64,000 bases of DNA, from positions 1 through 64,000 of IMG/VR virus record IMGVR_UViG_3300042389_000724. One strand, 5' to 3'. Positions 1-64,000 of the stretch are shown here, piece after piece. A model generated the notes under the pieces. That model did no database searches and was not told the origin of the DNA. It was given only the letters and a program-made list of their open reading frames with translations. The position numbers were made by a program, and so were the translations under genes. The stretch comes from a virus. How positions within the stretch are numbered: the first letter of the stretch is position 1; every line of letters starts with the position of its first letter.

Positions 1-1043
1 CCGTGGAGTTGCCGATCAAAACGACGGGAGCGGTAGTCCACCTGTTTCTCTGAGTATTGGGTGTCGCCATACGAACGCCATCCACTAGTGGTGACGAGAT
101 TTCCGCCAGTCATTTCGGACAGCATCAAATCGCTCAACTCCACACGATCACCCATGCGGATGCGCGGCAGTGATTCCTTCGTCTTCGTGCTACCGATGTA
201 GCCCATGAGCATCCAGCCTTCGTCCGTCTGTATACGAACGCGCCATCGCCACACGCTCATCTTTATGTCATACGCTTTTTGTCCAGGAGAATCCACATAC
301 GGGCTGTACCCCTCCCGATCTCCAATACGAAAGCGCGTCCTCTTGTACTTTTCTGTCTTCACGGGAATATCAAACACTGGATACAACTGCACGATCTTGC
401 CGCTGATGTCAAACGGACGCTTGAAATACTCGGGCTTCGGCTTTGGGCGGTCGCCGTGTTCCACGCCTTCGCGCAGTTCTCCCTCTACATCCATGTCAAC
501 CACTGTGTAGCCTGGAAACATACGCGCCAGATTGTTTGCCACGCGATTCTTGCCGCGCTGAAGCGCACGATCACGCAGCAGGTTCTCGCCTGTTGCCGCA
601 GAGATAATGGAAACAGTCTTGCGGAAGCGGTCAACGCGACCCTGATAGTCCGTCATGCCGCTCGGGTTGCGTGTTCGCTTTGCAGCAGCAAGGTACTCAG
701 GCAGATCACCGTGAATCACATCATGTGCGGTTTCGCCTTGCGGAATCTCGTACACCACGATCTTGCCGTGATCCCACCACCACAGCAGCGGCAAGTACTG
801 GCGCAGAGTCTTTACATCGGTTGTGGGTGGCAGTCCCCACTTCTCAAGCCAACGAGCATTGGGGTTGTCATGTCCTGTGTCGGTGTACGATGCGTACTGT
901 TTGCCGTCATAGGTGGTTTCGCCACGCAACCGCTCAAGCGTCTTCGCAGCGGTTTTTTTGTAGCCGCGTGGCTTGCGTGCGCCCTTGACCGCTTTGGTTG
1001 CAGAGATCACGGCTTCGCGGAGATGGTCGGTGAATGATTTCAT
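1..1043 (-). CDS. Putative internal head (ejected) protein, 3' end outside the window
   Basis: Not in the ORF track because it has no stop in the window. My translation from ATG 1043: MKSFTDHLREAVISATKAVKGARKP...LLWWWDHGKIVVYEI...QGRVDRFRKTVS...LARMFPGY, open to base 1. The N-terminus resembles the T4 capsid-targeting sequence. Confidence 0.8.
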   Translation of the reverse strand, partial: MKSFTDHLREAVISATKAVKGARKPRGYKKTAAKTLERLRGETTYDGKQYASYTDTGHDNPNARWLEKWGLPPTTDVKTLRQYLPLLWWWDHGKIVVYEIPQGETAHDVIHGDLPEYLAAAKRTRNPSGMTDYQGRVDRFRKTVSIISAATGENLLRDRALQRGKNRVANNLARMFPGYTVVDMDVEGELREGVEHGDRPKPKPEYFKRPFDISGKIVQLYPVFDIPVKTEKYKRTRFRIGDREGYSPYVDSPGQKAYDIKMSVWRWRVRIQTDEGWMLMGYIGSTKTKESLPRIRMGDRVELSDLMLSEMTGGNLVTTSGWRSYGDTQYSEKQVDYRSRRFDRQLH

Positions 1044-1045
1044 GT

Positions 1046-1447
1046 TCACGCTGTTTTCAGTTGGTAGGACGGAAACAACCGCTCTAGTTTGCGAGTGATG
1101 AGTTCTGTGGTGCGCTCACTTGCTCCAATGTTTGCGGACATGGTTTTGGTCTTGTGGTCAATGCGCCCCTGTGCCTCTATTTCACTGAAATCAAATTCAG
1201 GAAAAAGATCGGTGTGGTGCTGCTGTGTGTGCTGCAAGTCGCGCTGAACGATTCGCCCACGATGCCACACCCACAAGGACACTACGCCTGGACGAAGCCA
1301 CTTTGCGCCCATCGGTGCGGTCTTTGCTTCTTTTGCAGTAGGCTTTCGGAAACTCTTTGCGTGTGCGGCATCGCTTGCCGCAAAGAATCCAACGCGGAAG
1401 TAGTCCATCGGACTGGCTTCAGAAATGTACTGCATGAACGACTTCAT
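1046..1447 (-). CDS. Putative internal head protein, paralogous to the N-terminal domain of the 1..1043 protein
   Basis: Likely start MKSFMQYISEA at 1447, overlapping the upstream stop (ATGA). Shares WxWxxGxIV / QGR[IV]D / LxRxFPxY with its neighbour. Confidence 0.75.
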   Translation of the reverse strand: MKSFMQYISEASPMDYFRVGFFAASDAAHAKSFRKPTAKEAKTAPMGAKWLRPGVVSLWVWHRGRIVQRDLQHTQQHHTDLFPEFDFSEIEAQGRIDHKTKTMSANIGASERTTELITRKLERLFPSYQLKTA

Positions 1448-2187
1448 GCGGTCTGCCATTCCCGTGGACGAGTCCACTTGTACGCTTCGGTGCCTCGCGC
1501 ACCGCCCACGCGAATGGTCTGCACCTTGCCGTCCGCGCTGTTCAGCGTGGCAGGAGCGCGGCTGATCTCGCGGAGTGCTGCGCGGATGGAGGTGTTGTTG
1601 GTGCCCTCAAGGGTGGGCGACCCTCCGAATCTGCCGCCGCTGTACACCTTCAGCCAGCCCCTCATGTACGCCACACGCTGCACTTCGTATGCCAGGTCAA
1701 CGCTGCCGCTCAGAATCGCGGCGCGTGTAAAATCCTCGTCATACGGATACTCCGTGCCTTCGTTGTCGTAGTACTGTCTGCCCAGAGAGTTCAGGTACTG
1801 GGCTTCGGCAGCCAGTGCGCGATTCAGTTCAGCGGTGGTGATCCCGAATCGCTTGGGGTCTTTCACGATCTGTGTCACATGGAACTGTCCTTGCAGGTTC
1901 AGTTCGTCCATGTGGGAGAAGGTGAACCACCCGCGCTGCGGATGCCACCAGCCTGGTGTGTTCTTGTCGCCCATCCACGGGAACACTTTGCGACTGGTCT
2001 TTCGTCCTGCCGCTGCCAGTGCCGCCGCCGCTGTCCGTGACATGACACCGCCGTACCGCTGCGCCTGTCGCCGCTCGAACGCACGATCCTTTGCAGAGCG
2101 TGGCTGTGTCCATGCTGCGGGTGTGTACGCATTGGGGTTGTCCTCAATGGCAAGACGCTCGGAGATGTACTGGCGGAATCCCTTCAT
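1444..2187 (-). CDS. Putative internal head protein
   Basis: Likely start MKGFRQYISE at 2187, 5 nt downstream of CTAAATA. The ORF-track extension to 2334 crosses a terminator. Confidence 0.75.
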   Translation of the reverse strand: MKGFRQYISERLAIEDNPNAYTPAAWTQPRSAKDRAFERRQAQRYGGVMSRTAAAALAAAGRKTSRKVFPWMGDKNTPGWWHPQRGWFTFSHMDELNLQGQFHVTQIVKDPKRFGITTAELNRALAAEAQYLNSLGRQYYDNEGTEYPYDEDFTRAAILSGSVDLAYEVQRVAYMRGWLKVYSGGRFGGSPTLEGTNNTSIRAALREISRAPATLNSADGKVQTIRVGGARGTEAYKWTRPREWQTA

Positions 2188-2192
2188 GCCCT

Positions 2193-2199
2193 TATTTAG
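2193..2199 (-). promoter_or_regulatory. T4-like late promoter CTAAATA (leaderless start follows)
   Basis: Similar to the T4 late consensus TATAAATA; lies directly after a terminator. Confidence 0.55.
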
Positions 2200-2200
2200 G

Positions 2201-2230
2201 CAAAAGAAAAACCCCCTTGCGGGGGTTGGG
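2201..2230 (-). terminator. Rho-independent terminator
   Basis: AACCCCC-GCAA-GGGGGTT hairpin followed by TTTCTTTT on the minus strand. Confidence 0.85.
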
Positions 2231-2257
2231 TGGCGTACACGAACCAAAGGCTTCGTT

Positions 2258-2836
2258 TCAATCGTAACCATCAAGTCCTGGACCGTCCATCTCGCGCCGA
2301 GTGGGACGGGTGGCACGGCGTTGGTCATCGGCATCCCTGTACCCGCCCATCTGTGCGTTGTAGTCTGCTCGAACAGCCCTGTCGGGATGGTTGCTCATTG
2401 TTCTGTGCCACTCTCTGGTCCGTGCGTGGTGTGCAGCCCAGTCACCCTTGCTTTTTTGTTTTGCGGCTGCGTGGGCGGGAGTGCCTTTGCGGATTGCTTT
2501 TCCTCCCTTTCCGTACAGAGTCTTGGATTTTTCCTCTCTGCTGGATGCCCGTTCGTGAGCCGCTAGAGCCTTGCGTGCTTTTGAACCACTACCAGGCTTC
2601 ATCCAGTCTGCCATTAACTTGTCGTGTTTGGCTTTGGTTTCTCTCCAACGATCATAGGTCTGTGCCATCTCAAACAACTCATCGGGAGCCAGGTCTAGTT
2701 CCTCGCAGAGAGCCAGCAGTGCGGCTTCAAGAGCAGCGGTGTACTCCTGTGCCTCATTCAGTGCAGCCTGTGGGTTCTGAACTTTGGCAATGCTCTCGTT
2801 GAGCGAGCGGTAGTTGTCGTGGTTGAATCGTGCCAT
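2258..2836 (-). CDS. Hypothetical virion/internal protein
   Basis: AGGAG RBS. N-terminus MARFNHDNYRSLNES is shared with 16708..17247. LNE/LFE motifs resemble prohead-protease cleavage sites. Confidence 0.75.
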   Translation of the reverse strand: MARFNHDNYRSLNESIAKVQNPQAALNEAQEYTAALEAALLALCEELDLAPDELFEMAQTYDRWRETKAKHDKLMADWMKPGSGSKARKALAAHERASSREEKSKTLYGKGGKAIRKGTPAHAAAKQKSKGDWAAHHARTREWHRTMSNHPDRAVRADYNAQMGGYRDADDQRRATRPTRREMDGPGLDGYD

Positions 2837-2855
2837 GTGTAGTCTCCTGTGTGGA

Positions 2856-3614
2856 TTACTTGCGCTTGGACTTTTTCGCTGAAGTCTTTCTCGGTGGATT
2901 CTCGTAGCGATTCAGTTCAGCGTCCAACTTGTCTGCCAGTTTTTCAAAACTGGTAGCCCACTTCTGCAACTCTGCCTTGTGTGCAGGTGTCAGGTCTTCG
3001 GGTCCAGCAACCATGTATCCCAACATATCCCAGTTCCCGCCTCTTGACCACATATCAAACAGTCTGCTGGCTTTATCGTAGATTCGGGTCATAGCCAGTG
3101 CGGTGCGGAACTCGTCTTCGTTTTTGATTGCCTCTGACAGTGGTTCGGTGGTGTCTCGCGCCTCGCCCACCACGCTCTTGATGGTGGTGTGGAGCCGCTT
3201 GTGGGCTTTCTCTCCTGCCTTGCCTGGCTTCTCCTCTAGGTCTTCGGCATTGGCGGCTTTCAGCCGTGCCGCTGCTGCTCGTTCACACGCGCTCGCTTCT
3301 TCCAGAGCGTGTCCCGCGCCCTTCGACCGCAGAATGCCACGAATGTCTGCCAGTTCACGGGAAGCGTCCTTGTCGCCGCGCAGCACCAGCCGCTCGTACT
3401 TCTTCTTTAGTTCACGCAACTGTGTGGTGCTTAACTTTTCCAATTGGGCGCGAGTGTGGGATTCGGCTACGGGCTTCGCCTCGTACTTGCCACCCTTCGG
3501 ATCATGCGCCTTTGGCTCTCCCTTTGGGGTCTTCTTGCCCTTCGGTGCAACAATCTCAGAAATGGTGCGAGTGAGGTCGGGATGGGAGTCTTTACGGAAT
3601 GGAAACTGGTTCAT
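2856..3614 (-). CDS. Hypothetical basic/charged protein, probable head-core component
   Basis: AGGAG RBS, 252 aa, multiple [ILV]-x-E motifs (ISE, VAE, LEE, VGE, LSE). Confidence 0.7.
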   Translation of the reverse strand: MNQFPFRKDSHPDLTRTISEIVAPKGKKTPKGEPKAHDPKGGKYEAKPVAESHTRAQLEKLSTTQLRELKKKYERLVLRGDKDASRELADIRGILRSKGAGHALEEASACERAAAARLKAANAEDLEEKPGKAGEKAHKRLHTTIKSVVGEARDTTEPLSEAIKNEDEFRTALAMTRIYDKASRLFDMWSRGGNWDMLGYMVAGPEDLTPAHKAELQKWATSFEKLADKLDAELNRYENPPRKTSAKKSKRK

Positions 3615-3844
3615 TGTGGGCGGTTCTCCTGTGAAATTATGTAGCCTTCCAAAGGAGTACGAGCAGAGGAGATGCGTAGCAAACGATTGAAGAATTCACG
3701 GCGTTTACCACAGCCACCACACTCGGGAATGCCTAGAGCGTGTGTGATGGAGGATATGGCATCACCTAGACCGAAACCCGCACTGGTAGCACCAGAAGGC
3801 GGATTAGAGGGAATATTTGAGAATGTAGCCCCACTTTGTGACAC
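3611..3844 (-). CDS. Small Cys-motif phage protein (GLGD...CGGCxKR)
   Basis: GLGDAISSITHALGIPECGGCGKRREFFN; GTG start with AAGGT upstream; stop overlaps the next start. Confidence 0.7.
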   Translation of the reverse strand: MSQSGATFSNIPSNPPSGATSAGFGLGDAISSITHALGIPECGGCGKRREFFNRLLRISSARTPLEGYIISQENRPQ

Positions 3845-3898
3845 TTTGACCCACCTTTTGTATGCTGTGAAATAATAGGGTTGTGCGTGTGATACCGT

Positions 3899-4183
3899 TT
3901 ATTGGGGTCCGTACTTGCGACCACGCAGAGAGGCAGCGCGATCTAAGTTCTCGCGGTATTTCTTAGGCACACCCCGCGCAATCTTCGCCGCGAGTTCTTT
4001 AAAGTCCGCGCCTGGTCCCACCTTAGCGTCTGCACCCATCACTGGCGCAGAGATACCGCGCTCTACTTTGCGCTTGCGGCAAGCGGGACACGGCTCCCCA
4101 CAGGGGAGGTCACGGTCGTCTATCTTTTTAATGTCTTCGAAAGCGTGGTGACACGCACGGCACTGGTACTCATAGGTGGGCAT
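3899..4183 (-). CDS. FmdB-family zinc-ribbon regulatory protein
   Basis: MPTYEYQCRAC...FE...CPAC signature; GGAG RBS. Confidence 0.85.
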   Translation of the reverse strand: MPTYEYQCRACHHAFEDIKKIDDRDLPCGEPCPACRKRKVERGISAPVMGADAKVGPGADFKELAAKIARGVPKKYRENLDRAASLRGRKYGPQ

Positions 4184-4208
4184 GGTGTAGATTCTCCACC
4201 TCTATGTA

Positions 4209-4628
4209 TCAGCACTCCCGTGCGAGTTTCCTCATGTACTTGCGGTGTTCCTGTAGCAGTACACGGCGAGGGATGGGCAATTTAAACTTTCTGCACAGTT
4301 CTAATGCCTCGGTTTCGGTCTGTGCTTCCAGCGTGTAGTAGTCCTTCTCTCTGTAGATGGGATCGTCACGCTGCCACTGTAGAAAATGGGCGTACTCATG
4401 GACAAGGGTGTACAGCCAGTCAGAGGTGCGGCGACCACCAACGGCGACACGCAGCACGCCGTTCTGTCCTCTGGCGTGCCACGGCTCCAAGAAATAGCCT
4501 TGGCAGCGTTCACCCCCACCATTTACTTCATGACCAGGTGACAGGATGAACCGCACATTGCACTTCTTGCACTGCTGGCGCACGGTTTGGAGAAAGGTTT
4601 GTACGCGGGGGTTTTTCATGTAAGCCAT
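4209..4628 (-). CDS. HEXXH zinc metallopeptidase-like protein
   Basis: TLVHEYAHFLQW followed by a downstream ExxxE; GAGGAG RBS. Confidence 0.7.
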   Translation of the reverse strand: MAYMKNPRVQTFLQTVRQQCKKCNVRFILSPGHEVNGGGERCQGYFLEPWHARGQNGVLRVAVGGRRTSDWLYTLVHEYAHFLQWQRDDPIYREKDYYTLEAQTETEALELCRKFKLPIPRRVLLQEHRKYMRKLAREC

Positions 4629-4932
4629 TGGAACTCCTCGGGTTAGACCACTAGTAGGTAGTCTAGTCTAGCACAGAAATCCGTGAAGAATAGGGGCGGG
4701 AACTACTTTAGTTCGCATTCAAAAATTTGTGCTGCTGGAGCACCCAGCGTGCTGGCGTGCAGGCTCGTGACTGTACTCATTAAGTGCGGTGTTAATTGAT
4801 TCATTCGGTGCGGACGATTGGAATATTCGGGGCGCGGGAACAGGGCAGAAACGCCCCCTGCGAGGTTATCGGACCTCGCTGTCCCCGTAACTCCTTATTT
4901 GACAGGTAGTTACGATTTTCGGCGGGTGACCC

Positions 4933-4961
4933 TTGCCGAAACCCACATTTTCCAGTACAAT
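4933..4961 (+). promoter_or_regulatory. sigma70-like early promoter (leaderless)
   Basis: TTGCCG-N17-TACAAT with ATG 6 nt after the -10 box. Confidence 0.7.
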
Positions 4962-4967
4962 TTAGGC

Positions 4968-7316
4968 ATGGTTCCGATTCTCTCTGCCACTACCCCGTCC
5001 GCTCCCACTGCTGCGAAGTCGATGCTTGCGCGTCTGCTTGCGGCTGAAAACATTTCGGTTGTTCACCAGAACATCCCGACCGCGTTCTTTGACCTGAAGA
5101 CGCGCAGTCTGCACCTCCCGCTGTGGAGCAACGCCAGCGGTGCGCTCTACGATATGCTTGTGGGTCACGAAGTGGCTCACGCGCTGTTCACTCCTGCGAA
5201 CGGTTGGCGGGATGCGATTGATTCGGTTGCTGCCGCCACTGGCTGCGACAAGGACACTGCGAAGCAGTACCTGAACATCGTTGAGGACGCGCGCATTGAG
5301 CGCATGATCCAGGCGAAGTTCCGTGGTCTGAAGTCGGACTTCATCGGTGCGTACAAGACCCTGATGGAGCGCGAGTTCTTTGGCGATATTTCAAATCCCA
5401 ACAGCATGATCTTTGCTGACCGCTTCAACCTCCACTTCAAGTGCGGTGTCCACGCTGGCACGGTGATCCGCTTCAGCGCGGAGGAAGCCGTGTTCGTGAC
5501 CCGTGGCGAGACTGTTGCGACTTGGGCGGATGTCGTGACCCTCGCGCAGGACATGATCACCTACGCGCAGGAACAGGCGGCGAAGGCGCAGCAGCAGCAG
5601 GATCAGCAGTCTGCCGCTGCTCCCTCGGACGAAGGCGACGAAGACGGCGAAGGCGTGGATGCCGAAGGCGAGACTGGTGAGCCGCAGGACGGCGATGCCG
5701 AAGCGAACAACGGCAGCGGCAAGGGTGACGAGTCGCAGTCGGACTCGCAGGATCAGTCGCAGTCGCCTGGCGACAAGCCCTCGGATTCGCAGGAAGACGG
5801 CGAGTCTGCCGCGAAGGGCAACAACGCGAAGCGTGTCGTGAACAACGAGATGCAGAGCGCGATTGCTCCGCAGACGAATCAGAACCTTGAGAAGGCTCTT
5901 GAGCAGTTTGCGAAGACGAGTGACGGCGTGGACGAGATCGTGCGCGTGAGCGCGGACAATATTTCACAGTCGGCGCGTGTGGTGGACTTCAAGACCGTGC
6001 TTTCTGATATGCGTTCGTCTGCCATGAGCCGCTACATGGGTGCGCCTGTCCGCATCGCTGACTACACCACTGCCTCGGTCACGATGGCGACCGCGTTCAA
6101 CCGCCGCAAGGCTGCTGACAACTGGCGGCGCACTAGCGTTGCGAAGACGGGTTCGCTTGATACCCTCCGCATGAACCAGTACAAGTGGAACGAAGACATC
6201 TTCCGCCGCACCACCCGCATCGCTGACGGCAAGAACCACGGCATCGTGATTCTGCTTGACTGGTCGTCCTCCATGAGTCCGATCATGCAGTCCACCATCG
6301 GTCAGTTGTTCATCCTCGCGGACTTCTGCCGCAAGGTCGGCGTTCCGTTCGAAGTGTACGCTTTCTCGGATCAGATGTACACGAACGGCAAGGACTACCT
6401 CAGCGCGACCGCTGTGCAGGAGCGCGAAGCGGCGTGGGATGCCGATCAGAAGCGTCGCAAGAACGCCCAACTCGTCACCCGCGATGTCACGATGCTGAAC
6501 TTCCTGTCCTCGCGCATGAACGGTGCGGAGTACGAAGCCGCGAAGACCTGCCTGTGGAACTGGCGACAGATGGGTACTTGCGACCACCGCTACGCGCTCA
6601 ACGGTACGCCGACCACTGCGGCTCTCGTTGCTGCTGCTGATCTTGTGGAGTCTTTCGTGAAGCGTACCCGTGTGCAGATCGCGCACACTATCGTGCTGAC
6701 TGACGGTGAACCGACCGACTGCATTGACTTCAACATGGATGCCGTCACTGGCACTACCGCCAACAGCCGCGACTACTCCAAGCGTTCGGCTGTCGTGATC
6801 GCTGATCCGCGCACGGGTGCTACCTATGACCTGTCGCGTCTCCGCAAGTACACGAAGGACGAGTACGGCTACCGCAAGTTCGCGGGTTACTTCCAGTTCG
6901 GTTCGGAAGGCATTCCTGAAACCGTTCAGCACCCCCACGCCATGATCGCTGCGGACATCATCCGCCGCCGCACTGGCGCGAAGATCCACTGGATCGGTCT
7001 GACGCTGCACCGCAGGAGCATTGATCCCTCGCACTACGGCATGGTGTGCAAGGACAACAATTGGAAGCGTGACGGTTTCATGCGCGGCGATGTTTGGGGT
7101 TGGGACTCTGCCATCGTGGTGGATGCCGACCGCTTCCTCCGCGAGGCGAACGGCGAAGTGTCCCGCACCGCGCAGCAGTTCCTTGACAAGGCTGAAGAGC
7201 GCATGGACAATGCCCACACGAAGGGCGCACTGGCGAAGGCGTTCATGGAAACGCAGATCGCGCAGGGTTCGCTCCGCACTGTGGCGACCCACATCGGTGA
7301 ATGCCTCGCGGTGTGA
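4968..7316 (+). CDS. Metallopeptidase-like plus VWA-domain protein (CobT-like partner of MoxR AAA+ in T4-like phages)
   Basis: HEVAH and EDARIE motifs, acidic linker, MIDAS DWSSS...GTP...TDG. Start reassigned to ATG 4968. Confidence 0.9.
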   Translation: MVPILSATTPSAPTAAKSMLARLLAAENISVVHQNIPTAFFDLKTRSLHLPLWSNASGALYDMLVGHEVAHALFTPANGWRDAIDSVAAATGCDKDTAKQYLNIVEDARIERMIQAKFRGLKSDFIGAYKTLMEREFFGDISNPNSMIFADRFNLHFKCGVHAGTVIRFSAEEAVFVTRGETVATWADVVTLAQDMITYAQEQAAKAQQQQDQQSAAAPSDEGDEDGEGVDAEGETGEPQDGDAEANNGSGKGDESQSDSQDQSQSPGDKPSDSQEDGESAAKGNNAKRVVNNEMQSAIAPQTNQNLEKALEQFAKTSDGVDEIVRVSADNISQSARVVDFKTVLSDMRSSAMSRYMGAPVRIADYTTASVTMATAFNRRKAADNWRRTSVAKTGSLDTLRMNQYKWNEDIFRRTTRIADGKNHGIVILLDWSSSMSPIMQSTIGQLFILADFCRKVGVPFEVYAFSDQMYTNGKDYLSATAVQEREAAWDADQKRRKNAQLVTRDVTMLNFLSSRMNGAEYEAAKTCLWNWRQMGTCDHRYALNGTPTTAALVAAADLVESFVKRTRVQIAHTIVLTDGEPTDCIDFNMDAVTGTTANSRDYSKRSAVVIADPRTGATYDLSRLRKYTKDEYGYRKFAGYFQFGSEGIPETVQHPHAMIAADIIRRRTGAKIHWIGLTLHRRSIDPSHYGMVCKDNNWKRDGFMRGDVWGWDSAIVVDADRFLREANGEVSRTAQQFLDKAEERMDNAHTKGALAKAFMETQIAQGSLRTVATHIGECLAV

Positions 7317-7404
7317 AAAACTCCCTATTTTCTGCAAATGGTGTAAATCGTTTAGTTACAAGAGGTTACAACGGATATTATCGGACGCGCTGTCCCCGTT
7401 GGGA

Positions 7405-7433
7405 TTGAAAAAAGCCTAGGAATACAGTACAAT
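7405..7433 (+). promoter_or_regulatory. sigma70-like early promoter (leaderless)
   Basis: TTGAAA-N17-TACAAT with ATG at 7441. Confidence 0.7.
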
Positions 7434-7440
7434 GAACCAC

Positions 7441-8793
7441 ATGAAGACCGCTTCTTTTACCGTTTCGTCCACTCAGCACTCTTTCATCGCCGCCGTGCGT
7501 TCGCACCTTGCGAAGCACGGACTCACTGCGAAGTCCACTTGCAACGGTCAGAGCGTTCAGTTCTCGCCGCTGTTCAAGGCGGCTCACGCCGCTGGCTACG
7601 CTGCTGTTCCCGCGTGGTGCATGAGCAGCGACCGCAAGGTGGGTCGCGGCGTGTACGCGCTGCCTGAACTCTTTGCGGACGATGCCGCGTTCACGATCAC
7701 CGAAGTGAAGCGTGGTCGCAAGCCTGGCAGCAAGTCTGCCAAGACCGCGAAGCGTATGGAGTCGAAGGCTGTTGCGGCTCCCGCTCCTGTCGTGACTGCG
7801 AACGCTCCCGTTGTTGAGGAGTGCAGCGCGGTCGCTCTGACCGCTGGCACGGACACTGCGGAACTCGCTCGTACGATCACGCAGGGCGAGAGCGAATCGT
7901 TCACGCCGTCCACGGATGACAACTACATTCCGTGGGGCTACCACAACGAGATCAAGTCGATCATCAAGTCGAAGCGGTTCTGCCCCGTGTTCATCACGGG
8001 TCTGAGCGGCAACGGCAAGACCACGATGGTCGAACAGGTCTGCGCGTCCCTCAAGCGCGAGTGTGTGCGCGTGAACTTCACCGCCGCGACCGATGAGGAC
8101 GAACTCCTCGGTGGCTTCCGCCTCATCGGTGGCGAGACTCGTTTCGTGCCTGGTCCCGTGCTTGTCGCTATGGAGCGCGGTGCGGTGCTGCTCCTTGACG
8201 AGATTGACCTCGGCGGTCACCTCATCATGTGCCTTCAGTCGGTGCTTGAGGGCAAGGGCAAGTTCATCCCGAAGATCGGCAAGTATGTGCGTCCTGCGCC
8301 TGGCTTCACCGTGGTCGCCACTGCGAACACGAAGGGCAAGGGCAGCGATGACGGTCGTTTCGCTGGCACGAACATCCTCAATGAGGCGTTCCTTGACCGC
8401 TTTGCGTTCACCTACGAGCAGGACTACGCTGACCCGAAGATTGAGAAGCGGATTCTCAAGAAGGTCGCGGACGGGCTTGGCGTGGACGATGATGCGTTCC
8501 TTGACAACCTCGTTTCGTGGGCGGACATCATCCGCAAGTCGTTCAAGCAGCAGGTGGTGAGCGAGATCATCACCACGCGCCGTCTGCGCGACATCGTGTT
8601 CGCGTACTCCGTGTTCGGTGACAAGATGACCGCGATTGAGCGGTGCGTGTCGCGGTTCGACCCGACCACGAAGGAGTCGTTCGTGCAGTTCTACACGAAG
8701 GTGGACGCGGACGCGCAGCCGAAGCCCGCTGAGGCGACCGATGCCGCCGCGAACACCGCGAAGGCGAACGATCCCAACGCTTGCCCGTTCTGA
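7441..8793 (+). CDS. MoxR/CobS-like AAA+ ATPase with N-terminal AT-hook-containing domain
   Basis: Walker A GLSGNGKT, Walker B LLLDEID, ATANTKGKG, LNEAFLDRF, TRRL. The ATG at 7432 lies inside the -10 box, so 7441 is preferred. Confidence 0.92.
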   Translation: MKTASFTVSSTQHSFIAAVRSHLAKHGLTAKSTCNGQSVQFSPLFKAAHAAGYAAVPAWCMSSDRKVGRGVYALPELFADDAAFTITEVKRGRKPGSKSAKTAKRMESKAVAAPAPVVTANAPVVEECSAVALTAGTDTAELARTITQGESESFTPSTDDNYIPWGYHNEIKSIIKSKRFCPVFITGLSGNGKTTMVEQVCASLKRECVRVNFTAATDEDELLGGFRLIGGETRFVPGPVLVAMERGAVLLLDEIDLGGHLIMCLQSVLEGKGKFIPKIGKYVRPAPGFTVVATANTKGKGSDDGRFAGTNILNEAFLDRFAFTYEQDYADPKIEKRILKKVADGLGVDDDAFLDNLVSWADIIRKSFKQQVVSEIITTRRLRDIVFAYSVFGDKMTAIERCVSRFDPTTKESFVQFYTKVDADAQPKPAEATDAAANTAKANDPNACPF

Positions 8794-8805
8794 TCGGAGG
8801 ACACC

Positions 8806-9123
8806 ATGAGTACGCTCGGCGGAATCAAAATCGTCCACACCCCCCAACAGGGGAAAACGCTTCACGAACACAACCAACTCAAAATCAAGTTTCCGAACGG
8901 GTACTCCGCAAGTGTGATCTATGGCGCACTCGCGTACAGTACAAACGAACGCGGTGAGCGTATCACCGCACCGCTCGGAGACATGGAGTACGCAGCCAGT
9001 GTAGAAATCGCAATCTACAATCCGCAAAATGAACCCGTCCCGTTCAAGGACGGCACCGAAGTCAAGGGATTCGTCCCGCTCACCGAACTGTTTCAGATTC
9101 TCAACTGGGTCGCAACCCGCTAA
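8806..9123 (+). CDS. Hypothetical phage protein (FPNGYSASV motif)
   Basis: GGAGG RBS; operon position. Confidence 0.75.
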   Translation: MSTLGGIKIVHTPQQGKTLHEHNQLKIKFPNGYSASVIYGALAYSTNERGERITAPLGDMEYAASVEIAIYNPQNEPVPFKDGTEVKGFVPLTELFQILNWVATR

Positions 9124-9143
9124 CACAAAAGGAAATGCCTTCA

Positions 9144-9533
9144 ATGACTACGAACAACAACACGCTTCCCCTTCTCGCCTCCTACACGCCTGGTCAGATC
9201 GAATTCATCAAGTTCCTTCAGACCAATCGCGCTGCACTCACGGTGTACGATCACTGCACCGTGAACCGCAAGGACTTGGTGGAATTGCTTCAGAAGTCTC
9301 CGTACATCGCGGTTCCTGCTTGGATCGCGGCTACGAAGACTCGCCGCGCGGGACGGGGCAACTATCTGATCCCCGAAATCCACGCGGACATCTCCACGCT
9401 CACTGTGAACACGAACAAGCGCGGTCGCAAGCCTGGTTCGCCCAATCAGAAGGGACGAATCTCGCCGCCGACCACGCCTCCGACCGCTCCGATCACCACT
9501 GCACAGCCCCAATTCAGCACCACGAACGCCTAA
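9144..9533 (+). CDS. Stand-alone copy of the AAA ATPase N-terminal domain, with AT-hook
   Basis: VPAW...GRGxYxxPE...KRGRKPGS shared with 7441..8793; start 9135 or 9144. Confidence 0.8.
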   Translation: MTTNNNTLPLLASYTPGQIEFIKFLQTNRAALTVYDHCTVNRKDLVELLQKSPYIAVPAWIAATKTRRAGRGNYLIPEIHADISTLTVNTNKRGRKPGSPNQKGRISPPTTPPTAPITTAQPQFSTTNA

Positions 9534-9537
9534 ACCC

Positions 9538-9798
9538 ATGCGACTCATCGCCATCATCGTCACTTCCCTCTCGCTCACTGGCTGCTACACGCAGACGAAC
9601 ATCACTCGCACCGTGCGACACCCTGACGGATCGGTTGAAACCTACGAGAATCGCTCTAACGGTTACAACTACAATCCGAATTTCACGGGTCACATGGACA
9701 ACAACTACCAGATTCGCGCAAATTCGGACGCATCGCAGCGCATCAATGCGGATTTTGCCCCGCCGATGTCGCCCAACGGTCAGTACACCATTCGCTAA
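9538..9798 (+). CDS. Small lipoprotein
   Basis: MRLIAIIVTSLSLTGC: signal peptide with lipobox LTGC. Confidence 0.75.
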   Translation: MRLIAIIVTSLSLTGCYTQTNITRTVRHPDGSVETYENRSNGYNYNPNFTGHMDNNYQIRANSDASQRINADFAPPMSPNGQYTIR

Positions 9799-9817
9799 AC
9801 CCCTCGGAGACTCAAAA

Positions 9818-10054
9818 GTGGCACTCGGAATGACTACGATCAAGATTCAGCGCGCACGGATCGCGTATCTCACTGCTGAAATCTCTCGTCTGCGGCGTGA
9901 AAACGAGCGTCTGCGCCGCGCTTGTGAAGTTTTTGACTTCAATCCCACGCCTGAACCGCGCACTGACGAGCGCGACTACGGTTTGGGCGGCTCGGAGTGG
10001 GTTGATCCCGTCAGTGGGATCGACTCATGGGACGGAAAGAACGGCGCAGACTAA
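9818..10054 (+). CDS. Hypothetical coiled-coil protein
   Basis: GGAGA RBS before GTG 9818 (or ATG 9830); C-terminal part of the ORF-track 9029..10054. Confidence 0.65.
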   Translation: MALGMTTIKIQRARIAYLTAEISRLRRENERLRRACEVFDFNPTPEPRTDERDYGLGGSEWVDPVSGIDSWDGKNGAD

Positions 10055-10061
10055 AAAATCC

Positions 10062-10135
10062 GTCCCTGTAACTCAGTTGGATAGAGTAGCGACCTTCTAA
10101 GTCGCAAGTCAGTGGTTCGAATCCACTCAGGGACG
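10062..10135 (+). tRNA. tRNA-Arg(TCT)
   Basis: Acceptor GTCCCTG/CAGGGAC, anticodon arm GCGAC-CTTCTAA-GTCGC, GGTTCGAATCC; no encoded CCA. Confidence 0.95.
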
Positions 10136-10140
10136 CTCAA

Positions 10141-10350
10141 ATGACCATGCACTACACCACCGTTTCACAAAATCGTGTGCTGCTCTGGCAGCACGGCAGC
10201 AATTCACCCTCCGCAACCGTTGCCCGCAACGCTCAAACCGCCTGGGTCAGTGGAAATCAAATCATTGTGCAGTTCACAAACGGCTCAACAGGCATTTTTG
10301 AAATCACTCGCTCTGGCACGAACGCCTATCCCGTCCGCATCACTCGCTAA
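10141..10350 (+). CDS. Hypothetical protein
   Basis: 69-aa ORF with codon style consistent with its neighbours. Confidence 0.6.
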   Translation: MTMHYTTVSQNRVLLWQHGSNSPSATVARNAQTAWVSGNQIIVQFTNGSTGIFEITRSGTNAYPVRITR

Positions 10351-10363
10351 AAGACCACACACC

Positions 10364-10528
10364 ATGCCCCGACTTCTCATTTCTGACGCTGACCTCCGTG
10401 ACGACACCATTGACTGGGACGATTTCGCAAATTCAATCCGCTCGGACGCTGATCCCCGCGAGATCCGCCGCCCCACTGACGAAGACGAGTGGGAAGACGA
10501 GTGGGACGGCGACGAAGATCCCGACTAA
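10364..10528 (+). CDS. Small highly acidic protein
   Basis: MPRLLISDADLRDD...DEDEWEDEWDGDEDPD. Confidence 0.6.
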   Translation: MPRLLISDADLRDDTIDWDDFANSIRSDADPREIRRPTDEDEWEDEWDGDEDPD

Positions 10529-10538
10529 TTAAATCCTC

Positions 10539-10611
10539 GGCACTGTAGCCCAATGGCAGAGGCATTCGACTCAAAATCGAAACAGTGTGGGTTCGAGTCC
10601 CACCAGTGCTA
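10539..10611 (+). tRNA. tRNA-Leu(CAA), short variable loop
   Basis: GGCACTG/CAGTGCT-A, anticodon arm TTCGA-CTCAAAA-TCGAA, Leu-type D arm, 73 nt. Confidence 0.9.
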
Positions 10612-10628
10612 TTCAAGAAAGACCACCA

Positions 10629-10943
10629 ATGAACACTAAAGTATTCCAATCCACTGCCCACACCCACCACTGCTCCCACTACCGCGTCCTCATGGAACCG
10701 TTCAGCCAAGGCTCCACCACTGTGACCTTCCACTACGATCCCAACGGTGGCTCCACATTCGTGTGGCTCACCTGTACAACGCGGGACGGCTCACCCCTCG
10801 CAGTGCTGAATGATGCCTACCGCCTAGAGCGCGACTGGCACATCTCCCTGTTCACTGACAATGCGCGTCAGGTATGGGATGACCTGACTGCGCGAGGATG
10901 GGTTCTGATTGCACAGGGCTTCCTCGGCATCAAAACTAAATAA
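10629..10943 (+). CDS. Hypothetical protein with ARxxWxxLxxxGW motif
   Basis: C-terminal DNARQVWDDLTARGWVL. Confidence 0.7.
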   Translation: MNTKVFQSTAHTHHCSHYRVLMEPFSQGSTTVTFHYDPNGGSTFVWLTCTTRDGSPLAVLNDAYRLERDWHISLFTDNARQVWDDLTARGWVLIAQGFLGIKTK

Positions 10944-10946
10944 AAC

Positions 10947-10997
10947 GCAGAGACTAGTGGTTCGTCCACTGGCGTGATTCGTTCGCGCCTCATCTGC
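10947..10997 (+). ncRNA. Candidate small structured RNA (three-way junction, twin TTCGT loops)
   Basis: GCAGA/TCTGC closing helix, hairpins CTAGTGG-TTCGT-CCACTGG and CGTGA-TTCGT-TCGCG; CTAAATA just upstream and terminator just downstream. Confidence 0.45.
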
Positions 10998-11000
10998 AAC

Positions 11001-11037
11001 GCCCCTGTCTGCCTACGCACAGACAGGGGCTTTTTTT
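11001..11037 (+). terminator. Rho-independent terminator
   Basis: GCCCCTGTCTG/CAGACAGGGGC followed by T7. Confidence 0.88.
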
Positions 11038-11146
11038 ATTTCTACGCTCTGCGCTCTCTGCGCCACTCTGTCGGAGAACAGTGTACGGCGAGTGCGGTGG
11101 GGGTTTACCGTGCGCGTTAGCACAGCGAAACCAAATCCATTCATTT

Positions 11147-11300
11147 CAGTTTTAAAAATTGACCGTGGGACTCCCACCCCACCACAGTTTTCAAATATTG
11201 GGTTCCCATCCCCACCCCCCACAACTTTTCAAATATTCAGACCGCCGAGACTCCCCCCGCACCCAATCGGTTTCCCACAGTAAAGTACACTAAAGTAAAC
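11147..11300. repeat. 38-bp-period imperfect repeats with C-tracts
   Basis: CAGTTTTAAAAATT (11147), CAGTTTTCAAATATT (11185), AACTTTTCAAATATT (11223); tandem TAAAGTA[C/A]AC at 11281-11300. Confidence 0.65.
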
Positions 11301-11309
11301 CCCACACCA

Positions 11310-11337
11310 TTGACTGCCTCCCCCCACACGCTACACT
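11310..11337 (+). promoter_or_regulatory. sigma70-like promoter
   Basis: TTGACT-N16-TACACT. Confidence 0.65.
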
Positions 11338-11368
11338 CTACCTGTAACCCCCCAACAAAAGGACACAC

Positions 11369-11794
11369 ATGGACACAGATACATTTAGCCCCTCTGATCT
11401 TGATTTGCTCCACCTCCGAAACACGGCAGAGGCATTCATAAACTCAAAAACCGCAGACGATGCGGATATAGACGAAAAGGTGTCTGTAATCGCCCAAGCG
11501 TACATGACGGCTCTTGCCTACGAGTACTTCACCCAAAACGCTCCTGCGCTGGCGCAGTCGGCTAGGGAGTCTGTGCTGCGAAACTTCACGAAACATGAGT
11601 CGTATGGGCTGTTCCTGTCTGCTTTACGCCACACAGGGGAAAACCTGCCACCACGGGAACTGGTGTTTTTTGTTCAATTTATGATGATGCTCCACACCGA
11701 ACTGTGCAGGGATCGTGGGCTGTGGGCGGCGGCGCGTGACCACGCAATCGCTCATCACGGGCTGAACATGACTGTTGGCTACGGTCGCCAGTAA
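11369..11794 (+). CDS. Hypothetical protein
   Basis: AAGGA RBS, 141 aa. Confidence 0.75.
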   Translation: MDTDTFSPSDLDLLHLRNTAEAFINSKTADDADIDEKVSVIAQAYMTALAYEYFTQNAPALAQSARESVLRNFTKHESYGLFLSALRHTGENLPPRELVFFVQFMMMLHTELCRDRGLWAAARDHAIAHHGLNMTVGYGRQ

Positions 11795-11830
11795 AAGTAA
11801 AACCCGCCCACAAATCCCATCTTTTAATTC

Positions 11831-11858
11831 TTGACTGTTTGCTGTCTGACAGTACAAT
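11831..11858 (+). promoter_or_regulatory. sigma70-like promoter
   Basis: TTGACT-N16-TACAAT. Confidence 0.7.
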
Positions 11859-11882
11859 TCAGACCAAAGGAGACACTTTACT

Positions 11883-12596
11883 ATGGACACTACAGACACA
11901 GACAACACCACAACCGATTCCACCCCTCGCCATTTTGTGCCGTTCGCGCCGAACATCACCCCCGAAGAACTGGAAGCAGGAGGATGGGTGTGCAAGACAA
12001 GCAAGTGCGGCTCAAGCGATACATGGACGCTGCCAGGCACCAACATGATGATCACGACAAACCACTTGTGGAGGGCAAGCGAATTGCCACAGTGTAATGC
12101 CGATTATTTCAAGCCGCTGCTGACGGACACAGAGGAGTCCATGTGGTGGCAAATACAGGTGTGTGTCAGCGGGTTCGAACTAGACGAGGAAGGATTCCCA
12201 TCAGGTGATGACGGGAATATTATTATTCGGACAATTTCACACCTGTTCCTGACTCCAGAAGGGCGGGAGCATATTGAGAAGGCAGAGCAGGAAAACGATT
12301 TTTGGTGTTTGCAAGACGAACACTTCTCCACTACAGTAGATGTGTTCACGGAAACTGCCGCCGAGTGGTGCGAGTATCAGAAAATGATCCGATCCGAAGC
12401 CTACAAGCCAGAGTACTCATGGGAGAGCGACCCCACTGCCATCGTGTTCACCGTGGATGTGCAGGGAACACGCGCTGCACAGGTGGTGGCAGACTGGTTT
12501 GCGACGCGCTGTCCCCATCGCGTTGTGTACTCCCGTGTGTGTGGCGGGTATGTGAACGGCAGATCGCGCCGCGCTCAATTTCTGCAACTGTCCTGA
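11883..12596 (+). CDS. Hypothetical acidic protein
   Basis: AAGGAG RBS, 237 aa. Confidence 0.78.
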   Translation: MDTTDTDNTTTDSTPRHFVPFAPNITPEELEAGGWVCKTSKCGSSDTWTLPGTNMMITTNHLWRASELPQCNADYFKPLLTDTEESMWWQIQVCVSGFELDEEGFPSGDDGNIIIRTISHLFLTPEGREHIEKAEQENDFWCLQDEHFSTTVDVFTETAAEWCEYQKMIRSEAYKPEYSWESDPTAIVFTVDVQGTRAAQVVADWFATRCPHRVVYSRVCGGYVNGRSRRAQFLQLS

Positions 12597-12616
12597 AACA
12601 ACCCCTTCCGTGCCGC

Positions 12617-12649
12617 AAAAGCCACCCCAACGGGTGGCTTTTGTTTTTT
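12617..12649 (+). terminator. Rho-independent terminator
   Basis: AAAAGCCACCC-CAAC-GGGTGGCTTTT followed by a T-tract. Confidence 0.85.
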
Positions 12650-12655
12650 GAATGC

Positions 12656-12725
12656 CACCGAAACACTTACAGGAATCCCAAAACTGTGACAGGGCGGCAC
12701 TCGCGCACCAAAACACTTACAGGAA
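12656..12725. repeat. 20-bp direct repeat, two copies 50 bp apart
   Basis: CACC[G/A]AAACACTTACAGGAA at 12656 and 12706. Confidence 0.8.
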
Positions 12726-12756
12726 AAGAAAAAGGGGAGTCTTTCGACTCCCCCTT
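12724..12756 (-). terminator. Rho-independent terminator of the minus-strand structural gene
   Basis: GGGGAGTC-GAAA-GACTCCCC followed by TTTTTCTTTT on the minus strand. Confidence 0.85.
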
Positions 12757-12784
12757 CCGTGTACGCAAATCAGATTGTAACAGA

Positions 12785-14347
12785 TCAACCAAACAGCATT
12801 GTTGTGCTGAACTGATTTCCAGTACCTGGCTTTATCGTTGCTGCGTTCGATTGCGGAACAATGGTCATGTTTGCCGTGCCATTGAACTGCGGAGAAGCAG
12901 GAGTAAGGTCAAGGATACTGTTTCCAGCAAGCGACAGGTTGTTGATTTCAATCATGGCGCGAGCAGGCAGTGCTGGATCGAATTGCAGTGTGCCTGCATT
13001 CAACCAGAAATTCGTTCCCTGATAGTTGCCTGCCAGAGAGTAAACCACTGGTATCGTTCCTGGTTCGGCAAAGAAGTTGTTTACCGCCGTGGACTGCTTG
13101 GTGCCTTCCGAAGACGGATATCCCAGAGTAACGATTGCTGGTTCGGTTCCGTCTCGTAGGGGTGCCTGAAAACTAATCGAACCATTCGGAATCAGAACAC
13201 CACCGCTTACTCCAGAAGATGCTCCCTCTGGATACACACAAGGGAATCCTCCAGAAGCAGTCACATCTCCGTGAACAACAATTTCTCCGTTGATTTGATC
13301 TATTCTGCCCATGACGATAGCACGAGCGGTGCTGTTTTGATCCATATAGAAACCACCAACATCAAACCAAGACATTGTTGTTCCAGTGTTGCTTAGGTAC
13401 ATCGCATAAGCAGTAATTCCTGATACTATAGCCTGACTTGGAGTAAACTTCACCGCATTAACCTTTGCGTTGGTGAGTATTACTTTAGCGTCTCTGGTGC
13501 AAGAGATGCTACTAATGCTGTTGTAGTGTCCGCTCACCTCAATACCTCCGTGACGATATACTTCGCCAGCGACTGTTTGAACACCGTGAGAGTATCCAAA
13601 CGGTCCGAACATGGTTGACACATTGCTGAAATAGCCAAAACCTGGAACATGATCAGACTCTATGTAAACACGGTTTGTTGTACCGTCATAATTGTAACCA
13701 GTTCCACCAGCACCTGCGGTGTTTCCTGTTACTCCAAATATAGAAGTCATGGTTCCATATTTTGAAGTATCGCGCCATCCTCCACGGTGACGGATTGTAT
13801 ATGATGGTTGATTTCCATAAGAAATTCCAACAGTTGCTCCGTACCATGTTGAAACATACGCTGCATCAACATACTCGGTTCCTGAAGCAACAGTCCACTG
13901 ATTGGGTCCAGTTGCTATGGCAGAACTTCCAAGCCAGTAATTCACCTGAAGGTTGCGTGTCCACTCTTCAAGAATCTGCTCATCAATCTTGCCGCCGAGT
14001 TTGCTGAACGGGTAGGAAGGGTAGACAGTCACAAAAATCCCACCATGTTTTTCTGAAAGACTGGATCCAGCCGTTGCTCCACTCCACCAAGAAGAGGTTG
14101 CTGTGGTGATGCCACCGAACAAGCACGGAGACAAAGTTGTATTAGAAGATGCTTGAGTTACCCCTTCAAGATAATTTGTTCCGAAGAAGACATTATCTCC
14201 TCCCATTGGCAGTCTTGGTGCTGCACTATAGACTGATCCTGCTGTTGCAGAATATGTACGAATTCTCCAGTTTGTTTGTGTGTCCCAACTGAGCGAATTT
14301 ATGTTCGCTGCGGACGACCCTCTCCAGTAAAATGCTAGTGATGGCAT
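12785..14347 (-). CDS. Gly/Ser/Thr-rich beta-rich virion structural or adhesin-like protein
   Basis: 520 aa, N-terminal YWxG...W...NW...P..GD motif seen in beta-helical passenger-like proteins; AAGGA RBS; lower GC like the late genes. Confidence 0.7.
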   Translation of the reverse strand: MPSLAFYWRGSSAANINSLSWDTQTNWRIRTYSATAGSVYSAAPRLPMGGDNVFFGTNYLEGVTQASSNTTLSPCLFGGITTATSSWWSGATAGSSLSEKHGGIFVTVYPSYPFSKLGGKIDEQILEEWTRNLQVNYWLGSSAIATGPNQWTVASGTEYVDAAYVSTWYGATVGISYGNQPSYTIRHRGGWRDTSKYGTMTSIFGVTGNTAGAGGTGYNYDGTTNRVYIESDHVPGFGYFSNVSTMFGPFGYSHGVQTVAGEVYRHGGIEVSGHYNSISSISCTRDAKVILTNAKVNAVKFTPSQAIVSGITAYAMYLSNTGTTMSWFDVGGFYMDQNSTARAIVMGRIDQINGEIVVHGDVTASGGFPCVYPEGASSGVSGGVLIPNGSISFQAPLRDGTEPAIVTLGYPSSEGTKQSTAVNNFFAEPGTIPVVYSLAGNYQGTNFWLNAGTLQFDPALPARAMIEINNLSLAGNSILDLTPASPQFNGTANMTIVPQSNAATIKPGTGNQFSTTMLFG

Positions 14348-14484
14348 ATGGTTGATCCTTTTGAATATTGCGTGTGAGATTTCATCAGCAAATAGTAGTG
14401 AAGTTATTTATGATGCTTTATGTTTTGCTGCTACTTTACATTGAAATGAAATACTCGTTCTGCCGCTTTTGCCCCCTCTCCCTC

Positions 14485-14512
14485 TTGCTTCCCCACACAC
14501 ACTCGCTATACT
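14485..14512 (+). promoter_or_regulatory. sigma70-like promoter (leaderless)
   Basis: TTGCTT-N16-TATACT with ATG 6 nt later. Confidence 0.7.
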
Positions 14513-14518
14513 TGAGGC

Positions 14519-14869
14519 ATGACCACTCCTCCCACCGAGCCGTTCACCCGTCCTGCCTCCTACTCGTACCTTGCGCGGTACGGTCTGCTGCGTACCGTCA
14601 CGAAGGTGGCTCCGTTCACCTACATCGTCCACGGCAAGAGCGCGTATATGCGTGGCGCAGAGGGCATGATTGATTTTGAGGGCGGTCCGTACATCGTGGT
14701 GGGCATGAGGGCTACGCTGGCTCTGGACGCGCCGCCGTGGGTGGGCAAGACCGAAACCGTGAGCGCGGTAGAAGTCATTGGTGCGGCTGAAGGGCGCGAA
14801 CTGTGCGGTTTGGTGCCTGTGGCGGAAGACCGTGACGCATGGGTGATTGTGCGTACCCGTGCGCGGTAA
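14519..14869 (+). CDS. Hypothetical protein (DFEGGPYI motif)
   Basis: 116 aa, GC3-rich codons. Confidence 0.75.
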   Translation: MTTPPTEPFTRPASYSYLARYGLLRTVTKVAPFTYIVHGKSAYMRGAEGMIDFEGGPYIVVGMRATLALDAPPWVGKTETVSAVEVIGAAEGRELCGLVPVAEDRDAWVIVRTRAR

Positions 14870-14935
14870 CGCTGTCCCCACGATCCCACCAATTCACAAT
14901 TTTCAATTCATACTTCACACAAAAGGATTCTGGCA

Positions 14936-15373
14936 ATGAGCATGGTGACTGTTTTCTACGGCATTGGTAACACGGAGTACCGCAGCGAGGCACAGGGCGG
15001 TGTGTATCAGAATTGGGCGTACACCGCTCCTCTCACTTGGCACGGCGCGTACAGTGCGCCCACTCCCACGGGCGAGGCACTGAATCTGCCCACTGTGGCG
15101 GTGTCGATTCCGCACAACCTGTTCACGGGCTTCTCCGAGGGCTATTGGGTGCATCGTGTGTTTCTTGACGGACACCTGACTGGCACATACACTTTCGTGG
15201 ATCAGCAGTTCGCGCTGCCTGTGCAGTACGATTACATTCAGAGCGTGGCTCTGCCGTTCTCTCCTGCCGAAGCCGCAGCGCGTGGCGGCGATCCGTGCGT
15301 TCCCTCGCCTGGTGGCGCGGCGGCTCTCCTGTGTGCGGCTCTGTTCACTCGTTTCCGTGCGCGAAAGGCTTGA
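14936..15373 (+). CDS. PEP-CTERM-like (VPSPG) sorting-domain protein
   Basis: C-terminus VPSPGG, hydrophobic AAALLCAALF, basic TRFRARKA; no obvious signal peptide. Confidence 0.7.
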   Translation: MSMVTVFYGIGNTEYRSEAQGGVYQNWAYTAPLTWHGAYSAPTPTGEALNLPTVAVSIPHNLFTGFSEGYWVHRVFLDGHLTGTYTFVDQQFALPVQYDYIQSVALPFSPAEAAARGGDPCVPSPGGAAALLCAALFTRFRARKA

Positions 15374-15385
15374 GGAATCAATCAC

Positions 15386-15811
15386 ATGAATTACTACACG
15401 AACAACACCCCGTCCCCGAAGGAAACCGCCATTGCTTCAGCCGTGTGGATCGGCTGCGGAATTTTTGTCTTGTCAACCGTCATCGGTGGCTGTGCGTACA
15501 TCAAGCCGAAGTGGGGCGTGTGGGCAGCAGAGATGGAGGGCGCGGCACAGTACGCGCAAGCAGAGCAGAACCGCAAGATCACCATTCTTGAGGCAGAGGC
15601 GAAACTTGAGAGCGCAAAGGCTCTTGCAGCAGCCGAAGTGGAACGCGCCCGTGGCGTGGCAGAAGCAAACAAGATCATCGGAGAATCGCTGAAGGGCAAC
15701 GAGGCGTATCTGCGTTGGCAGTGGATTCAGAATCTTGAGAGCGGGAGCAACAGCGTGATCTATGTTCCCACCGAAGCAGGGCTTCCCATTCTTGAGGCAG
15801 GGCAGCGATGA
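15386..15811 (+). CDS. Membrane-anchored SPFH/prohibitin-like coiled-coil protein
   Basis: N-terminal TM helix, AEAxxxA heptads, YLRWQWI...VIYVPTEAGLPILEA tail. Confidence 0.75.
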   Translation: MNYYTNNTPSPKETAIASAVWIGCGIFVLSTVIGGCAYIKPKWGVWAAEMEGAAQYAQAEQNRKITILEAEAKLESAKALAAAEVERARGVAEANKIIGESLKGNEAYLRWQWIQNLESGSNSVIYVPTEAGLPILEAGQR

Positions 15812-16257
15812 ACCACAACGAAGACGAACGGCTACGCGCACAGTTTGATTCGCTTCAGGAGCAGTACGCGGCGGTGTGCCGTGATCGTGACGCACTGCGC
15901 GAGTCGGTTGCAAACGCACTGGTGCTGCTGTGGGACTATGACGGCTACTACTGCCGCAACAAGGGTGAAGGTGACGCGACCGCGCTTGCAGGACTCATTG
16001 ACGATGCGTATCGCATTCTGAACGGCAAGCACTGGACAGAGCCGAAGCCTGAAGGCATTGCTGAAGTGGAGCGGCTGAAGGCAGAGAATCGCGCACTGCG
16101 TCAGCGTTCAGAAATCGCGGAGTACTATTGGGATCGTGCGCGGCGCGACCGCGAATCCATGCGGCGCGAATTGGACGCGGCAACGGCAGCGGCGATTGAC
16201 GGCAAGCCGTACAATCCTCCGTATGGAGTGGGATGGGGCAAGGGGAAGGATGAATGA
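15808..16257 (+). CDS. Hypothetical protein
   Basis: ATGA-coupled to both neighbours. Confidence 0.75.
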   Translation: MNHNEDERLRAQFDSLQEQYAAVCRDRDALRESVANALVLLWDYDGYYCRNKGEGDATALAGLIDDAYRILNGKHWTEPKPEGIAEVERLKAENRALRQRSEIAEYYWDRARRDRESMRRELDAATAAAIDGKPYNPPYGVGWGKGKDE

Positions 16258-16646
16258 ATCCCTTACTCACGGAACACAAGCAGTATTTCCTTGACGATGG
16301 GCGAGGACAGGTGTGGAATTTTTGTGTTCACCCTGTGACCGAAACCGTGATCGTGCAATCGCCCGTGATCACCACAGGCGAACCGTGTTCCATGATATAC
16401 AGTAGAAAATTCCTGCGCGACACACTGGCGCAGTTGCCACAGGACGCGGTGATGCGGATGTTTGCAGAGGCACGGCTGTTCACCAACTACTACCCGACTG
16501 TGGTAAAGCCGTATGAACACAATGACGGCATGAGCAATACTTTTGAAGTGGGCATCCGCATACGGTTCACACGGGATCACCCGTCCGTGGTCATGGAGCG
16601 TGGGGATGCGCGGCGGCTGTGGGAACTGCTGCGGACTGCGAGATGA
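16254..16646 (+). CDS. Hypothetical protein with ARxxWxxL motif
   Basis: ATGA coupling; C-terminal GDARRLWELL. Confidence 0.72.
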   Translation: MNPLLTEHKQYFLDDGRGQVWNFCVHPVTETVIVQSPVITTGEPCSMIYSRKFLRDTLAQLPQDAVMRMFAEARLFTNYYPTVVKPYEHNDGMSNTFEVGIRIRFTRDHPSVVMERGDARRLWELLRTAR

Positions 16647-16659
16647 ATAGGCGAGAAAC

Positions 16660-16667
16660 CATAAATA
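16660..16667 (+). promoter_or_regulatory. T4-like late promoter CATAAATA
   Basis: Close to T4 TATAAATA; upstream of a probable virion protein. Confidence 0.6.
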
Positions 16668-16707
16668 GGAGCGGCACACGCCGCTCTTATTCTTTTGAGG
16701 AATCCCC

Positions 16708-17247
16708 ATGCGCTTTAATTCACAAACATACAAGTCCCTGAATGAATCCGTTCTCCGTATTGACGAGGCTCCAAGCAGCGGCGTTGAGGGCGACTACGAA
16801 GGCGAGATGGCGCGTGGCGAACTAAAGTCTTTGATTGCGAACGCACAGGAACTCCTGAAGATGCTGGGCGAGGACGCGGAGATTGAGGCGTGGGTGCAGT
16901 CAAAAATCACGAAGGCTGCGGACTATGTTTCAAGCGTTCGCAACTACATGGTGGGTGACTCCGTGAACGAAGCCGTGGCTGCATGGCAGCGCAAAGAGGG
17001 CAAGAACCCCGAGGGCGGTCTGAACAAGAAGGGCGTGGAGTCCTACCGCCGCGAGAACCCAGGCTCCAAACTGCAAACCGCCGTGACCACGAAGCCCAGC
17101 AAACTGAAGCCAGGCTCCAAGAGCGCGAAACGCCGCAAGTCGTTCTGCTCACGCATGAAGGGCATGAAGGCGAAACTCACCTCCGCAGAAACAGCGCGTG
17201 ATCCTGATTCGCGCATCAATAAATCCTTGCGGAAATGGAATTGCTGA
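16708..17247 (+). CDS. Conserved T4-like-phage protein (DUF6321-like), probable internal head protein
   Basis: AWQRKEGKNPEGGLN...RRKSFCSRM...RKWNC and EAWVQSKITKAADY motifs, recalled from T4-like cyanophage proteins; SLNE leader. Confidence 0.75.
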   Translation: MRFNSQTYKSLNESVLRIDEAPSSGVEGDYEGEMARGELKSLIANAQELLKMLGEDAEIEAWVQSKITKAADYVSSVRNYMVGDSVNEAVAAWQRKEGKNPEGGLNKKGVESYRRENPGSKLQTAVTTKPSKLKPGSKSAKRRKSFCSRMKGMKAKLTSAETARDPDSRINKSLRKWNC

Positions 17248-17260
17248 TATAGATAAGAAT

Positions 17261-17378
17261 GTCACAGGGCAGTAGTGTAGACAGTGCGAACTGGATTACG
17301 CTATTCATGCGTTACGGGAATTTCGCTACCTGTTGACCGTCAGAGATGGGGGAGTCGCAAGACTCCCCCAACTTTTTT
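17261..17378 (+). ncRNA. Candidate structured ncRNA plus terminator
   Basis: GTCACAGG/CCTGTTGAC closing helix, TAGTGTAGACAGT-GCGA-ACTGGATTACGCTA hairpin, terminator GGGGGAGTC-GCAA-GACTCCCCC. Confidence 0.5.
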
Positions 17379-17485
17379 AATCCGTGAAGTATTTCCGAGT
17401 GAATACTTAAAACCCGTTCCTTGCGGCAAGCCGTCTAGATACTATACCCTTCAATACCGAAGGAATATTCTTAAAGGAGATTGTT

Positions 17486-17653
17486 ATGGCTACTACAAAT
17501 GCTACTGCGAAGACTTGCCCCGTCACTGGTTCGTTCTCTTGGACGAACCCCATTCACCTCGCGGCGTTCTTTGCGCTGCTCCCTTTTGCAATCAAGGGAG
17601 TCATGTTTGCATTCAATGCTCTGGCAAAGGGCGTTGACGCACTTGTTAAGTGA
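17486..17653 (+). CDS. Small membrane protein, 55 aa, not in the ORF track
   Basis: AAGGAG RBS; MATTNATAKTCPVTGSFSWTNPIHLAAFFALLPFAIKGVMFAFNALAKGVDALVK; terminator follows. Confidence 0.75.
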   Translation: MATTNATAKTCPVTGSFSWTNPIHLAAFFALLPFAIKGVMFAFNALAKGVDALVK

Positions 17654-17683
17654 TTAAGCCCCACTTAATCCATTAAGATGAAC

Positions 17684-17713
17684 GGGAGGGCAGAAATGCC
17701 CTCCTTTTCTTTT
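17684..17713 (+). terminator. Rho-independent terminator
   Basis: GGAGGGCA-GAAA-TGCCCTCC followed by a T-tract. Confidence 0.85.
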
Positions 17714-17779
17714 CCCGAAGTAGACAAAACAAATATTGCGGGTGCTTGTTTCAGATATTGCCCGTGCTATACTTTGTGC

Positions 17780-18271
17780 ATGACCCCGATTGATCGCAGC
17801 ACTCGCCACGCACGAATGGAAGACCCGTTCCCGAAGCAGCACTACTTGTCCCGCCACGGCGGTCAGTGGGTGTGGGGATACTTTCCGTGGAACGGCAGCG
17901 TGATCGTGGTGGGCTTTGACGGCTCACGCCCCGACTCGCTTCAGCACATCAAGGAGAACTCGGTGTGCGAACTCCTCACGGTGGACGCGGCGCGGCGGCA
18001 TTGGAATGAACGCCTTGAATGGGAGTACAGTGCTGTTGATCCAAAGGATTGGGCTGCGCTCACCTACCGAATCACGGTACACGGGATCGCGCTCAATTTT
18101 GTCAATAGGCGACAGGCGAACACTGCATTCGGAATGATGCAGGATTTCTTCAACACGAACAGCACCCCCGCAATTCAAGAGATCCAAGAGAAATTGGATA
18201 CACTCATTTCAACGCACTACGAGAACTGCGAACACAAGAACGAATACACGAACTACGCACTGGAGGCATAA
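17780..18271 (+). CDS. Hypothetical protein (leaderless)
   Basis: TTGTTT-N16-TATACT 6 nt before ATG 17780; contains DAARRHWNERL. Confidence 0.72.
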   Translation: MTPIDRSTRHARMEDPFPKQHYLSRHGGQWVWGYFPWNGSVIVVGFDGSRPDSLQHIKENSVCELLTVDAARRHWNERLEWEYSAVDPKDWAALTYRITVHGIALNFVNRRQANTAFGMMQDFFNTNSTPAIQEIQEKLDTLISTHYENCEHKNEYTNYALEA

Positions 18272-18274
18272 ACC

Positions 18275-18709
18275 ATGAGCAATCAAGACACCACATACGA
18301 AGATTGGAAGACCCGTTTCCCTCTGTGCTTTGAGCGCACAGGCTCCTGCATGGGGTTTGGCATTCAACACAACAAGGGATGGAACGGCATCATTGAGCGG
18401 CTGCTCCAAAAGATTGAAGCGTACCTCGCAGAGAAGTACGCCGCAGGGTTCCGCGATCCCGACTACGGATTTCAGATTGATCAGATCAAGGAAAAGTTCG
18501 GAACGCTGCGGTTCTATGTGTGCGGCGCAGACGATCAGATTTTTCAGTGGATTGTGGAAGCCGAGCGCGAAACCGCACAAACCTGTGAAGCGTGTGGTGC
18601 GCCTGGTTCACTGCACTCCCGCATCGGTGGGTATTGGGTGTATACTCGTTGTCCACAGTGTGCCACCGAAAACATGGAACCATACAAGGCGGAAGACCAT
18701 GATTTCTGA
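18275..18709 (+). CDS. Conserved phage protein with QIKEKFGTLRFY motif and C-terminal zinc ribbon
   Basis: GW..I...QIKEKFGxLRFY...CExCG...CxxC; GGAGG RBS. Confidence 0.8.
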   Translation: MSNQDTTYEDWKTRFPLCFERTGSCMGFGIQHNKGWNGIIERLLQKIEAYLAEKYAAGFRDPDYGFQIDQIKEKFGTLRFYVCGADDQIFQWIVEAERETAQTCEACGAPGSLHSRIGGYWVYTRCPQCATENMEPYKAEDHDF

Positions 18710-19295
18710 TGACGAACTGTTTGCCGCGATGCGGCGCGTGAACGCGCAGTACAAGCGCACACTTCAGCGATTAGCCGAAAGCGAAAAAGGAGAACGCATG
18801 ACACTGCCTTACGAAGAAGTCCACAGTCTGCAAGCCGTCCGCAGATTTCTTTACGATCTGCTTGACCCCACTACCACTCCGCGAGTGCCGAAGGCTATTC
18901 GTGAACGAGCGCGGAGAGTGTGCAAGCATTTCCCGATGGACTACAGCATCCAAGAGCGTTACCCCGAAGTGTTCAACCCCAAGCAGGAGACTACCGTGAG
19001 CAACACCACCAACACTACTCGCAAGAACCATGTCGCAGAATATGCCGAACAATATCTGAAGAACGGTGAAACCATTACCGTGGTGTTCACGAAGAAGGAC
19101 GGCACGGAACGCGCCATGCTCTGCACCCGCAACTTGGCAGCGATTCCCGAGGACAAGCACCCAAAGGGCAGCGGCAAGGCAAAGGCAGCGCATCTCATCG
19201 TAGCCTTTGATTTGGAAAAGGGCGAGTGGCGTTCGTTTGACGAAGAGTCCGTGCTGTCCGTGCAGCGCGGCTCCATGCTCCACGAATCCGCCTAA
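18699..19295 (+). CDS. Composite ORF: short helix, BPSL0761-like segment, WYL_2/SH3-like domain
   Basis: MTLPYEE...TPRVPKAIRERARRVCKHFP from 18798, and VVFTKKDGTERAMLCT...FDLEKGEWRSF from about 18996, in one frame; internal RBSs. Confidence 0.7.
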   Translation: MISDDELFAAMRRVNAQYKRTLQRLAESEKGERMTLPYEEVHSLQAVRRFLYDLLDPTTTPRVPKAIRERARRVCKHFPMDYSIQERYPEVFNPKQETTVSNTTNTTRKNHVAEYAEQYLKNGETITVVFTKKDGTERAMLCTRNLAAIPEDKHPKGSGKAKAAHLIVAFDLEKGEWRSFDEESVLSVQRGSMLHESA

Positions 19296-19382
19296 AATAT
19301 TCAACATTTCTGCACCCCACGAAAACCCCTGCAAACACAGGGGTTTTTGCAAATAAATTATCGGACTTTGTGAATCCGCCTC

Positions 19383-19412
19383 TTGACGGAAACCCCTGTT
19401 TTCCAGTACAAT
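19383..19412 (+). promoter_or_regulatory. sigma70-like early promoter
   Basis: TTGACG-N18-TACAAT with ATG 8 nt later. Confidence 0.7.
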
Positions 19413-19420
19413 TGTGGTCT

Positions 19421-20203
19421 ATGGCTACCGCCTCACCTACCGCACCCGTTCGCCGTTCCGCCCGTTCGCCCATGCAGTACACTCCGTACACGCTCAACCC
19501 GTCCGCAATGCCCTACGGTCTGTGGATTGACATCCCGTTCCGCAAGCGCGGCAGTACGCAGATCCGCTCCGAAGCAAAGGGTCGCGGTGCGCGTTTCTGC
19601 CCCGCTGCGAAGGGCGCGATCAAGTGGTGGATGCCGAAGAACCGCCTGACTGCGGACACCGTGAACTGGCTCAACTCTCACGAAATGATTCGTGGTGAGC
19701 GCAAGGCTCCCGTGTTCAACCCCAACGCGATGACGGTCGCGGACATCAACCTCGCGTATCCGTTCCGCGTGTTCCTTGCCGTGCCGTTTGAGGACAAGGA
19801 CATTGCGAAGGGCGCGGGTGCGCTGTGGAGCAGCGAGGACAAGCGGTGGTTCTTCAACGCCACCAACCTCACGCAGCACCGCTTTGATGAAATGCTAAAG
19901 AAGCAGTGGGTGTTCTCGTTCCACGGTGTGCTGAAGAGCGACCCCACGCACACCGCTACGGGCGTGTATTTCTTCACCGAAGACTTTGGCGGCGCGGCGG
20001 CTCCCGCTGCTCCTGCTGCGGCTCCGTTCGTTCCGCAGGTGTGGACTCTTCAGAAGGACAGCAACCTGGCGATCATGTCCACGACCGCAGACGGTCGCAT
20101 CGTTCTTGTGTGTGATGAGTTTGGCTTGAACGCCACCCACACGAAGGACGAAGCGCGTTCCATTTGGAACGGACTGATTGCTGACGGTTGGGTGCTTGCC
20201 TAA
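19421..20203 (+). CDS. Protein with two DUF5710-like repeats and a C-terminal ARxxWxxLxxxGW domain
   Basis: WIDIPF...AKGRGARF...W and FLAVPFEDKDIAKGAGALW...KRWF. Confidence 0.75.
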   Translation: MATASPTAPVRRSARSPMQYTPYTLNPSAMPYGLWIDIPFRKRGSTQIRSEAKGRGARFCPAAKGAIKWWMPKNRLTADTVNWLNSHEMIRGERKAPVFNPNAMTVADINLAYPFRVFLAVPFEDKDIAKGAGALWSSEDKRWFFNATNLTQHRFDEMLKKQWVFSFHGVLKSDPTHTATGVYFFTEDFGGAAAPAAPAAAPFVPQVWTLQKDSNLAIMSTTADGRIVLVCDEFGLNATHTKDEARSIWNGLIADGWVLA

Positions 20204-20210
20204 AAGGAGA

Positions 20211-20606
20211 ATGACTCAAATGTGCAATTACGAATATTGCGATGACTGTGGCTATCGCGTCTACCCGAAGGCGCGTTGTGTGGTGGAGTCCCTGCCCTGC
20301 GACATTGCGTCCGCGAACGAGGGCGAGAGCGCGACCCTGTGCCGCCGCTGCTACGGCATCGTGACGGGACAGGACGCGCCTGTGCCTGATGACAACACGA
20401 ACCCGTGCCGCTGCTGCGGCGAAATCGTTTACGACACCGACTACGACACCTGCGAACTGTGTGAGCCGAGCGATCACACTCCGCAGGGCATGGAGCGTAT
20501 GTGGGGCAAGAAGTGCAAGCGGTTCAAGAAGGGTTGCGGCGGATGTGAGGCGTGGCGACTGTACGAGCAGACGGGACGAGTCCCGTCTGCGGACGATGTG
20601 CCTTGA
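20211..20606 (+). CDS. Cys-rich multi-zinc-finger protein
   Basis: Five CxxC pairs; AAGGAG RBS (start 20211 or 20220). Confidence 0.75.
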   Translation: MTQMCNYEYCDDCGYRVYPKARCVVESLPCDIASANEGESATLCRRCYGIVTGQDAPVPDDNTNPCRCCGEIVYDTDYDTCELCEPSDHTPQGMERMWGKKCKRFKKGCGGCEAWRLYEQTGRVPSADDVP

Positions 20607-20615
20607 GGAAACACT

Positions 20616-20753
20616 ATGAACATCAGAGCAGGAAAGTTCGTACACGATGCGTTCCGCGAGGGGCAACGCTTGCGCCCGAAGACATGGGGCAAGAAGTCAC
20701 GCTGTCCCCGCAAGGCGCGGCGTGAAGCCAAACGCGAACTCCAAAATAGTTGA
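20616..20753 (+). CDS. Small basic protein, 45 aa, not in the ORF track
   Basis: GAGGA RBS; MNIRAGKFVHDAFREGQRLRPKTWGKKSRCPRKARREAKRELQNS. Confidence 0.65.
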   Translation: MNIRAGKFVHDAFREGQRLRPKTWGKKSRCPRKARREAKRELQNS

Positions 20754-20762
20754 ATCGCCCAC

Positions 20763-20789
20763 AGCCGCCCCCAACGGGGCGGCTTTTTT
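20763..20789 (+). terminator. Rho-independent terminator
   Basis: AGCCGCCCC-CAAC-GGGGCGGCT followed by Ts. Confidence 0.85.
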
Positions 20790-20813
20790 CATAGATACTT
20801 TTGGAGGTTCACG

Positions 20814-21137
20814 ATGTCTGACTACGAAAAAATCGTAGGCATTGATCTTGAAGAAATTCAGAACGGTATCGCTCTCTACTGCATATACGAATCCAAAGAC
20901 GGTGGCAAGGAGTGGATGCCTGTTCTGAAATCTGCAAATATTGTGATGCTGTTGGAATACGCAAAGGCTCGGTACGATGACAATACTCCGCTCGTAATGC
21001 AGCCACACATCCAAGACATTATGCTTTCACAAATCGTGCAGGAAGCACGGCAGACAAAACAAAAGGCACTACAGCACAACACGCCGCCACGAAAAAATTG
21101 GTTCAGAAGGGTTTGGGATTTCTTCAGAAGGAGATAG
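20814..21137 (+). CDS. Hypothetical protein
   Basis: GGAGGT RBS. Confidence 0.75.
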   Translation: MSDYEKIVGIDLEEIQNGIALYCIYESKDGGKEWMPVLKSANIVMLLEYAKARYDDNTPLVMQPHIQDIMLSQIVQEARQTKQKALQHNTPPRKNWFRRVWDFFRRR

Positions 21138-21139
21138 CC

Positions 21140-21313
21140 ATGAAGAAAACCGAGAAGGAACTCAACGAGGAACTGCTCAACGCAGCAGCACTAGCCGTCC
21201 ACTCGTATGAGGAATACCTTCTGGACCAAATAGGATGGCGCGAATTGGCTCAAGTCATGGACGCGCTACGCAAGGCTGTGACCGCCGTGGACAAACACAA
21301 ACTTTCAAAGTAA
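21140..21313 (+). CDS. Hypothetical protein
   Basis: AAGGAG RBS before MKKTEKELNEE. Confidence 0.7.
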   Translation: MKKTEKELNEELLNAAALAVHSYEEYLLDQIGWRELAQVMDALRKAVTAVDKHKLSK

Positions 21314-21535
21314 TCCGTTTTCGTGAAGTATTGACTTTTATATTGGGGTGAATTTTCCACTCGTCTAACTATCTGTGTAGGGTATGGAATGATGGATTCT
21401 ATAAAGAATACACCAGTACCAGTAGAGTACCAGAGGGACACCCCACAGAATCAAATAGACGAATCTTTGTGCAACCCATTGCACTCCTGTTCCGACACGC
21501 TACAATAAGAGCGTACCAAAGGAACCCACTACACC

Positions 21536-21799
21536 ATGTTCCGTCTACACATTGACATTCCACTGCCACTCACCGAAGAGCAATGCGCCGAGGTTACTCG
21601 CCGCGTGATGGCTGGCTTTTACGATCCTTCTCTTTTGGACTTCCTGCGTAGTGTGGGAGTCCCATCCGTGAACTACCGTTTGGGTCACGATGATGACCGC
21701 CAAAAGAGCAACTACCTTATCAAGTCCACACGCGGTCATGTGGCAAACAAGAAGAGCAGAATTTCAATCTGCGAGGAAGAAACCCGTGAAGAAGAGTGA
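21536..21799 (+). CDS. Hypothetical protein
   Basis: Downstream of TTGCAC-N16-TACAAT (21479-21506); AAGGA RBS. Confidence 0.72.
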   Translation: MFRLHIDIPLPLTEEQCAEVTRRVMAGFYDPSLLDFLRSVGVPSVNYRLGHDDDRQKSNYLIKSTRGHVANKKSRISICEEETREEE

Positions 21800-22016
21800 A
21801 GCAAAGACGGCTACGAAGCGCGTGAATCGCATGAGCAAGAAGATCAGCAAGAGCAGCGCACCGCTGTTCATCCCGAACGCCTCCGAGACTCCTGCGCCGA
21901 AGGCGTACACCCGCGAGGAGATTGAGGCAATTCTCACGAATGTGATGCTAGTGTCCGTGAGCCTTGCGGCTGTGCTGCTTGCCCTGTCAATTTTCATCAC
22001 GGTGGTACGCAACTAA
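21786..22016 (+). CDS. Small basic protein with C-terminal TM helix
   Basis: Start GTG 21786 or ATG 21831; VMLVSVSLAAVLLALSIFITVV. Confidence 0.6.
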   Translation: MKKSEAKTATKRVNRMSKKISKSSAPLFIPNASETPAPKAYTREEIEAILTNVMLVSVSLAAVLLALSIFITVVRN

Positions 22017-22024
22017 AAACTACT

Positions 22025-22095
22025 GGGCAGTGGGCGGATGGCTTCGCAGGGCGACTTATAATCGTTTCAATCAGGTTCAATCCCTGAACTGCCTA
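22025..22095 (+). tRNA. tRNA-Ile(TAT), non-canonical
   Basis: GGGCAGT/ACTGCCT-A, anticodon arm GGCGA-CTTATAA-TCGTT, T arm TCAGG-TTCAATC-CCTGA; G instead of U8. Confidence 0.75.
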
Positions 22096-22111
22096 TTTGA
22101 AAGGAATTGGT

Positions 22112-22408
22112 ATGAACTACGAGAACGCTGACGAGTTTGATCGCACCTTCAACGATATGCAGGAGTGGTTCCGTCCTGAAGAGGCGGATGATCAGATGGC
22201 ATTCATTGACTACGAGGGGAACGGCAAGTGGATTCTTGGAATCATGAATCCGCAGACCCGCACCGTGCTTGATGTGCTTGACGAGGATGAGTGCATACAT
22301 ACTCTTGCACGGAGAGCAGTGGACGCTTGGGGTGCAGACCCCACCGAACTGTGGCTCTCCCCGTGTGCAGCAATTCTCGCCCTGTTGGGCGTGGGCATGG
22401 AAGTGTAA
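22112..22408 (+). CDS. Hypothetical acidic protein
   Basis: AAGGA RBS before MNYENADEF. Confidence 0.72.
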   Translation: MNYENADEFDRTFNDMQEWFRPEEADDQMAFIDYEGNGKWILGIMNPQTRTVLDVLDEDECIHTLARRAVDAWGADPTELWLSPCAAILALLGVGMEV

Positions 22409-22420
22409 AAGGAGTACAGT

Positions 22421-22678
22421 ATGGCAACCCCCAAGAAGACAACCACCATTTCACTGGACATGAGCATTGGCGACTCTGCATTCCTGAAGATTGCAAAGAT
22501 GGCTCATGCCAACAACATGACATTCAACGAGCAGATCAACAAGATCGTGCAGGACGCGGTGAACTCGCTTGATCGCCCTGCGGTCGCTGTCCCCGCAAGT
22601 CTCAACATTCGCAAGGCATCAGAGATTGAGCCTTACGAGCCAAAGCCTTTCGGGTTCGCAGCCAAGCCACAAGCATGA
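22421..22678 (+). CDS. Hypothetical protein, possibly ribbon-helix-helix-like
   Basis: AAGGAG RBS; strand followed by FLKIAKMAHANNMTFNEQINKIV. Confidence 0.7.
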   Translation: MATPKKTTTISLDMSIGDSAFLKIAKMAHANNMTFNEQINKIVQDAVNSLDRPAVAVPASLNIRKASEIEPYEPKPFGFAAKPQA

Positions 22679-22724
22679 GGTGCAGCGTGTTGGATGAAGC
22701 GGTTCAGGCAGTAGGAGGTGTGCT

Positions 22725-22943
22725 ATGCGTGAACGGGAAGAGAGCGAACTTCAGACCCTTCGTGAACTGGCGAAAGCCTTTGATGACTTATGCGGCGACT
22801 TGCCAAAACTTGAGAAGTACCGCCGTGACGGGCGGGGTCGCATCGGATACACCCCTCACACCCTCGCTCTATTCCGCGCGGCTAAACGAACTCTGAACGA
22901 GTGGAAGCGTTTCTTAAAAAAGGAGAATGACAATGGGAATTGA
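22725..22943 (+). CDS. Hypothetical protein
   Basis: AGGAGGT RBS. Confidence 0.72.
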   Translation: MREREESELQTLRELAKAFDDLCGDLPKLEKYRRDGRGRIGYTPHTLALFRAAKRTLNEWKRFLKKENDNGN

Positions 22944-23067
22944 TGACGGATTTGGAAATTTGCTAGCGATTTTCATGGGCGGCGTGGTGATTGCACTGGC
23001 GTTCACGGCGGTGGATCGCCTGTTCAACATTTCTCAATGGAAGCCCAAGCCGCGCCGCAAGAAGTAA
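22933..23067 (+). CDS. Small single-TM protein, not in the ORF track
   Basis: AAGGAG RBS; MGIDDGFGNLLAIFMGGVVIALAFTAVDRLFNISQWKPKPRRKK. Confidence 0.65.
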   Translation: MGIDDGFGNLLAIFMGGVVIALAFTAVDRLFNISQWKPKPRRKK

Positions 23068-23105
23068 ATATTGCGCTAACGCGCTACTTCAAACTCCTGT
23101 AGAGA

Positions 23106-23113
23106 CATAAATA
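23106..23113 (+). promoter_or_regulatory. T4-like late promoter CATAAATA
   Basis: Upstream of the two PEP-CTERM-like genes. Confidence 0.55.
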
Positions 23114-23166
23114 GTCCTACGGGAGTTTTCTATTTGTCCTGATCCCAACACAGGAGGTATGGACAG

Positions 23167-23943
23167 ATGACACACAAGCACAGCGCAGGATCGCCGTGTG
23201 AATGTGAAAAACTAAAGAATGCCGAGCGGGAAGAACTCCGCGAGGGTCTTAAGAAATGTGTTGAAGCCCGTGAAGCCGAACGGCGCGAGCGGGAAGCCGA
23301 AAACGCAAAGCGGGCAGACGAAGCCGAGGCTGAAGTCAAAAGCCTGAAGAAAAAACTTATTGCATTCCAACTGGCTACCGCTATTGGTGGTGCAGTGATC
23401 GGGCAGGAAATGGTGAACAAGATCACCGCGAAGATCGACTCTGCCAAAGCAATGCAGGAGAAAATCACGGGCGAGGCTGCACCATCGGATCAGTCTGCTG
23501 CTCCTGCTGGCAACACCACGAAGATTGGTTGGGGTGGCGGGTGGAAGCCGTACATTCCAAAGAACAAATTCATAACAAATCAAGATTCAGGCAGCAACGG
23601 AGACATCTCTGGTGTCTGGGCAGGCAGCAGAATTTCGGTGACAGGAGAGCAGCCCTCTCCCATTGTTGAAGACTGGAGTCCGTACACCACAGACACTAAC
23701 ATCAGCAAGCCAGGCTTGCAGCAGATCACCTCTGCCGAAGTACAAGAAGTTTCCAAAAATCTCATTGCGGCGTTGAGCGAACCTCTTCCGCCGCTGTACA
23801 CGATTTCGTTTGGTGCGCCTCTGCTTCCGTTTGATGACAGCAGCGGGTTTGCGTACTCATATGCAGGAGCGGTTGTTCCCTCTCCTGCTCCCATCACTCT
23901 TTTTGCCATGAGCGGACTCATTCACAATCGCAGACGGGCATAA
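23167..23943 (+). CDS. Coiled-coil/TM protein with PEP-CTERM-like tail
   Basis: N-terminal coiled coil, hydrophobic LIAFQLATAIGGAVIG, C-terminus VVPSPAPITLFAMSGLIHNRRRA. Confidence 0.75.
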   Translation: MTHKHSAGSPCECEKLKNAEREELREGLKKCVEAREAERREREAENAKRADEAEAEVKSLKKKLIAFQLATAIGGAVIGQEMVNKITAKIDSAKAMQEKITGEAAPSDQSAAPAGNTTKIGWGGGWKPYIPKNKFITNQDSGSNGDISGVWAGSRISVTGEQPSPIVEDWSPYTTDTNISKPGLQQITSAEVQEVSKNLIAALSEPLPPLYTISFGAPLLPFDDSSGFAYSYAGAVVPSPAPITLFAMSGLIHNRRRA

Positions 23944-23952
23944 GGAGATTAG

Positions 23953-24585
23953 ATGCAAAAGCAAATACTTTCGGCTATCGGTGCAGCAACTGTCAGCACA
24001 TCCGCTATGGGCGGATTGGTTGATGGAAGTTTTGAGAACAACGATGTGTATTACGGATACGGATTTGTACAGGGTGGAATCGACACTTCATGGCTCACTA
24101 CTGCTCCCGACAATCTCATTGAGATTTGGGGGCAATACATGGAGATCAGCGCATATAGTGGAACTCGTTGCGCGGAACTGAATGCAAACTACGCTTCCAC
24201 TCTGTATCAGACGGTGGCTCCCATCAGTGCTGGTTCTTCAGTGAACTGGCACTTTGCCCACCACGGACGGTACGGCACAGACACAATGCGTCTGACCATT
24301 ACTGATCTTGGTGCGGATCAGGATTGGGGCGGTGGGGATGACACCACCGTGTACACTAGTGAATTTTCCGCAGACAATACTGCATGGGTATTGAACTACG
24401 GTAGCGTCACATCTTTGGGAAATTCCATGCGATTTGCGTTTGAGGCTGTGAGCGCAGTGGGTGGCAACACGCAGGGCAATCTGATTGACTGGTGCGATTT
24501 CGGCGTGGGTGTTGTGCCAGCACCTGGCGCAATTTCTATTTTGATGTTTGCTGGTATTTTGGGTTGCATTAGACGCAGAGGGTGA
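23953..24585 (+). CDS. Secreted PEP-CTERM-like (VPAPG) protein with a CBM/DUF642-like beta-sandwich
   Basis: Signal peptide ending SAMG, DGSFE...IEIW...AELNA...LYQ...GNLID, C-terminus VVPAPGAISILMFAGILGCIRRRG. Confidence 0.85.
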   Translation: MQKQILSAIGAATVSTSAMGGLVDGSFENNDVYYGYGFVQGGIDTSWLTTAPDNLIEIWGQYMEISAYSGTRCAELNANYASTLYQTVAPISAGSSVNWHFAHHGRYGTDTMRLTITDLGADQDWGGGDDTTVYTSEFSADNTAWVLNYGSVTSLGNSMRFAFEAVSAVGGNTQGNLIDWCDFGVGVVPAPGAISILMFAGILGCIRRRG

Positions 24586-24665
24586 TTAGACTCTGTGAAG
24601 ATACATAACTGTAGGCGACTACCGCCTGTGAATATGTGAAAGGAATACAGAAATGGAAGGTAAGC

Positions 24666-25070
24666 ATGGCGCAGGAAAAGGTGACACTTATCGCAAGGTT
24701 GATCAGGTGGCTTGGGAACGCAATTGGAACGCTATTTTCGGGAAAGCCGAAACTGAACGAAAAGCCACCAAGCGGAAACCGCGCACTCGGACGGTTAAGC
24801 GACCGCGAAATCCATAAGCAGATGCTCCTACGCATCATGCGCGATCTGAGCGAGGAGTACTACGCTTCAGGATGGATGCAGGGTCTTGAGCATTACCTGT
24901 GGAATCTGGCTCTCCGTCAGAACACCATTGAAGGACAGATGCTCCTGCGGTGCGCGGAGATCAGCGGCGGGTGGTGGATCTGGGACGACAAGGCAGGTGG
25001 TCATGTTTTCGTTCCGCTTGCAGCATGGCAGAGTGCGTATCGTGAAGATGAAATGCTTGAGCCAGCATAA
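24666..25070 (+). CDS. Hypothetical phage protein (MxDLSEEYYxxGWMxGLExxLW)
   Basis: Coherent ORF; start 24666 or 24636. Confidence 0.72.
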   Translation: MAQEKVTLIARLIRWLGNAIGTLFSGKPKLNEKPPSGNRALGRLSDREIHKQMLLRIMRDLSEEYYASGWMQGLEHYLWNLALRQNTIEGQMLLRCAEISGGWWIWDDKAGGHVFVPLAAWQSAYREDEMLEPA

Positions 25071-25074
25071 ATAC

Positions 25075-25415
25075 AAACGGTATTGTTGATAGCGGATCGA
25101 CACACATTCAGCACGGGGGTTCGAATCCCCCCGACTCCATTCAAAGATGCGCGAACGCGAAGTGACTGCATCACTCGCCTCTTCCCGCAGTCAAGTCCTC
25201 CAGTTGCAGTGGGGGCAAATATACGGGGTCGATACGGAATCGACTGGTGTGCAGTAGAGAAGCAGGAGATACCCGAGGGGTGCATCAGACCCTCGTTAAA
25301 AACACTGGCGCAACTACAAACGCCAACAGAATGGCGATGGCGGCTTGAAGCCGTGGGGACTGATCCTCCCGCATCTGAACGGATCAAGGGGAGCCGCAAG
25401 GCTCCCTTTTCTTTT
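25075..25415 (+). ncRNA. ssrA: Circularly permuted (two-piece) tmRNA
   Basis: T arm and 3' acceptor strand (GGGGG-TTCGAAT-CCCCC-CGACTCC-A, 25115-25139) lie upstream of the 5' end GGGGTCGATACGGAATCGAC (25225); G3:U70; pk1 CGAGGG/CCCTCG; tag ANRMAMAA* 25322-25348; terminator 25387-25415. Confidence 0.9.
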
Positions 25416-25444
25416 GGTCTAAATAGGGTACTGGAGGAAAAGGT

Positions 25445-26458
25445 ATGTCTGATGGATACGATGTATATTCAAAGGTAGCGCGGATGGGTTTTACGGGAGT
25501 GAACACCCCCTATAATCTATTGGATAGCGGAAATAGTCCAATTGCAAACAAATATTGGTATCATCCCGACACCATCCGATCCAAAAGCAACACAAAAGGA
25601 CTACTCGCTGTAAACACATCAGCAAATGGAATATCATTCAATGCTCACTGTTACGGTGAAGTCATGGCAGGTGTTACGAATTATTTCATGTTGAGTGAAA
25701 ACATTCAGAGTGGTCTAACATCAGACACAGCAGGATCTTCTGGTTCTCAGCCGTGGATTCTCTTTTCTTCAAATTCTGGTGGCGCAGGCTTCGCTCCTTC
25801 TGGCTCGGCGCGATGGTCGCCAATCAGAATGCCTGATGGCAGCACCAACGGAGTTCGTATGTGGGGTGTGTCTGGTGCAACAAATTCTGGAATTTTTCAA
25901 CCGATTCGTCAGCAAAACATTTTCCCGAAAGGCAAGGTGTACACCGCGTCTGTGTGGGCGTGTGGTGATTCTGGAGGCGGTGTATACACATCCACTCCCA
26001 AGTTTAGGTTTTCCTACTTTACCGATCCCCCGAACAGTGTGAGTGTATTTTCAGAAGAATTCACTCTATCGGAAACACCTACTAGGTACTCGTACACTTT
26101 CGTTTCCAATACTAATCCTGGAGTATCATATGATAATATTGCTCTATGTGCTTCGTATAATGTGGGAGGAGCAACCACACAATTGGTATTTTGGGGAGCG
26201 CAATTGTGCGATGGGAACACGGAGAACAATTACATTCCAACCAATACTGAATGGAACGGCAGACTGACTTCTATTGGAGTTGCAACGGCTGGAATCGCTG
26301 GACAAGCAGCGGCAGGAAGTCGCTATATTGAATCGTTCCCAGTGGTTGTTGGTGGAAGCAGCAGTGTTCTGCTGAACAGTGATATTATTACTGTCTCTGC
26401 AAATACTAGTGCGTCCTATACGACTCCTACAACCCTTTCAATCTACGGACTTTACTAA
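25445..26458 (+). CDS. Virion protein with an inserted carbohydrate-binding-like domain
   Basis: CTAAATA at 25419; TNY...SE, PDG, YTASVW, RYSYTF, WGAQL, YIPT pattern of phage head/tail CBM-like modules. Confidence 0.75.
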   Translation: MSDGYDVYSKVARMGFTGVNTPYNLLDSGNSPIANKYWYHPDTIRSKSNTKGLLAVNTSANGISFNAHCYGEVMAGVTNYFMLSENIQSGLTSDTAGSSGSQPWILFSSNSGGAGFAPSGSARWSPIRMPDGSTNGVRMWGVSGATNSGIFQPIRQQNIFPKGKVYTASVWACGDSGGGVYTSTPKFRFSYFTDPPNSVSVFSEEFTLSETPTRYSYTFVSNTNPGVSYDNIALCASYNVGGATTQLVFWGAQLCDGNTENNYIPTNTEWNGRLTSIGVATAGIAGQAAAGSRYIESFPVVVGGSSSVLLNSDIITVSANTSASYTTPTTLSIYGLY

Positions 26459-26479
26459 ATAGTCTAGGAGAACTCAAAA

Positions 26480-26731
26480 ATGGATATCTACCACAAGACT
26501 TCACTTATTACTTCTGGAGCATATGCTGCAACCGTTACCACACAGGTAAAGGGTGTGTTGTTTGTCAACACCAACGGTTCTCCCTCAAATGTTGACCTGT
26601 TTCCGTGGGGAGCCACTGGCGCGACTTTTTCAATGCGGATGGTTGCTGGCGCGAGTTCTTCAACCATTTTCCCAATTAAAACAAGTGGTGCGTCCTGCGC
26701 CACAGGCGTTTCAGTCTACGGACTATTTTAA
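26480..26731 (+). CDS. Small virion protein, paralogue of the termini of 25445..26458
   Basis: CTAAATA at 26455, AGGAG RBS; DIYxK...KGxLxVNT...YGL[FY]. Confidence 0.75.
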   Translation: MDIYHKTSLITSGAYAATVTTQVKGVLFVNTNGSPSNVDLFPWGATGATFSMRMVAGASSSTIFPIKTSGASCATGVSVYGLF

Positions 26732-26778
26732 TCTCATCTACCTGTTGACACGCCGCACGGAGCCGCTATACTCTGTGC

Positions 26779-26979
26779 ATGGCAAAGCGAGTCCTAGACC
26801 CAATTGACCTTGAAGCAGAACGGCAGGGTGCAGCCCTGCGGCGCGGACGGCAGCAGCAGTGCAAGCCGTTTGGTTTCAACAAGCGCACCCACAAGGAGCG
26901 CAAGGCGCGGCTTGACGGCGAGTTCCGTCAGCAGTGCCGCATCATCCGTGGAATCCGTATCATGTTGGAGCAGCAGTAA
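26779..26979 (+). CDS. Small basic protein (leaderless)
   Basis: TTGACA-N16-TATACT (26745-26772) 6 nt before the ATG. Confidence 0.7.
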   Translation: MAKRVLDPIDLEAERQGAALRRGRQQQCKPFGFNKRTHKERKARLDGEFRQQCRIIRGIRIMLEQQ

Positions 26980-27194
26980 TGCCCCGTACTTGTGACACCT
27001 GTAACTGCGTAATTCCCCCTGCGCGTCTTGAGGCTCTGCCCAACACCACCACTTGCGTGGGGTGTTCGCGGGTCACCACATTCGTGGGCTTCATGGATTG
27101 GTCGCACAAGACCGCTCCTGAACTCGTTGTCGTGAACAGTGCAGACAGTGAGAACTTGCGCCGCGCAAAACGGATCAACGCCCGAGCGCGTTGA
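26979..27194 (+). CDS. DksA/TraR C4-type zinc-finger protein
   Basis: CxxCxxxIPxARLEALPxTxxCVxC; TAATG coupling. Confidence 0.85.
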   Translation: MPRTCDTCNCVIPPARLEALPNTTTCVGCSRVTTFVGFMDWSHKTAPELVVVNSADSENLRRAKRINARAR

Positions 27195-27199
27195 AAAAA

Positions 27200-27271
27200 G
27201 CGGGTTTCGTATAGAGGCTATTACGCGGGTTTTCCAAACCCGTCACGGGAGTTCGATTCTCCCAACCCGCA
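27200..27271 (+). tRNA. tRNA-Gly(TCC)
   Basis: GCGGGTT/AACCCGC, anticodon arm CGGGT-TTTCCAA-ACCCG. Confidence 0.9.
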
Positions 27272-27287
27272 TTCAAAGGAGACACCC

Positions 27288-27530
27288 ATGACCAATGTTG
27301 ACCATCTAGACAATATCATTATGCAGATCACCACCAACCCGCACATTGAAGGAGAACCTACTCTGTGCATTCGCGGCTTGGACACGCCCGAGCAGGTGGA
27401 TACATACTGTATTGACGAGGTTGAGGAAATCATCAACCGCCTTTCGCTCTTGCTTTCCGAAATGGAAAACAAGCGCAGAATGATTGAGTTGTCCAAGTCA
27501 CCCACTCTGTGGGATGCAGCACGGGATTGA
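27288..27530 (+). CDS. Hypothetical protein
   Basis: AAGGAG RBS. Confidence 0.72.
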   Translation: MTNVDHLDNIIMQITTNPHIEGEPTLCIRGLDTPEQVDTYCIDEVEEIINRLSLLLSEMENKRRMIELSKSPTLWDAARD

Positions 27531-27537
27531 ACTATTC

Positions 27538-27610
27538 GCCTTGGTAACTCAGTTGGTAGAGTAGCGGACTTTTAATCCGCAAGTCGCGGGTTCGAACCCC
27601 GCCCAAGGCA
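27538..27610 (+). tRNA. tRNA-Lys(TTT)
   Basis: GCCTTGG/CCAAGGC-A, anticodon arm GCGGA-CTTTTAA-TCCGC. Confidence 0.95.
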
Positions 27611-27631
27611 TCTGCCTAAAGGAGACACGAA

Positions 27632-28111
27632 ATGGCAAAGAAGAAGATTACAAAGCCCGTCAGCAAACGAGTCAAAAAGACTGATTCCCCAAAATCCCGT
27701 AAGCCTCGCGCCAAGAAGCCGAAGAGCGTGGTCACCACTGAACCCGCGATCAAGACGGTTTGGAGCGAAGGCTCTGTGAACGACTTTCTTGCGGATGTTG
27801 GTGCGGTTCCCACTCCCGCTCCAGTTCATGCGGACACTCCACTAGTTCCGCCCGTGGAGTACACAAAGATCAGCGTTCCTAGCCGTCTGGACTATCTGGA
27901 CGATTCGGAAAAGCCTAATAGTTGGACTTCAGCAATTAAAGAATTGGCTGAAGACTCATCGGCTTGGCTTGACAATTTTACAGATGGTCAGTTTGAGAAA
28001 TTGAAGAATTTCGCATTCAACCATCCTCTTCTTTTTGCAATTGCTTTCTGCACTGCTCTCACGGGTGTTGCCATCGGCGTGGCTGCTGCCATGCGATATT
28101 TTAGATGGTGA
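27632..28111 (+). CDS. Lys-rich N-terminus, C-terminal TM protein
   Basis: AAGGAG RBS; histone-like basic head; LLFAIAFCTALTGVAIGVAAAM. Confidence 0.75.
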   Translation: MAKKKITKPVSKRVKKTDSPKSRKPRAKKPKSVVTTEPAIKTVWSEGSVNDFLADVGAVPTPAPVHADTPLVPPVEYTKISVPSRLDYLDDSEKPNSWTSAIKELAEDSSAWLDNFTDGQFEKLKNFAFNHPLLFAIAFCTALTGVAIGVAAAMRYFRW

Positions 28112-28144
28112 CCAATTGAAATACAGGAAAGTGGTGTCCACCTA

Positions 28145-28244
28145 TTGACACCCACCACAGACCTGCTACAATCTACTCAACGAAACGCGGAACGATGTGT
28201 GAGCCGACATCCGAAGCGTAAACTTTCAGAGGCTCAATTTGGAG
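28145..28244 (+). promoter_or_regulatory. sigma70-like promoter with a pseudoknotted 5' leader
   Basis: TTGACA-N16-TACAAT; stem GATGT/ACATC whose loop TGAGCC pairs with GGCTCA 4 nt before GGAG. Confidence 0.6.
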
Positions 28245-28252
28245 ATTTCGTT

Positions 28253-28528
28253 ATGAAGACTGCTAAGATTTCGAACCGTCGTCGCGTCCTGAACTTCCTC
28301 GCTTCTGGCAAGACCCTCACGGCTAGCCAGGCTGCCAGCAAGTTCGGCGTGAAGAACTTCCGCGCCATGATCAGCGACATCCGTTCGCAGGTTGAGGCGT
28401 TCGGCAACTGGGAGGTCACGCAGACCGTTCGCAACGGCGAGACTGCCTATGGCATGATCGACACCCATGACGGTGACCGCACCTACGGTTTCCGCCAGGA
28501 CGGTTCGCGCTACCTGATCAACGCCTAA
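28253..28528 (+). CDS. Winged helix-turn-helix DNA-binding protein
   Basis: RVLNFLASGKTLTASQAASKFGVKNFRAMISDIR; strong codon bias. Confidence 0.8.
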   Translation: MKTAKISNRRRVLNFLASGKTLTASQAASKFGVKNFRAMISDIRSQVEAFGNWEVTQTVRNGETAYGMIDTHDGDRTYGFRQDGSRYLINA

Positions 28529-28615
28529 TTCGTTGATCTGACTCATGCCCTTGGGGTGGTTGCGACCGATTGGCGCAGCCACCCCTTTGGGTTTACGCAT
28601 CAAACAAAAGGAAAA

Positions 28616-29005
28616 ATGATGAACAACAAGACTTCTATTTTCGTTTCGTATGCCCTGCTCGTTCTCGTTGGCTTTGGTGGCACGGCTCTGCTTGGTTTCA
28701 CTGGCAAGAACGGCGACACCAACGCTGTCGTGGCGTTCCTTGGCTTCTACGGCTTCCTCTGCACCACTGGCGCGTTCTATGTGCTTGGCAAGCAGAAGGC
28801 GGCTTTGGACTCTCTTGTGGAACACATCAACGAGGTGAATGATTCTCATTACAAGAATTCGGAGAGCATTCATCGCCGTCTTGATGATGGACTCGCTTCG
28901 CTTGAACGCGACACGCAGAAGCAGATGGATTCGGTGTGGCTGAACATTGACCGTCTTGAGACGGAGTTTGAAACCAGCCGCGCTTGCACTCCCTGCAAGA
29001 AGTGA
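28616..29005 (+). CDS. Two-TM membrane protein with C-terminal coiled coil
   Basis: AAGGA RBS; two hydrophobic segments. Confidence 0.75.
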   Translation: MMNNKTSIFVSYALLVLVGFGGTALLGFTGKNGDTNAVVAFLGFYGFLCTTGAFYVLGKQKAALDSLVEHINEVNDSHYKNSESIHRRLDDGLASLERDTQKQMDSVWLNIDRLETEFETSRACTPCKK

Positions 29006-29056
29006 GCAACCCCCTTTGCGGCTTGTGGGTGAAATATCCCCCAAGCCGTTTTTGAT

Positions 29057-29494
29057 ATGAACACGAAACAGATTCAGCGTCTGCTGCGGATTGCGTACCC
29101 CTTGTGCTTGGAGATTCCCCGTCCCAAGAAGCACATCTCCATCATTCTGTACAAGGGCAGAATTGAATCCATCGGTACGAATCAGTTGAAGACCCACCCC
29201 GAAGCCGTGAAGCACGGCTACCTGTTTGGTGAAATGCACTCCGAACTTGACGCATTTTTGAAACTCGGGGAGCGCAAGCGGGGACTCACCCTTTTCAATA
29301 TTCGCTTCAATCGGTTTGGACAGATGCGTATGTCCCGTCCGTGCTTTCGCTGTATGCCGTGGTGCGTGGGGTGCTTTGACGAGATTTGGTATACCACAGA
29401 CGAAGGTGTTTTGCTTCACGGTGACGGACTGCTACCTATAAATACAGGTAGCATCAAGGAGATTCTAAATGAAAAAGTTCACACAGTATCTTGA
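29057..29494 (+). CDS. Cytidine/deoxycytidylate deaminase-like zinc protein
   Basis: MHSELDA and SRPCFRC, matching the HxE...PCxxC signature. Confidence 0.82.
   Translation: MNTKQIQRLLRIAYPLCLEIPRPKKHISIILYKGRIESIGTNQLKTHPEAVKHGYLFGEMHSELDAFLKLGERKRGLTLFNIRFNRFGQMRMSRPCFRCMPWCVGCFDEIWYTTDEGVLLHGDGLLPINTGSIKEILNEKVHTVS
29437..29444 (+). promoter_or_regulatory. T4 late promoter TATAAATA
   Basis: Perfect consensus 24 nt before 29469. Confidence 0.7.
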
Positions 29495-30320
29495 TACGCG
29501 CGGTCTACAGGAGGCACTGTCCCACAAGGAAGCCACCGAGGTTTCGCTTGTCGAAGCCAAACTGTCCCGCGTGTTTCAATATGTGGAAGACGACAAGAAG
29601 GACTTTGGCATCGTCAGCGCGTTCCGTGGTACGAACTCCGACAAGGAGAACAAGGCTCGTCACGAAGAACTAAAGAAGATGGTTCGTCAGATGGGCTACG
29701 GATTCATTGAACTCCGTGGTGGATACAAGGGTGATGAAGGCTATGTGGAGGAATTGAGTCTCCTCATTCCGAACATCACGAAGAAGGGTATCGTGGATCT
29801 TGGTCGCAATTTCCAACAGCACTCTGTGATGTACAAGAACGATCAGGACTTCTATTACATTGGCACAAACGAAGAGGCTGGCGTTGGCAAGGTTCTCATG
29901 CGCTTCAAGAAGGGTGCTGGACAGGACAATCTTGAACTTGCCAAGCACAAGGTCATTGACTTCTTCTCTAGCCTGAAGAAGGGACCGCACAGCGACACGA
30001 AGTTCGTGTTCAATGTAAAGGACGAAACCCCACAGCAGAAGGCACAGGGCAAGGAAGCAGAAGCCCGCGTTGCCCAACGCCACCGTCCAGGCGACATCTG
30101 GAAGACATCCAGTGGCTTGTGGGGCGGAATGGATGACCAAGGCAACTACGAGTATTTTGATGACGAACAGTCTGCTCGTAGGTTCTCAAAGAAACACCGC
30201 AAGGGATATCGCATCCAAGAGCGCGAAGAGTGGAATTTCGCAAAGGCTGCGTACTTGCGTAGAGGCGAAGACCCCAAGTGGATCACAATCTACGAGGATT
30301 CCACCGAAGACCACGACTAA
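29469..30320 (+). CDS. Conserved phage protein, probable internal head protein
   Basis: MKKFTQYL...LQE...LVE leader; GIVSAFRG...N...L...GYG...GGY...E.S...G..FQQ.SV core. Confidence 0.75.
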   Translation: MKKFTQYLDTRGLQEALSHKEATEVSLVEAKLSRVFQYVEDDKKDFGIVSAFRGTNSDKENKARHEELKKMVRQMGYGFIELRGGYKGDEGYVEELSLLIPNITKKGIVDLGRNFQQHSVMYKNDQDFYYIGTNEEAGVGKVLMRFKKGAGQDNLELAKHKVIDFFSSLKKGPHSDTKFVFNVKDETPQQKAQGKEAEARVAQRHRPGDIWKTSSGLWGGMDDQGNYEYFDDEQSARRFSKKHRKGYRIQEREEWNFAKAAYLRRGEDPKWITIYEDSTEDHD

Positions 30321-30337
30321 ATAAGTCGGAGGAGTAA

Positions 30338-30445
30338 ATGAAAAAAGATACTGCTAGGACAGCATTGAAAAAATCACTGCTGCGGAACGCTGTGCAAAAT
30401 ATACGGCGTGAAATAGTGGATCGCAAGAAGGGTCAAAAGAAATAA
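30338..30445 (+). CDS. Small basic protein, 35 aa
   Basis: GGAGGAG RBS after CTAAATA; MKKDTARTALKKSLLRNAVQNIRREIVDRKKGQKK. Confidence 0.55.
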   Translation: MKKDTARTALKKSLLRNAVQNIRREIVDRKKGQKK

Positions 30446-30514
30446 TCGTATAGCATCGTGTGGCATTGATCTTCTCGTCTGTTCTGATACAATCATGTGT
30501 GAAAGGAGTTCGTA

Positions 30515-30967
30515 ATGAACTTTAGCACTCTCGTTTCGTCTGTCGTGGTTAGTCTCGCTCTCTCGTCTGCTGCCTCGGCGCAGTGGAGCAGCGGCGGCTT
30601 TAGTGTCGGCGTTGGTGGTTCGTACAACAAGACTACCCTGCCCAATGGTCAGTCCATCACCAACAACAACCTCAATTGGGGTGTTGGTCTTGGTGGATCG
30701 TCTTTTAACACCCCATATGGTGGCTACGGCATGGGTGGCTACGGCGGTGGTTGGGGCTACGGCATGGGTGGCTACGGCGGTGGTTGGGGTTACGGCGGTG
30801 GGTGTGGCTACGGTGGCGCGATGGTTCTGCCGTACTATGGCGGGGGCTGCTACCCGACTGTGGTTCCGTACTCGCCGTTCACCCGCTGCTACGCGACTCC
30901 CATGTACACTCCGCAGTATCCTTGCGTTCCCGCTGCGGCTCTTCCGCAGGCTCCGATTTGCTGGTAA
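30515..30967 (+). CDS. Secreted Gly/Tyr-rich low-complexity protein
   Basis: Promoter TTGATC-N16-TACAAT, AAGGAG RBS, signal peptide ending ASA, GYGMGGYGGGW repeated twice. Confidence 0.8.
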   Translation: MNFSTLVSSVVVSLALSSAASAQWSSGGFSVGVGGSYNKTTLPNGQSITNNNLNWGVGLGGSSFNTPYGGYGMGGYGGGWGYGMGGYGGGWGYGGGCGYGGAMVLPYYGGGCYPTVVPYSPFTRCYATPMYTPQYPCVPAAALPQAPICW

Positions 30968-31017
30968 TAGGAATACAATGAAGAATCATACTATTAGATT
31001 TTGGTAATGCCTATCCC

Positions 31018-31219
31018 TTCCTGCACCGATGATCACGGTCGGCTGATCCCCATCAAACGCAGGAAAAAGCCAACGGTACTTGTATTCTTATGAATACAAT
31101 GTATGCGCGGAACGCAAGAGAAGATTGGGCTTCTTGCGGCGGTGACTTCAGAGTACCGTGGCACACAGCACTCATCTGAAAATGGTTCGGCGGCTCCATT
31201 CAAAAGCCGCCGCTTTTTT
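31018..31219 (+). ncRNA. Candidate multi-helix ncRNA heading the tRNA cluster
   Basis: TTCCTGC/GCAGGAA domain; GCCAACGGTACT/AGTACCGTGGC enclosing TGTATTC/GAATACA and CGCAAGA/TCTTGCG hairpins; GGCGGC/GCCGCC plus T6. Confidence 0.5.
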
Positions 31220-31308
31220 GCGTAGTCAGCGTCCAGGCTGCTAGGGTCACCTACTTGCAAGGGGTGATCTGATACAGAGCAACAGAGGTGCAAGTCCTCC
31301 GCTACGCT
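31220..31308 (+). ncRNA. tRNA-like RNA with an extended central stem
   Basis: GCGTAGT/GCTACGC acceptor, GAGG-TGCAAGT-CCTC T arm, GGTCACC/GGTGATC stem with CTTGCAA loop. Confidence 0.55.
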
Positions 31309-31311
31309 TTC

Positions 31312-31384
31312 GGTCCTGTCGTCTAGTTGGCTAGGATACCGCCCTTTCACGGCGAGAACACGGGTTCGAATCCCGTCAGGATCA
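31312..31384 (+). tRNA. tRNA-Glu(TTC)
   Basis: GGTCCTG/CAGGATC, CGCC-CTTTCAC-GGCG. Confidence 0.93.
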
Positions 31385-31389
31385 CTTCG

Positions 31390-31478
31390 GGACAGGTGGC
31401 AGAGTGGTCGAATGCGGCGGTTTGCTAAATCGCTGAAGGCAGATATGTCTTCCGAAGGTTCGAATCCTTCCTTGTCCG
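31390..31478 (+). tRNA. tRNA-Ser(GCT)
   Basis: GGACAGG/CTTGTCC-G, GCGGT-TTGCTAA-ATCGC, long variable arm. Confidence 0.93.
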
Positions 31479-31479
31479 T

Positions 31480-31550
31480 TCCCTTGTTGTGTAAAGGTAG
31501 CACAGGAGATTTTGATTCTTCTAGTCTTGGTTCGAATCCAAGCGAGGGAA
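31480..31550 (+). tRNA. tRNA-Gln(TTG)
   Basis: TCCCTTG/CGAGGGA, GGAGA-TTTTGAT-TCTTC. Confidence 0.9.
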
Positions 31551-31551
31551 C

Positions 31552-31623
31552 GCCACCTTAGCACAGCGGCAGTGCAGCGGTTTTGTAAACCGCAGGTCAT
31601 CGGTTCGAATCCGATAGGTGGCT
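31552..31623 (+). tRNA. tRNA-Thr(TGT)
   Basis: GCCACCT/AGGTGGC, GCGGT-TTTGTAA-ACCGC. Confidence 0.95.
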
Positions 31624-31667
31624 TTGTTAAGGGACTGTTCAAGCACAAGCGCGGATGAACATAGGGT

Positions 31668-31856
31668 ATGGAAACACTGCAACTCACATCACTGGGAATC
31701 GGAGTAGTCGCCGCCGCCGTTGCGGGTCTACTGAAATTTTACAGCATCGCGTATTCGCGTGGCTATGAGGACGGCAAGCACTGTGGCTTCACCGAAGGTC
31801 TGTATCGTGCTGCACAGCGGGAAGCGCGTAAGACTCGCATATTACAGAGTGTCTAG
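31668..31856 (+). CDS. Small membrane protein
   Basis: N-terminal TM helix, then GYEDG/GFTEG repeats. Confidence 0.65.
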   Translation: METLQLTSLGIGVVAAAVAGLLKFYSIAYSRGYEDGKHCGFTEGLYRAAQREARKTRILQSV

Positions 31857-33160
31857 TATACATTTAGACCAAGTGTCAGGCTTGGTTTGTTGTCTGCTAT
31901 TGATACTTCTGTGTCCATGCCTATTCTATTTTCCGAAACTGTTGCTTCGTTGAAGAAAATTCTGATTCTGTTCTTGTGTCTAGTCTCATCAGACACCATT
32001 GCAACAGTGAAATCTTTTGAATTGTTTGTTTGTGATTGAGTGTAGTATCTGATTTTTAGTTTCTGATCTGGTACAAGGCTCATGCTTTCCGTTTTGGTTT
32101 CTTCAGATGGATTTTCTATCTCTAAAAGATACGATCCTTGCGGAATAGTTGATTCTGTTGCTATCTCTACTGTTGTATTGTGTGTCGATATTCCATTCGG
32201 CAAGGTAAATCCACTCAACAGCATGGAATCAGCAGACGGTTTGTCAACAACTGTGCATATTTTTGATCCCAACGAAACAGAATTGTTGGTATCTGGATCA
32301 AAAATCTCTAGTGTGGAACCAACAGACATAGAAAATTGACATGAGTAGAACTGTTTTAGTCTGTTTTCGTCAGTTTCTTGTTGTGTTAGTAAAACATACT
32401 GACCATTTTCTGTCAGTTGTACATACACACCCTCGGTCTTGATGCTGTTTGTGTCTTCTGATCGAAGAAACTTGCAGTTCTTTAGTACTTCGTCTCCTAA
32501 AAACCCTTCATTTTCTTCCCAAGAGTGGAATGTGGCATACCCGTGTTCGGTTTCTCTGCTCTTGATGATCAGTGCTAGTTGATTATTCCCTGATGTTTGC
32601 CATAAATGACACTGATGTGTGATGTCAAATTCTATTTGACCATCAACAACAGAAGAAAACGACGAACTAGCATCCAATTCGTTTTCGAATACCCCACCTT
32701 GAATCTCCCAGATATCATCTGATGCTTCTGATGGTTTATTCCAAGACACTGATGGGTCTATTCCCGATCCCAATCTCACAAGTTTTGCTTCAAACTCGGT
32801 TGTCGATGGTGTATCTGTGGACAGAATCAGGGATGCCCTGTCAATTCCATATGAAGCGGTTCCAATTTCTTTTTGAATCGCTTCTAGTGGATAGAAAAAC
32901 AGAACAGAGCGATATGTGACATCACCACTGATTCCTGCTTTAAGATATTGTCTGTGTCTAATCAGAAGTTCGCCGTCTTCTCCCTCTGGTAAGAGGGTGA
33001 ACTTCTTTGATATTGAGTCGAATACTGTTCTTGTTGATAGTGGAGAATTGGTTATGAATGTATCATTCTCGTCTATCCCACCAAAAATCTTCACCTCTAC
33101 AGGTGTGTACTCGGATCTATGTGAGCCGCTTATGTTGTTTCGATATCGTTGAGACAGCAT
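31853..33160 (-). CDS. DNRLRE/CBM96-like domain protein (virion accessory)
   Basis: DTFI...RSVLFF...ASLIL...SWN...W...GG...FDIT...W...N..L.IK...FHS.E, with a final KPSL after a long insertion. Confidence 0.6.
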   Translation of the reverse strand: MLSQRYRNNISGSHRSEYTPVEVKIFGGIDENDTFITNSPLSTRTVFDSISKKFTLLPEGEDGELLIRHRQYLKAGISGDVTYRSVLFFYPLEAIQKEIGTASYGIDRASLILSTDTPSTTEFEAKLVRLGSGIDPSVSWNKPSEASDDIWEIQGGVFENELDASSSFSSVVDGQIEFDITHQCHLWQTSGNNQLALIIKSRETEHGYATFHSWEENEGFLGDEVLKNCKFLRSEDTNSIKTEGVYVQLTENGQYVLLTQQETDENRLKQFYSCQFSMSVGSTLEIFDPDTNNSVSLGSKICTVVDKPSADSMLLSGFTLPNGISTHNTTVEIATESTIPQGSYLLEIENPSEETKTESMSLVPDQKLKIRYYTQSQTNNSKDFTVAMVSDETRHKNRIRIFFNEATVSENRIGMDTEVSIADNKPSLTLGLNVY

Positions 33161-33168
33161 TCTTCATT

Positions 33169-35085
33169 TCAAGAGGCATAGAAGGAGAATGTCAGTCCTG
33201 GACCAGTGTTGTGTGGTGCAGTTGAAGCGGAATACGGAGGATAGAAAACATAAACTTTGTTGATGTTGTCTACCTCTATAAACATTTCTTCTCCGTGATA
33301 TAGCGTGTATGCGGCGGATGTTGCTGTAAGACCGTAAGCATTCGCGTCTTGAGCAGAAATCACACACATGAATTCGTTCGATGAAGCAGATGCACCTGTT
33401 GCTACTCTTGAGGTTTTTATTCTCACACCCGTTGAACAGGTGAATCCAGGAGCAGAGTTGTATTCAGACAGATTCTTTGAAGCGTATCCGACAAATCCAG
33501 TTCTGGACATGAAGGTTGGCTGTTGCTTCACCGAAAGTACGGATACACCAATACTCTTCTGCGTTGAAACATTTACACCTTCTACAACTGCACTGTTAAG
33601 TACGGATTGGCTGACAGGAGTAATGTTGTTGTCTATTGCAGACTTTACGAGTGAATACAGTGATTCGCTGTATTTGAAATCCGTAGATCCAACAGACACA
33701 TTTTGAGAATACAGTGCTGCCTTTAGAGCAGCCATGAAATCGGTGCCGTTTTTAATCTGTGACAGAGATGTTGTCAAACTGGATGACACGCTCGACAGTG
33801 TTGTGTCCAGATTTGGCAGTTCTACTGGAAGAAGTCCTCCGCTGAATCCTTTCACTAGCACAGGACCGTTGGCAGTGTCTCCGACAACCCATACACCCAC
33901 GGTTGATGATGTTGATCCTTTTACTGGAACTGGATTGTATGCTTCTTGAGAAATTCCTATTCCAGTGCTGAATGTGGCATATGCATTGAAAGATATTCCC
34001 GTGTTGACGAGATATACATTTACAGCAGATCCGCTCCATCCAGCACCAGTGAATCCTCCGACTCTCTCCATGTTTCCATTCGGTAGAATGGTGTTCATGT
34101 AAGTTGGTACTGTAGACTTCGATTGGGTATCTGTGGCACCTTGTCCGACTACGGTGATCGTGTCTCTTGTGTAGTCTACGCTGCGAATATCAAGACTTGC
34201 GCCACTTACTGTTATGCCAATCGAAGACTTGATATTCACATTCAGAGCGTTGTTTTCTGAATATATGGGAGCCGCTGTTGATCCCGTGAATCCAAATAGA
34301 CCCACCGACACGGTAGAAGCGGTTCCTCCACCATAAACAGTGACAGTATCCGATGCGGCAGTAAGACCTCGGATTACTATTGTTCCGAATGTAACTCCGA
34401 TAGCAGTGGCACCAGCGACACCGAATACTCCCAAGTCAGAGAAAGAAGATACTGTTACTGGCAGTGCTTGTGAAACAGTGATTCCGACAGGATACCCGCT
34501 GCAAATTCCCTGAATGCTAACATAGTCAATTGCTGATGTGTCACTGGTGACACCGATTCCACCACCTTGTAGTTTTCTGATGTTTAGGTTTGTGGAGTTT
34601 ACCGTCAACTCACCTACGGTTATTCCGATTGGAGTTGCGCCAGACGCGCCTGTTACAGGCATATAGTCCATAGACGCGCCTAGACCGACCAATGTGGTTG
34701 CTATGCTGTAGTAACCGCTGTTAGAGATGTAGTCGTATCTCTGTAGAGGACCGTCAATGGTTACATTAAGGGTCGTTCCTGTTGCAAAACTGAGAGAAAC
34801 GCCAGTAGCCCCCGCAATACTTACAAGTAGGGGTGATGTATTTGCGAATGAATTTACCTGAACTGGAATCGTTCCAACAGATGCTGTTGAGATATCAACA
34901 GCCAACGGACTAACATTGGTTACATTTACAGGAAGACCGTTGCCGCTAGTGACATCAATAGCAGAACCAGACGCTCCATATACAATTTGCACTCTCTGAT
35001 GGTGTGCATCATTGACAAAACTGCTGGCTATGGTATAAGTAGTACCACTGGTTACAATGTCGTAGTTGTCGCTGGTTGCTCCCAT
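33169..35085 (-). CDS. Gly/Ser/Thr-rich virion structural protein (fibre-like)
   Basis: 638 aa, GGAG RBS, N-terminal HxQxVxIxYG...GLPV, C-terminal GEEMFIEVDNINKVYV...FYAS. Confidence 0.75.
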   Translation of the reverse strand: MGATSDNYDIVTSGTTYTIASSFVNDAHHQRVQIVYGASGSAIDVTSGNGLPVNVTNVSPLAVDISTASVGTIPVQVNSFANTSPLLVSIAGATGVSLSFATGTTLNVTIDGPLQRYDYISNSGYYSIATTLVGLGASMDYMPVTGASGATPIGITVGELTVNSTNLNIRKLQGGGIGVTSDTSAIDYVSIQGICSGYPVGITVSQALPVTVSSFSDLGVFGVAGATAIGVTFGTIVIRGLTAASDTVTVYGGGTASTVSVGLFGFTGSTAAPIYSENNALNVNIKSSIGITVSGASLDIRSVDYTRDTITVVGQGATDTQSKSTVPTYMNTILPNGNMERVGGFTGAGWSGSAVNVYLVNTGISFNAYATFSTGIGISQEAYNPVPVKGSTSSTVGVWVVGDTANGPVLVKGFSGGLLPVELPNLDTTLSSVSSSLTTSLSQIKNGTDFMAALKAALYSQNVSVGSTDFKYSESLYSLVKSAIDNNITPVSQSVLNSAVVEGVNVSTQKSIGVSVLSVKQQPTFMSRTGFVGYASKNLSEYNSAPGFTCSTGVRIKTSRVATGASASSNEFMCVISAQDANAYGLTATSAAYTLYHGEEMFIEVDNINKVYVFYPPYSASTAPHNTGPGLTFSFYAS

Positions 35086-35181
35086 TGGGTTCTCCGCTGT
35101 GCAGGCTGTGCAGGGGGTTTCCGACTCAATCCAACTAAATAGGATTACTTACCTATGTATATTTCCGAAAGCAAGGCTAAC

Positions 35182-35397
35182 ATGGACATCAACAACATCC
35201 GTTTTCCCCGTGAAGTAGAAACCCATGTCAAGAAGTATGAAGTTTCGTATATTGATGCGGTCATAGCCGTGTGTGAGCGGTTTGGTATTGAGCCACAGGT
35301 TGCTGCCAAATTCTTGAGCAAGCCCATCATTGAAAAAATCAAGGCTGAGGGGCAGGAATTGAACCTGCTTCCCAAAAAGTCAAAACTGCCTGTTTGA
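35182..35397 (+). CDS. 33: Late-promoter transcription coactivator (T4 gp33-like)
   Basis: SYIDAVIAVCERFGIE...LSKPIIEKIKAEGQELNLL; directly upstream of gp32. Confidence 0.88.
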   Translation: MDINNIRFPREVETHVKKYEVSYIDAVIAVCERFGIEPQVAAKFLSKPIIEKIKAEGQELNLLPKKSKLPV

Positions 35398-35400
35398 CCA

Positions 35401-35428
35401 TTGACTACACACAGGCTTGTGGTATCTT
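35401..35428 (+). promoter_or_regulatory. sigma70-like promoter of gene 32
   Basis: TTGACT-N16-TATCTT. Confidence 0.6.
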
Positions 35429-35501
35429 ACCTACATACCTGTGACTGAATTGTTCGTCACACATTCAACACACAGCGTACACCTCGTACAAGGAGACAAC
35501 T

Positions 35502-36440
35502 ATGGGTTTTAAGGACATGAAGAGTGCATCAAAGAACGCCTATCAGACTCTTGCATCCGAAATGGACAAGATGGCAAAGAAGTCGGAGTCTTACAAGGAC
35601 GACCGCCTTTGGAGGGCTGAAACTGACAAGACTGGCAACGGCTATGCGGAGATTCGGTTTCTCCCTGCTCCCGATGGTGAGGATCTGCCGTGGGCGCGGG
35701 TCTGGCATCACGGTTTCCGTGGTCCAGGTGGTTGGTACATTGAGAACTCACTCACCACGATTGGTCTGAAGGATCCAGTCAGCGAGATGAATTCCATGTT
35801 GTGGAACAGCGGTTCCGACAAGGACAAGGCTATTGCTCGTGATCGCAAGCGCAAGTTGTCCTATGTCAGCAACATTCTTGTGATCAGCGACCCTAAGCAC
35901 CCCGAGAACGAGGGCAAGGTGTTCCTGTTCAAGTACGGCAAGAAGATCTTTGAGAAGATTCAGGAAGCAATGAATCCGCAGTTCCAAGACGAGAAGCCTC
36001 TGAATCCGTTTGATTTTTGGTCGGGTGCAAACTTCAAGTTGAAGATTCGTCAGGTGGATGGGTACACGAACTACGACAAGAGCGAGTTCGCTGCCCCCTC
36101 TGCTCTGCTTGGTGGCGATGACGCTGCGCTTGAGAAGTTGTGGAAGACGGAACACTCTCTGAAGGAGTTCACCGATCCGAAGTCCTTCAAGTCTTATGAT
36201 GAACTCAAGGCTCGTCTTGAGATGGTTCTTGGTGGCAACATTCGCGCAACGGCTGATTCGGCTGAAGCAAAGGGTGGTGCTGAAAAGGCTTCGTTTGATG
36301 ACGAAGACGAGACTCCTGCTCCAGTTGCGAAGAAGGCTGCTCCGCAGCCCCCGAAGAAGAGTGTGAAGGAAGCCGTCAGCAATGACGACGATACTGAAGA
36401 TGCACTCTCTTACTTTGAGAAGTTGGCTAGTGACGACTAA
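35502..36440 (+). CDS. 32: Single-stranded DNA-binding protein (T4 gp32)
   Basis: DKTGNGYAEIRFLP, GGWYIENSLTT, RKRKLSY, GKVFLFKYGKKIF, GANFKLK, NYDKSEF, acidic tail. Confidence 0.97.
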   Translation: MGFKDMKSASKNAYQTLASEMDKMAKKSESYKDDRLWRAETDKTGNGYAEIRFLPAPDGEDLPWARVWHHGFRGPGGWYIENSLTTIGLKDPVSEMNSMLWNSGSDKDKAIARDRKRKLSYVSNILVISDPKHPENEGKVFLFKYGKKIFEKIQEAMNPQFQDEKPLNPFDFWSGANFKLKIRQVDGYTNYDKSEFAAPSALLGGDDAALEKLWKTEHSLKEFTDPKSFKSYDELKARLEMVLGGNIRATADSAEAKGGAEKASFDDEDETPAPVAKKAAPQPPKKSVKEAVSNDDDTEDALSYFEKLASDD

Positions 36441-36467
36441 ATACTAGCAGCCTTCGGTTTCGCAGCA

Positions 36468-36498
36468 AGGGGCGCACTTCGGTGCGCCTCTTTCTTTT
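36468..36498 (+). terminator. Rho-independent terminator
   Basis: GGGGCGCAC-TTCG-GTGCGCCTC followed by a T-tract. Confidence 0.85.
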
Positions 36499-38705
36499 TA
36501 GAAAGAGTGTGATGCTCTTTGCATCGTTAGTATTGTTGGTTCACTGTTTCGTAGTCTCAAATCGTCATTGAAGTTGTTGGTGGTGTTGTTGATCTTGGTT
36601 TGCACAACGGAGTTGACAGATGGAGCAGCAGGCTTCGCTGTCCCCACTGCTGCTGCTTTTTCTGCATCAAGAGCATTCATCTCATTATTGTACTGCTGAA
36701 CCATCTTGCCTAGCGAAGTGTTTGGCGAGGCGGGAGCAGATATTTTCCCTTCAACCACAGAGGATTGATTTTGTCCCTGCTCTCCTTGTGATGTTGATAC
36801 TGTTGAAGCACTTGCAATTCCTGCTGCTGCTCCTTCTGCCGCTTTTTCATTCTTCTGTTGCTCGGCTCCCCCAACATCAATGAGCGATCCGATTCCTGGA
36901 ATAGATGAAACCATGTCATAGATTTTTCTTCCACCGACCGCTTCACCCAAATACTCTGCAATATTAGATCCTACCCATTCTCCACCCAGTGTTCCTACAA
37001 GCGTTCCTATTCCTGGAATTGGAATCATTGAGCCTAGGATACCGCCACCAACAGATCCGAGAACACTTCCCAAAACTTTAACCAGTCCTACGCCTAGTTT
37101 TTCTTTCTTTTCGTCTGGTGACATTTCGGCATCATTTTTAATGCTTGCCAAATCTATTGCGCCCATGCCAGCAGTTATCAATGCCCCTAGACCTGGTATG
37201 GATACGATAGCCTTCAGAATTTTTCCTGAACTAGACTTTACTGCACTGCCTATAGCCTTTGCTGGACTCAGATTGCTTACTGCTCCAGAAACAGAACCCC
37301 ATGCACGCGACAGCCATCCCCCCGCTTTGCCAGCGGTTGATGCTATTGAAGTTCCCATTCCTTTTGTTGCGGAAGCCACAGATGAACCAACAGTTTTTGC
37401 AGCACCAACAACTTTTCCTCCAGCCTTTCCTATCATGCCACCGATAGACTTGGCATCTCGTACAAGAGGTGTATCTTTGATCAATCCGAATGCCTTGCTT
37501 CCGAGACTTCCTATTGCTCCAAGAGCCTTGCCGCCTAGTTTTTTAGCACCAGATAGAATACCGCGACCCGTTCCCGCTAATCCTGTTTCAGTTAGCATGG
37601 ACATTAGGTTTCCTAGAATACCGCTTTCGCCGTCTTGTTTTCCGAATCCTAGTAGTTTTGCCAAACCAGAAAGAAGACCACCGCTTTTTTGTGGTTTTTC
37701 TGATGCTGGTGTTGGTTTTATTCCAAGAGACTCTAGTTCTGCTTCTCTATCAGACAGTTCTTTTGTCTGTGGTTTGAATTGCTCTACTAGAAGTTTTCTT
37801 ATCTCTGATATTTCTTTGTAGATTGAACCTAGAGTTGTGTCTTCTCTTCCAGAAATTAGACCTGGTATATCTGATGCCCGAGTGCCACCCGACATCTGAC
37901 GGGGAATTCGACCACCAGCATAGATGTCGATGTCTGCGTTTCTCTTTCCTCTTCGTGCAATTGATCTCTGAAGACCCCCAGAATATCTTTCTAGTTCTTC
38001 CTGTGTTTCTCTTCTTTGCTTTAGGAACTCACCTAGAATTCCTCCAACAACTGGTATCTTTGAAGCCAGTCTTTCGGGAAGAGTCTTTCGGAAAGATTGT
38101 GCTTTTTCCTTGATGAACTCTTGGAAAGATGTTCTTTTCTTCAATTGCTCTTCTACGGGCGCAACAATCTCATCTAGTTTCGCTGCGATGTCAGATTGTT
38201 CACCCTGAGTCTTCTTTGCCAACTCTCGGATGAATTTGATTTTAGCGTAGATTCGTTTTGCTTCATCGTATGATGCGCCGATAGATTGCTCGGATAACTG
38301 CGTGGCTTCATCCATCAATTCTCTTGCAGCCGCAGCAGCAGGATCTTGTCCCAAGAATCGACTTCTGTTTTGGGATATGTAATCTTCTACGGTGGAGCGA
38401 ACACCTTTCTGCCCTTCCATCCCGACAACATATTTGTCTAGTTCAGATGTTTCAAACCCCATCTCTTTTCTTCGTATCCCTATGGATTCCAGCAGACCAA
38501 TTTCTTTTGGCTGATCTGTAGTCTGTTGGGTGTTCTCTGCTGATACTACTGTGGGTGCTGCTGTGGCTGAAGCAGGACTCATTACGGATTCAAGAGTAGC
38601 AGTGGACGCTGATTTTTCGATGGGCATAAACCGACCCATAGCGTCTCTCTTTCGAGTCGCTGCTAGTTTCTGCCGTGTTGAAAGTTTAGACCGTCTTCTA
38701 GCCAT
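36498..38705 (-). CDS. Tape measure / baseplate hub protein (gp29-like)
   Basis: 735 aa, helical N-terminal half, Gly/Ala-rich amphipathic region with IPGLG/IPIPGIG motifs, C-terminal NNTTNN...R; follows gp26/gp51. Confidence 0.75.
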   Translation of the reverse strand: MARRRSKLSTRQKLAATRKRDAMGRFMPIEKSASTATLESVMSPASATAAPTVVSAENTQQTTDQPKEIGLLESIGIRRKEMGFETSELDKYVVGMEGQKGVRSTVEDYISQNRSRFLGQDPAAAAARELMDEATQLSEQSIGASYDEAKRIYAKIKFIRELAKKTQGEQSDIAAKLDEIVAPVEEQLKKRTSFQEFIKEKAQSFRKTLPERLASKIPVVGGILGEFLKQRRETQEELERYSGGLQRSIARRGKRNADIDIYAGGRIPRQMSGGTRASDIPGLISGREDTTLGSIYKEISEIRKLLVEQFKPQTKELSDREAELESLGIKPTPASEKPQKSGGLLSGLAKLLGFGKQDGESGILGNLMSMLTETGLAGTGRGILSGAKKLGGKALGAIGSLGSKAFGLIKDTPLVRDAKSIGGMIGKAGGKVVGAAKTVGSSVASATKGMGTSIASTAGKAGGWLSRAWGSVSGAVSNLSPAKAIGSAVKSSSGKILKAIVSIPGLGALITAGMGAIDLASIKNDAEMSPDEKKEKLGVGLVKVLGSVLGSVGGGILGSMIPIPGIGTLVGTLGGEWVGSNIAEYLGEAVGGRKIYDMVSSIPGIGSLIDVGGAEQQKNEKAAEGAAAGIASASTVSTSQGEQGQNQSSVVEGKISAPASPNTSLGKMVQQYNNEMNALDAEKAAAVGTAKPAAPSVNSVVQTKINNTTNNFNDDLRLRNSEPTILTMQRASHSF

Positions 38706-38734
38706 GTTACTCCTTTGGGATCATGGTGAATTGG

Positions 38735-38929
38735 TCACAATTGCTTTTGATTGCTAACCTTGTCTTTTTCTTTTTTCAGGTGAGCAATTAGCATTTGTAT
38801 GTATACCTCTCTCTCCCAAGGTATCATGCTTTCTAATTCTGCAAGAGAATAGCCGTGGTGCTGTAGAAGGCTGAAATTCAACTGGAAGAATGCCCCCAAG
38901 TCAGTATGACAGAGGGCTATTGAAAAAAA
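38735..38929 (-). CDS. 51: Baseplate hub assembly protein gp51-like, probably made by -1 frameshift from gp26
   Basis: Not in the ORF track. FFQLNFSLLQHHGYSLAELESMIPWEREVYIQML is the gp51 signature; the frame opens exactly at T TTT TTT (38929-38923). Confidence 0.85.
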   Translation of the reverse strand, partial: FFSIALCHTDLGAFFQLNFSLLQHHGYSLAELESMIPWEREVYIQMLIAHLKKEKDKVSNQKQL

Positions 38930-39627
38930 TCAGATACGCTCTTGAGTTCTACCTTTACCGCACTTCCACAAGATGGGCAATTGTAGTTGAATGAATACTT
39001 CAACTCGGGTGATGTCTGAATGAAGTCTATGAGTTTTGCAAACTGATCTGGCATCATGTTATCCACGAAGTCAGATATTTCTTTTGGAGATATGTCTGAT
39101 GCTTGATGGAGTTGATCGTTCAGCACTACCGCTTCTATGCACTTCTTTGAAAGTTCAAAAGCCATCTCTACTTCGTCTTTTGTGTAGTCAAAGTCATGGA
39201 TGGATGGATACCGCATGATGAGAGATAGATTGTCGTTTATGATAACCGATGTGTCTTCCGCCTGTTCTTGTTTTTTGCCGATGGTTATTTCATCTAGTTT
39301 GATCTTGATGTTCGTTGATTTTTGGCAATTAGTGCAGGTCACTTGGGGTTTGACTTCCTCACCCACAGACTTGGATCGTATCTGTAGGAATGCATACTCT
39401 GTGTCAGCAGCACACAACTTTCGTGTATCCAACACACCGTTTGTGCATACAGAAATGACATTTCGCATAGCGTCATTGATCTGATTTGGATTTTTTGATT
39501 GGAGGGCGATAAGAAGTATCTTTTCTTCCTTTACGACGAACGGACGAAACTTTACTGTTTGGTTTGAAACAGGAAGCGTCATTGTATATTGAGGAAGAGA
39601 AGCATTTTGTAAATTCAGTGTAGCCAT
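38917..39627 (-). CDS. 26: Baseplate hub subunit gp26-like
   Basis: PxYxxxLP...VKFRPFVVKEEKILL, IRSKSVGE, two CxxC pairs, ends DFFQ. Confidence 0.93.
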   Translation of the reverse strand: MATLNLQNASLPQYTMTLPVSNQTVKFRPFVVKEEKILLIALQSKNPNQINDAMRNVISVCTNGVLDTRKLCAADTEYAFLQIRSKSVGEEVKPQVTCTNCQKSTNIKIKLDEITIGKKQEQAEDTSVIINDNLSLIMRYPSIHDFDYTKDEVEMAFELSKKCIEAVVLNDQLHQASDISPKEISDFVDNMMPDQFAKLIDFIQTSPELKYSFNYNCPSCGSAVKVELKSVSDFFQ

Positions 39628-39655
39628 AGTGATCCTTTCAATGAAGATGAACTAT

Positions 39656-40402
39656 TTATCGTCTTATTCTTGTGGGTGCGCCGCCATTCATCAAGGAAAA
39701 CGCTGTTTGTGGGTCGTATAGACCGTTCACGGTTCCGTCTGCACCTACTCGGTAGATTTTCCCGTCTGGTCCGTTTACGAACTTTTGAACCTGTGCTTGT
39801 GGAGCAGATTGTGCTGCGGATGGATTTGCGGCGGCAATAGACGAGTTGATGCCTGGTCCGATGTATTGTGGTGTGTATTTTCTGAACGATAGAGTAATGT
39901 CTTGGCGCATCACTTCGTTGTCTTTTTCATATCCTAATTGGATATCACCTAGTGCTTTGGGGTAGACTTCTTCCACTATGAATTTGTGTGTTGCAAAATC
40001 ATTCTTTGTGATAACGCTTATTTCCATGTTGCTGATGTAGTCTTCGTAGTACGCAAATTTGTAGTTTGATGTGCTAGAGACAAGACTCATCCATGTTTCA
40101 AAAAATGCTCGTTCTCGGAGATCAGCGGACAGAACCATCGACAAGTTTAGTTCTCCGCTATAGATTTGCTCGTATGGCATATTTCTAGCAGGACCATACA
40201 ACCTGTACGGTGTTGTAGAGAACGATCTGCCTGGTATGGTTGCAGAATCGCAGCGGATCATGATTTGTCGTAGATCTTGAGGATCTTTGGTGGGAAATGT
40301 TTTGGGGTAGTTCACAAGCACTTCGTACCTGTTGCTGTACGCTATGCCAGTCTGCGATATAGAGTTGATCAATTCGTTGATGTTTGACGGAAGAAAGGTC
40401 AT
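39656..40402 (-). CDS. Tail tube family protein (gp54 tube initiator / gp19-like)
   Basis: NRYEV, CDSATIPG, PY, FFETW, YPKALGDIQLGY. Confidence 0.85.
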   Translation of the reverse strand: MTFLPSNINELINSISQTGIAYSNRYEVLVNYPKTFPTKDPQDLRQIMIRCDSATIPGRSFSTTPYRLYGPARNMPYEQIYSGELNLSMVLSADLRERAFFETWMSLVSSTSNYKFAYYEDYISNMEISVITKNDFATHKFIVEEVYPKALGDIQLGYEKDNEVMRQDITLSFRKYTPQYIGPGINSSIAAANPSAAQSAPQAQVQKFVNGPDGKIYRVGADGTVNGLYDPQTAFSLMNGGAPTRIRR

Positions 40403-40404
40403 GG

Positions 40405-40989
40405 TTATCCTCGGAATGATTTGTGTAGTGTATCTCTGTACACTGTTGTGGCTCTTGCTTTAACGAATCTTGATGTCTCCGACTTTACCATGTCTTCCCA
40501 TATCTGAAACGGAATCACAACAGGTCGCCGTTTCATTCCACCCCAAGTGTATCTTCGGTAGCAAGGTTTGAAAAATCTGTATCGTCTGCTGGCATCTAGG
40601 CGATCATAATCAACCATCAATCTAGTTCTCCACTCATCTGACGCTTTTATTGTGGGTAGATTACGCATGATTGAATCGAACAGAAAGGTTCTGTGTTGGG
40701 GCATCAAAAAATGTAGATTGATACCTTCGAATCCTCCCCTATAAACATCGGTGATCAGTACTAGTGGAAAACTGTCATAGTATGTATTTCTCAAAATGAA
40801 AGATTGGCTTTCTGGTTTGTATTTGAAGAAAACCATCTGACCCTGAAATAGGCGGTTTGGTATGGACAGGGTTCCGTTTTTTTGCAGGGATTGAATAAGA
40901 CCGATGTAGGTTTGATCCGTTGCACCCAAAGCCGTTGTGGTTTCGGCTATTACGGACTGTATTTCTTTCTGTAGATCGGGCGTGTTCAT
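40405..40989 (-). CDS. 2: DNA end protector (T4 gp2-like)
   Basis: GQMVFFKY.P...YYDSFPLV...GINLHFL...PCYRRY; ATGA coupling at 40989. Confidence 0.88.
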   Translation of the reverse strand: MNTPDLQKEIQSVIAETTTALGATDQTYIGLIQSLQKNGTLSIPNRLFQGQMVFFKYKPESQSFILRNTYYDSFPLVLITDVYRGGFEGINLHFLMPQHRTFLFDSIMRNLPTIKASDEWRTRLMVDYDRLDASRRYRFFKPCYRRYTWGGMKRRPVVIPFQIWEDMVKSETSRFVKARATTVYRDTLHKSFRG

Positions 40990-41423
40990 GGTTTTTTGAA
41001 CAGGTCTTGTTCGGTAAGTATCTTGAATTCCCACCCCTTTGCTTCGGACACCCTCTTCGCTGCTTCCCACTTTGCACTATTTACGAGCCAGGTCTTTACT
41101 TCGGAGATGTATGTTCTTGTTACTTTGGTTTTCTTCTCTGGTTGTTTGCACTGCTTCATTGGCTTGATTTCTACCAACCAAGTCTTTATACCTTCTGGTG
41201 TTTTGACCTCAACTAAAAAATCTACAAAGTATCTGTGTTGTTTCTTGTCCACGGGGCTTACATATGGAATGACTACCTCTTCCGATGCCCAGCGAATAAC
41301 ATTGGAGTTCTGATCACAGAACTTCATGAATTTTCTTTCCCACATACTTCTGTACATGATCTTGGTGGGATCGCCCATGTATTTGGACGAATTATGAGGT
41401 TTAAAAAAGCCCTTGTATGCCAT
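40986..41423 (-). CDS. 4: Head completion nuclease (T4 gp4, TnsA-like)
   Basis: MAYKG.FKP.N..KY.GD...I.YRS.WE, WASEE..IPY, RYFVDF, EIKP, N.AKWEAA. Confidence 0.95.
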   Translation of the reverse strand: MAYKGFFKPHNSSKYMGDPTKIMYRSMWERKFMKFCDQNSNVIRWASEEVVIPYVSPVDKKQHRYFVDFLVEVKTPEGIKTWLVEIKPMKQCKQPEKKTKVTRTYISEVKTWLVNSAKWEAAKRVSEAKGWEFKILTEQDLFKKP

Positions 41424-41424
41424 A

Positions 41425-41432
41425 CATAAATA
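41425..41432 (+). promoter_or_regulatory. Late promoter CATAAATA at the divergent gp4/gp48 junction
   Basis: Overlaps a TACATA on the opposite strand in a 35-bp intergenic gap. Confidence 0.6.
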
Positions 41433-41458
41433 TGTAGCCGCACCAACATAGGATTTCA

Positions 41459-42985
41459 ATGCCAACACCCTCAAATCCATTTCCATCGACACCACCTAGC
41501 GGAATAGTAACCTCTAGCGGTCGTCAGTTTGCTGCTAGCAATAAAACTACCCGCGTTTCGAAGGAATTGTTCAATCAACAGCAGCAAGACAATGTTCTTC
41601 GTTCTTTAGAAGGAACGCCAAAACTAGAGAGGGGATCCAGGAGTAGACCTAGTGTTTTGAAATATCCTGTAGACATAGGCACAGGAGAGGTTCCCCATGT
41701 CATGCAGTTTAAAGTTTTCTGGCGGTGGGAGAACAAAGACCTGAAGGAGCAGATGGCTGGTGGCTTGAACGCAGCAAAACTGGAATCCGAAAAGAAGATT
41801 GGTGAATTGTCTACTCTCGCGGGTCTTATACAGAATGGAAACCTGACCAAAGAGATGCTTGAGCAGAGTGGTCTTCCCCGAGAGAATATTGCCGCTCTTA
41901 AAGAACTGGCAAACAGCACCGAGTTACTGAAAATCGTAGACCCGTCAATCAAGGATAATTTGGCTACTCTGCTCCAAACCAATCCAGGAAAAGCCAAAGA
42001 TATAATGGAGCAAACGATTAGTTCATATCAGACTCGGCTTTCCAGTATTGAGTCTGAACTTAATGGTTCTTTTGGTAAAGTTGGGCTGGATGAACAAGAG
42101 CGGCTGATTGTTCAGAATAGATTGGGAGAAGACATATCTGGAACAAGTGTCGGTCAGTCCGCTATAACTGGTGCTGGATCTGGTGCGATTGCGGGTGGTT
42201 TGATTGGGTTGCTGCTTGGCGGCGGAAAAGGTGCAGCAATAGGTGCAGCAGGAGGCGCAGCAGCGGGAGCAGTAGTTGCTCCTCTGGCGGTTGCGGGAGC
42301 AAAGGCATATCAGAATCAAGCGGTCTATGATCAAATGGTTTCTCTGTACTTGCCTTTCTGTACCAAGATAAACAACGAAGACACATTTCAGTATGAAGAC
42401 TCAAGTCAGTCTGCTGCTGGTGCTGCTTTTGATTTTTTGGGAAGACCGATTGAAACTGCTGCTCAGGGTCTTGAAGTCGGAGTGGAAAAGGCAGCAGGAG
42501 CAGTTGGTGCAGCAGGAGCAGGCGCACTTGCTCGTGGAAAAGTTGTGAACCCTAGATTGGAGAAGTTGTTTCGTCAGAAAGACTTTAGAAACTTCTCGTT
42601 CAGTTGGGATTTCTATCCAAAGACAAAGGAAGAAACCGAAGCAATACGAAACATCATAGAGACATTCAGGTATCACGCTCATCCTGCATCTGATGATACC
42701 AACGCAGGAGAGGGTGAATCAAAGGTAGAAGTGGTTCTTCGTGTTCCAGCAGAATTTGAGATTCGATTCTTGTCAAGCAATCCCAATCCAAATGTTGCTG
42801 GATTTGTTGAGAACGAGTACATACCCAAGATTGGTAGATGTGCTCTTAATTCTATTTCCGTGGACTACACATCAAACTCTATTTTTAGTTCTTTCGTTGA
42901 CAATTCACCCACAGCAATCACACTAACACTACAGTTCAGCGAGATGGGTGTGCTGACCAGAGAAGTAGTAGACAAGGGCTTCTGA
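41459..42985 (+). CDS. 48: Baseplate tail tube cap (gp48-like) with a large helical/Gly-Ala insertion
   Basis: LKYP, SLYLP, NPRLEKLF...FRNFSFSWDFYPK..EE, CALNSISVDY, LTLQFSE. Confidence 0.9.
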   Translation: MPTPSNPFPSTPPSGIVTSSGRQFAASNKTTRVSKELFNQQQQDNVLRSLEGTPKLERGSRSRPSVLKYPVDIGTGEVPHVMQFKVFWRWENKDLKEQMAGGLNAAKLESEKKIGELSTLAGLIQNGNLTKEMLEQSGLPRENIAALKELANSTELLKIVDPSIKDNLATLLQTNPGKAKDIMEQTISSYQTRLSSIESELNGSFGKVGLDEQERLIVQNRLGEDISGTSVGQSAITGAGSGAIAGGLIGLLLGGGKGAAIGAAGGAAAGAVVAPLAVAGAKAYQNQAVYDQMVSLYLPFCTKINNEDTFQYEDSSQSAAGAAFDFLGRPIETAAQGLEVGVEKAAGAVGAAGAGALARGKVVNPRLEKLFRQKDFRNFSFSWDFYPKTKEETEAIRNIIETFRYHAHPASDDTNAGEGESKVEVVLRVPAEFEIRFLSSNPNPNVAGFVENEYIPKIGRCALNSISVDYTSNSIFSSFVDNSPTAITLTLQFSEMGVLTREVVDKGF

Positions 42986-43908
42986 TGTACTTCTCCAAAT
43001 TTCCATTAGTAAAGTATCCGATCAAAGACGGAAACGAATTCAGGTATGTGTTTGTACGCAATCTTTTGCGTCGAGTTGCTTTGAGTGATGAGTTAAAGAA
43101 TGGCACGGACAGCGTTTTCTTGGAATATGACATCAAAGACGGAGAACGACCAGAACATATTGCCGAGCGTGTGTATGGAGATGCAACATACCATTGGTTG
43201 GTTCTGCTGACTAATGATGTGTTTGATGCTTTTCACGATTGGTATAAATCTGGTTCTGCTTTGGAAGACTATGTTCAGAAAAAACACGCAGGCACATCAG
43301 TCTACTTTACTACTGCATTGAATTCATTCTATTATGATTCACGAATTGTGAGTGGTGTGTGTTTCGGTCAAGGCGGATATACGACTGATGTTTTGGATTA
43401 TCATCCTACTCTATGCAAACTAGTTCTTCGGGGCGGACAATTTGCGGCGGGATCTGGTGTTCTGGGTTTCACTACAGGAGCAACCCTATCAGTGAAAATT
43501 CATAGGTCGGAACCTTCATATCTTGCAGTGCATCACTTTGAGATAAATCGACCAGCAAACGATGAAACGGCTAACGACAAGTACACGGTAGACCCTCTTT
43601 CACAGCAGAGTTCTAGTTTTTCGGTTTTGGGAAGCGTTGTGGGCGTAACACAAGACGAGTATCCGACTCCCGCACAGGGATTGAACTATAGTGGCTCTGG
43701 AGTGGTTGATTTCTACGAGACATATATTGGACAATACATGGGTGTCGGTTCAAATCCTGCCATTACAGGACAACCAGTAAATCTATACAATATCTCAAAT
43801 TACATACACGAAAACAGAATCAATGATGAAAAACGAACCATCAAGATTTTGCATCCACGATTCAAGCGAGCGGCTGCTCAAGAACTAGAATCCTTGTTGA
43901 GGGTATAA
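42985..43908 (+). CDS. 53: Baseplate wedge subunit gp53
   Basis: MYFSKFP, YDIKDGERPE.IA..VYGD..YHWLVLLTN, YIHENRINDEKRTIKIL. Confidence 0.92.
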   Translation: MYFSKFPLVKYPIKDGNEFRYVFVRNLLRRVALSDELKNGTDSVFLEYDIKDGERPEHIAERVYGDATYHWLVLLTNDVFDAFHDWYKSGSALEDYVQKKHAGTSVYFTTALNSFYYDSRIVSGVCFGQGGYTTDVLDYHPTLCKLVLRGGQFAAGSGVLGFTTGATLSVKIHRSEPSYLAVHHFEINRPANDETANDKYTVDPLSQQSSSFSVLGSVVGVTQDEYPTPAQGLNYSGSGVVDFYETYIGQYMGVGSNPAITGQPVNLYNISNYIHENRINDEKRTIKILHPRFKRAAAQELESLLRV

Positions 43909-43909
43909 C

Positions 43910-45241
43910 ATGGCAGATGGACAAGGACATGGTGGATCAGCACTCAAGGCTGGTGATTACAAACTAGAAAAGTTTGCAATGTATTCGTTGATAAACGGAA
44001 GCACTATAGATTTGTCTAATATGTTCCGATACATTGAAGTATACGAAGACATATTCTCTCCATACATTACAGCAAAGTTGTATATCGAAGACGCTTCAAA
44101 TTTTCCTGAGAGATTCCCAATTGTCGGACAAGAGAAGATTGAGTTGTCTTTCAAATCAGATATAAACAGTCTTCCTCTTGTTGAGTTGGTTTTTCGTGTC
44201 TATAAGTTGGACGGACAGCAGATCAGCGAGACGGGGAAAACACAAACCTATGTTCTTCATCTCATGAGTGAAGCAGGCTATTTCAATTTTTCCGAATACT
44301 GTGGGTATGCATTGAACGGTAGTGTGACAGAGATGGTAAAAACCATCTTACATAAGCATTTTCCGTCTTCTGTGTGGAAAGATAAGGTTGAGGTCGAAGA
44401 CAGTTCAGACAACTATTCATTTGTCTTACCTAGATCGTTTACTCCGCTGAAAGCGATATCTTGGCTGACTTCAAAGGCTTATTCTAAAACAGGTGTTGAC
44501 TATAGCCCGTATCTTTTCTATGAAACTCTTGATGGTCACAAATTCAAGAGTATTTCCAAGATCATAGAAGACGGATCTCGTACTCCCATCAAGTATGTTT
44601 ACACGCAGGCTAACATACCACTATTGGAAGGAGAGAAGGAGAATCTTGGGTTCAACAGCGTTCTTCCGAGCAGGTATCACAAGATTCAGAAGATTGAAGA
44701 GATGAGTCGTTTTGATGCTGCTTCGAACATAATGAATGGGGTGGTGTCGTCCAATCTAGTGGTACATGATTTGATGCGTAAAGAGTTTAGAAAGTCTGAA
44801 TTGTTCGAGAGAGATGTGTTTGACACCATGAAGAAACTGGGAAGCGAAACACATTTTAGAGATTCCGACCCCGAATCATCTCGTGTCATGGAAAAGGGTG
44901 CTGCTTATTACTATCTGCCAACAACACCTTACACTGTGCATAGCAAATACAACCCGATAGTGGACAATACACAGATCGAGTCTCTTTTCCTCAAGAGAAA
45001 CTATCACATGAATTCTTTTCTCACACAGAGAATCATGATTCAAGTATTTGGAGACAGTCGTCGTAGAGTTGGAGACATCGTTTCTATATCTGTTCCAAAG
45101 CCTCAGTCTGATGTCATGTATCAGTACGACAGAGATGACAAAAATATCAGCGGAGAATACATGATCACTAGCATCAAGCATAGCATATCTGGTTCTTATA
45201 GTTGCAAGTACGAACTCTCACGAAACTGTATGGGGGTATGA
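43910..45241 (+). CDS. Baseplate hub / tail protein (gp27-like)
   Basis: IEVYEDIFSP, P..GQE, YLFYET.DG..FKS, GD....GD.V, SGEYMITSIKH; precedes gp5. Confidence 0.85.
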   Translation: MADGQGHGGSALKAGDYKLEKFAMYSLINGSTIDLSNMFRYIEVYEDIFSPYITAKLYIEDASNFPERFPIVGQEKIELSFKSDINSLPLVELVFRVYKLDGQQISETGKTQTYVLHLMSEAGYFNFSEYCGYALNGSVTEMVKTILHKHFPSSVWKDKVEVEDSSDNYSFVLPRSFTPLKAISWLTSKAYSKTGVDYSPYLFYETLDGHKFKSISKIIEDGSRTPIKYVYTQANIPLLEGEKENLGFNSVLPSRYHKIQKIEEMSRFDAASNIMNGVVSSNLVVHDLMRKEFRKSELFERDVFDTMKKLGSETHFRDSDPESSRVMEKGAAYYYLPTTPYTVHSKYNPIVDNTQIESLFLKRNYHMNSFLTQRIMIQVFGDSRRRVGDIVSISVPKPQSDVMYQYDRDDKNISGEYMITSIKHSISGSYSCKYELSRNCMGV

Positions 45242-46341
45242 TGAAAGGGTTTTTAGGAAAAGAAGGTTTTGTTTGGTGGCATGGTGTCGTTGAAGACACA
45301 GCAGATCCTTTGCATCTTGGTAGATGTAGAGTTCGTGTTTATGGTTTTCATGTAGAAGATAAAACCGAACTACCAACATCTTCTCTGCCTTGGGCGTATC
45401 CCATGCAACCACTTACTAGTGCTGCTCTGTCTGGAGTTGGAACTTCTCCTACTGGTCTTCTAGTTGGATCTCATGTATTTGGGTTTTTCCGTGATGGAGA
45501 AGAGGCTCAAGATCCTGTAATGATTGGATCTTTTGGTGGAGTTCCAATGAAACCCGCCGATACTTCTGTTGGATTTTCCGATTCATCGGGAAAGTATCCA
45601 GCAACGAATGCTGGAATTGCTGCAAAACAATTTCCTCTTGGTGTTTCGGTGGTAGGAGAACAAGACACCAACAGGTTGGCTAGAAATTCTGATTCCGAGC
45701 AAATGAAATCTACTGTTGTGGCATACAAGACATCAACGGTAAAAACAGACATTCCCAGTACACCAGGTGTTCGTGGAGGAAAGAATTGGAGCGAGCCAGC
45801 AACACCGTACTCCGCTGTCTATCCCAAAAACCATGTTCGCTATACTGAGAGTGGTCACATTGAAGAATTTGACGATACACCAGGATCAGAGAGAATCCAT
45901 CAGTTTCATTCCTCTGGTTCGTTTGTTGAAATAGGAAACGGATGGGATAGTAATCCAAATGGAACGAGAGTTCAGAGAATAGTTGGAGATGACTACGAAA
46001 TCGTACACGGAAATAAAAAGGTATACATCAGCGGCGGCGAGGGGCTGGATGTTGTTGTTTCTGGAGGAGTCAATCTAACAGTAAGTGGTGATTGCAGAAT
46101 AGAATTGAATGGTAAAACCGACATACTAGCCACCAGCGATGTGAATCTTCAAATAGAAGGATCTCTCAAGGCTTCGGGAAAAACGATTGAGTTCTATGCG
46201 GATGGAGATATTGGATTCTCGGGCAGAACCATTTCATTCATCACCGATAGTAATATCATGGTGATGCAGCAGGGCAAGCGCATAGAGGTGAACTCTGGCG
46301 ATGCCGTTCTGCGTCCTAAGCGCGTAAATGTGAAGGACTGA
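45238..46341 (+). CDS. 5: Baseplate central spike gp5 (OB-fold plus beta-helix, no lysozyme domain)
   Basis: WWHGVVED..DP..LGRCRVRVYGFH, LPWA, VFGFFRDG..AQ.P, YPKNHV..TESGH..EFDDTPG.ERI. Confidence 0.93.
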   Translation: MMKGFLGKEGFVWWHGVVEDTADPLHLGRCRVRVYGFHVEDKTELPTSSLPWAYPMQPLTSAALSGVGTSPTGLLVGSHVFGFFRDGEEAQDPVMIGSFGGVPMKPADTSVGFSDSSGKYPATNAGIAAKQFPLGVSVVGEQDTNRLARNSDSEQMKSTVVAYKTSTVKTDIPSTPGVRGGKNWSEPATPYSAVYPKNHVRYTESGHIEEFDDTPGSERIHQFHSSGSFVEIGNGWDSNPNGTRVQRIVGDDYEIVHGNKKVYISGGEGLDVVVSGGVNLTVSGDCRIELNGKTDILATSDVNLQIEGSLKASGKTIEFYADGDIGFSGRTISFITDSNIMVMQQGKRIEVNSGDAVLRPKRVNVKD

Positions 46342-46345
46342 TCAT

Positions 46346-46564
46346 ATGAATTACCGAGGTCTTCACCGCAAATATCTTGAAGGTTCTTCTGTGTACGAGG
46401 TGTACAGAAGCGGCGATGTTGTGAAAAGGGGAGACAAGTTCTATGTTTGTGCTGTTGAAGAAACATCAGGATATCTTCCAGAAGACATGGATTCTGGTTT
46501 CGATATCATGTCTTATTTTGTAGATCCTTCTCCCAACAATATCATAGACGGGGGAAACTACTAA
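46346..46564 (+). CDS. Hypothetical small protein
   Basis: Y..GDVV motif, ends IDGGNY; operon position. Confidence 0.7.
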   Translation: MNYRGLHRKYLEGSSVYEVYRSGDVVKRGDKFYVCAVEETSGYLPEDMDSGFDIMSYFVDPSPNNIIDGGNY

Positions 46565-46830
46565 TGCCAGGATTTGGGGTATGTAGAGCACACATAGATA
46601 CTGCTGGAGGCACTATTTTGATAGGCAATCCATTCTTTTTTGTTGACGGTTTCCCTGTTTCTGTTGAGGGTAATCCTGTACAAGATCACGGCAACAACGA
46701 ACACGATAACGCAGTCATGGTTCAGGGAAATCCTAATTTTGTGCTTGGGGGAATTCCTGTTTGTACTGTTGCGAGTCAGGCTAGTTGCGGTCATCCTCCA
46801 ACAGGTTCGGGAACTTTTTTTGTGGGGTAA
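46564..46830 (+). CDS. PAAR spike-tip protein (gp5.4-like)
   Basis: FVDGFPV...H...H...G...GIPV...ASCGH...GS..FFVG. Confidence 0.88.
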   Translation: MPGFGVCRAHIDTAGGTILIGNPFFFVDGFPVSVEGNPVQDHGNNEHDNAVMVQGNPNFVLGGIPVCTVASQASCGHPPTGSGTFFVG

Positions 46831-46833
46831 CAA

Positions 46834-47637
46834 ATGGCAGATCAGCAGTGTCCATGTAAACAAAAATTGAGCGAAGGCGAAAAGGGTATTCTCAATTTTG
46901 GATTGAGCAGCGAGATGCTTAAAAATCCAAATGCTGCTGCTATCGGATTAACACGGCAGTTGGGTGGCTCGAATGGAAATCGTCTTGCGACTATAATCGG
47001 CAATGCTACAGCGGTTCCTCCCGTTTCGTATTCGCAGCAAATCGCTCCTCTGCTTCCGTCTCTGAATGCTCTGAAAGACAAAATAGATCAGCAATCTGGA
47101 ATTGTTGATGTCTTCGAAGCAGAGTGCAACAGGATGACTGATCCGCGATATCTTACCAGCATCATAAGCAGCCTTTCTCTTTATGGAGAATTGTCCTGTG
47201 CTTTGGGAATCGAAGGTCTTGATATTGGTGTTGGTCTTAATGTGGTCAATCAAAATGGTCAGTTGTCCATACAGGCAGCAGTTGCCGCAAATGTAAACCT
47301 AGAAAAGATACTGAATCAGTTTGATTCTGGTCTTGGAACCGATGTTGCTAGTGCTGTGCAGAGCCTACAGGCTGGATTAGATGGCGCGTTTGCTGCTATA
47401 GATCAGGTAAACGGTGCTATCAATGGTGTCATGGCTGAAGCAGCAGCAATACAAAACGCAGTCGCAGACTTTATTCAAAAATACACAAACATTAGTTCGC
47501 TCGCCAGCCTGGTGGATACTGCAAGCACAGATCCTTGTTTTAAACTTGGATCTACTCTCAATGGTAGTCTTGTTAGTCCAGGATTCTTGAATGTTGTTCG
47601 GGGAGGAACACCGACAGGATTTGGAACAACAAGATGA
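46834..47637 (+). CDS. Hypothetical helical baseplate-region protein
   Basis: 267 aa, coupled to its neighbours; C-terminal DPC motif. Confidence 0.75.
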   Translation: MADQQCPCKQKLSEGEKGILNFGLSSEMLKNPNAAAIGLTRQLGGSNGNRLATIIGNATAVPPVSYSQQIAPLLPSLNALKDKIDQQSGIVDVFEAECNRMTDPRYLTSIISSLSLYGELSCALGIEGLDIGVGLNVVNQNGQLSIQAAVAANVNLEKILNQFDSGLGTDVASAVQSLQAGLDGAFAAIDQVNGAINGVMAEAAAIQNAVADFIQKYTNISSLASLVDTASTDPCFKLGSTLNGSLVSPGFLNVVRGGTPTGFGTTR

Positions 47638-48305
47638 TTTCCTCCGACAGCAACATCACCGAACTAAAGGATATCTCCCTTATGGTTGGAGAGATATTTG
47701 GTGTTTTTATTGTTGGGCTGGGTTTGGGGGCTTGGGGAATAATCAAGAAGCAAAACCTGAATTGGTCTTCTAGGTGGAAGGATGTAACGGAAAAGAGGTT
47801 TGTTCAGAAGCACACACAGATACATGAACTACTCACGGAGTTGAGGCTTACCTCTAGGTGCTGTCGGTGCTTGATTTTTCAATTTCACAACGGCGGGTCT
47901 TTTGCCGATGGTAGTTCAATCAAGAGGTTTTCCGTAACCCACGAGTCGTGTGCCTCTGGGGTGGGAACTGTTATGCTTGACTCTCAAGATGTGTTACTGA
48001 CAAGGTATGCTGAATTGATACGAGTTTTAGAAGAACAACCTTCAAAAATTCTTTCGATTCGTGATGTTCCTTCTTCTGGATTCCGTTCTGGACTTGAGAT
48101 AAATAGCGTAGATTACTTTACTCTGCTTCCTCTTAGATGTTCCGATGGTATTTCTCCTCTTGGTTTTGTGTGTTGTCAGTGGTGTTCTGGAGATGCACTA
48201 GATGATATTGAGAAAGAGGGTATTTCTCAAACGACTTTAGAGCAAGTGATCTCAGAGGCAGTAGAAAACATCAACGCACACATAAACTTCAAAAAGAACA
48301 AATAA
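47634..48305 (+). CDS. Single-TM protein with a GAF-like domain (holin candidate)
   Basis: TM helix at about aa 16-35; IFQFHNGG...FSVTHE...LGFV pattern. Confidence 0.6.
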   Translation: MISSDSNITELKDISLMVGEIFGVFIVGLGLGAWGIIKKQNLNWSSRWKDVTEKRFVQKHTQIHELLTELRLTSRCCRCLIFQFHNGGSFADGSSIKRFSVTHESCASGVGTVMLDSQDVLLTRYAELIRVLEEQPSKILSIRDVPSSGFRSGLEINSVDYFTLLPLRCSDGISPLGFVCCQWCSGDALDDIEKEGISQTTLEQVISEAVENINAHINFKKNK

Positions 48306-48712
48306 TGGCTCTACGCTTAACAGGAACATCCACATCGGTATACACGGACATAGATCCCATGTTTTCGAGGAATCCGAAAACTGGCGATCTTCTTCTTGTT
48401 CGTGACGATCAGGCGATACGAACTTCTTTGAAGAATCTACTCATGACTTCCTTTGGTGAACGGCTGTTTCAGCCGACCATAGGTGGATCTCTTCGTTCTC
48501 TGCTCTTTGAACCCATAGATGCAATCACGACTATGGAGATCAAAGACAGAATACTGAAAACTATATTGGATCATGAGCCAAGAGTTTCAAATGTTGTAGT
48601 TAGTATTAGTGCATCGGAAGATCAGAATGGCTACGGTGTTGAAATAGAGTATTCAATCGTTGCTGCTGGAAAAACTGATAGAGTGTCGGTTGTACTAGAA
48701 AGGGTGCGCTGA
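48305..48712 (+). CDS. 25: Baseplate wedge subunit gp25
   Basis: YTDID...AIRTSLKNLL.T..GERLFQP.IG...LLFE...HEPRV. Confidence 0.95.
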   Translation: MALRLTGTSTSVYTDIDPMFSRNPKTGDLLLVRDDQAIRTSLKNLLMTSFGERLFQPTIGGSLRSLLFEPIDAITTMEIKDRILKTILDHEPRVSNVVVSISASEDQNGYGVEIEYSIVAAGKTDRVSVVLERVR

Positions 48713-50532
48713 TGTCCACTAACAATAACAACTTTAATATCATAGGACTTGATTTCGATGAAGCCAAGGCTTCTCTCAAGGCTTTCTTGCAGTCGCAGGA
48801 TACACTCAAAGACTACAATTTTGACGGATCGGTATTGAGCACTATTCTTGATGTGTTGGCTTACAACACACACTATCAGGCATTTTATGCCAACATGGTA
48901 GCAAACGAAATGTTCTTGGACAGCGCAGTGCTTCGTCCTTCTGTGGTATCTCATGCAAAAACTCTTGGATATGTTCCTTCTTCTCGTAGAGCATCAAAGG
49001 CAGTTCTTACGGTGGATGCGCCTGGAGCAACGGACTCAACATATCTTGCTCGGGGAACTGAATTTGTAGGTACTAATGCTGCTGGAACTCAATACCGATT
49101 TGTTTTGCTTGATACGGTGTATGCAAATTCTACTACGGATAAATTTGAAGAAATTGAAGTGTATGAGGGGACTCTACGCAGGATGAGTTATGTTTATGAT
49201 CCGACAAAAAAGAGCGGATCGGTTCTACTCATACCAAACAACAAGATAGACACCACCACAATTAGAGTTCGAATCAAGAACTCTGCCACAGACAGCACTG
49301 GAATTGGTGATGCATGGACTTATTCGGATTCATACATCGACCTGACTCCAACATCCAAGGTGTATTTTCTTCAAGAAAAAGAAACGGGTATGTACGAACT
49401 GTATTTCGGGGACAACTTCCTTGGAATGCAGCCGCAGTCTGGTAGCATTGTTATAGTGGAATACTTGGAAACCAACGCTGACGAGGCAAATGCCATCAGC
49501 AGATTTAGCACTGCGGTAAATGGTCTGCAAACCATTACTGTTGTGTCTTCTTCTTCTGGTGGAGTTGCCGAAGAAAGTGTTTCCAAGATCAAATTTTTAG
49601 CCCCGAAGTATTACACAGCACAAAGCCGAGCAGTGACGGAAAACGATTACAAAGTAATGGTTTTGCGTGAGTATCCTAGTGCTAATTCTGTCTTTGTTTA
49701 TGGAGGCGAAGATGTTGATCCGCCTCAGTATGGAAAGGTGTTTATTGCAATCAAACCTAGCACTGGTTCTGCGCTTACAAGCCAAGAAAAGATTTCTCTT
49801 GTAAAGCGTCTACGAGAAAATCGTTCTGTTGTTACCGTTACTCCAGAAATAGTAGATCCTGATTACATTGATCTAGTGATTGATTCTATCGTGACATTCG
49901 ATCCGTCTTTGACTAGCATCGGTGCAGGAACACTCAAGAGCATTATCGTGGCGTATTTGTACACATACTCTGCTTCTGTTTTGGAGTCCTTTGGATCTAA
50001 TTTCTACTTGTCCAAGATCATTCAGGGCATCAATGGATTGAATGCGGGTATAATCAGCAACCAAACTACTGTGAAAATGAGAAAGACGATTAATCTTTCT
50101 AGGCTTCTAGTCACAAAGGGGTTCAGCATTGACTTCAAAAATCCGATCAATCGGGTGAGTCACATGGAATCGGATATGCCGACACTTTCTAGTAGCCTGT
50201 TTTCACACAAAGATGTTTTTGGTGTCGTATACAACAATGTTAGTGCAGTGGACAATAGTGACGGAAGAATAGATTTGGTCAGGATTGATGAAGAAGGAAT
50301 GTCTAAACTCGTGTATCAAAACATAGGAAGCGTTGATTACGAAAAGGGAATCGTTCGCTTCAATACTAATTTCTCACCAACCAGCAGCGATATTTTCTTG
50401 ACCGTAACCGTAGAACCCCAAAACGATGATTTGTTTGTTTTCGAGAACAAGATGTTCCGTATCAGCAGAGCATATTCGGATTCGATTTCTGTTGACCTGA
50501 CTACACAGAGCAATCGCAAGAAGGCACTATAA
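48712..50532 (+). CDS. 6: Baseplate wedge subunit gp6
   Basis: LDFD..K..LK.FL..Q...DYNFDGS, LAYNTHY, EMFLDSA, QSRAVT..DY, PPQYGKVFIAIKP. Confidence 0.96.
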   Translation: MSTNNNNFNIIGLDFDEAKASLKAFLQSQDTLKDYNFDGSVLSTILDVLAYNTHYQAFYANMVANEMFLDSAVLRPSVVSHAKTLGYVPSSRRASKAVLTVDAPGATDSTYLARGTEFVGTNAAGTQYRFVLLDTVYANSTTDKFEEIEVYEGTLRRMSYVYDPTKKSGSVLLIPNNKIDTTTIRVRIKNSATDSTGIGDAWTYSDSYIDLTPTSKVYFLQEKETGMYELYFGDNFLGMQPQSGSIVIVEYLETNADEANAISRFSTAVNGLQTITVVSSSSGGVAEESVSKIKFLAPKYYTAQSRAVTENDYKVMVLREYPSANSVFVYGGEDVDPPQYGKVFIAIKPSTGSALTSQEKISLVKRLRENRSVVTVTPEIVDPDYIDLVIDSIVTFDPSLTSIGAGTLKSIIVAYLYTYSASVLESFGSNFYLSKIIQGINGLNAGIISNQTTVKMRKTINLSRLLVTKGFSIDFKNPINRVSHMESDMPTLSSSLFSHKDVFGVVYNNVSAVDNSDGRIDLVRIDEEGMSKLVYQNIGSVDYEKGIVRFNTNFSPTSSDIFLTVTVEPQNDDLFVFENKMFRISRAYSDSISVDLTTQSNRKKAL

Positions 50533-50534
50533 TC

Positions 50535-53500
50535 ATGAGTGTAAGCAACATCATACTAAACACGAATGAGGAGACACTTGAAAACATACTGTCTCCTTTT
50601 ATAGAACAACAGTTTCCGCAGTTTGTTCGCACAGATCACAGAAAATTGGTTTTGTTTGTCAAGGCTTACTACGAGTGGTTGGAAAAGCAGGGCAATCCTG
50701 GATTTGTTGTTTCTCATCTTGATGAAGTTGCGGACATAGACGGCAACCTCGAACAGTTTTTTGATCATTTCAAACACACATATCTTGAGGGTTTTCCAGA
50801 ACTACTTGCTACCACGGTCACGGGTAACAAACCGAACAAGAAAACTCTGCTCAAGAAGATCAGAGATTTTTACGGAAACAAAGGAACCGAGAGTGCGTAT
50901 AAATTCTTGTTCAAGTTGCTGTATGACAGTGATTTGGAAATCTACTATCCTAACCGAGACATCCTAAAGGCATCGGATGGTATTTGGGTTGAGCCTTGTT
51001 CGATCAAGACAACTTCTGTGTCTGGTGCTGCTTTGTTCGGTGTTGAAGGTGGAAACATTTTGCAGTACACCGATGGAACTCTCACAGGCAGCGCATTCAT
51101 TGAATCTGTAGTTCAATACGAATTCAGCGGATATTCTGTTACCGAATTTTTCATCAAAGATATCAACGGATCATTCGTTTCAAATCAACAGGTAGTGCTT
51201 CAAAAAAATGCATTAGAGTACAGAGAGAATGCTTATTCGGTTTTGGGTGATTTCTTTGTTGAACTGCCAGGAGAAAATTACTCTATTGGTGATCGTGTGG
51301 TTGTGTATGATGATCGCGGAGTTGGTTTTTTGGCAAAGGTCGATCAGGTTGGATTGTTTGGAAATATCAAAAGACTCGGAATCATTAGTTCGGGTATCAA
51401 CTATCCTACCAATATTGTTGTAGACATATTCAACGAACGCGGAGAACGAACCGCAAAAGTTCAAGCACTTGCTACTGCTGTTACAAAGTATCCAGGATAT
51501 TTTTCTGGAAACAGTGGTAAGATATCTTCAAACAAGCGTGTTCAAGACGGTAATTACTATCAGCCGTTTTCTTATGAATTGAGGGGTTCGGTGTCTTTAG
51601 ACACCTACTTTGAGACTTTGAAATCCATTATTCACCCAGCAGGCATGAAAATGTTTGGGTCTATCTTGGTCAATGAAGTCCTGAAATCTTCTGCATATTC
51701 GTCTGCACAGGTAACGGTGTCTGAAACACCACTGATCGGTAGATATACCCCGTATACGCTTCGAACATTCAATGATTTGCGAGACAGTTACTTTTTGCCT
51801 AATCAGGTTACTGGTTCCACCCTACAGGTTTGGTTGAGTGCCTACAACATTGATGGGTTTACTAGCACGGGCGTTACGAATGGCGTGTTTCAACTTTTTG
51901 GCAATAAAAAAGATGCTTACGGAATACGGTATTGGAGAAGCATCAATAATGGAATCACATTTGAGCCAGCAAATGCAACAGGTGTTTTCAATCAAGCAGA
52001 ATCGGCACCGAGTTCCACTATTTGGCTTACTCCAAGACTGAAGGAGAATGCTGTTTCTACTCACAGCACGGTTGACATAAGACCATCCGATTCCACATCT
52101 GAAATTTCTACTGGCAGCGGAAATGCTCGCTCTCTTGGTTTTGCTGCTTCTTCTGAGAGACTTTCCACACTAGGACTAACAATGTCTCGTTCATACTTCG
52201 TGGTCTTTAAGCCTAGAAGTGTTGGAGTGATTGGAAATCTGGGACTAGCCAGTTCAGAAACTCAGCAATGGCTATTGGGCGACGCTGGAGCATATCACGG
52301 AATTCTGCTTGGACGGACAGGTCCTTCCACAGATACTGCTCTGAAAGCCATAGCGTTTCAGTGGAACAGTGGTTCAAATAGACCATCGGTTACAGTACCA
52401 ATCGGAAAAACTGGTGAATGGAAGTTGCTTGTAAACACATATGACCGAAACCCCGTAAGCGGAAACGGTCCTCTGTCGCTCTTTTTTAATGGAGTGTGTG
52501 CTGGAACCGTAGCAAACGCAGTTCCTATTGCGGCGGCTGTACAGAATGCGGGTGCCACATTTGGAGTTGGTTGTGTAAACAATTCTATCACCAGACAATT
52601 CGATGGAGAAATAGCAGAAGTTCTACTGTATCAGGGTGATGTTGGTCAACTGAACCGACAAAAAATAGAAGGATATCTTGCCCACAAATATGGTATATCC
52701 TCTGTTCTTCCGTCTACTCACCCGTACAAGTCTGCACCGCCAGGTGGATCGTTTGCTTCTGGTAAATGGTATGGAACCACTGGAGATTACTATCCAAACG
52801 GATACAATCCATACATTGGTTCGACTTCCGATGTCGGTGTCGATGGACTCACAGCACCACCTGGTTCTGTATTCATCCGCAAATATGCAGGATACACATA
52901 TACGGTTGCTCCTGAACTTGGAGTCACAAGCCACTCTCCTCTTGGCTCTCCGCTTGGCGGAATCACTTCTTGGCGTAGAAGGAAAGAAGTGAACAACGAC
53001 ATTTCGCAGATGAGTGGATTGGTGTTGTGGTTGAAGCCAGAAAACATTGGAGTGTGTGGATCTTTTGTCAACGGAGCAAGCATGGATGTGTGGAGAGATG
53101 CCTCTCCCTCTTCTAATGATGCAGTTCCACCAACATGGAATCGTTGGAATGGTATTGCTCACATAACAAAAACATCGGATGCAGCAAGCGATTGGGCGAT
53201 GCAATCATATGCGGGCAACGCTCCCATCACTAAACTGTCGTTTTTGCTTAATGGATTGTGTGGAGGATACACTAAAGGTAGACTCTTGATGGCTGGTTTG
53301 AATCAGAGTGGGGACATTGCCAATGCAAGTTATGCTGGAATTGATTATGCGTGGTATTCTGTTGGACCATATAGTACTGCTTTAACCCAGCAGCGAACTA
53401 TGAGAATTTATGAGTCTGGAACCAACATTGGCATAATCATGAATGCTGGAAATGATATTTCTGCATACGATGATGTTGTTTTTGATGTTGAGTATGAAGA

Positions 53501-56390
53501 GCCTTATATCGTGTATAGAGCCGATGGTGTTGAAAAGCGCAAAGTGTTTTCTGGTTACGGCAAGCAGTTTTATTTTGATTCTTCTTTCAATGCGACAACA
53601 TCAACGGGTATTGAAAAGGGACACTCTATCACGATCAAGGAGATGAGTTATCGCGGTATACCCGTTGTGCCTGCATTCACCAACACTACAGGAATAGAGA
53701 CAAGAAATTACGCTGGTAGCACACTGGATCATCTCCGTCCAGTGATACAGTTTGCTTCTGCTGCTGGTGCAACTGGAATCAGTTTCAACGGAGGGGTGAT
53801 TTATTCTCCGAACAGTGTTTGGGGAGGTCAGACTCTTCTGGCAGATTCTATTGATTTCGGAAAAACCTTCGGCACAGGAACCACCGCAAGTAAAATACTG
53901 ACGGGTCAGCACTTCTATCTCAGAACACCCCTAAAACTTTCTGAAGACGCTGATGTGTTCATGGTTTTCCGTAACACGGGAGAAACATGGGACAAGGGAG
54001 TTGGATTTGTTTGCTCTGAAGATGATTTGAGAAATCCTATCAACGACTCTGTGATTTTCCACAGATCATACAATTCAATTGATTCGGATCTTTCAAAGCA
54101 AGCACTAGGAACCGTTTCGTCGTATTACAAGGTGACACCTGGCGGGACGATATTGTATCCGAGCAACACCCCAACTGGTCTTGTTGGATTCCGCCCCGCT
54201 GGTGGAAGAACCGACTTGCAGTTGAACACCGTTGCATACGATCCTCATGTTTCTGGCGCTTGTTTGGGAACAGTGGTTGGGGAGTGGAGAAGAGGAGCGG
54301 ACAACAAAATCGAGTCTTTCTTGAACGGAGATTTGTCAACCAACGAATCCAAGATTACTGGAAGGAAGATAGCCTCTACCAATTTCCTTGGTGGAGATGG
54401 ATATGTTATTCGTAATGGTCTTCTTACCGAACTGGATGGAGTCACTTCGAATACTAGAAATCTTATTGCTGACTACGAAAACAATCTGCTTGCCCCGTAT
54501 ATTTCTGCGTGGCAACCAACTCCTGTGAACTGGTTGAATGAAACTCTTACTTGGACGGGAGATGGAACAGGAACATTTACGGCTGTTGATGTCACTGATC
54601 AGTATGATCGTTACGGTTTGATTCCCGCTACCCGTTACGGAATGAATCAAACTTATGAGATTCGTCCCAAATCATCCAACAACGCTTATTTGCAGTCGAA
54701 CAACGACTGGATTGCTGGTTTCAATGCAAATGTGTGGACTTTCAATGTTTGGGTGAAGAGAATAGATGAAGTGGATCTTCCTGGTTCTATGGGTGTGTAT
54801 GTCTACTCTCATGGAGTTGTTAGTGGCGCAGCAGTCACTCCTGTAAAAGAACAAAACGGTTGGCACAGACTGTCTCTGACAAGAACTGGTGGAGCGTATT
54901 CAGCGACAAATACGAATTGGGCTACTTCTGCGTCTCTTGTTGGAGTCTCTGGTCTACCAGCAGGAATAACTCTTCTTTTTAGCAACCCACAGTTGCTAAG
55001 TACAGGAACTGTTGCGGGTCAGTACTATTCTTCTAGTCTTGCTTCTAATGGCAGCAGCACTCCTGCAATATTCTCTAGTTTGCACAGTCACCTCAATCTA
55101 CCCACTGGATGGTCTGCATCTGGACCAATAGGAAATCATGAGATAGTGCATGGCTCTGACACAGAAGGATCAAACTTCAATCTCATATGGAGACTAAAGA
55201 ATAGAGTGGGTGCAACAGCAGAACGAGGAGTTACAACTGGATTCCATAGTCCTCTTGTTTCTGTTGACAGAACAAAGACCTATAGAATTTCTACATGGGT
55301 TCGAAGAGTAAACACCACTTCGGATAGTGGAACCGTGCTTTTTGGAATCACTTTTGCTGGATTGAGTCCCATCACGACAAAGAGTGGTTCTGGTTTCTCT
55401 TTCGGAAACCAATACGAACCATATGCAATTGCATCCACATCTCACGAAACTGTTGGTGGTGGGGATTGGAACTTGTATGTTGCTCATATTCATCCACACG
55501 GAAGTGCTATAGGTGAAAATCACTACGATACTGGACGATACCTATTTGATGTTGCATCAGCCAAAGGTATAAGTGCATCTCCTGAACCCGAAATTCTTGA
55601 GGATCTTGTTTGGGGAAGCGACACTTCTTCTGTTGGTGTTTCTTGTCTTGTTAGCGGAGCAGGCAACAAGAATTTGGAATTGTATTTCACCCAACCAAGA
55701 ATAGAACTGGTGGACGGAGCCGAGATATTTGTGAACGAATTGGTGAGTGCAAAAAACAGAAATTGGGAGGGGACTGGACTTGTTGGTGATGATCCATATC
55801 TTTACAATGGAACCTATCCGTCTTCACAATTCGATGGTGTTTTGCAGTTTGATGGCAAGAACACAAAGGTACTGACTACCGATTTGCAACAACTCACTGC
55901 AAACAGTTCATTCGAGTGTTGGGTTCGTTGTGATGAAATAGTGAATTACTACAATATGTTTGCGGGTTATTATGTTCCGTACATTGCACTTTCATCCCCA
56001 TCCGCTGGTAAGATCAGACCGAATGTGTGGAATAATTTTGGGGGTGTAGGCAAGAGTATCAGTACTCCATTGTTGTATGACATAAATCAGTGGCTTCACT
56101 TCGTGTATATCCAAGACTACGATGGATCAGCCAACACAAAGGCAAAAATATACATCAATGGATCAAAGACTATTGAAACTATATTTGCAGGCGCACCAAG
56201 ATCAGTCAAAGACAATCCACTGACAATTGGTGATGGAGGATCAGCACGGGACTTCTTTGCCACAGGATTCCGTACATCGTGGTATCCGTTCAAAGGAAAA
56301 GTGTCTAATGTTCGTGTATACAATCGTGTATTGGCTGATGAAGAAGTCTTGCAAAACTTCAATTCTCTGAGAAACCGTTTCGGTGTGTAA
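50535..56390 (+). CDS. 7: Baseplate wedge initiator gp7-like with multiple LamG/CBM-like C-terminal modules
   Basis: FVKAYYEWLE, FYGNKGT..AYKFLF, ILKASDG.W, QDGNYYQPFSY, HPAGMKMFG, then about 1500 aa of lectin-like domains; located between gp6 and gp8. Confidence 0.88.
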   Translation: MSVSNIILNTNEETLENILSPFIEQQFPQFVRTDHRKLVLFVKAYYEWLEKQGNPGFVVSHLDEVADIDGNLEQFFDHFKHTYLEGFPELLATTVTGNKPNKKTLLKKIRDFYGNKGTESAYKFLFKLLYDSDLEIYYPNRDILKASDGIWVEPCSIKTTSVSGAALFGVEGGNILQYTDGTLTGSAFIESVVQYEFSGYSVTEFFIKDINGSFVSNQQVVLQKNALEYRENAYSVLGDFFVELPGENYSIGDRVVVYDDRGVGFLAKVDQVGLFGNIKRLGIISSGINYPTNIVVDIFNERGERTAKVQALATAVTKYPGYFSGNSGKISSNKRVQDGNYYQPFSYELRGSVSLDTYFETLKSIIHPAGMKMFGSILVNEVLKSSAYSSAQVTVSETPLIGRYTPYTLRTFNDLRDSYFLPNQVTGSTLQVWLSAYNIDGFTSTGVTNGVFQLFGNKKDAYGIRYWRSINNGITFEPANATGVFNQAESAPSSTIWLTPRLKENAVSTHSTVDIRPSDSTSEISTGSGNARSLGFAASSERLSTLGLTMSRSYFVVFKPRSVGVIGNLGLASSETQQWLLGDAGAYHGILLGRTGPSTDTALKAIAFQWNSGSNRPSVTVPIGKTGEWKLLVNTYDRNPVSGNGPLSLFFNGVCAGTVANAVPIAAAVQNAGATFGVGCVNNSITRQFDGEIAEVLLYQGDVGQLNRQKIEGYLAHKYGISSVLPSTHPYKSAPPGGSFASGKWYGTTGDYYPNGYNPYIGSTSDVGVDGLTAPPGSVFIRKYAGYTYTVAPELGVTSHSPLGSPLGGITSWRRRKEVNNDISQMSGLVLWLKPENIGVCGSFVNGASMDVWRDASPSSNDAVPPTWNRWNGIAHITKTSDAASDWAMQSYAGNAPITKLSFLLNGLCGGYTKGRLLMAGLNQSGDIANASYAGIDYAWYSVGPYSTALTQQRTMRIYESGTNIGIIMNAGNDISAYDDVVFDVEYEEPYIVYRADGVEKRKVFSGYGKQFYFDSSFNATTSTGIEKGHSITIKEMSYRGIPVVPAFTNTTGIETRNYAGSTLDHLRPVIQFASAAGATGISFNGGVIYSPNSVWGGQTLLADSIDFGKTFGTGTTASKILTGQHFYLRTPLKLSEDADVFMVFRNTGETWDKGVGFVCSEDDLRNPINDSVIFHRSYNSIDSDLSKQALGTVSSYYKVTPGGTILYPSNTPTGLVGFRPAGGRTDLQLNTVAYDPHVSGACLGTVVGEWRRGADNKIESFLNGDLSTNESKITGRKIASTNFLGGDGYVIRNGLLTELDGVTSNTRNLIADYENNLLAPYISAWQPTPVNWLNETLTWTGDGTGTFTAVDVTDQYDRYGLIPATRYGMNQTYEIRPKSSNNAYLQSNNDWIAGFNANVWTFNVWVKRIDEVDLPGSMGVYVYSHGVVSGAAVTPVKEQNGWHRLSLTRTGGAYSATNTNWATSASLVGVSGLPAGITLLFSNPQLLSTGTVAGQYYSSSLASNGSSTPAIFSSLHSHLNLPTGWSASGPIGNHEIVHGSDTEGSNFNLIWRLKNRVGATAERGVTTGFHSPLVSVDRTKTYRISTWVRRVNTTSDSGTVLFGITFAGLSPITTKSGSGFSFGNQYEPYAIASTSHETVGGGDWNLYVAHIHPHGSAIGENHYDTGRYLFDVASAKGISASPEPEILEDLVWGSDTSSVGVSCLVSGAGNKNLELYFTQPRIELVDGAEIFVNELVSAKNRNWEGTGLVGDDPYLYNGTYPSSQFDGVLQFDGKNTKVLTTDLQQLTANSSFECWVRCDEIVNYYNMFAGYYVPYIALSSPSAGKIRPNVWNNFGGVGKSISTPLLYDINQWLHFVYIQDYDGSANTKAKIYINGSKTIETIFAGAPRSVKDNPLTIGDGGSARDFFATGFRTSWYPFKGKVSNVRVYNRVLADEEVLQNFNSLRNRFGV

Positions 56391-56405
56391 ACGAAAGGCG
56401 CAACC

Positions 56406-56945
56406 ATGCCAAGCGAAATAGTAGATCCCGATGACGAGTCACAGTTTCCCGCCGCTCCCGAGCAGTACAATTCTGCTCCTATTACTATTAGTAGGTTTGG
56501 TGCATATGTGCGTTCAACTGCTGAAAGCACATCATCTAGCCCTGTGTCTTCTTGGGTAAATGACCTCACAAACAACGCAACGAATCCTTCATTTTCTTTT
56601 TCGGGTGTTTTGAGTGAGGTAATAGTCTTCAATCGCAAACTGAATGAAACAGAAAGACAACAGGTATATGCCTATCTGTCGCAGAAATACAATTTGAACG
56701 AAAGACTGCCAAAATCTTTTGATCAATCTAGGAATTCTGCATATCAGGCTGGTCTTACATTCTGGGATGTAGAGAATCACCCAAACAAAAAGAACTTGGA
56801 CGAGTTGCCGTTTGTGTGTGAGTTTTCTGGTCTTACTTTGCAGTCGTTTTTCTCTATTCCTGATCTTGTGTATAAGTCTGTCGGAACTCGTCTGGCGGAC
56901 GGAACTACTCTTTCGGGCGATACATATACAAACATAGGACTGTAA
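56406..56945 (+). CDS. C-terminal half of a LamG-like domain, in frame with gp7
   Basis: FSGVLSEVIVFNRKL...ERQQVYAYLSQKY. Confidence 0.75.
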   Translation: MPSEIVDPDDESQFPAAPEQYNSAPITISRFGAYVRSTAESTSSSPVSSWVNDLTNNATNPSFSFSGVLSEVIVFNRKLNETERQQVYAYLSQKYNLNERLPKSFDQSRNSAYQAGLTFWDVENHPNKKNLDELPFVCEFSGLTLQSFFSIPDLVYKSVGTRLADGTTLSGDTYTNIGL

Positions 56946-56954
56946 GGAGAAGAC

Positions 56955-59321
56955 ATGGCATTCGTAAAAGCATCACTGAAAAGATCATACGCTGAGAGTT
57001 TCCTAGCCGAATTGGAGAGGAACGAAAATCAGTACTTCTTTTTTGTCGCCAAAGGCACTACATGGGAAAATGAAAACACTCCCAGTGAGTACATTGACAC
57101 GATTTTGTCAGAAAATCAAGTCATGGGAGAGATCATCGGATACAAAAAGATCATCCCGCAGGATGTTGTGTTCGCTGTTCCGAGATACGAATGGATCAGT
57201 GGTGTTTCTTATGACCGATATGATGATTCTGTGGAACTGTTTTCCGAAGATGATCCAAAGCAATTCTATGTGGTCACATCTACAAATACTGTGTACAAGT
57301 GTTTGGATAACAATGGTGGAGCAGTTTCTACCGTAGAGCCTACGATAACTTCTCCCACTCCTTTCACTACATCTGATGGTTATCGTTGGAAGTATTTAAC
57401 CACACTTCAAGAATCTGACATTCCATACGAACTCACAGACTATATGCCTATCGACAAGGCTGTTAGTGCTGTTGATGTAAACACGGTCAACCAGTTCAAT
57501 ACACAGATACAAGCCATTCCTGGTGAACTTGTTCGGGTTGATATTAGTAACGCTAGTGGTGCCTCTGCTGGTGTGTACCAAAATAGTGTGTTTAGAACCA
57601 ATGAAAACATCGCCAACGCTTACATTCAAGTTGCTGCTTTCACCAAGATAGATGCTGAAACAAGCACTGTAAAGATAACAGATTCTGTGTCAATTGGTCG
57701 TATCAGACAGGCAAGCGTTTCTGGTTTTAGTGTGTCGAATTATGTTGGACACGCCATTCGTGTCGAAGCAAGTACGGTGAACTCTTCACAGGTTGGAAAT
57801 TACGGAATAATAAGCGCAGTTCAAGAGACAGCAAACGATATTACATTCACGGTGAAGAATGATGTGGTGAATTTCATAGTCAGTCCTTCCACGGGAACTG
57901 GATGGGCATCTGTGGAAATTCTTCCGTTCATCAATATTGTTGGTGACGGTGAAGGTGCTTATGTAAAGCCAGTAATGAATACTTCAAAGAATATCACTGG
58001 CGTGGTGGTAGTTAGTGGTGGAAAAAACTACAACAAAGTTTCTTGCGTTCTCAACAGCAATAAAAATGCTGTTACAGTGCATCCAACTTTAAGACCTGTT
58101 CTGTCTCCTAAAGAGGGTCATGGAAGCAATATTTTGAGTGAACTAAATGCTCAGGATGTGATACTCATCATTAATATTGGAGAAGAACAAGCAAACAAGA
58201 TTATTGGGGGCGGATCTTACAGACAGTACGGAATCATAAAGAATCCTGTTTTGAGTAGTGGATTGAACAGAGTCGCTGGTACAGAAGATCCTCTGTATAG
58301 AGATCTGACAGTGATATGTCCGACGCAGTATTTCTCTCCTAATCATTTTTCTGGTGATCTCTACAATTTTATCACTGGTATCGAAAGTGGTGCTTCCGCC
58401 AAGGTTGTCGAACTTCGTGCATATTCTTCTCCCAATCCATCAGAGACATGGGCTACCATAAAAACAGTGAAGTCTAGTCCAGAGTTTCTGACTCAGCGAG
58501 CAAACAGGGACATTTACTATTTGAGTCTTGATCGCAGCCCTGTCCCCTCTTTTATTCTTGGTGAAACAGTTCGGCAGTCTGTTCCCGCAGGGACTGCAAT
58601 ATTTCAAAGCGTTTCATATGGATTTGATGTGTTGAGTAGAGGAACCGTGTTGTCGGTTTCTGGAGCAACTCTTGAGATTCGTCTGACTAGTAACAGCGGA
58701 TTTGTGGCTAATGTGCCTGGCGCGACTCTTGAGGCTGTTATTTCTGGTGTAACGGCTGCTATTACAGCAGTTTCTCCAAAGAATGGAGAGCGACTACTCA
58801 TCTCTTCGGCTATCGGGGATTCTGCTCAATTTATTGAAGATGCAAGCGGTAATCAGACAGGATATTCGGTTTATGAAATTGGCTCTCCTTACAGCAACCA
58901 AAATGAAATCCCTTCATACAGCGGACTGTATGTCTTGAATCTTGTAACCAGTGCGAACGCTGCTACTGGTGGATTGGACTTGACATCATCGCAGATGACT
59001 TTGAATTCATTTAGCAATGGAGACAAAATCGTTCAAGGCACTACAAGCGGCTATACCGATTACGCAACTGGTGATGTTTATTACTGGGATTTTGTGAATC
59101 CTGCTTATGGCAGACTATATGTTTCCAATGTTCTTGGTGTATTCAGGAGCGTTCAAACACACGGACTGACTGGTACTACTTTGGGGGCATTTGTGGTTGC
59201 CTCTGTTGACAAGCCAGAGATTAAACCTAATTCGGGTGAAATCTTATACATAGACAATGTACGACCCATTCAAAGAATTTTTGGTCAAGAAGAAGAATTC
59301 CGAGTCCGTCTTGGCTTCTAA
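56955..59321 (+). CDS. 8: Baseplate wedge subunit gp8-like with insertions
   Basis: VPRYEW..G..YDRY, FYVV....VYKCLDNN, DGYRWKYL, GHG, RQYGIIKNP, SGEILYIDN..PI.R...Q.E......F. Confidence 0.92.
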   Translation: MAFVKASLKRSYAESFLAELERNENQYFFFVAKGTTWENENTPSEYIDTILSENQVMGEIIGYKKIIPQDVVFAVPRYEWISGVSYDRYDDSVELFSEDDPKQFYVVTSTNTVYKCLDNNGGAVSTVEPTITSPTPFTTSDGYRWKYLTTLQESDIPYELTDYMPIDKAVSAVDVNTVNQFNTQIQAIPGELVRVDISNASGASAGVYQNSVFRTNENIANAYIQVAAFTKIDAETSTVKITDSVSIGRIRQASVSGFSVSNYVGHAIRVEASTVNSSQVGNYGIISAVQETANDITFTVKNDVVNFIVSPSTGTGWASVEILPFINIVGDGEGAYVKPVMNTSKNITGVVVVSGGKNYNKVSCVLNSNKNAVTVHPTLRPVLSPKEGHGSNILSELNAQDVILIINIGEEQANKIIGGGSYRQYGIIKNPVLSSGLNRVAGTEDPLYRDLTVICPTQYFSPNHFSGDLYNFITGIESGASAKVVELRAYSSPNPSETWATIKTVKSSPEFLTQRANRDIYYLSLDRSPVPSFILGETVRQSVPAGTAIFQSVSYGFDVLSRGTVLSVSGATLEIRLTSNSGFVANVPGATLEAVISGVTAAITAVSPKNGERLLISSAIGDSAQFIEDASGNQTGYSVYEIGSPYSNQNEIPSYSGLYVLNLVTSANAATGGLDLTSSQMTLNSFSNGDKIVQGTTSGYTDYATGDVYYWDFVNPAYGRLYVSNVLGVFRSVQTHGLTGTTLGAFVVASVDKPEIKPNSGEILYIDNVRPIQRIFGQEEEFRVRLGF

Positions 59322-59330
59322 GAGGAACAC

Positions 59331-62300
59331 ATGGCATACGATCCAAGCATATTCAATATCAATCCTTACTACGATGACTTTGATGCAGCAAAGGGGTTTT
59401 TGCGTGTTCTCTTCAAGCCTGGATATGCAGTTCAGGCTCGTGAACTAACACAGGCTCAAACACTTCTACAGAATCAACTATCGAAAATAGGAGATCACCT
59501 TTTCAAGGATGGATCTCGTATTATCGGTGGTGGCATTTCTGTGAGAAATGCATCTTACATCATGGTAGATGCTGGAGTTTCTTCTCCTCTACTCGGTGCT
59601 ACCAATTATGAAGACTTGATTGGTTCTGTTTTGACATCAAGTATTGATGGTGACCTGACCGAAGCACGGGTGGTTCATTATGTTGCTCCCGATGTGTCCT
59701 CGGATGGATTGCTGGTACTTATCGTTGATTTTGTCTCTGGATTTGCATTCGAAAGCAGTTTCAATCTCACGAAAGGATCTTTTCAGTATAACGGCTTTGT
59801 TCCTGCTCCATCGGCTTTTTTAGACGGTGTTGAGTACCCATCAACAGGAACCTGCAAACTCGTATCCGTAAACGAGGGAGTCTTTTATATTGATGGATTC
59901 TTTGTGCGTTCTTCCACGCAATTCTTCTCTCCATATGAGAAAAATGCTGTTCGTAGAGATTTTCGATTCGACGGTTTTAGTCAACTGAATAAAAAGATTG
60001 GATTCTTGATTACCCGTGATGGTGTAACGGAACGAGATGACAATACTCTGAGAGATCCTGCAATCGGATCGTACAACTACAATGCGCCTGGAGCAGATCG
60101 TTACAAGATAACTCCTGTGCTTTCACAGGTAGAACTTTTAGATACACCTGATGATTTTGTTGAACTCGTTCGTTTTGAGGGCGGAAAGGTTGTAAAGAAA
60201 GCAGATCGAATTTCTTATGGCGAAATAGAAAAAACACTAGCCAGAAGAACATTCGATGAGTCTGGTTCATACAGCGTGAATCCTTTTGATATCTCTATCA
60301 AGAGGACTGCTGACAGCACAGAGTATTTCAATCTTGTCATGGGTCAAGGTAAGGCTTACATTCTTGGGCAAGAGGTTGAAAATGCCTATCCAAAAGTTTT
60401 GCCGTTTCCTAGAGCGCAGACCGTTCAAGAAGAGGGGACATCAAGTCCTCTTTCCTACGATTTCAGCACGGGAAACTATTTGGATGTAACATTCAACTCA
60501 GATTCTCAAACACTATTCGCCAGCAATCTACCGTCTATTGCGTCAGGCTCTGTGCTTGCGAGATTTTTTGGAACAACCAACAACACCGTTGCAACTGGCT
60601 ATGTTCATGGTGCAATTCCCACGAATGCAAACGGTGTATCAGCGAAAACATATAGGCTCTATCTGTACGGTATAAGCGGAGCAGTTCAGAGTGGAAGATC
60701 TGCTTGCATCTATCTCCACACAAACGGAAACACACTCGGAAGATTTGCTCCATCATCGGGAACAACATTTCCTTCTCCGTCTCAAACCGTACAGCAGTCT
60801 TTGGTTTACGAGGTTACTCCAGGATATGCAGTATCTGATTTTTCTTCTTTGAGGGTTGTTGGCAAACTTGTTGGTGGAAACACCAATCTTGTTGCTGCCT
60901 CGCACACTGCGCCAAACACCACATACAGTGTAACAAAAGATCACTTCAGTGATTCATTAGTGAGTCCGAGTTCTAGTGTTTTTTCTTTCTTCAATTACGG
61001 TTCTGGTGCTAACACTTCCTCAAGCGACACGCAAGAGATTGCTATCATTGATCAGAACGGAAATGCATTTGTTCCTCCAGCATCTGGAACAATATTGTCC
61101 TCTGTTGACACATCTCAGTTTTCGTTGGTGATTACGAATGCTGCAAATGGATTCACCAGCGGTAGTTTCCGTATAGCCGCTCCCGTAATATACACTCCTG
61201 TTATCAGTGATGTGAATACCTACCGATACAAGACCACTGCTACTTCAACTCATCAATTTGTTACCAACTCTTTCAAGACAGATTCTGTTGGCAGAAAGTA
61301 TTTTACGCTTCCGCACATTGATGTGTTCTCGATTTCTTCGATTGTAAATCAGGCTGATCAACAAATTTTTGCAGATGATTTTGAATTGGATGATGGTCAA
61401 CGCGAATCGCATTATGAAAATGCTAGACTGTATATCAAAGAGAATGCTTCTAGCAAGTCCGTTTACAATGGAACAGCAGGAACAGCGATTACTCTTGTTG
61501 TGTCCTACTCCAGGTTTACCCACAATGGTTTGCAGTGTGCTCCATTCATAGGAAAACACTCATACACAGATCTTGAATATGAAAAGATTCCTCTTTACAC
61601 AAATCCCAGAACAGGAAAGACCGTTTCTCTTGCAAATTGCATAGACTTCAGGCGGTCTGGTTTGACATCATCGGTGGCTATGCTCAAGCCATATGGTCGC
61701 TCCGAGTTTGGTACAATTGGCGACACGCAGATCAAGTACAGCCACTACTTGCCAAGAATTGACAAGATTTGTTTGAAGGCGGATGTAGAAGACGGATCTC
61801 CTCTGTTTTTCTTGGAATCTGGTACACCAGATATTTCACCCGTGTCTCCTTCAGATCCAGCAGACTCTTTGGTGCTAGCAACTCTCACCGTTCCTGCGTA
61901 CACACATAATCCAGAAGACATCATGATCTCTCCCGTGAATTCGAAGAGATATACCATGTCTGATATTGGACGAATGGAGAAGCGTGTTGATGATGTAGAG
62001 GTGTTTACTAAACTATCTCTATCTGAAACAGAATTGGAAACGCGATCACTGAAAACATCGGTTTCTCAAACAGAACCGCTGAAGACTTCTATCTTTGTGG
62101 ATGAACTGTATGGACACTCTTCTTCGGATGTAGTATCCAATTTCCATTCATGTTCTATAGATTTGGAGCGATCTGAACTAAGACCATTCTTTGTTCCGTT
62201 TGATGTTGGTTTTGTGGAAGGTGTCACATCCGATACTCGTGAATCTGCTGATGGAATCGTTACACTAAATTACACATCAAAACTCTACATCGACAACAAG

Positions 62301-64000
62301 AAGTACACCAAGACAATCAAGCCAAATCCTTCGAATAATGTAAACTGGTTGGGTTTCTTGAAGATCACTCCTCAAGTGACCACCATTTATGACAAATCGG
62401 TAAGACCTGTTGTGAAAACCAATTCTCTCATGGAGAATGATAATTGGCTTTCATCTAACGCAAATGATGATCGTGGATTCGGTACTCAATGGAACGATTG
62501 GGAGAGCATTTGGTTTGGGATTAACGATATAGAGGAAGAGCAGCAGGACATACAGAACCGAATTCTACAAACTCCTCGTATAAATTCCGAGTCTTCGGTT
62601 TCCAATATCAATTCTGGAAATGTCAAAGTTTCAGCAAGCAGAAACGCACAATCTGTGGATCAGCGCACAAGTAGTTTCATGCGTACCAGATATCTGAAAA
62701 ACCGAATCAAGACAAAAATCGAAAACAAAATAATCGACAGAAGTGTAATTCCATATATCCCATATCAAACTGTGTCGGGATTGGCTACTGGACTGAAGCC
62801 AAATTCTCAGAGTCTTTCTGTGTTCTTTGACAGTGATCTTGTGTTGTCTGGAGTTACGAGTGATGAAAACGGTACATCAAGGTTTTCGTTTGACATCATA
62901 AACTCTTCTGCGCTAGTAGGAAGCAGAACTGTTCGTATTTCTGATGCAGACGCAATTGAAAATTCTACTCTTTCTGCTGATGCGGTTTACCACTGCTCTG
63001 GGATTTTGAATCAGAGAGATTCTGGATCTTTTTCTACAAGACCCCCAGAACTACGCAGGCAGTCTGTTAATAGTGAAACCATAGCAAAAGATCCGTTCAA
63101 CCGCGATCTTGATACAATCGAAAACAATCAGTGGTCAGATCCTCTTTCACAAACATTCTTTGTCGATAAGAAAACGAATGCAGAAGGAATTTTCCTTAAC
63201 AGCGTTTCTCTATTCTTCTCGTCCAAGGATTCGAAACTGCCTGTTGCTGTTCAGATTCGTCCCACTCTTTCGGGATATCCTTCTCCATCTGTTGTTCTGC
63301 CTTTCAGTACAGTTGTCAAGATGCCTTCTGAAGTAAATGCATCTAGCGTTCCAGCCGAAACCAAGTTTGAGTTCAGCAGTCCTGTGTATTTGGAACCTGG
63401 AGAATATTCGATTTGTGTTTTGACAAACAGCGATGACTATGAGTTGTTTGCTGCCGAGTCTTCGTTCAACTCCATACCAAATTCTTCTTCCACATCTGGA
63501 AGAGCAGGAAACAATCAATTGGTGGGAACGCTCTTTGTTGCACAGGGATTGGGTGCTGCTGTTCCAGACAATACCACGGATCTTATGTTCTCATTGGAAC
63601 GCTGCGAGTTTGCTTCTCAAGGAACATATAGCATCAATGGTGCTACCAATCTTTCCGATGTTCAAGTAGTGAAGTTTTATTCGAGTGAGATTATTCCGAG
63701 TGGTTGTTCGATCAGCCGACAGATCGGAACAACAGAATTTTACAATGGAGAGTCGATTTATCCAGAGACTGCTATTACACCAAACATAGTCTATACACTT
63801 CGTCGTGGTGCGAGTAATGCAGTTTCTCCAGTCTTCGACAGGCAGACTCTTGTTGGAACATCCGTTCAAATGTACACCAATCGCACCTCCACATCTCCTT
63901 ATTCTGAATATGTGTCACGAGTTGTTGAGTTGCCCGACTACATTACTTCCAATGGTATTGCGGTTTTCGTGGATGAAAACACTCCCACTCAAACACAGAT
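59331..64000 (+). CDS. Large virion structural protein (VrlC / DUF4815 family), 3' end outside the window
   Basis: Absent from the ORF track, consistent with no stop in the window. MAYDPSIFNINPYYDDFD...RVLFKPGYAVQARELTQ.Q, NYNAPGADRYKI, LARRTFDESGSY, DPLSQTF. Confidence 0.9.
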   Translation, partial: MAYDPSIFNINPYYDDFDAAKGFLRVLFKPGYAVQARELTQAQTLLQNQLSKIGDHLFKDGSRIIGGGISVRNASYIMVDAGVSSPLLGATNYEDLIGSVLTSSIDGDLTEARVVHYVAPDVSSDGLLVLIVDFVSGFAFESSFNLTKGSFQYNGFVPAPSAFLDGVEYPSTGTCKLVSVNEGVFYIDGFFVRSSTQFFSPYEKNAVRRDFRFDGFSQLNKKIGFLITRDGVTERDDNTLRDPAIGSYNYNAPGADRYKITPVLSQVELLDTPDDFVELVRFEGGKVVKKADRISYGEIEKTLARRTFDESGSYSVNPFDISIKRTADSTEYFNLVMGQGKAYILGQEVENAYPKVLPFPRAQTVQEEGTSSPLSYDFSTGNYLDVTFNSDSQTLFASNLPSIASGSVLARFFGTTNNTVATGYVHGAIPTNANGVSAKTYRLYLYGISGAVQSGRSACIYLHTNGNTLGRFAPSSGTTFPSPSQTVQQSLVYEVTPGYAVSDFSSLRVVGKLVGGNTNLVAASHTAPNTTYSVTKDHFSDSLVSPSSSVFSFFNYGSGANTSSSDTQEIAIIDQNGNAFVPPASGTILSSVDTSQFSLVITNAANGFTSGSFRIAAPVIYTPVISDVNTYRYKTTATSTHQFVTNSFKTDSVGRKYFTLPHIDVFSISSIVNQADQQIFADDFELDDGQRESHYENARLYIKENASSKSVYNGTAGTAITLVVSYSRFTHNGLQCAPFIGKHSYTDLEYEKIPLYTNPRTGKTVSLANCIDFRRSGLTSSVAMLKPYGRSEFGTIGDTQIKYSHYLPRIDKICLKADVEDGSPLFFLESGTPDISPVSPSDPADSLVLATLTVPAYTHNPEDIMISPVNSKRYTMSDIGRMEKRVDDVEVFTKLSLSETELETRSLKTSVSQTEPLKTSIFVDELYGHSSSDVVSNFHSCSIDLERSELRPFFVPFDVGFVEGVTSDTRESADGIVTLNYTSKLYIDNKKYTKTIKPNPSNNVNWLGFLKITPQVTTIYDKSVRPVVKTNSLMENDNWLSSNANDDRGFGTQWNDWESIWFGINDIEEEQQDIQNRILQTPRINSESSVSNINSGNVKVSASRNAQSVDQRTSSFMRTRYLKNRIKTKIENKIIDRSVIPYIPYQTVSGLATGLKPNSQSLSVFFDSDLVLSGVTSDENGTSRFSFDIINSSALVGSRTVRISDADAIENSTLSADAVYHCSGILNQRDSGSFSTRPPELRRQSVNSETIAKDPFNRDLDTIENNQWSDPLSQTFFVDKKTNAEGIFLNSVSLFFSSKDSKLPVAVQIRPTLSGYPSPSVVLPFSTVVKMPSEVNASSVPAETKFEFSSPVYLEPGEYSICVLTNSDDYELFAAESSFNSIPNSSSTSGRAGNNQLVGTLFVAQGLGAAVPDNTTDLMFSLERCEFASQGTYSINGATNLSDVQVVKFYSSEIIPSGCSISRQIGTTEFYNGESIYPETAITPNIVYTLRRGASNAVSPVFDRQTLVGTSVQMYTNRTSTSPYSEYVSRVVELPDYITSNGIAVFVDENTPTQTQ

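Follow-up and report, generated by a model that had tools for sequence, protein, structure and literature searches.

Sequence evidence for a circularly permuted, two-piece tmRNA gene and its sub-family in uncultured freshwater T4-like phages

The stretch of DNA analyzed here (64,000 nucleotides, nt; hereafter, the window) comes from an IMG/VR virus record of 95 kb with a CheckV completeness of ~53%. Judged from its sequence, the locus at 25066-25415 of the window is a real circularly permuted, two-piece tmRNA gene of the phage, and all of its elements lie on the plus strand. By re-reading the sequence, we confirmed every element coordinate given for this locus in the original prediction. The locus opens with a late-promoter-like box of the T4 type, CATAAATA (25066-25073), placed 5 nt 5' of where pairing in the acceptor piece begins. 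This piece (61 nt, 25079-25139, delimited by Rfam alignment) carries the 3' strands of helix 2 (25079-25084, 25103-25106, and 25109-25111, likewise from the Rfam alignment), the T arm (GGGGG/TTCGAAT/CCCCC, 25115-25131), the acceptor 3' strand (CGACTCC, 25132-25138), and the discriminator base A73 (25139); the next letters are TTC, hence CCA is not encoded. An intervening sequence of 85 nt (25140-25224), predicted to be removed on maturation, separates it from the coding piece (25225-25415), which extends from the acceptor 5' strand through the terminator. The acceptor 5' strand (GGGGTCG, 25225-25231) forms seven pairs with CGACTCC, and G25227:T25136 constitutes the G3:U70 pair of this 7-bp acceptor stem. 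Further downstream lie the 5' strands of helix 2 (25244-25251 and 25268-25273, from the Rfam alignment) and pseudoknot pk1 (25274-25312), with stem 1 at 25274-25279/25290-25295 and stem 2 at 25281-25288/25305-25312. The resume codon GCC at 25322, 9 nt past pk1 stem 2, begins a tag frame (25322-25348; GCC AAC AGA ATG GCG ATG GCG GCT TGA) that encodes ANRMAMAA followed by the stop codon TGA, which sits in the loop of helix 5 (25340-25354). Pseudoknot pk2 (25355-25385; stems at 25355-25358/25367-25370 and 25362-25366/25381-25385) and an intrinsic terminator with its T run (25386-25409) complete the locus.

ARAGORN and Rfam had been put forward as checks together with the original prediction, and we ran both. 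ARAGORN called a permuted gene (tmRNA*) at 25047-25439 with the tag ANRMAMAA*. Rfam matched the locus to tmRNA_permuted (RF04321) with 70.9 bits (gathering score, 47; E = 1e-11), and the alignment spanned model positions 1-213; this score is low for RF04321, on which genuine beta genes reach 117-176 bits and cultured phage genes 91-113 bits. The window gene scored below the gathering score of each lineage-specific model, namely alpha_tmRNA (RF01849; 24.7 versus 50 bits, tRNA-like domain only), beta_tmRNA (RF01850; 48.3 versus 84 bits, E = 7e-14, end-to-end alignment), and cyano_tmRNA (RF01851; 42.9 versus 70 bits). Its relatives obtained 36-49 bits on beta_tmRNA, and the one-piece tmRNA model (RF00023) matched the window gene partially, with 18 bits. 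By Rfam thresholds, the family falls in none of the three curated permuted lineages (alpha, beta, and cyano), and permuted tmRNAs are thus not fully covered by the three lineage-specific models. A minimum-free-energy fold of the whole precursor was uninformative, because neither pseudoknots nor a two-piece topology can be represented in it.

To delimit the family, we used two mutually independent pattern scans of IMG/VR, one built around the T arm and acceptor strand and the other around the tag end and pk2 loop, which returned 43 and 118 contigs, respectively. The family is present in at least 118 IMG/VR contigs, its permuted members all have the layout seen in the window, and near-identical DNA was detected in 14 metagenome studies of lakes or fresh water. 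A blastn comparison of three family members with 50,697 phage records found nothing except the T arm. Among 185,579 species genomes, the exact permuted pattern had no match, and a 27-nt pattern for the tRNA-like domain had a single one, on the phage contig L060 described below.

In 73 loci, both pieces could be paired automatically, and G3:U70 and A73 were invariant in all 73. Across these loci, the acceptor stem exists in compensatory variants (i.e., GGGGTCG/CGACTCC, GGGGCTG/CGGCTCC, GGGGATG/CATCTCC, and GGGGCCG/CGGCTCC), and the T stem covaries as well. Covariation across the family extends to the acceptor stem, T arm, helix 2, both pseudoknots, and helix 5. In a 50-sequence alignment that included both pseudoknots, 88.9% of cells were paired under the proposed structure versus 79.7% in shuffles, and 35 pairs were changed on both sides versus 23.6 expected, with both-side changes found in helix 2, the T arm, pk1, and helix 5. 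The covariation score was 0.301, compared to 0.141 for shuffled alignments, a value matched by none of 500 shuffles; partners slid out of register gave 0.06-0.11. The best-supported helices were those of helix 2, through whose two parts the acceptor and coding pieces are joined: the outer part was 100% paired with five of six pairs altered on both sides, and the inner part was 96.5% paired with all seven of its pairs so altered. ARAGORN, RF04321, and the family covariation all agree on the phage-encoded, permuted two-piece tmRNA that had been predicted.

The tag frame of a tmRNA has no start codon, resumes at GCN or GGN shortly after pk1, and ends with Ala-Ala and a stop codon. In each of the 118 readable loci, the tag has 8 codons, neither more nor fewer, and its distance from the 5' end is constant; together, these loci hold 38 DNA variants that specify 17 peptides. 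The pattern A-[NA]-x-[ML]-[AR]-[MRIL]-A-A is uniform across the family, and synonymous codons are used for Leu (TTA/CTG/CTA/TTG), Arg (CGC/CGT/CGG), and Ala. This constant length combined with synonymous variation indicates that the tag frame is real and has been selected as a coding frame. Consistently, the predicted tag ANRMAMAA is the one that ARAGORN reports, and its 8-codon frame is conserved across the family. A longer tag starting at the in-frame GCA at 25310 (ATTNANRMAMAA) was discarded, as relatives do not keep this GCA in frame and it falls within pk1 stem 2; the longer ARAGORN tags for loci L013 and L014 proved to be the same 8-codon frame started further upstream. The prediction had also described the tag as unusually short. 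It is indeed below the range of the cultured relatives (9-21 residues) and of beta-type genes (10-14 residues), but the commonest tag length in the tmRNA database is 10 aa and the shortest tags comprise only 2 aa (PMC11915505); we would call the 8-residue tag mildly short, not exceptional. The family tag is devoid of the middle part that binds SspB in E. coli, and Ala-Ala is preceded by Met or Ile rather than by the Leu of E. coli. By analogy, the Ala-Ala end represents a putative ClpXP degradation signal. The tag sequences were not found in the literature that we searched.

The spacer between the two pieces ranges from 6 to 222 nt across the family through clean deletions between conserved flanks, as is expected for a segment that is cut out. 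In the window, the spacer folds into two hairpins (fold z-score, -2.0), the second of which (CCUCC...GGGGG) is kept in long-spacer members. The long-spacer members share a CUGCAA-loop hairpin and a CCUCN...NGGGG hairpin (approximately 25195-25217 in the window), and a third hairpin (CCCGAAG-UCCUAGG-CUUCGGG) is frequent among them; spacers of 6-31 nt have none of the three, and a search of Rfam gave no match for the spacer hairpins. Loci L018 (5268-5489) and L043 have a 222-nt spacer in which, reading by eye, we noted a 67-codon open frame (ATG GAA AGC ... TTC TAA) preceded by a ribosome-binding-like site, AAAGGAA; this frame may be a nested small protein gene.

CCA is encoded in none of the 73 resolved family loci and is likewise absent from all ten tRNA genes of the phage. 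RNA-library contigs match portions of the tmRNA locus, the spacer among them, but contigs cannot show RNA ends, and DNA carry-over is possible. Accordingly qualified are the X15 contigs, which stop at 25139 and 25205 in libraries where DNA may be present and contigs break wherever variants branch, and an X16 contig from a close relative, which spans 25112-25282 and for which DNA may again be present. Gaps in the X15 coverage were given no weight, and we set aside an X2 contig joining 25139 to 25316, as it extends over 30 nt on one side only and is probably another organism's.

Of the late expression that had been proposed, the late-type promoter box found support in the family: 52 of 71 members have TA[AG]ATA at 70-72 nt upstream of A73, i.e., a late-type TAAATA box at a fixed upstream distance. 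The window contains eight copies of ATAAATA versus 3.85 expected by chance. Six of these, at 14405 (minus strand), 16661, 23107, 29438, 39653 (minus strand), and 41426, are within ~60 nt upstream of the start of an ORF on the same strand; the remaining two are the box at the tmRNA gene and a copy at 48099 that has no such placement. No sigma-70-type site was found at the tmRNA locus of the window. These features suggest T4-type late transcription that would end at the terminator. Promoter activity of the CATAAATA box is predicted from its sequence, and going by this motif, expression may be late. In a subgroup (L009 and L018), a TTGAC-N17-TACAAT site replaces the TAAATA box. Directly downstream of the L009 tmRNA, at 7227-7431 on the minus strand, a manA RNA motif (RF01745) was detected with 52.6 bits, below its gathering score of 55.2. 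In four other members (L007, L028, L073, and L092), the place of the TAAATA box is taken by a tRNA-like 3' half (e.g., GAGGTGCAAGTCCTCCACTACGC) that ends 3-4 nt before the acceptor piece; ARAGORN did not call it, and it may belong to an unrecognized tRNA cotranscribed with the tmRNA.

The assignment of the genome to a T4-like phage is corroborated by its baseplate genes (gp5, gp6, gp7, and others). Its gp6 homologue is nearest to Kyanoviridae and shares 35-38% identity with its counterparts in phages Melnitz, Mosig, HTVC008M, S-CAM1, and S-CAM3. The gene order around the tmRNA is common to at least 10 independent contigs. At about 32 kb (31900-32100), GC content drops from ~0.51 to 0.40 between the tRNA/accessory region and the structural module; a chimeric contig was considered for this reason and dismissed, as at least 10 contigs preserve the same arrangement of genes across this point. 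Neither an SmpB gene nor a CCA-adding enzyme was found in the 95-kb record, which is ~53% complete. Just downstream of the tmRNA, the ORF at 25445-26458 matched NF048003, a phage/GTA head-spike-fibre domain, with 31.7 bits, under the cutoff of 36. Two ORFs upstream of the locus (23167-23943 and 23953-24585) end in VVPSPAP-hydrophobic-RRRA and VVPAPGA-hydrophobic-RRRG, which by their look are PEP-CTERM-type sorting tails; NCBIfam gave no match to either at E ≤ 1.

Searches of the flanking ORFs against NCBIfam and PHROGs returned nothing that names a host. The probable Planctomycetota host of the original prediction gained no support from any analysis, and that phylum has almost exclusively the standard tmRNA form (1914 standard versus 1 permuted; PMC11915505, Table S2). 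The only taxonomic hint to a host comes from L060 (JBEGUW010000083.1), a contig of 9.5 kb bearing 16 tRNAs plus a tmRNA of the family (tag, AAPMAMAA) in a river Bacteroidota metagenome-assembled genome (MAG) that serves as a GTDB species representative, "Bacteroidota bacterium." Synteny with L026 and L046, both viral, makes it very likely that L060 derives from a phage and entered this MAG through binning. Sporadic "Permuted (beta)" entries in the tmRNA database that stem from MAGs of many phyla could likewise be phage contigs, L060 being one such case of binning.

Phages were missing from the known two-piece cases listed in the original prediction, an omission that needs correcting: Buchholz et al. 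(2022; PMC9004378) reported two-piece forms for 53 of 133 unique phage tmRNAs, 50 of the 53 being marine or aquatic, and described that of Melnitz. All five of the nearest cultured relatives proved positive, i.e., Methylophilales phage Melnitz, Pelagibacter phages Mosig and HTVC008M, and Synechococcus phages S-CAM1 and S-CAM3, all Kyanoviridae with the same permuted order and a match to RF04321. As in the family, the tmRNA gene of these phages often lies beside tRNA genes, and dependence on host SmpB is presumed. They differ from it in several respects. S-CAM1 and S-CAM3 obtain 127-128 bits on cyano_tmRNA, on which the window family is below threshold, and Melnitz, HTVC008M, and Mosig obtain 107, 84, and 68 bits, respectively, on alpha_tmRNA, compared to 24.7 for the window gene. 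Their tags comprise 9-21 residues rather than 8, and Melnitz, Mosig, and HTVC008M encode CCA, which the family does not. Moreover, the Melnitz gene is reported to have an early promoter and a glutamine riboswitch just downstream (PMC9004378), whereas the window gene follows a late-type box and lacks a riboswitch. The family is a distinct, undescribed sub-family of the already published phage two-piece tmRNAs and no new kind; it is marked by scores below the alpha, beta, and cyano thresholds and by a uniform 8-residue tag combined with a late-type promoter.

With beta-type two-piece tmRNAs (RF01850), the family shares the piece order, pk1, a tag starting with AN and ending with AA, and pk2 with the terminal hairpin. 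For calibration, we collected 72 beta-type genes from metagenomes, several of them on contigs of >300 kb. The five that we scored reached 95-305 bits on RF01850, versus 48.3 for the window gene, in which most of the pairs that the beta model expects in helix 2 are mismatches. Tags in the 72 genes comprise 10-14 residues, the commonest being ANDEQFAIAA and ANDERFALAA, with a few ANDNHYAMAA; those genes that were read encode CCA, unlike the family, and spacers measure 20-50 nt, a range fixed by the search pattern. Two metagenome contigs with tRNA genes (L160 and L221) carry phage-like permuted tmRNAs with the tag ANEDVYSYALAA that just pass the beta model (95.5 bits); their helix 2 end (ATATTCGTTGA / GGGAGATATCCGG) resembles that of the family (GATATCGTTGA / GGGAGATATCCGAG), overall profile similarity is low, and we regard them as an origin lead only. 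One-piece SsrA (RF00023) has in common with the family G3:U70, A73, a pk1 before the resume codon, a stop codon in the helix 5 loop, and the Ala-Ala end. It differs in that the order of the family is permuted, with two pseudoknots only and the break where pk3 and pk4 would sit. In several one-piece phage tmRNAs, the 22-nt T arm plus acceptor strand is identical to that of the family. One such gene, L008:10484-10824, has the tag ANKQTRRYALAA, was missed by ARAGORN, and is otherwise unrelated to the permuted family.

We consider it highly probable, from sequence comparison, that the locus is a working two-piece tmRNA gene of an uncultured freshwater T4-like phage. That it should instead be a non-functional relic, an assembly of a rearranged one-piece gene, or a protein-coding stretch strikes us as scarcely credible. 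Mechanically called ORFs do overlap it (25083-25478, plus strand, 131 aa; 25001-25399, minus strand, 132 aa), but spacer indels of 6-222 nt would break any ORF, and the compensatory changes across its helices speak against a relic. An assembly rearrangement, for which the original prediction had advised looking, is countered by the permuted order recurring in at least 118 viral contigs as well as in independent lake assemblies, a recurrence that weighs against a relic too, and by the failure to find a one-piece version of the tag and pk2 module among the loci searched. Because the same order also holds in error-free contigs of an independent lake metagenome (X2) that cross both junctions (25044-25205 and 25204-25366), an assembly artefact is excluded. 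A different reading accepts the gene as functional but holds that it mainly alters the outcome of rescue: the phage tmRNA would outcompete that of the host, and its minimal 8-residue tag would replace the host's, such that rescued proteins are degraded faster, slower, or by another protease (e.g., for amino-acid recycling or to spare phage proteins). Selective tagging has been proposed as a possible role of phage tmRNAs (Buchholz et al., 2022; PMC9004378), the family tag lacks the adaptor-binding middle part of classical tags, and its length and pattern are uniform, unlike those of the cultured relatives (9-21 residues) and beta-type genes (10-14). Yet the usual AN start and Ala-Ala end are retained, and the AMAA ending also occurs in bacterial beta-type genes (ANDNHYAMAA); we judge this reading unlikely.

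As for the origin of the family, the original prediction had raised an independent permutation. The three curated lineages do not accommodate the family, but we did not find a one-piece sister form either. Specifically, when we looked for a one-piece gene sharing the tag and pk2 module, none of the 46 loci unresolved by our first script (approximately half of them permuted according to ARAGORN and the rest without a call, with several cut at a contig end) gave a one-piece call. A fourth permuted lineage, restricted to freshwater T4-like phages with one-piece hosts and arising from a permutation event of its own, with a phage-tuned 8-residue tag, is a tentative proposal that we hold to be rather doubtful; if true, tmRNA permutation would be recurrent in phages, beyond the three bacterial clades. 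The family may also be a strongly diverged offshoot of the beta two-piece lineage captured from a betaproteobacterial host, a quite conceivable origin, short of being probable, that is compatible with a working rescue gene and would require no permutation event of its own. Of the three lineage models, beta_tmRNA gives the best score, with an end-to-end alignment (48.3 bits, E = 7e-14), and the layout of pk1, an AN-starting tag, pk2, and a terminal hairpin is shared. We also compared the families by nhmmer sequence profiles. The profile of the family coding piece, which scores 112-163 bits within the family, does best on beta genes (24.6 bits), followed by one-piece phage genes (18.8 bits) and cyano genes (2.2 bits), with no match to alpha genes. 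This relation is not reciprocal, however, as the beta profile favors alpha phage genes (41.6 bits) and cyano phage genes (30.0 bits) over the window family (28.3 bits). Moreover, 48.3 bits is far under the threshold of 84 and the 95-305 bits of genuine beta genes, which have CCA and tags of 10-14 residues, and the helix 2 pairs are mostly mismatched.

How a working two-piece rescue gene of this kind would operate can be outlined by analogy with established tmRNA biology, from which the following steps are drawn. A precursor of ~335 nt would be transcribed from the late-type promoter (25066-25073) to the terminator (25386-25415). Host RNase P would cleave 5' of G25225, the 3' end would be trimmed after A25139 and receive CCA from host enzymes, as the ten CCA-less tRNAs of the phage presumably do, and the spacer would be discarded. 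The resulting pieces of ~61 nt (before CCA addition) and ~190 nt would be held together via the acceptor stem and helix 2. Host alanyl-tRNA synthetase would charge the molecule with alanine through G3:U70 and A73, and host SmpB would deliver it to ribosomes stalled on broken mRNAs; charging and SmpB could be supplied by the host or by the missing half of the phage genome. Translation would then resume at GCC 25322, thereby adding A-ANRMAMAA with the putative Ala-Ala degradation signal at its end. The probable benefit to the phage, and the simplest role of the gene, is that rescue is kept running late in infection, when the host no longer transcribes and mRNAs break often, by the same logic as that of a phage carrying its own tRNAs.

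Phage tmRNAs are known yet, to our knowledge, little studied, and we know of no demonstration of their benefit to the phage. With more than 100 natural variants that combine a fixed 8-residue tag, two pseudoknots, and a spacer of 6-222 nt, the family described here represents a convenient natural experiment for addressing what a two-piece tmRNA minimally requires, how it is processed, and whether phages alter the fate of rescued proteins.
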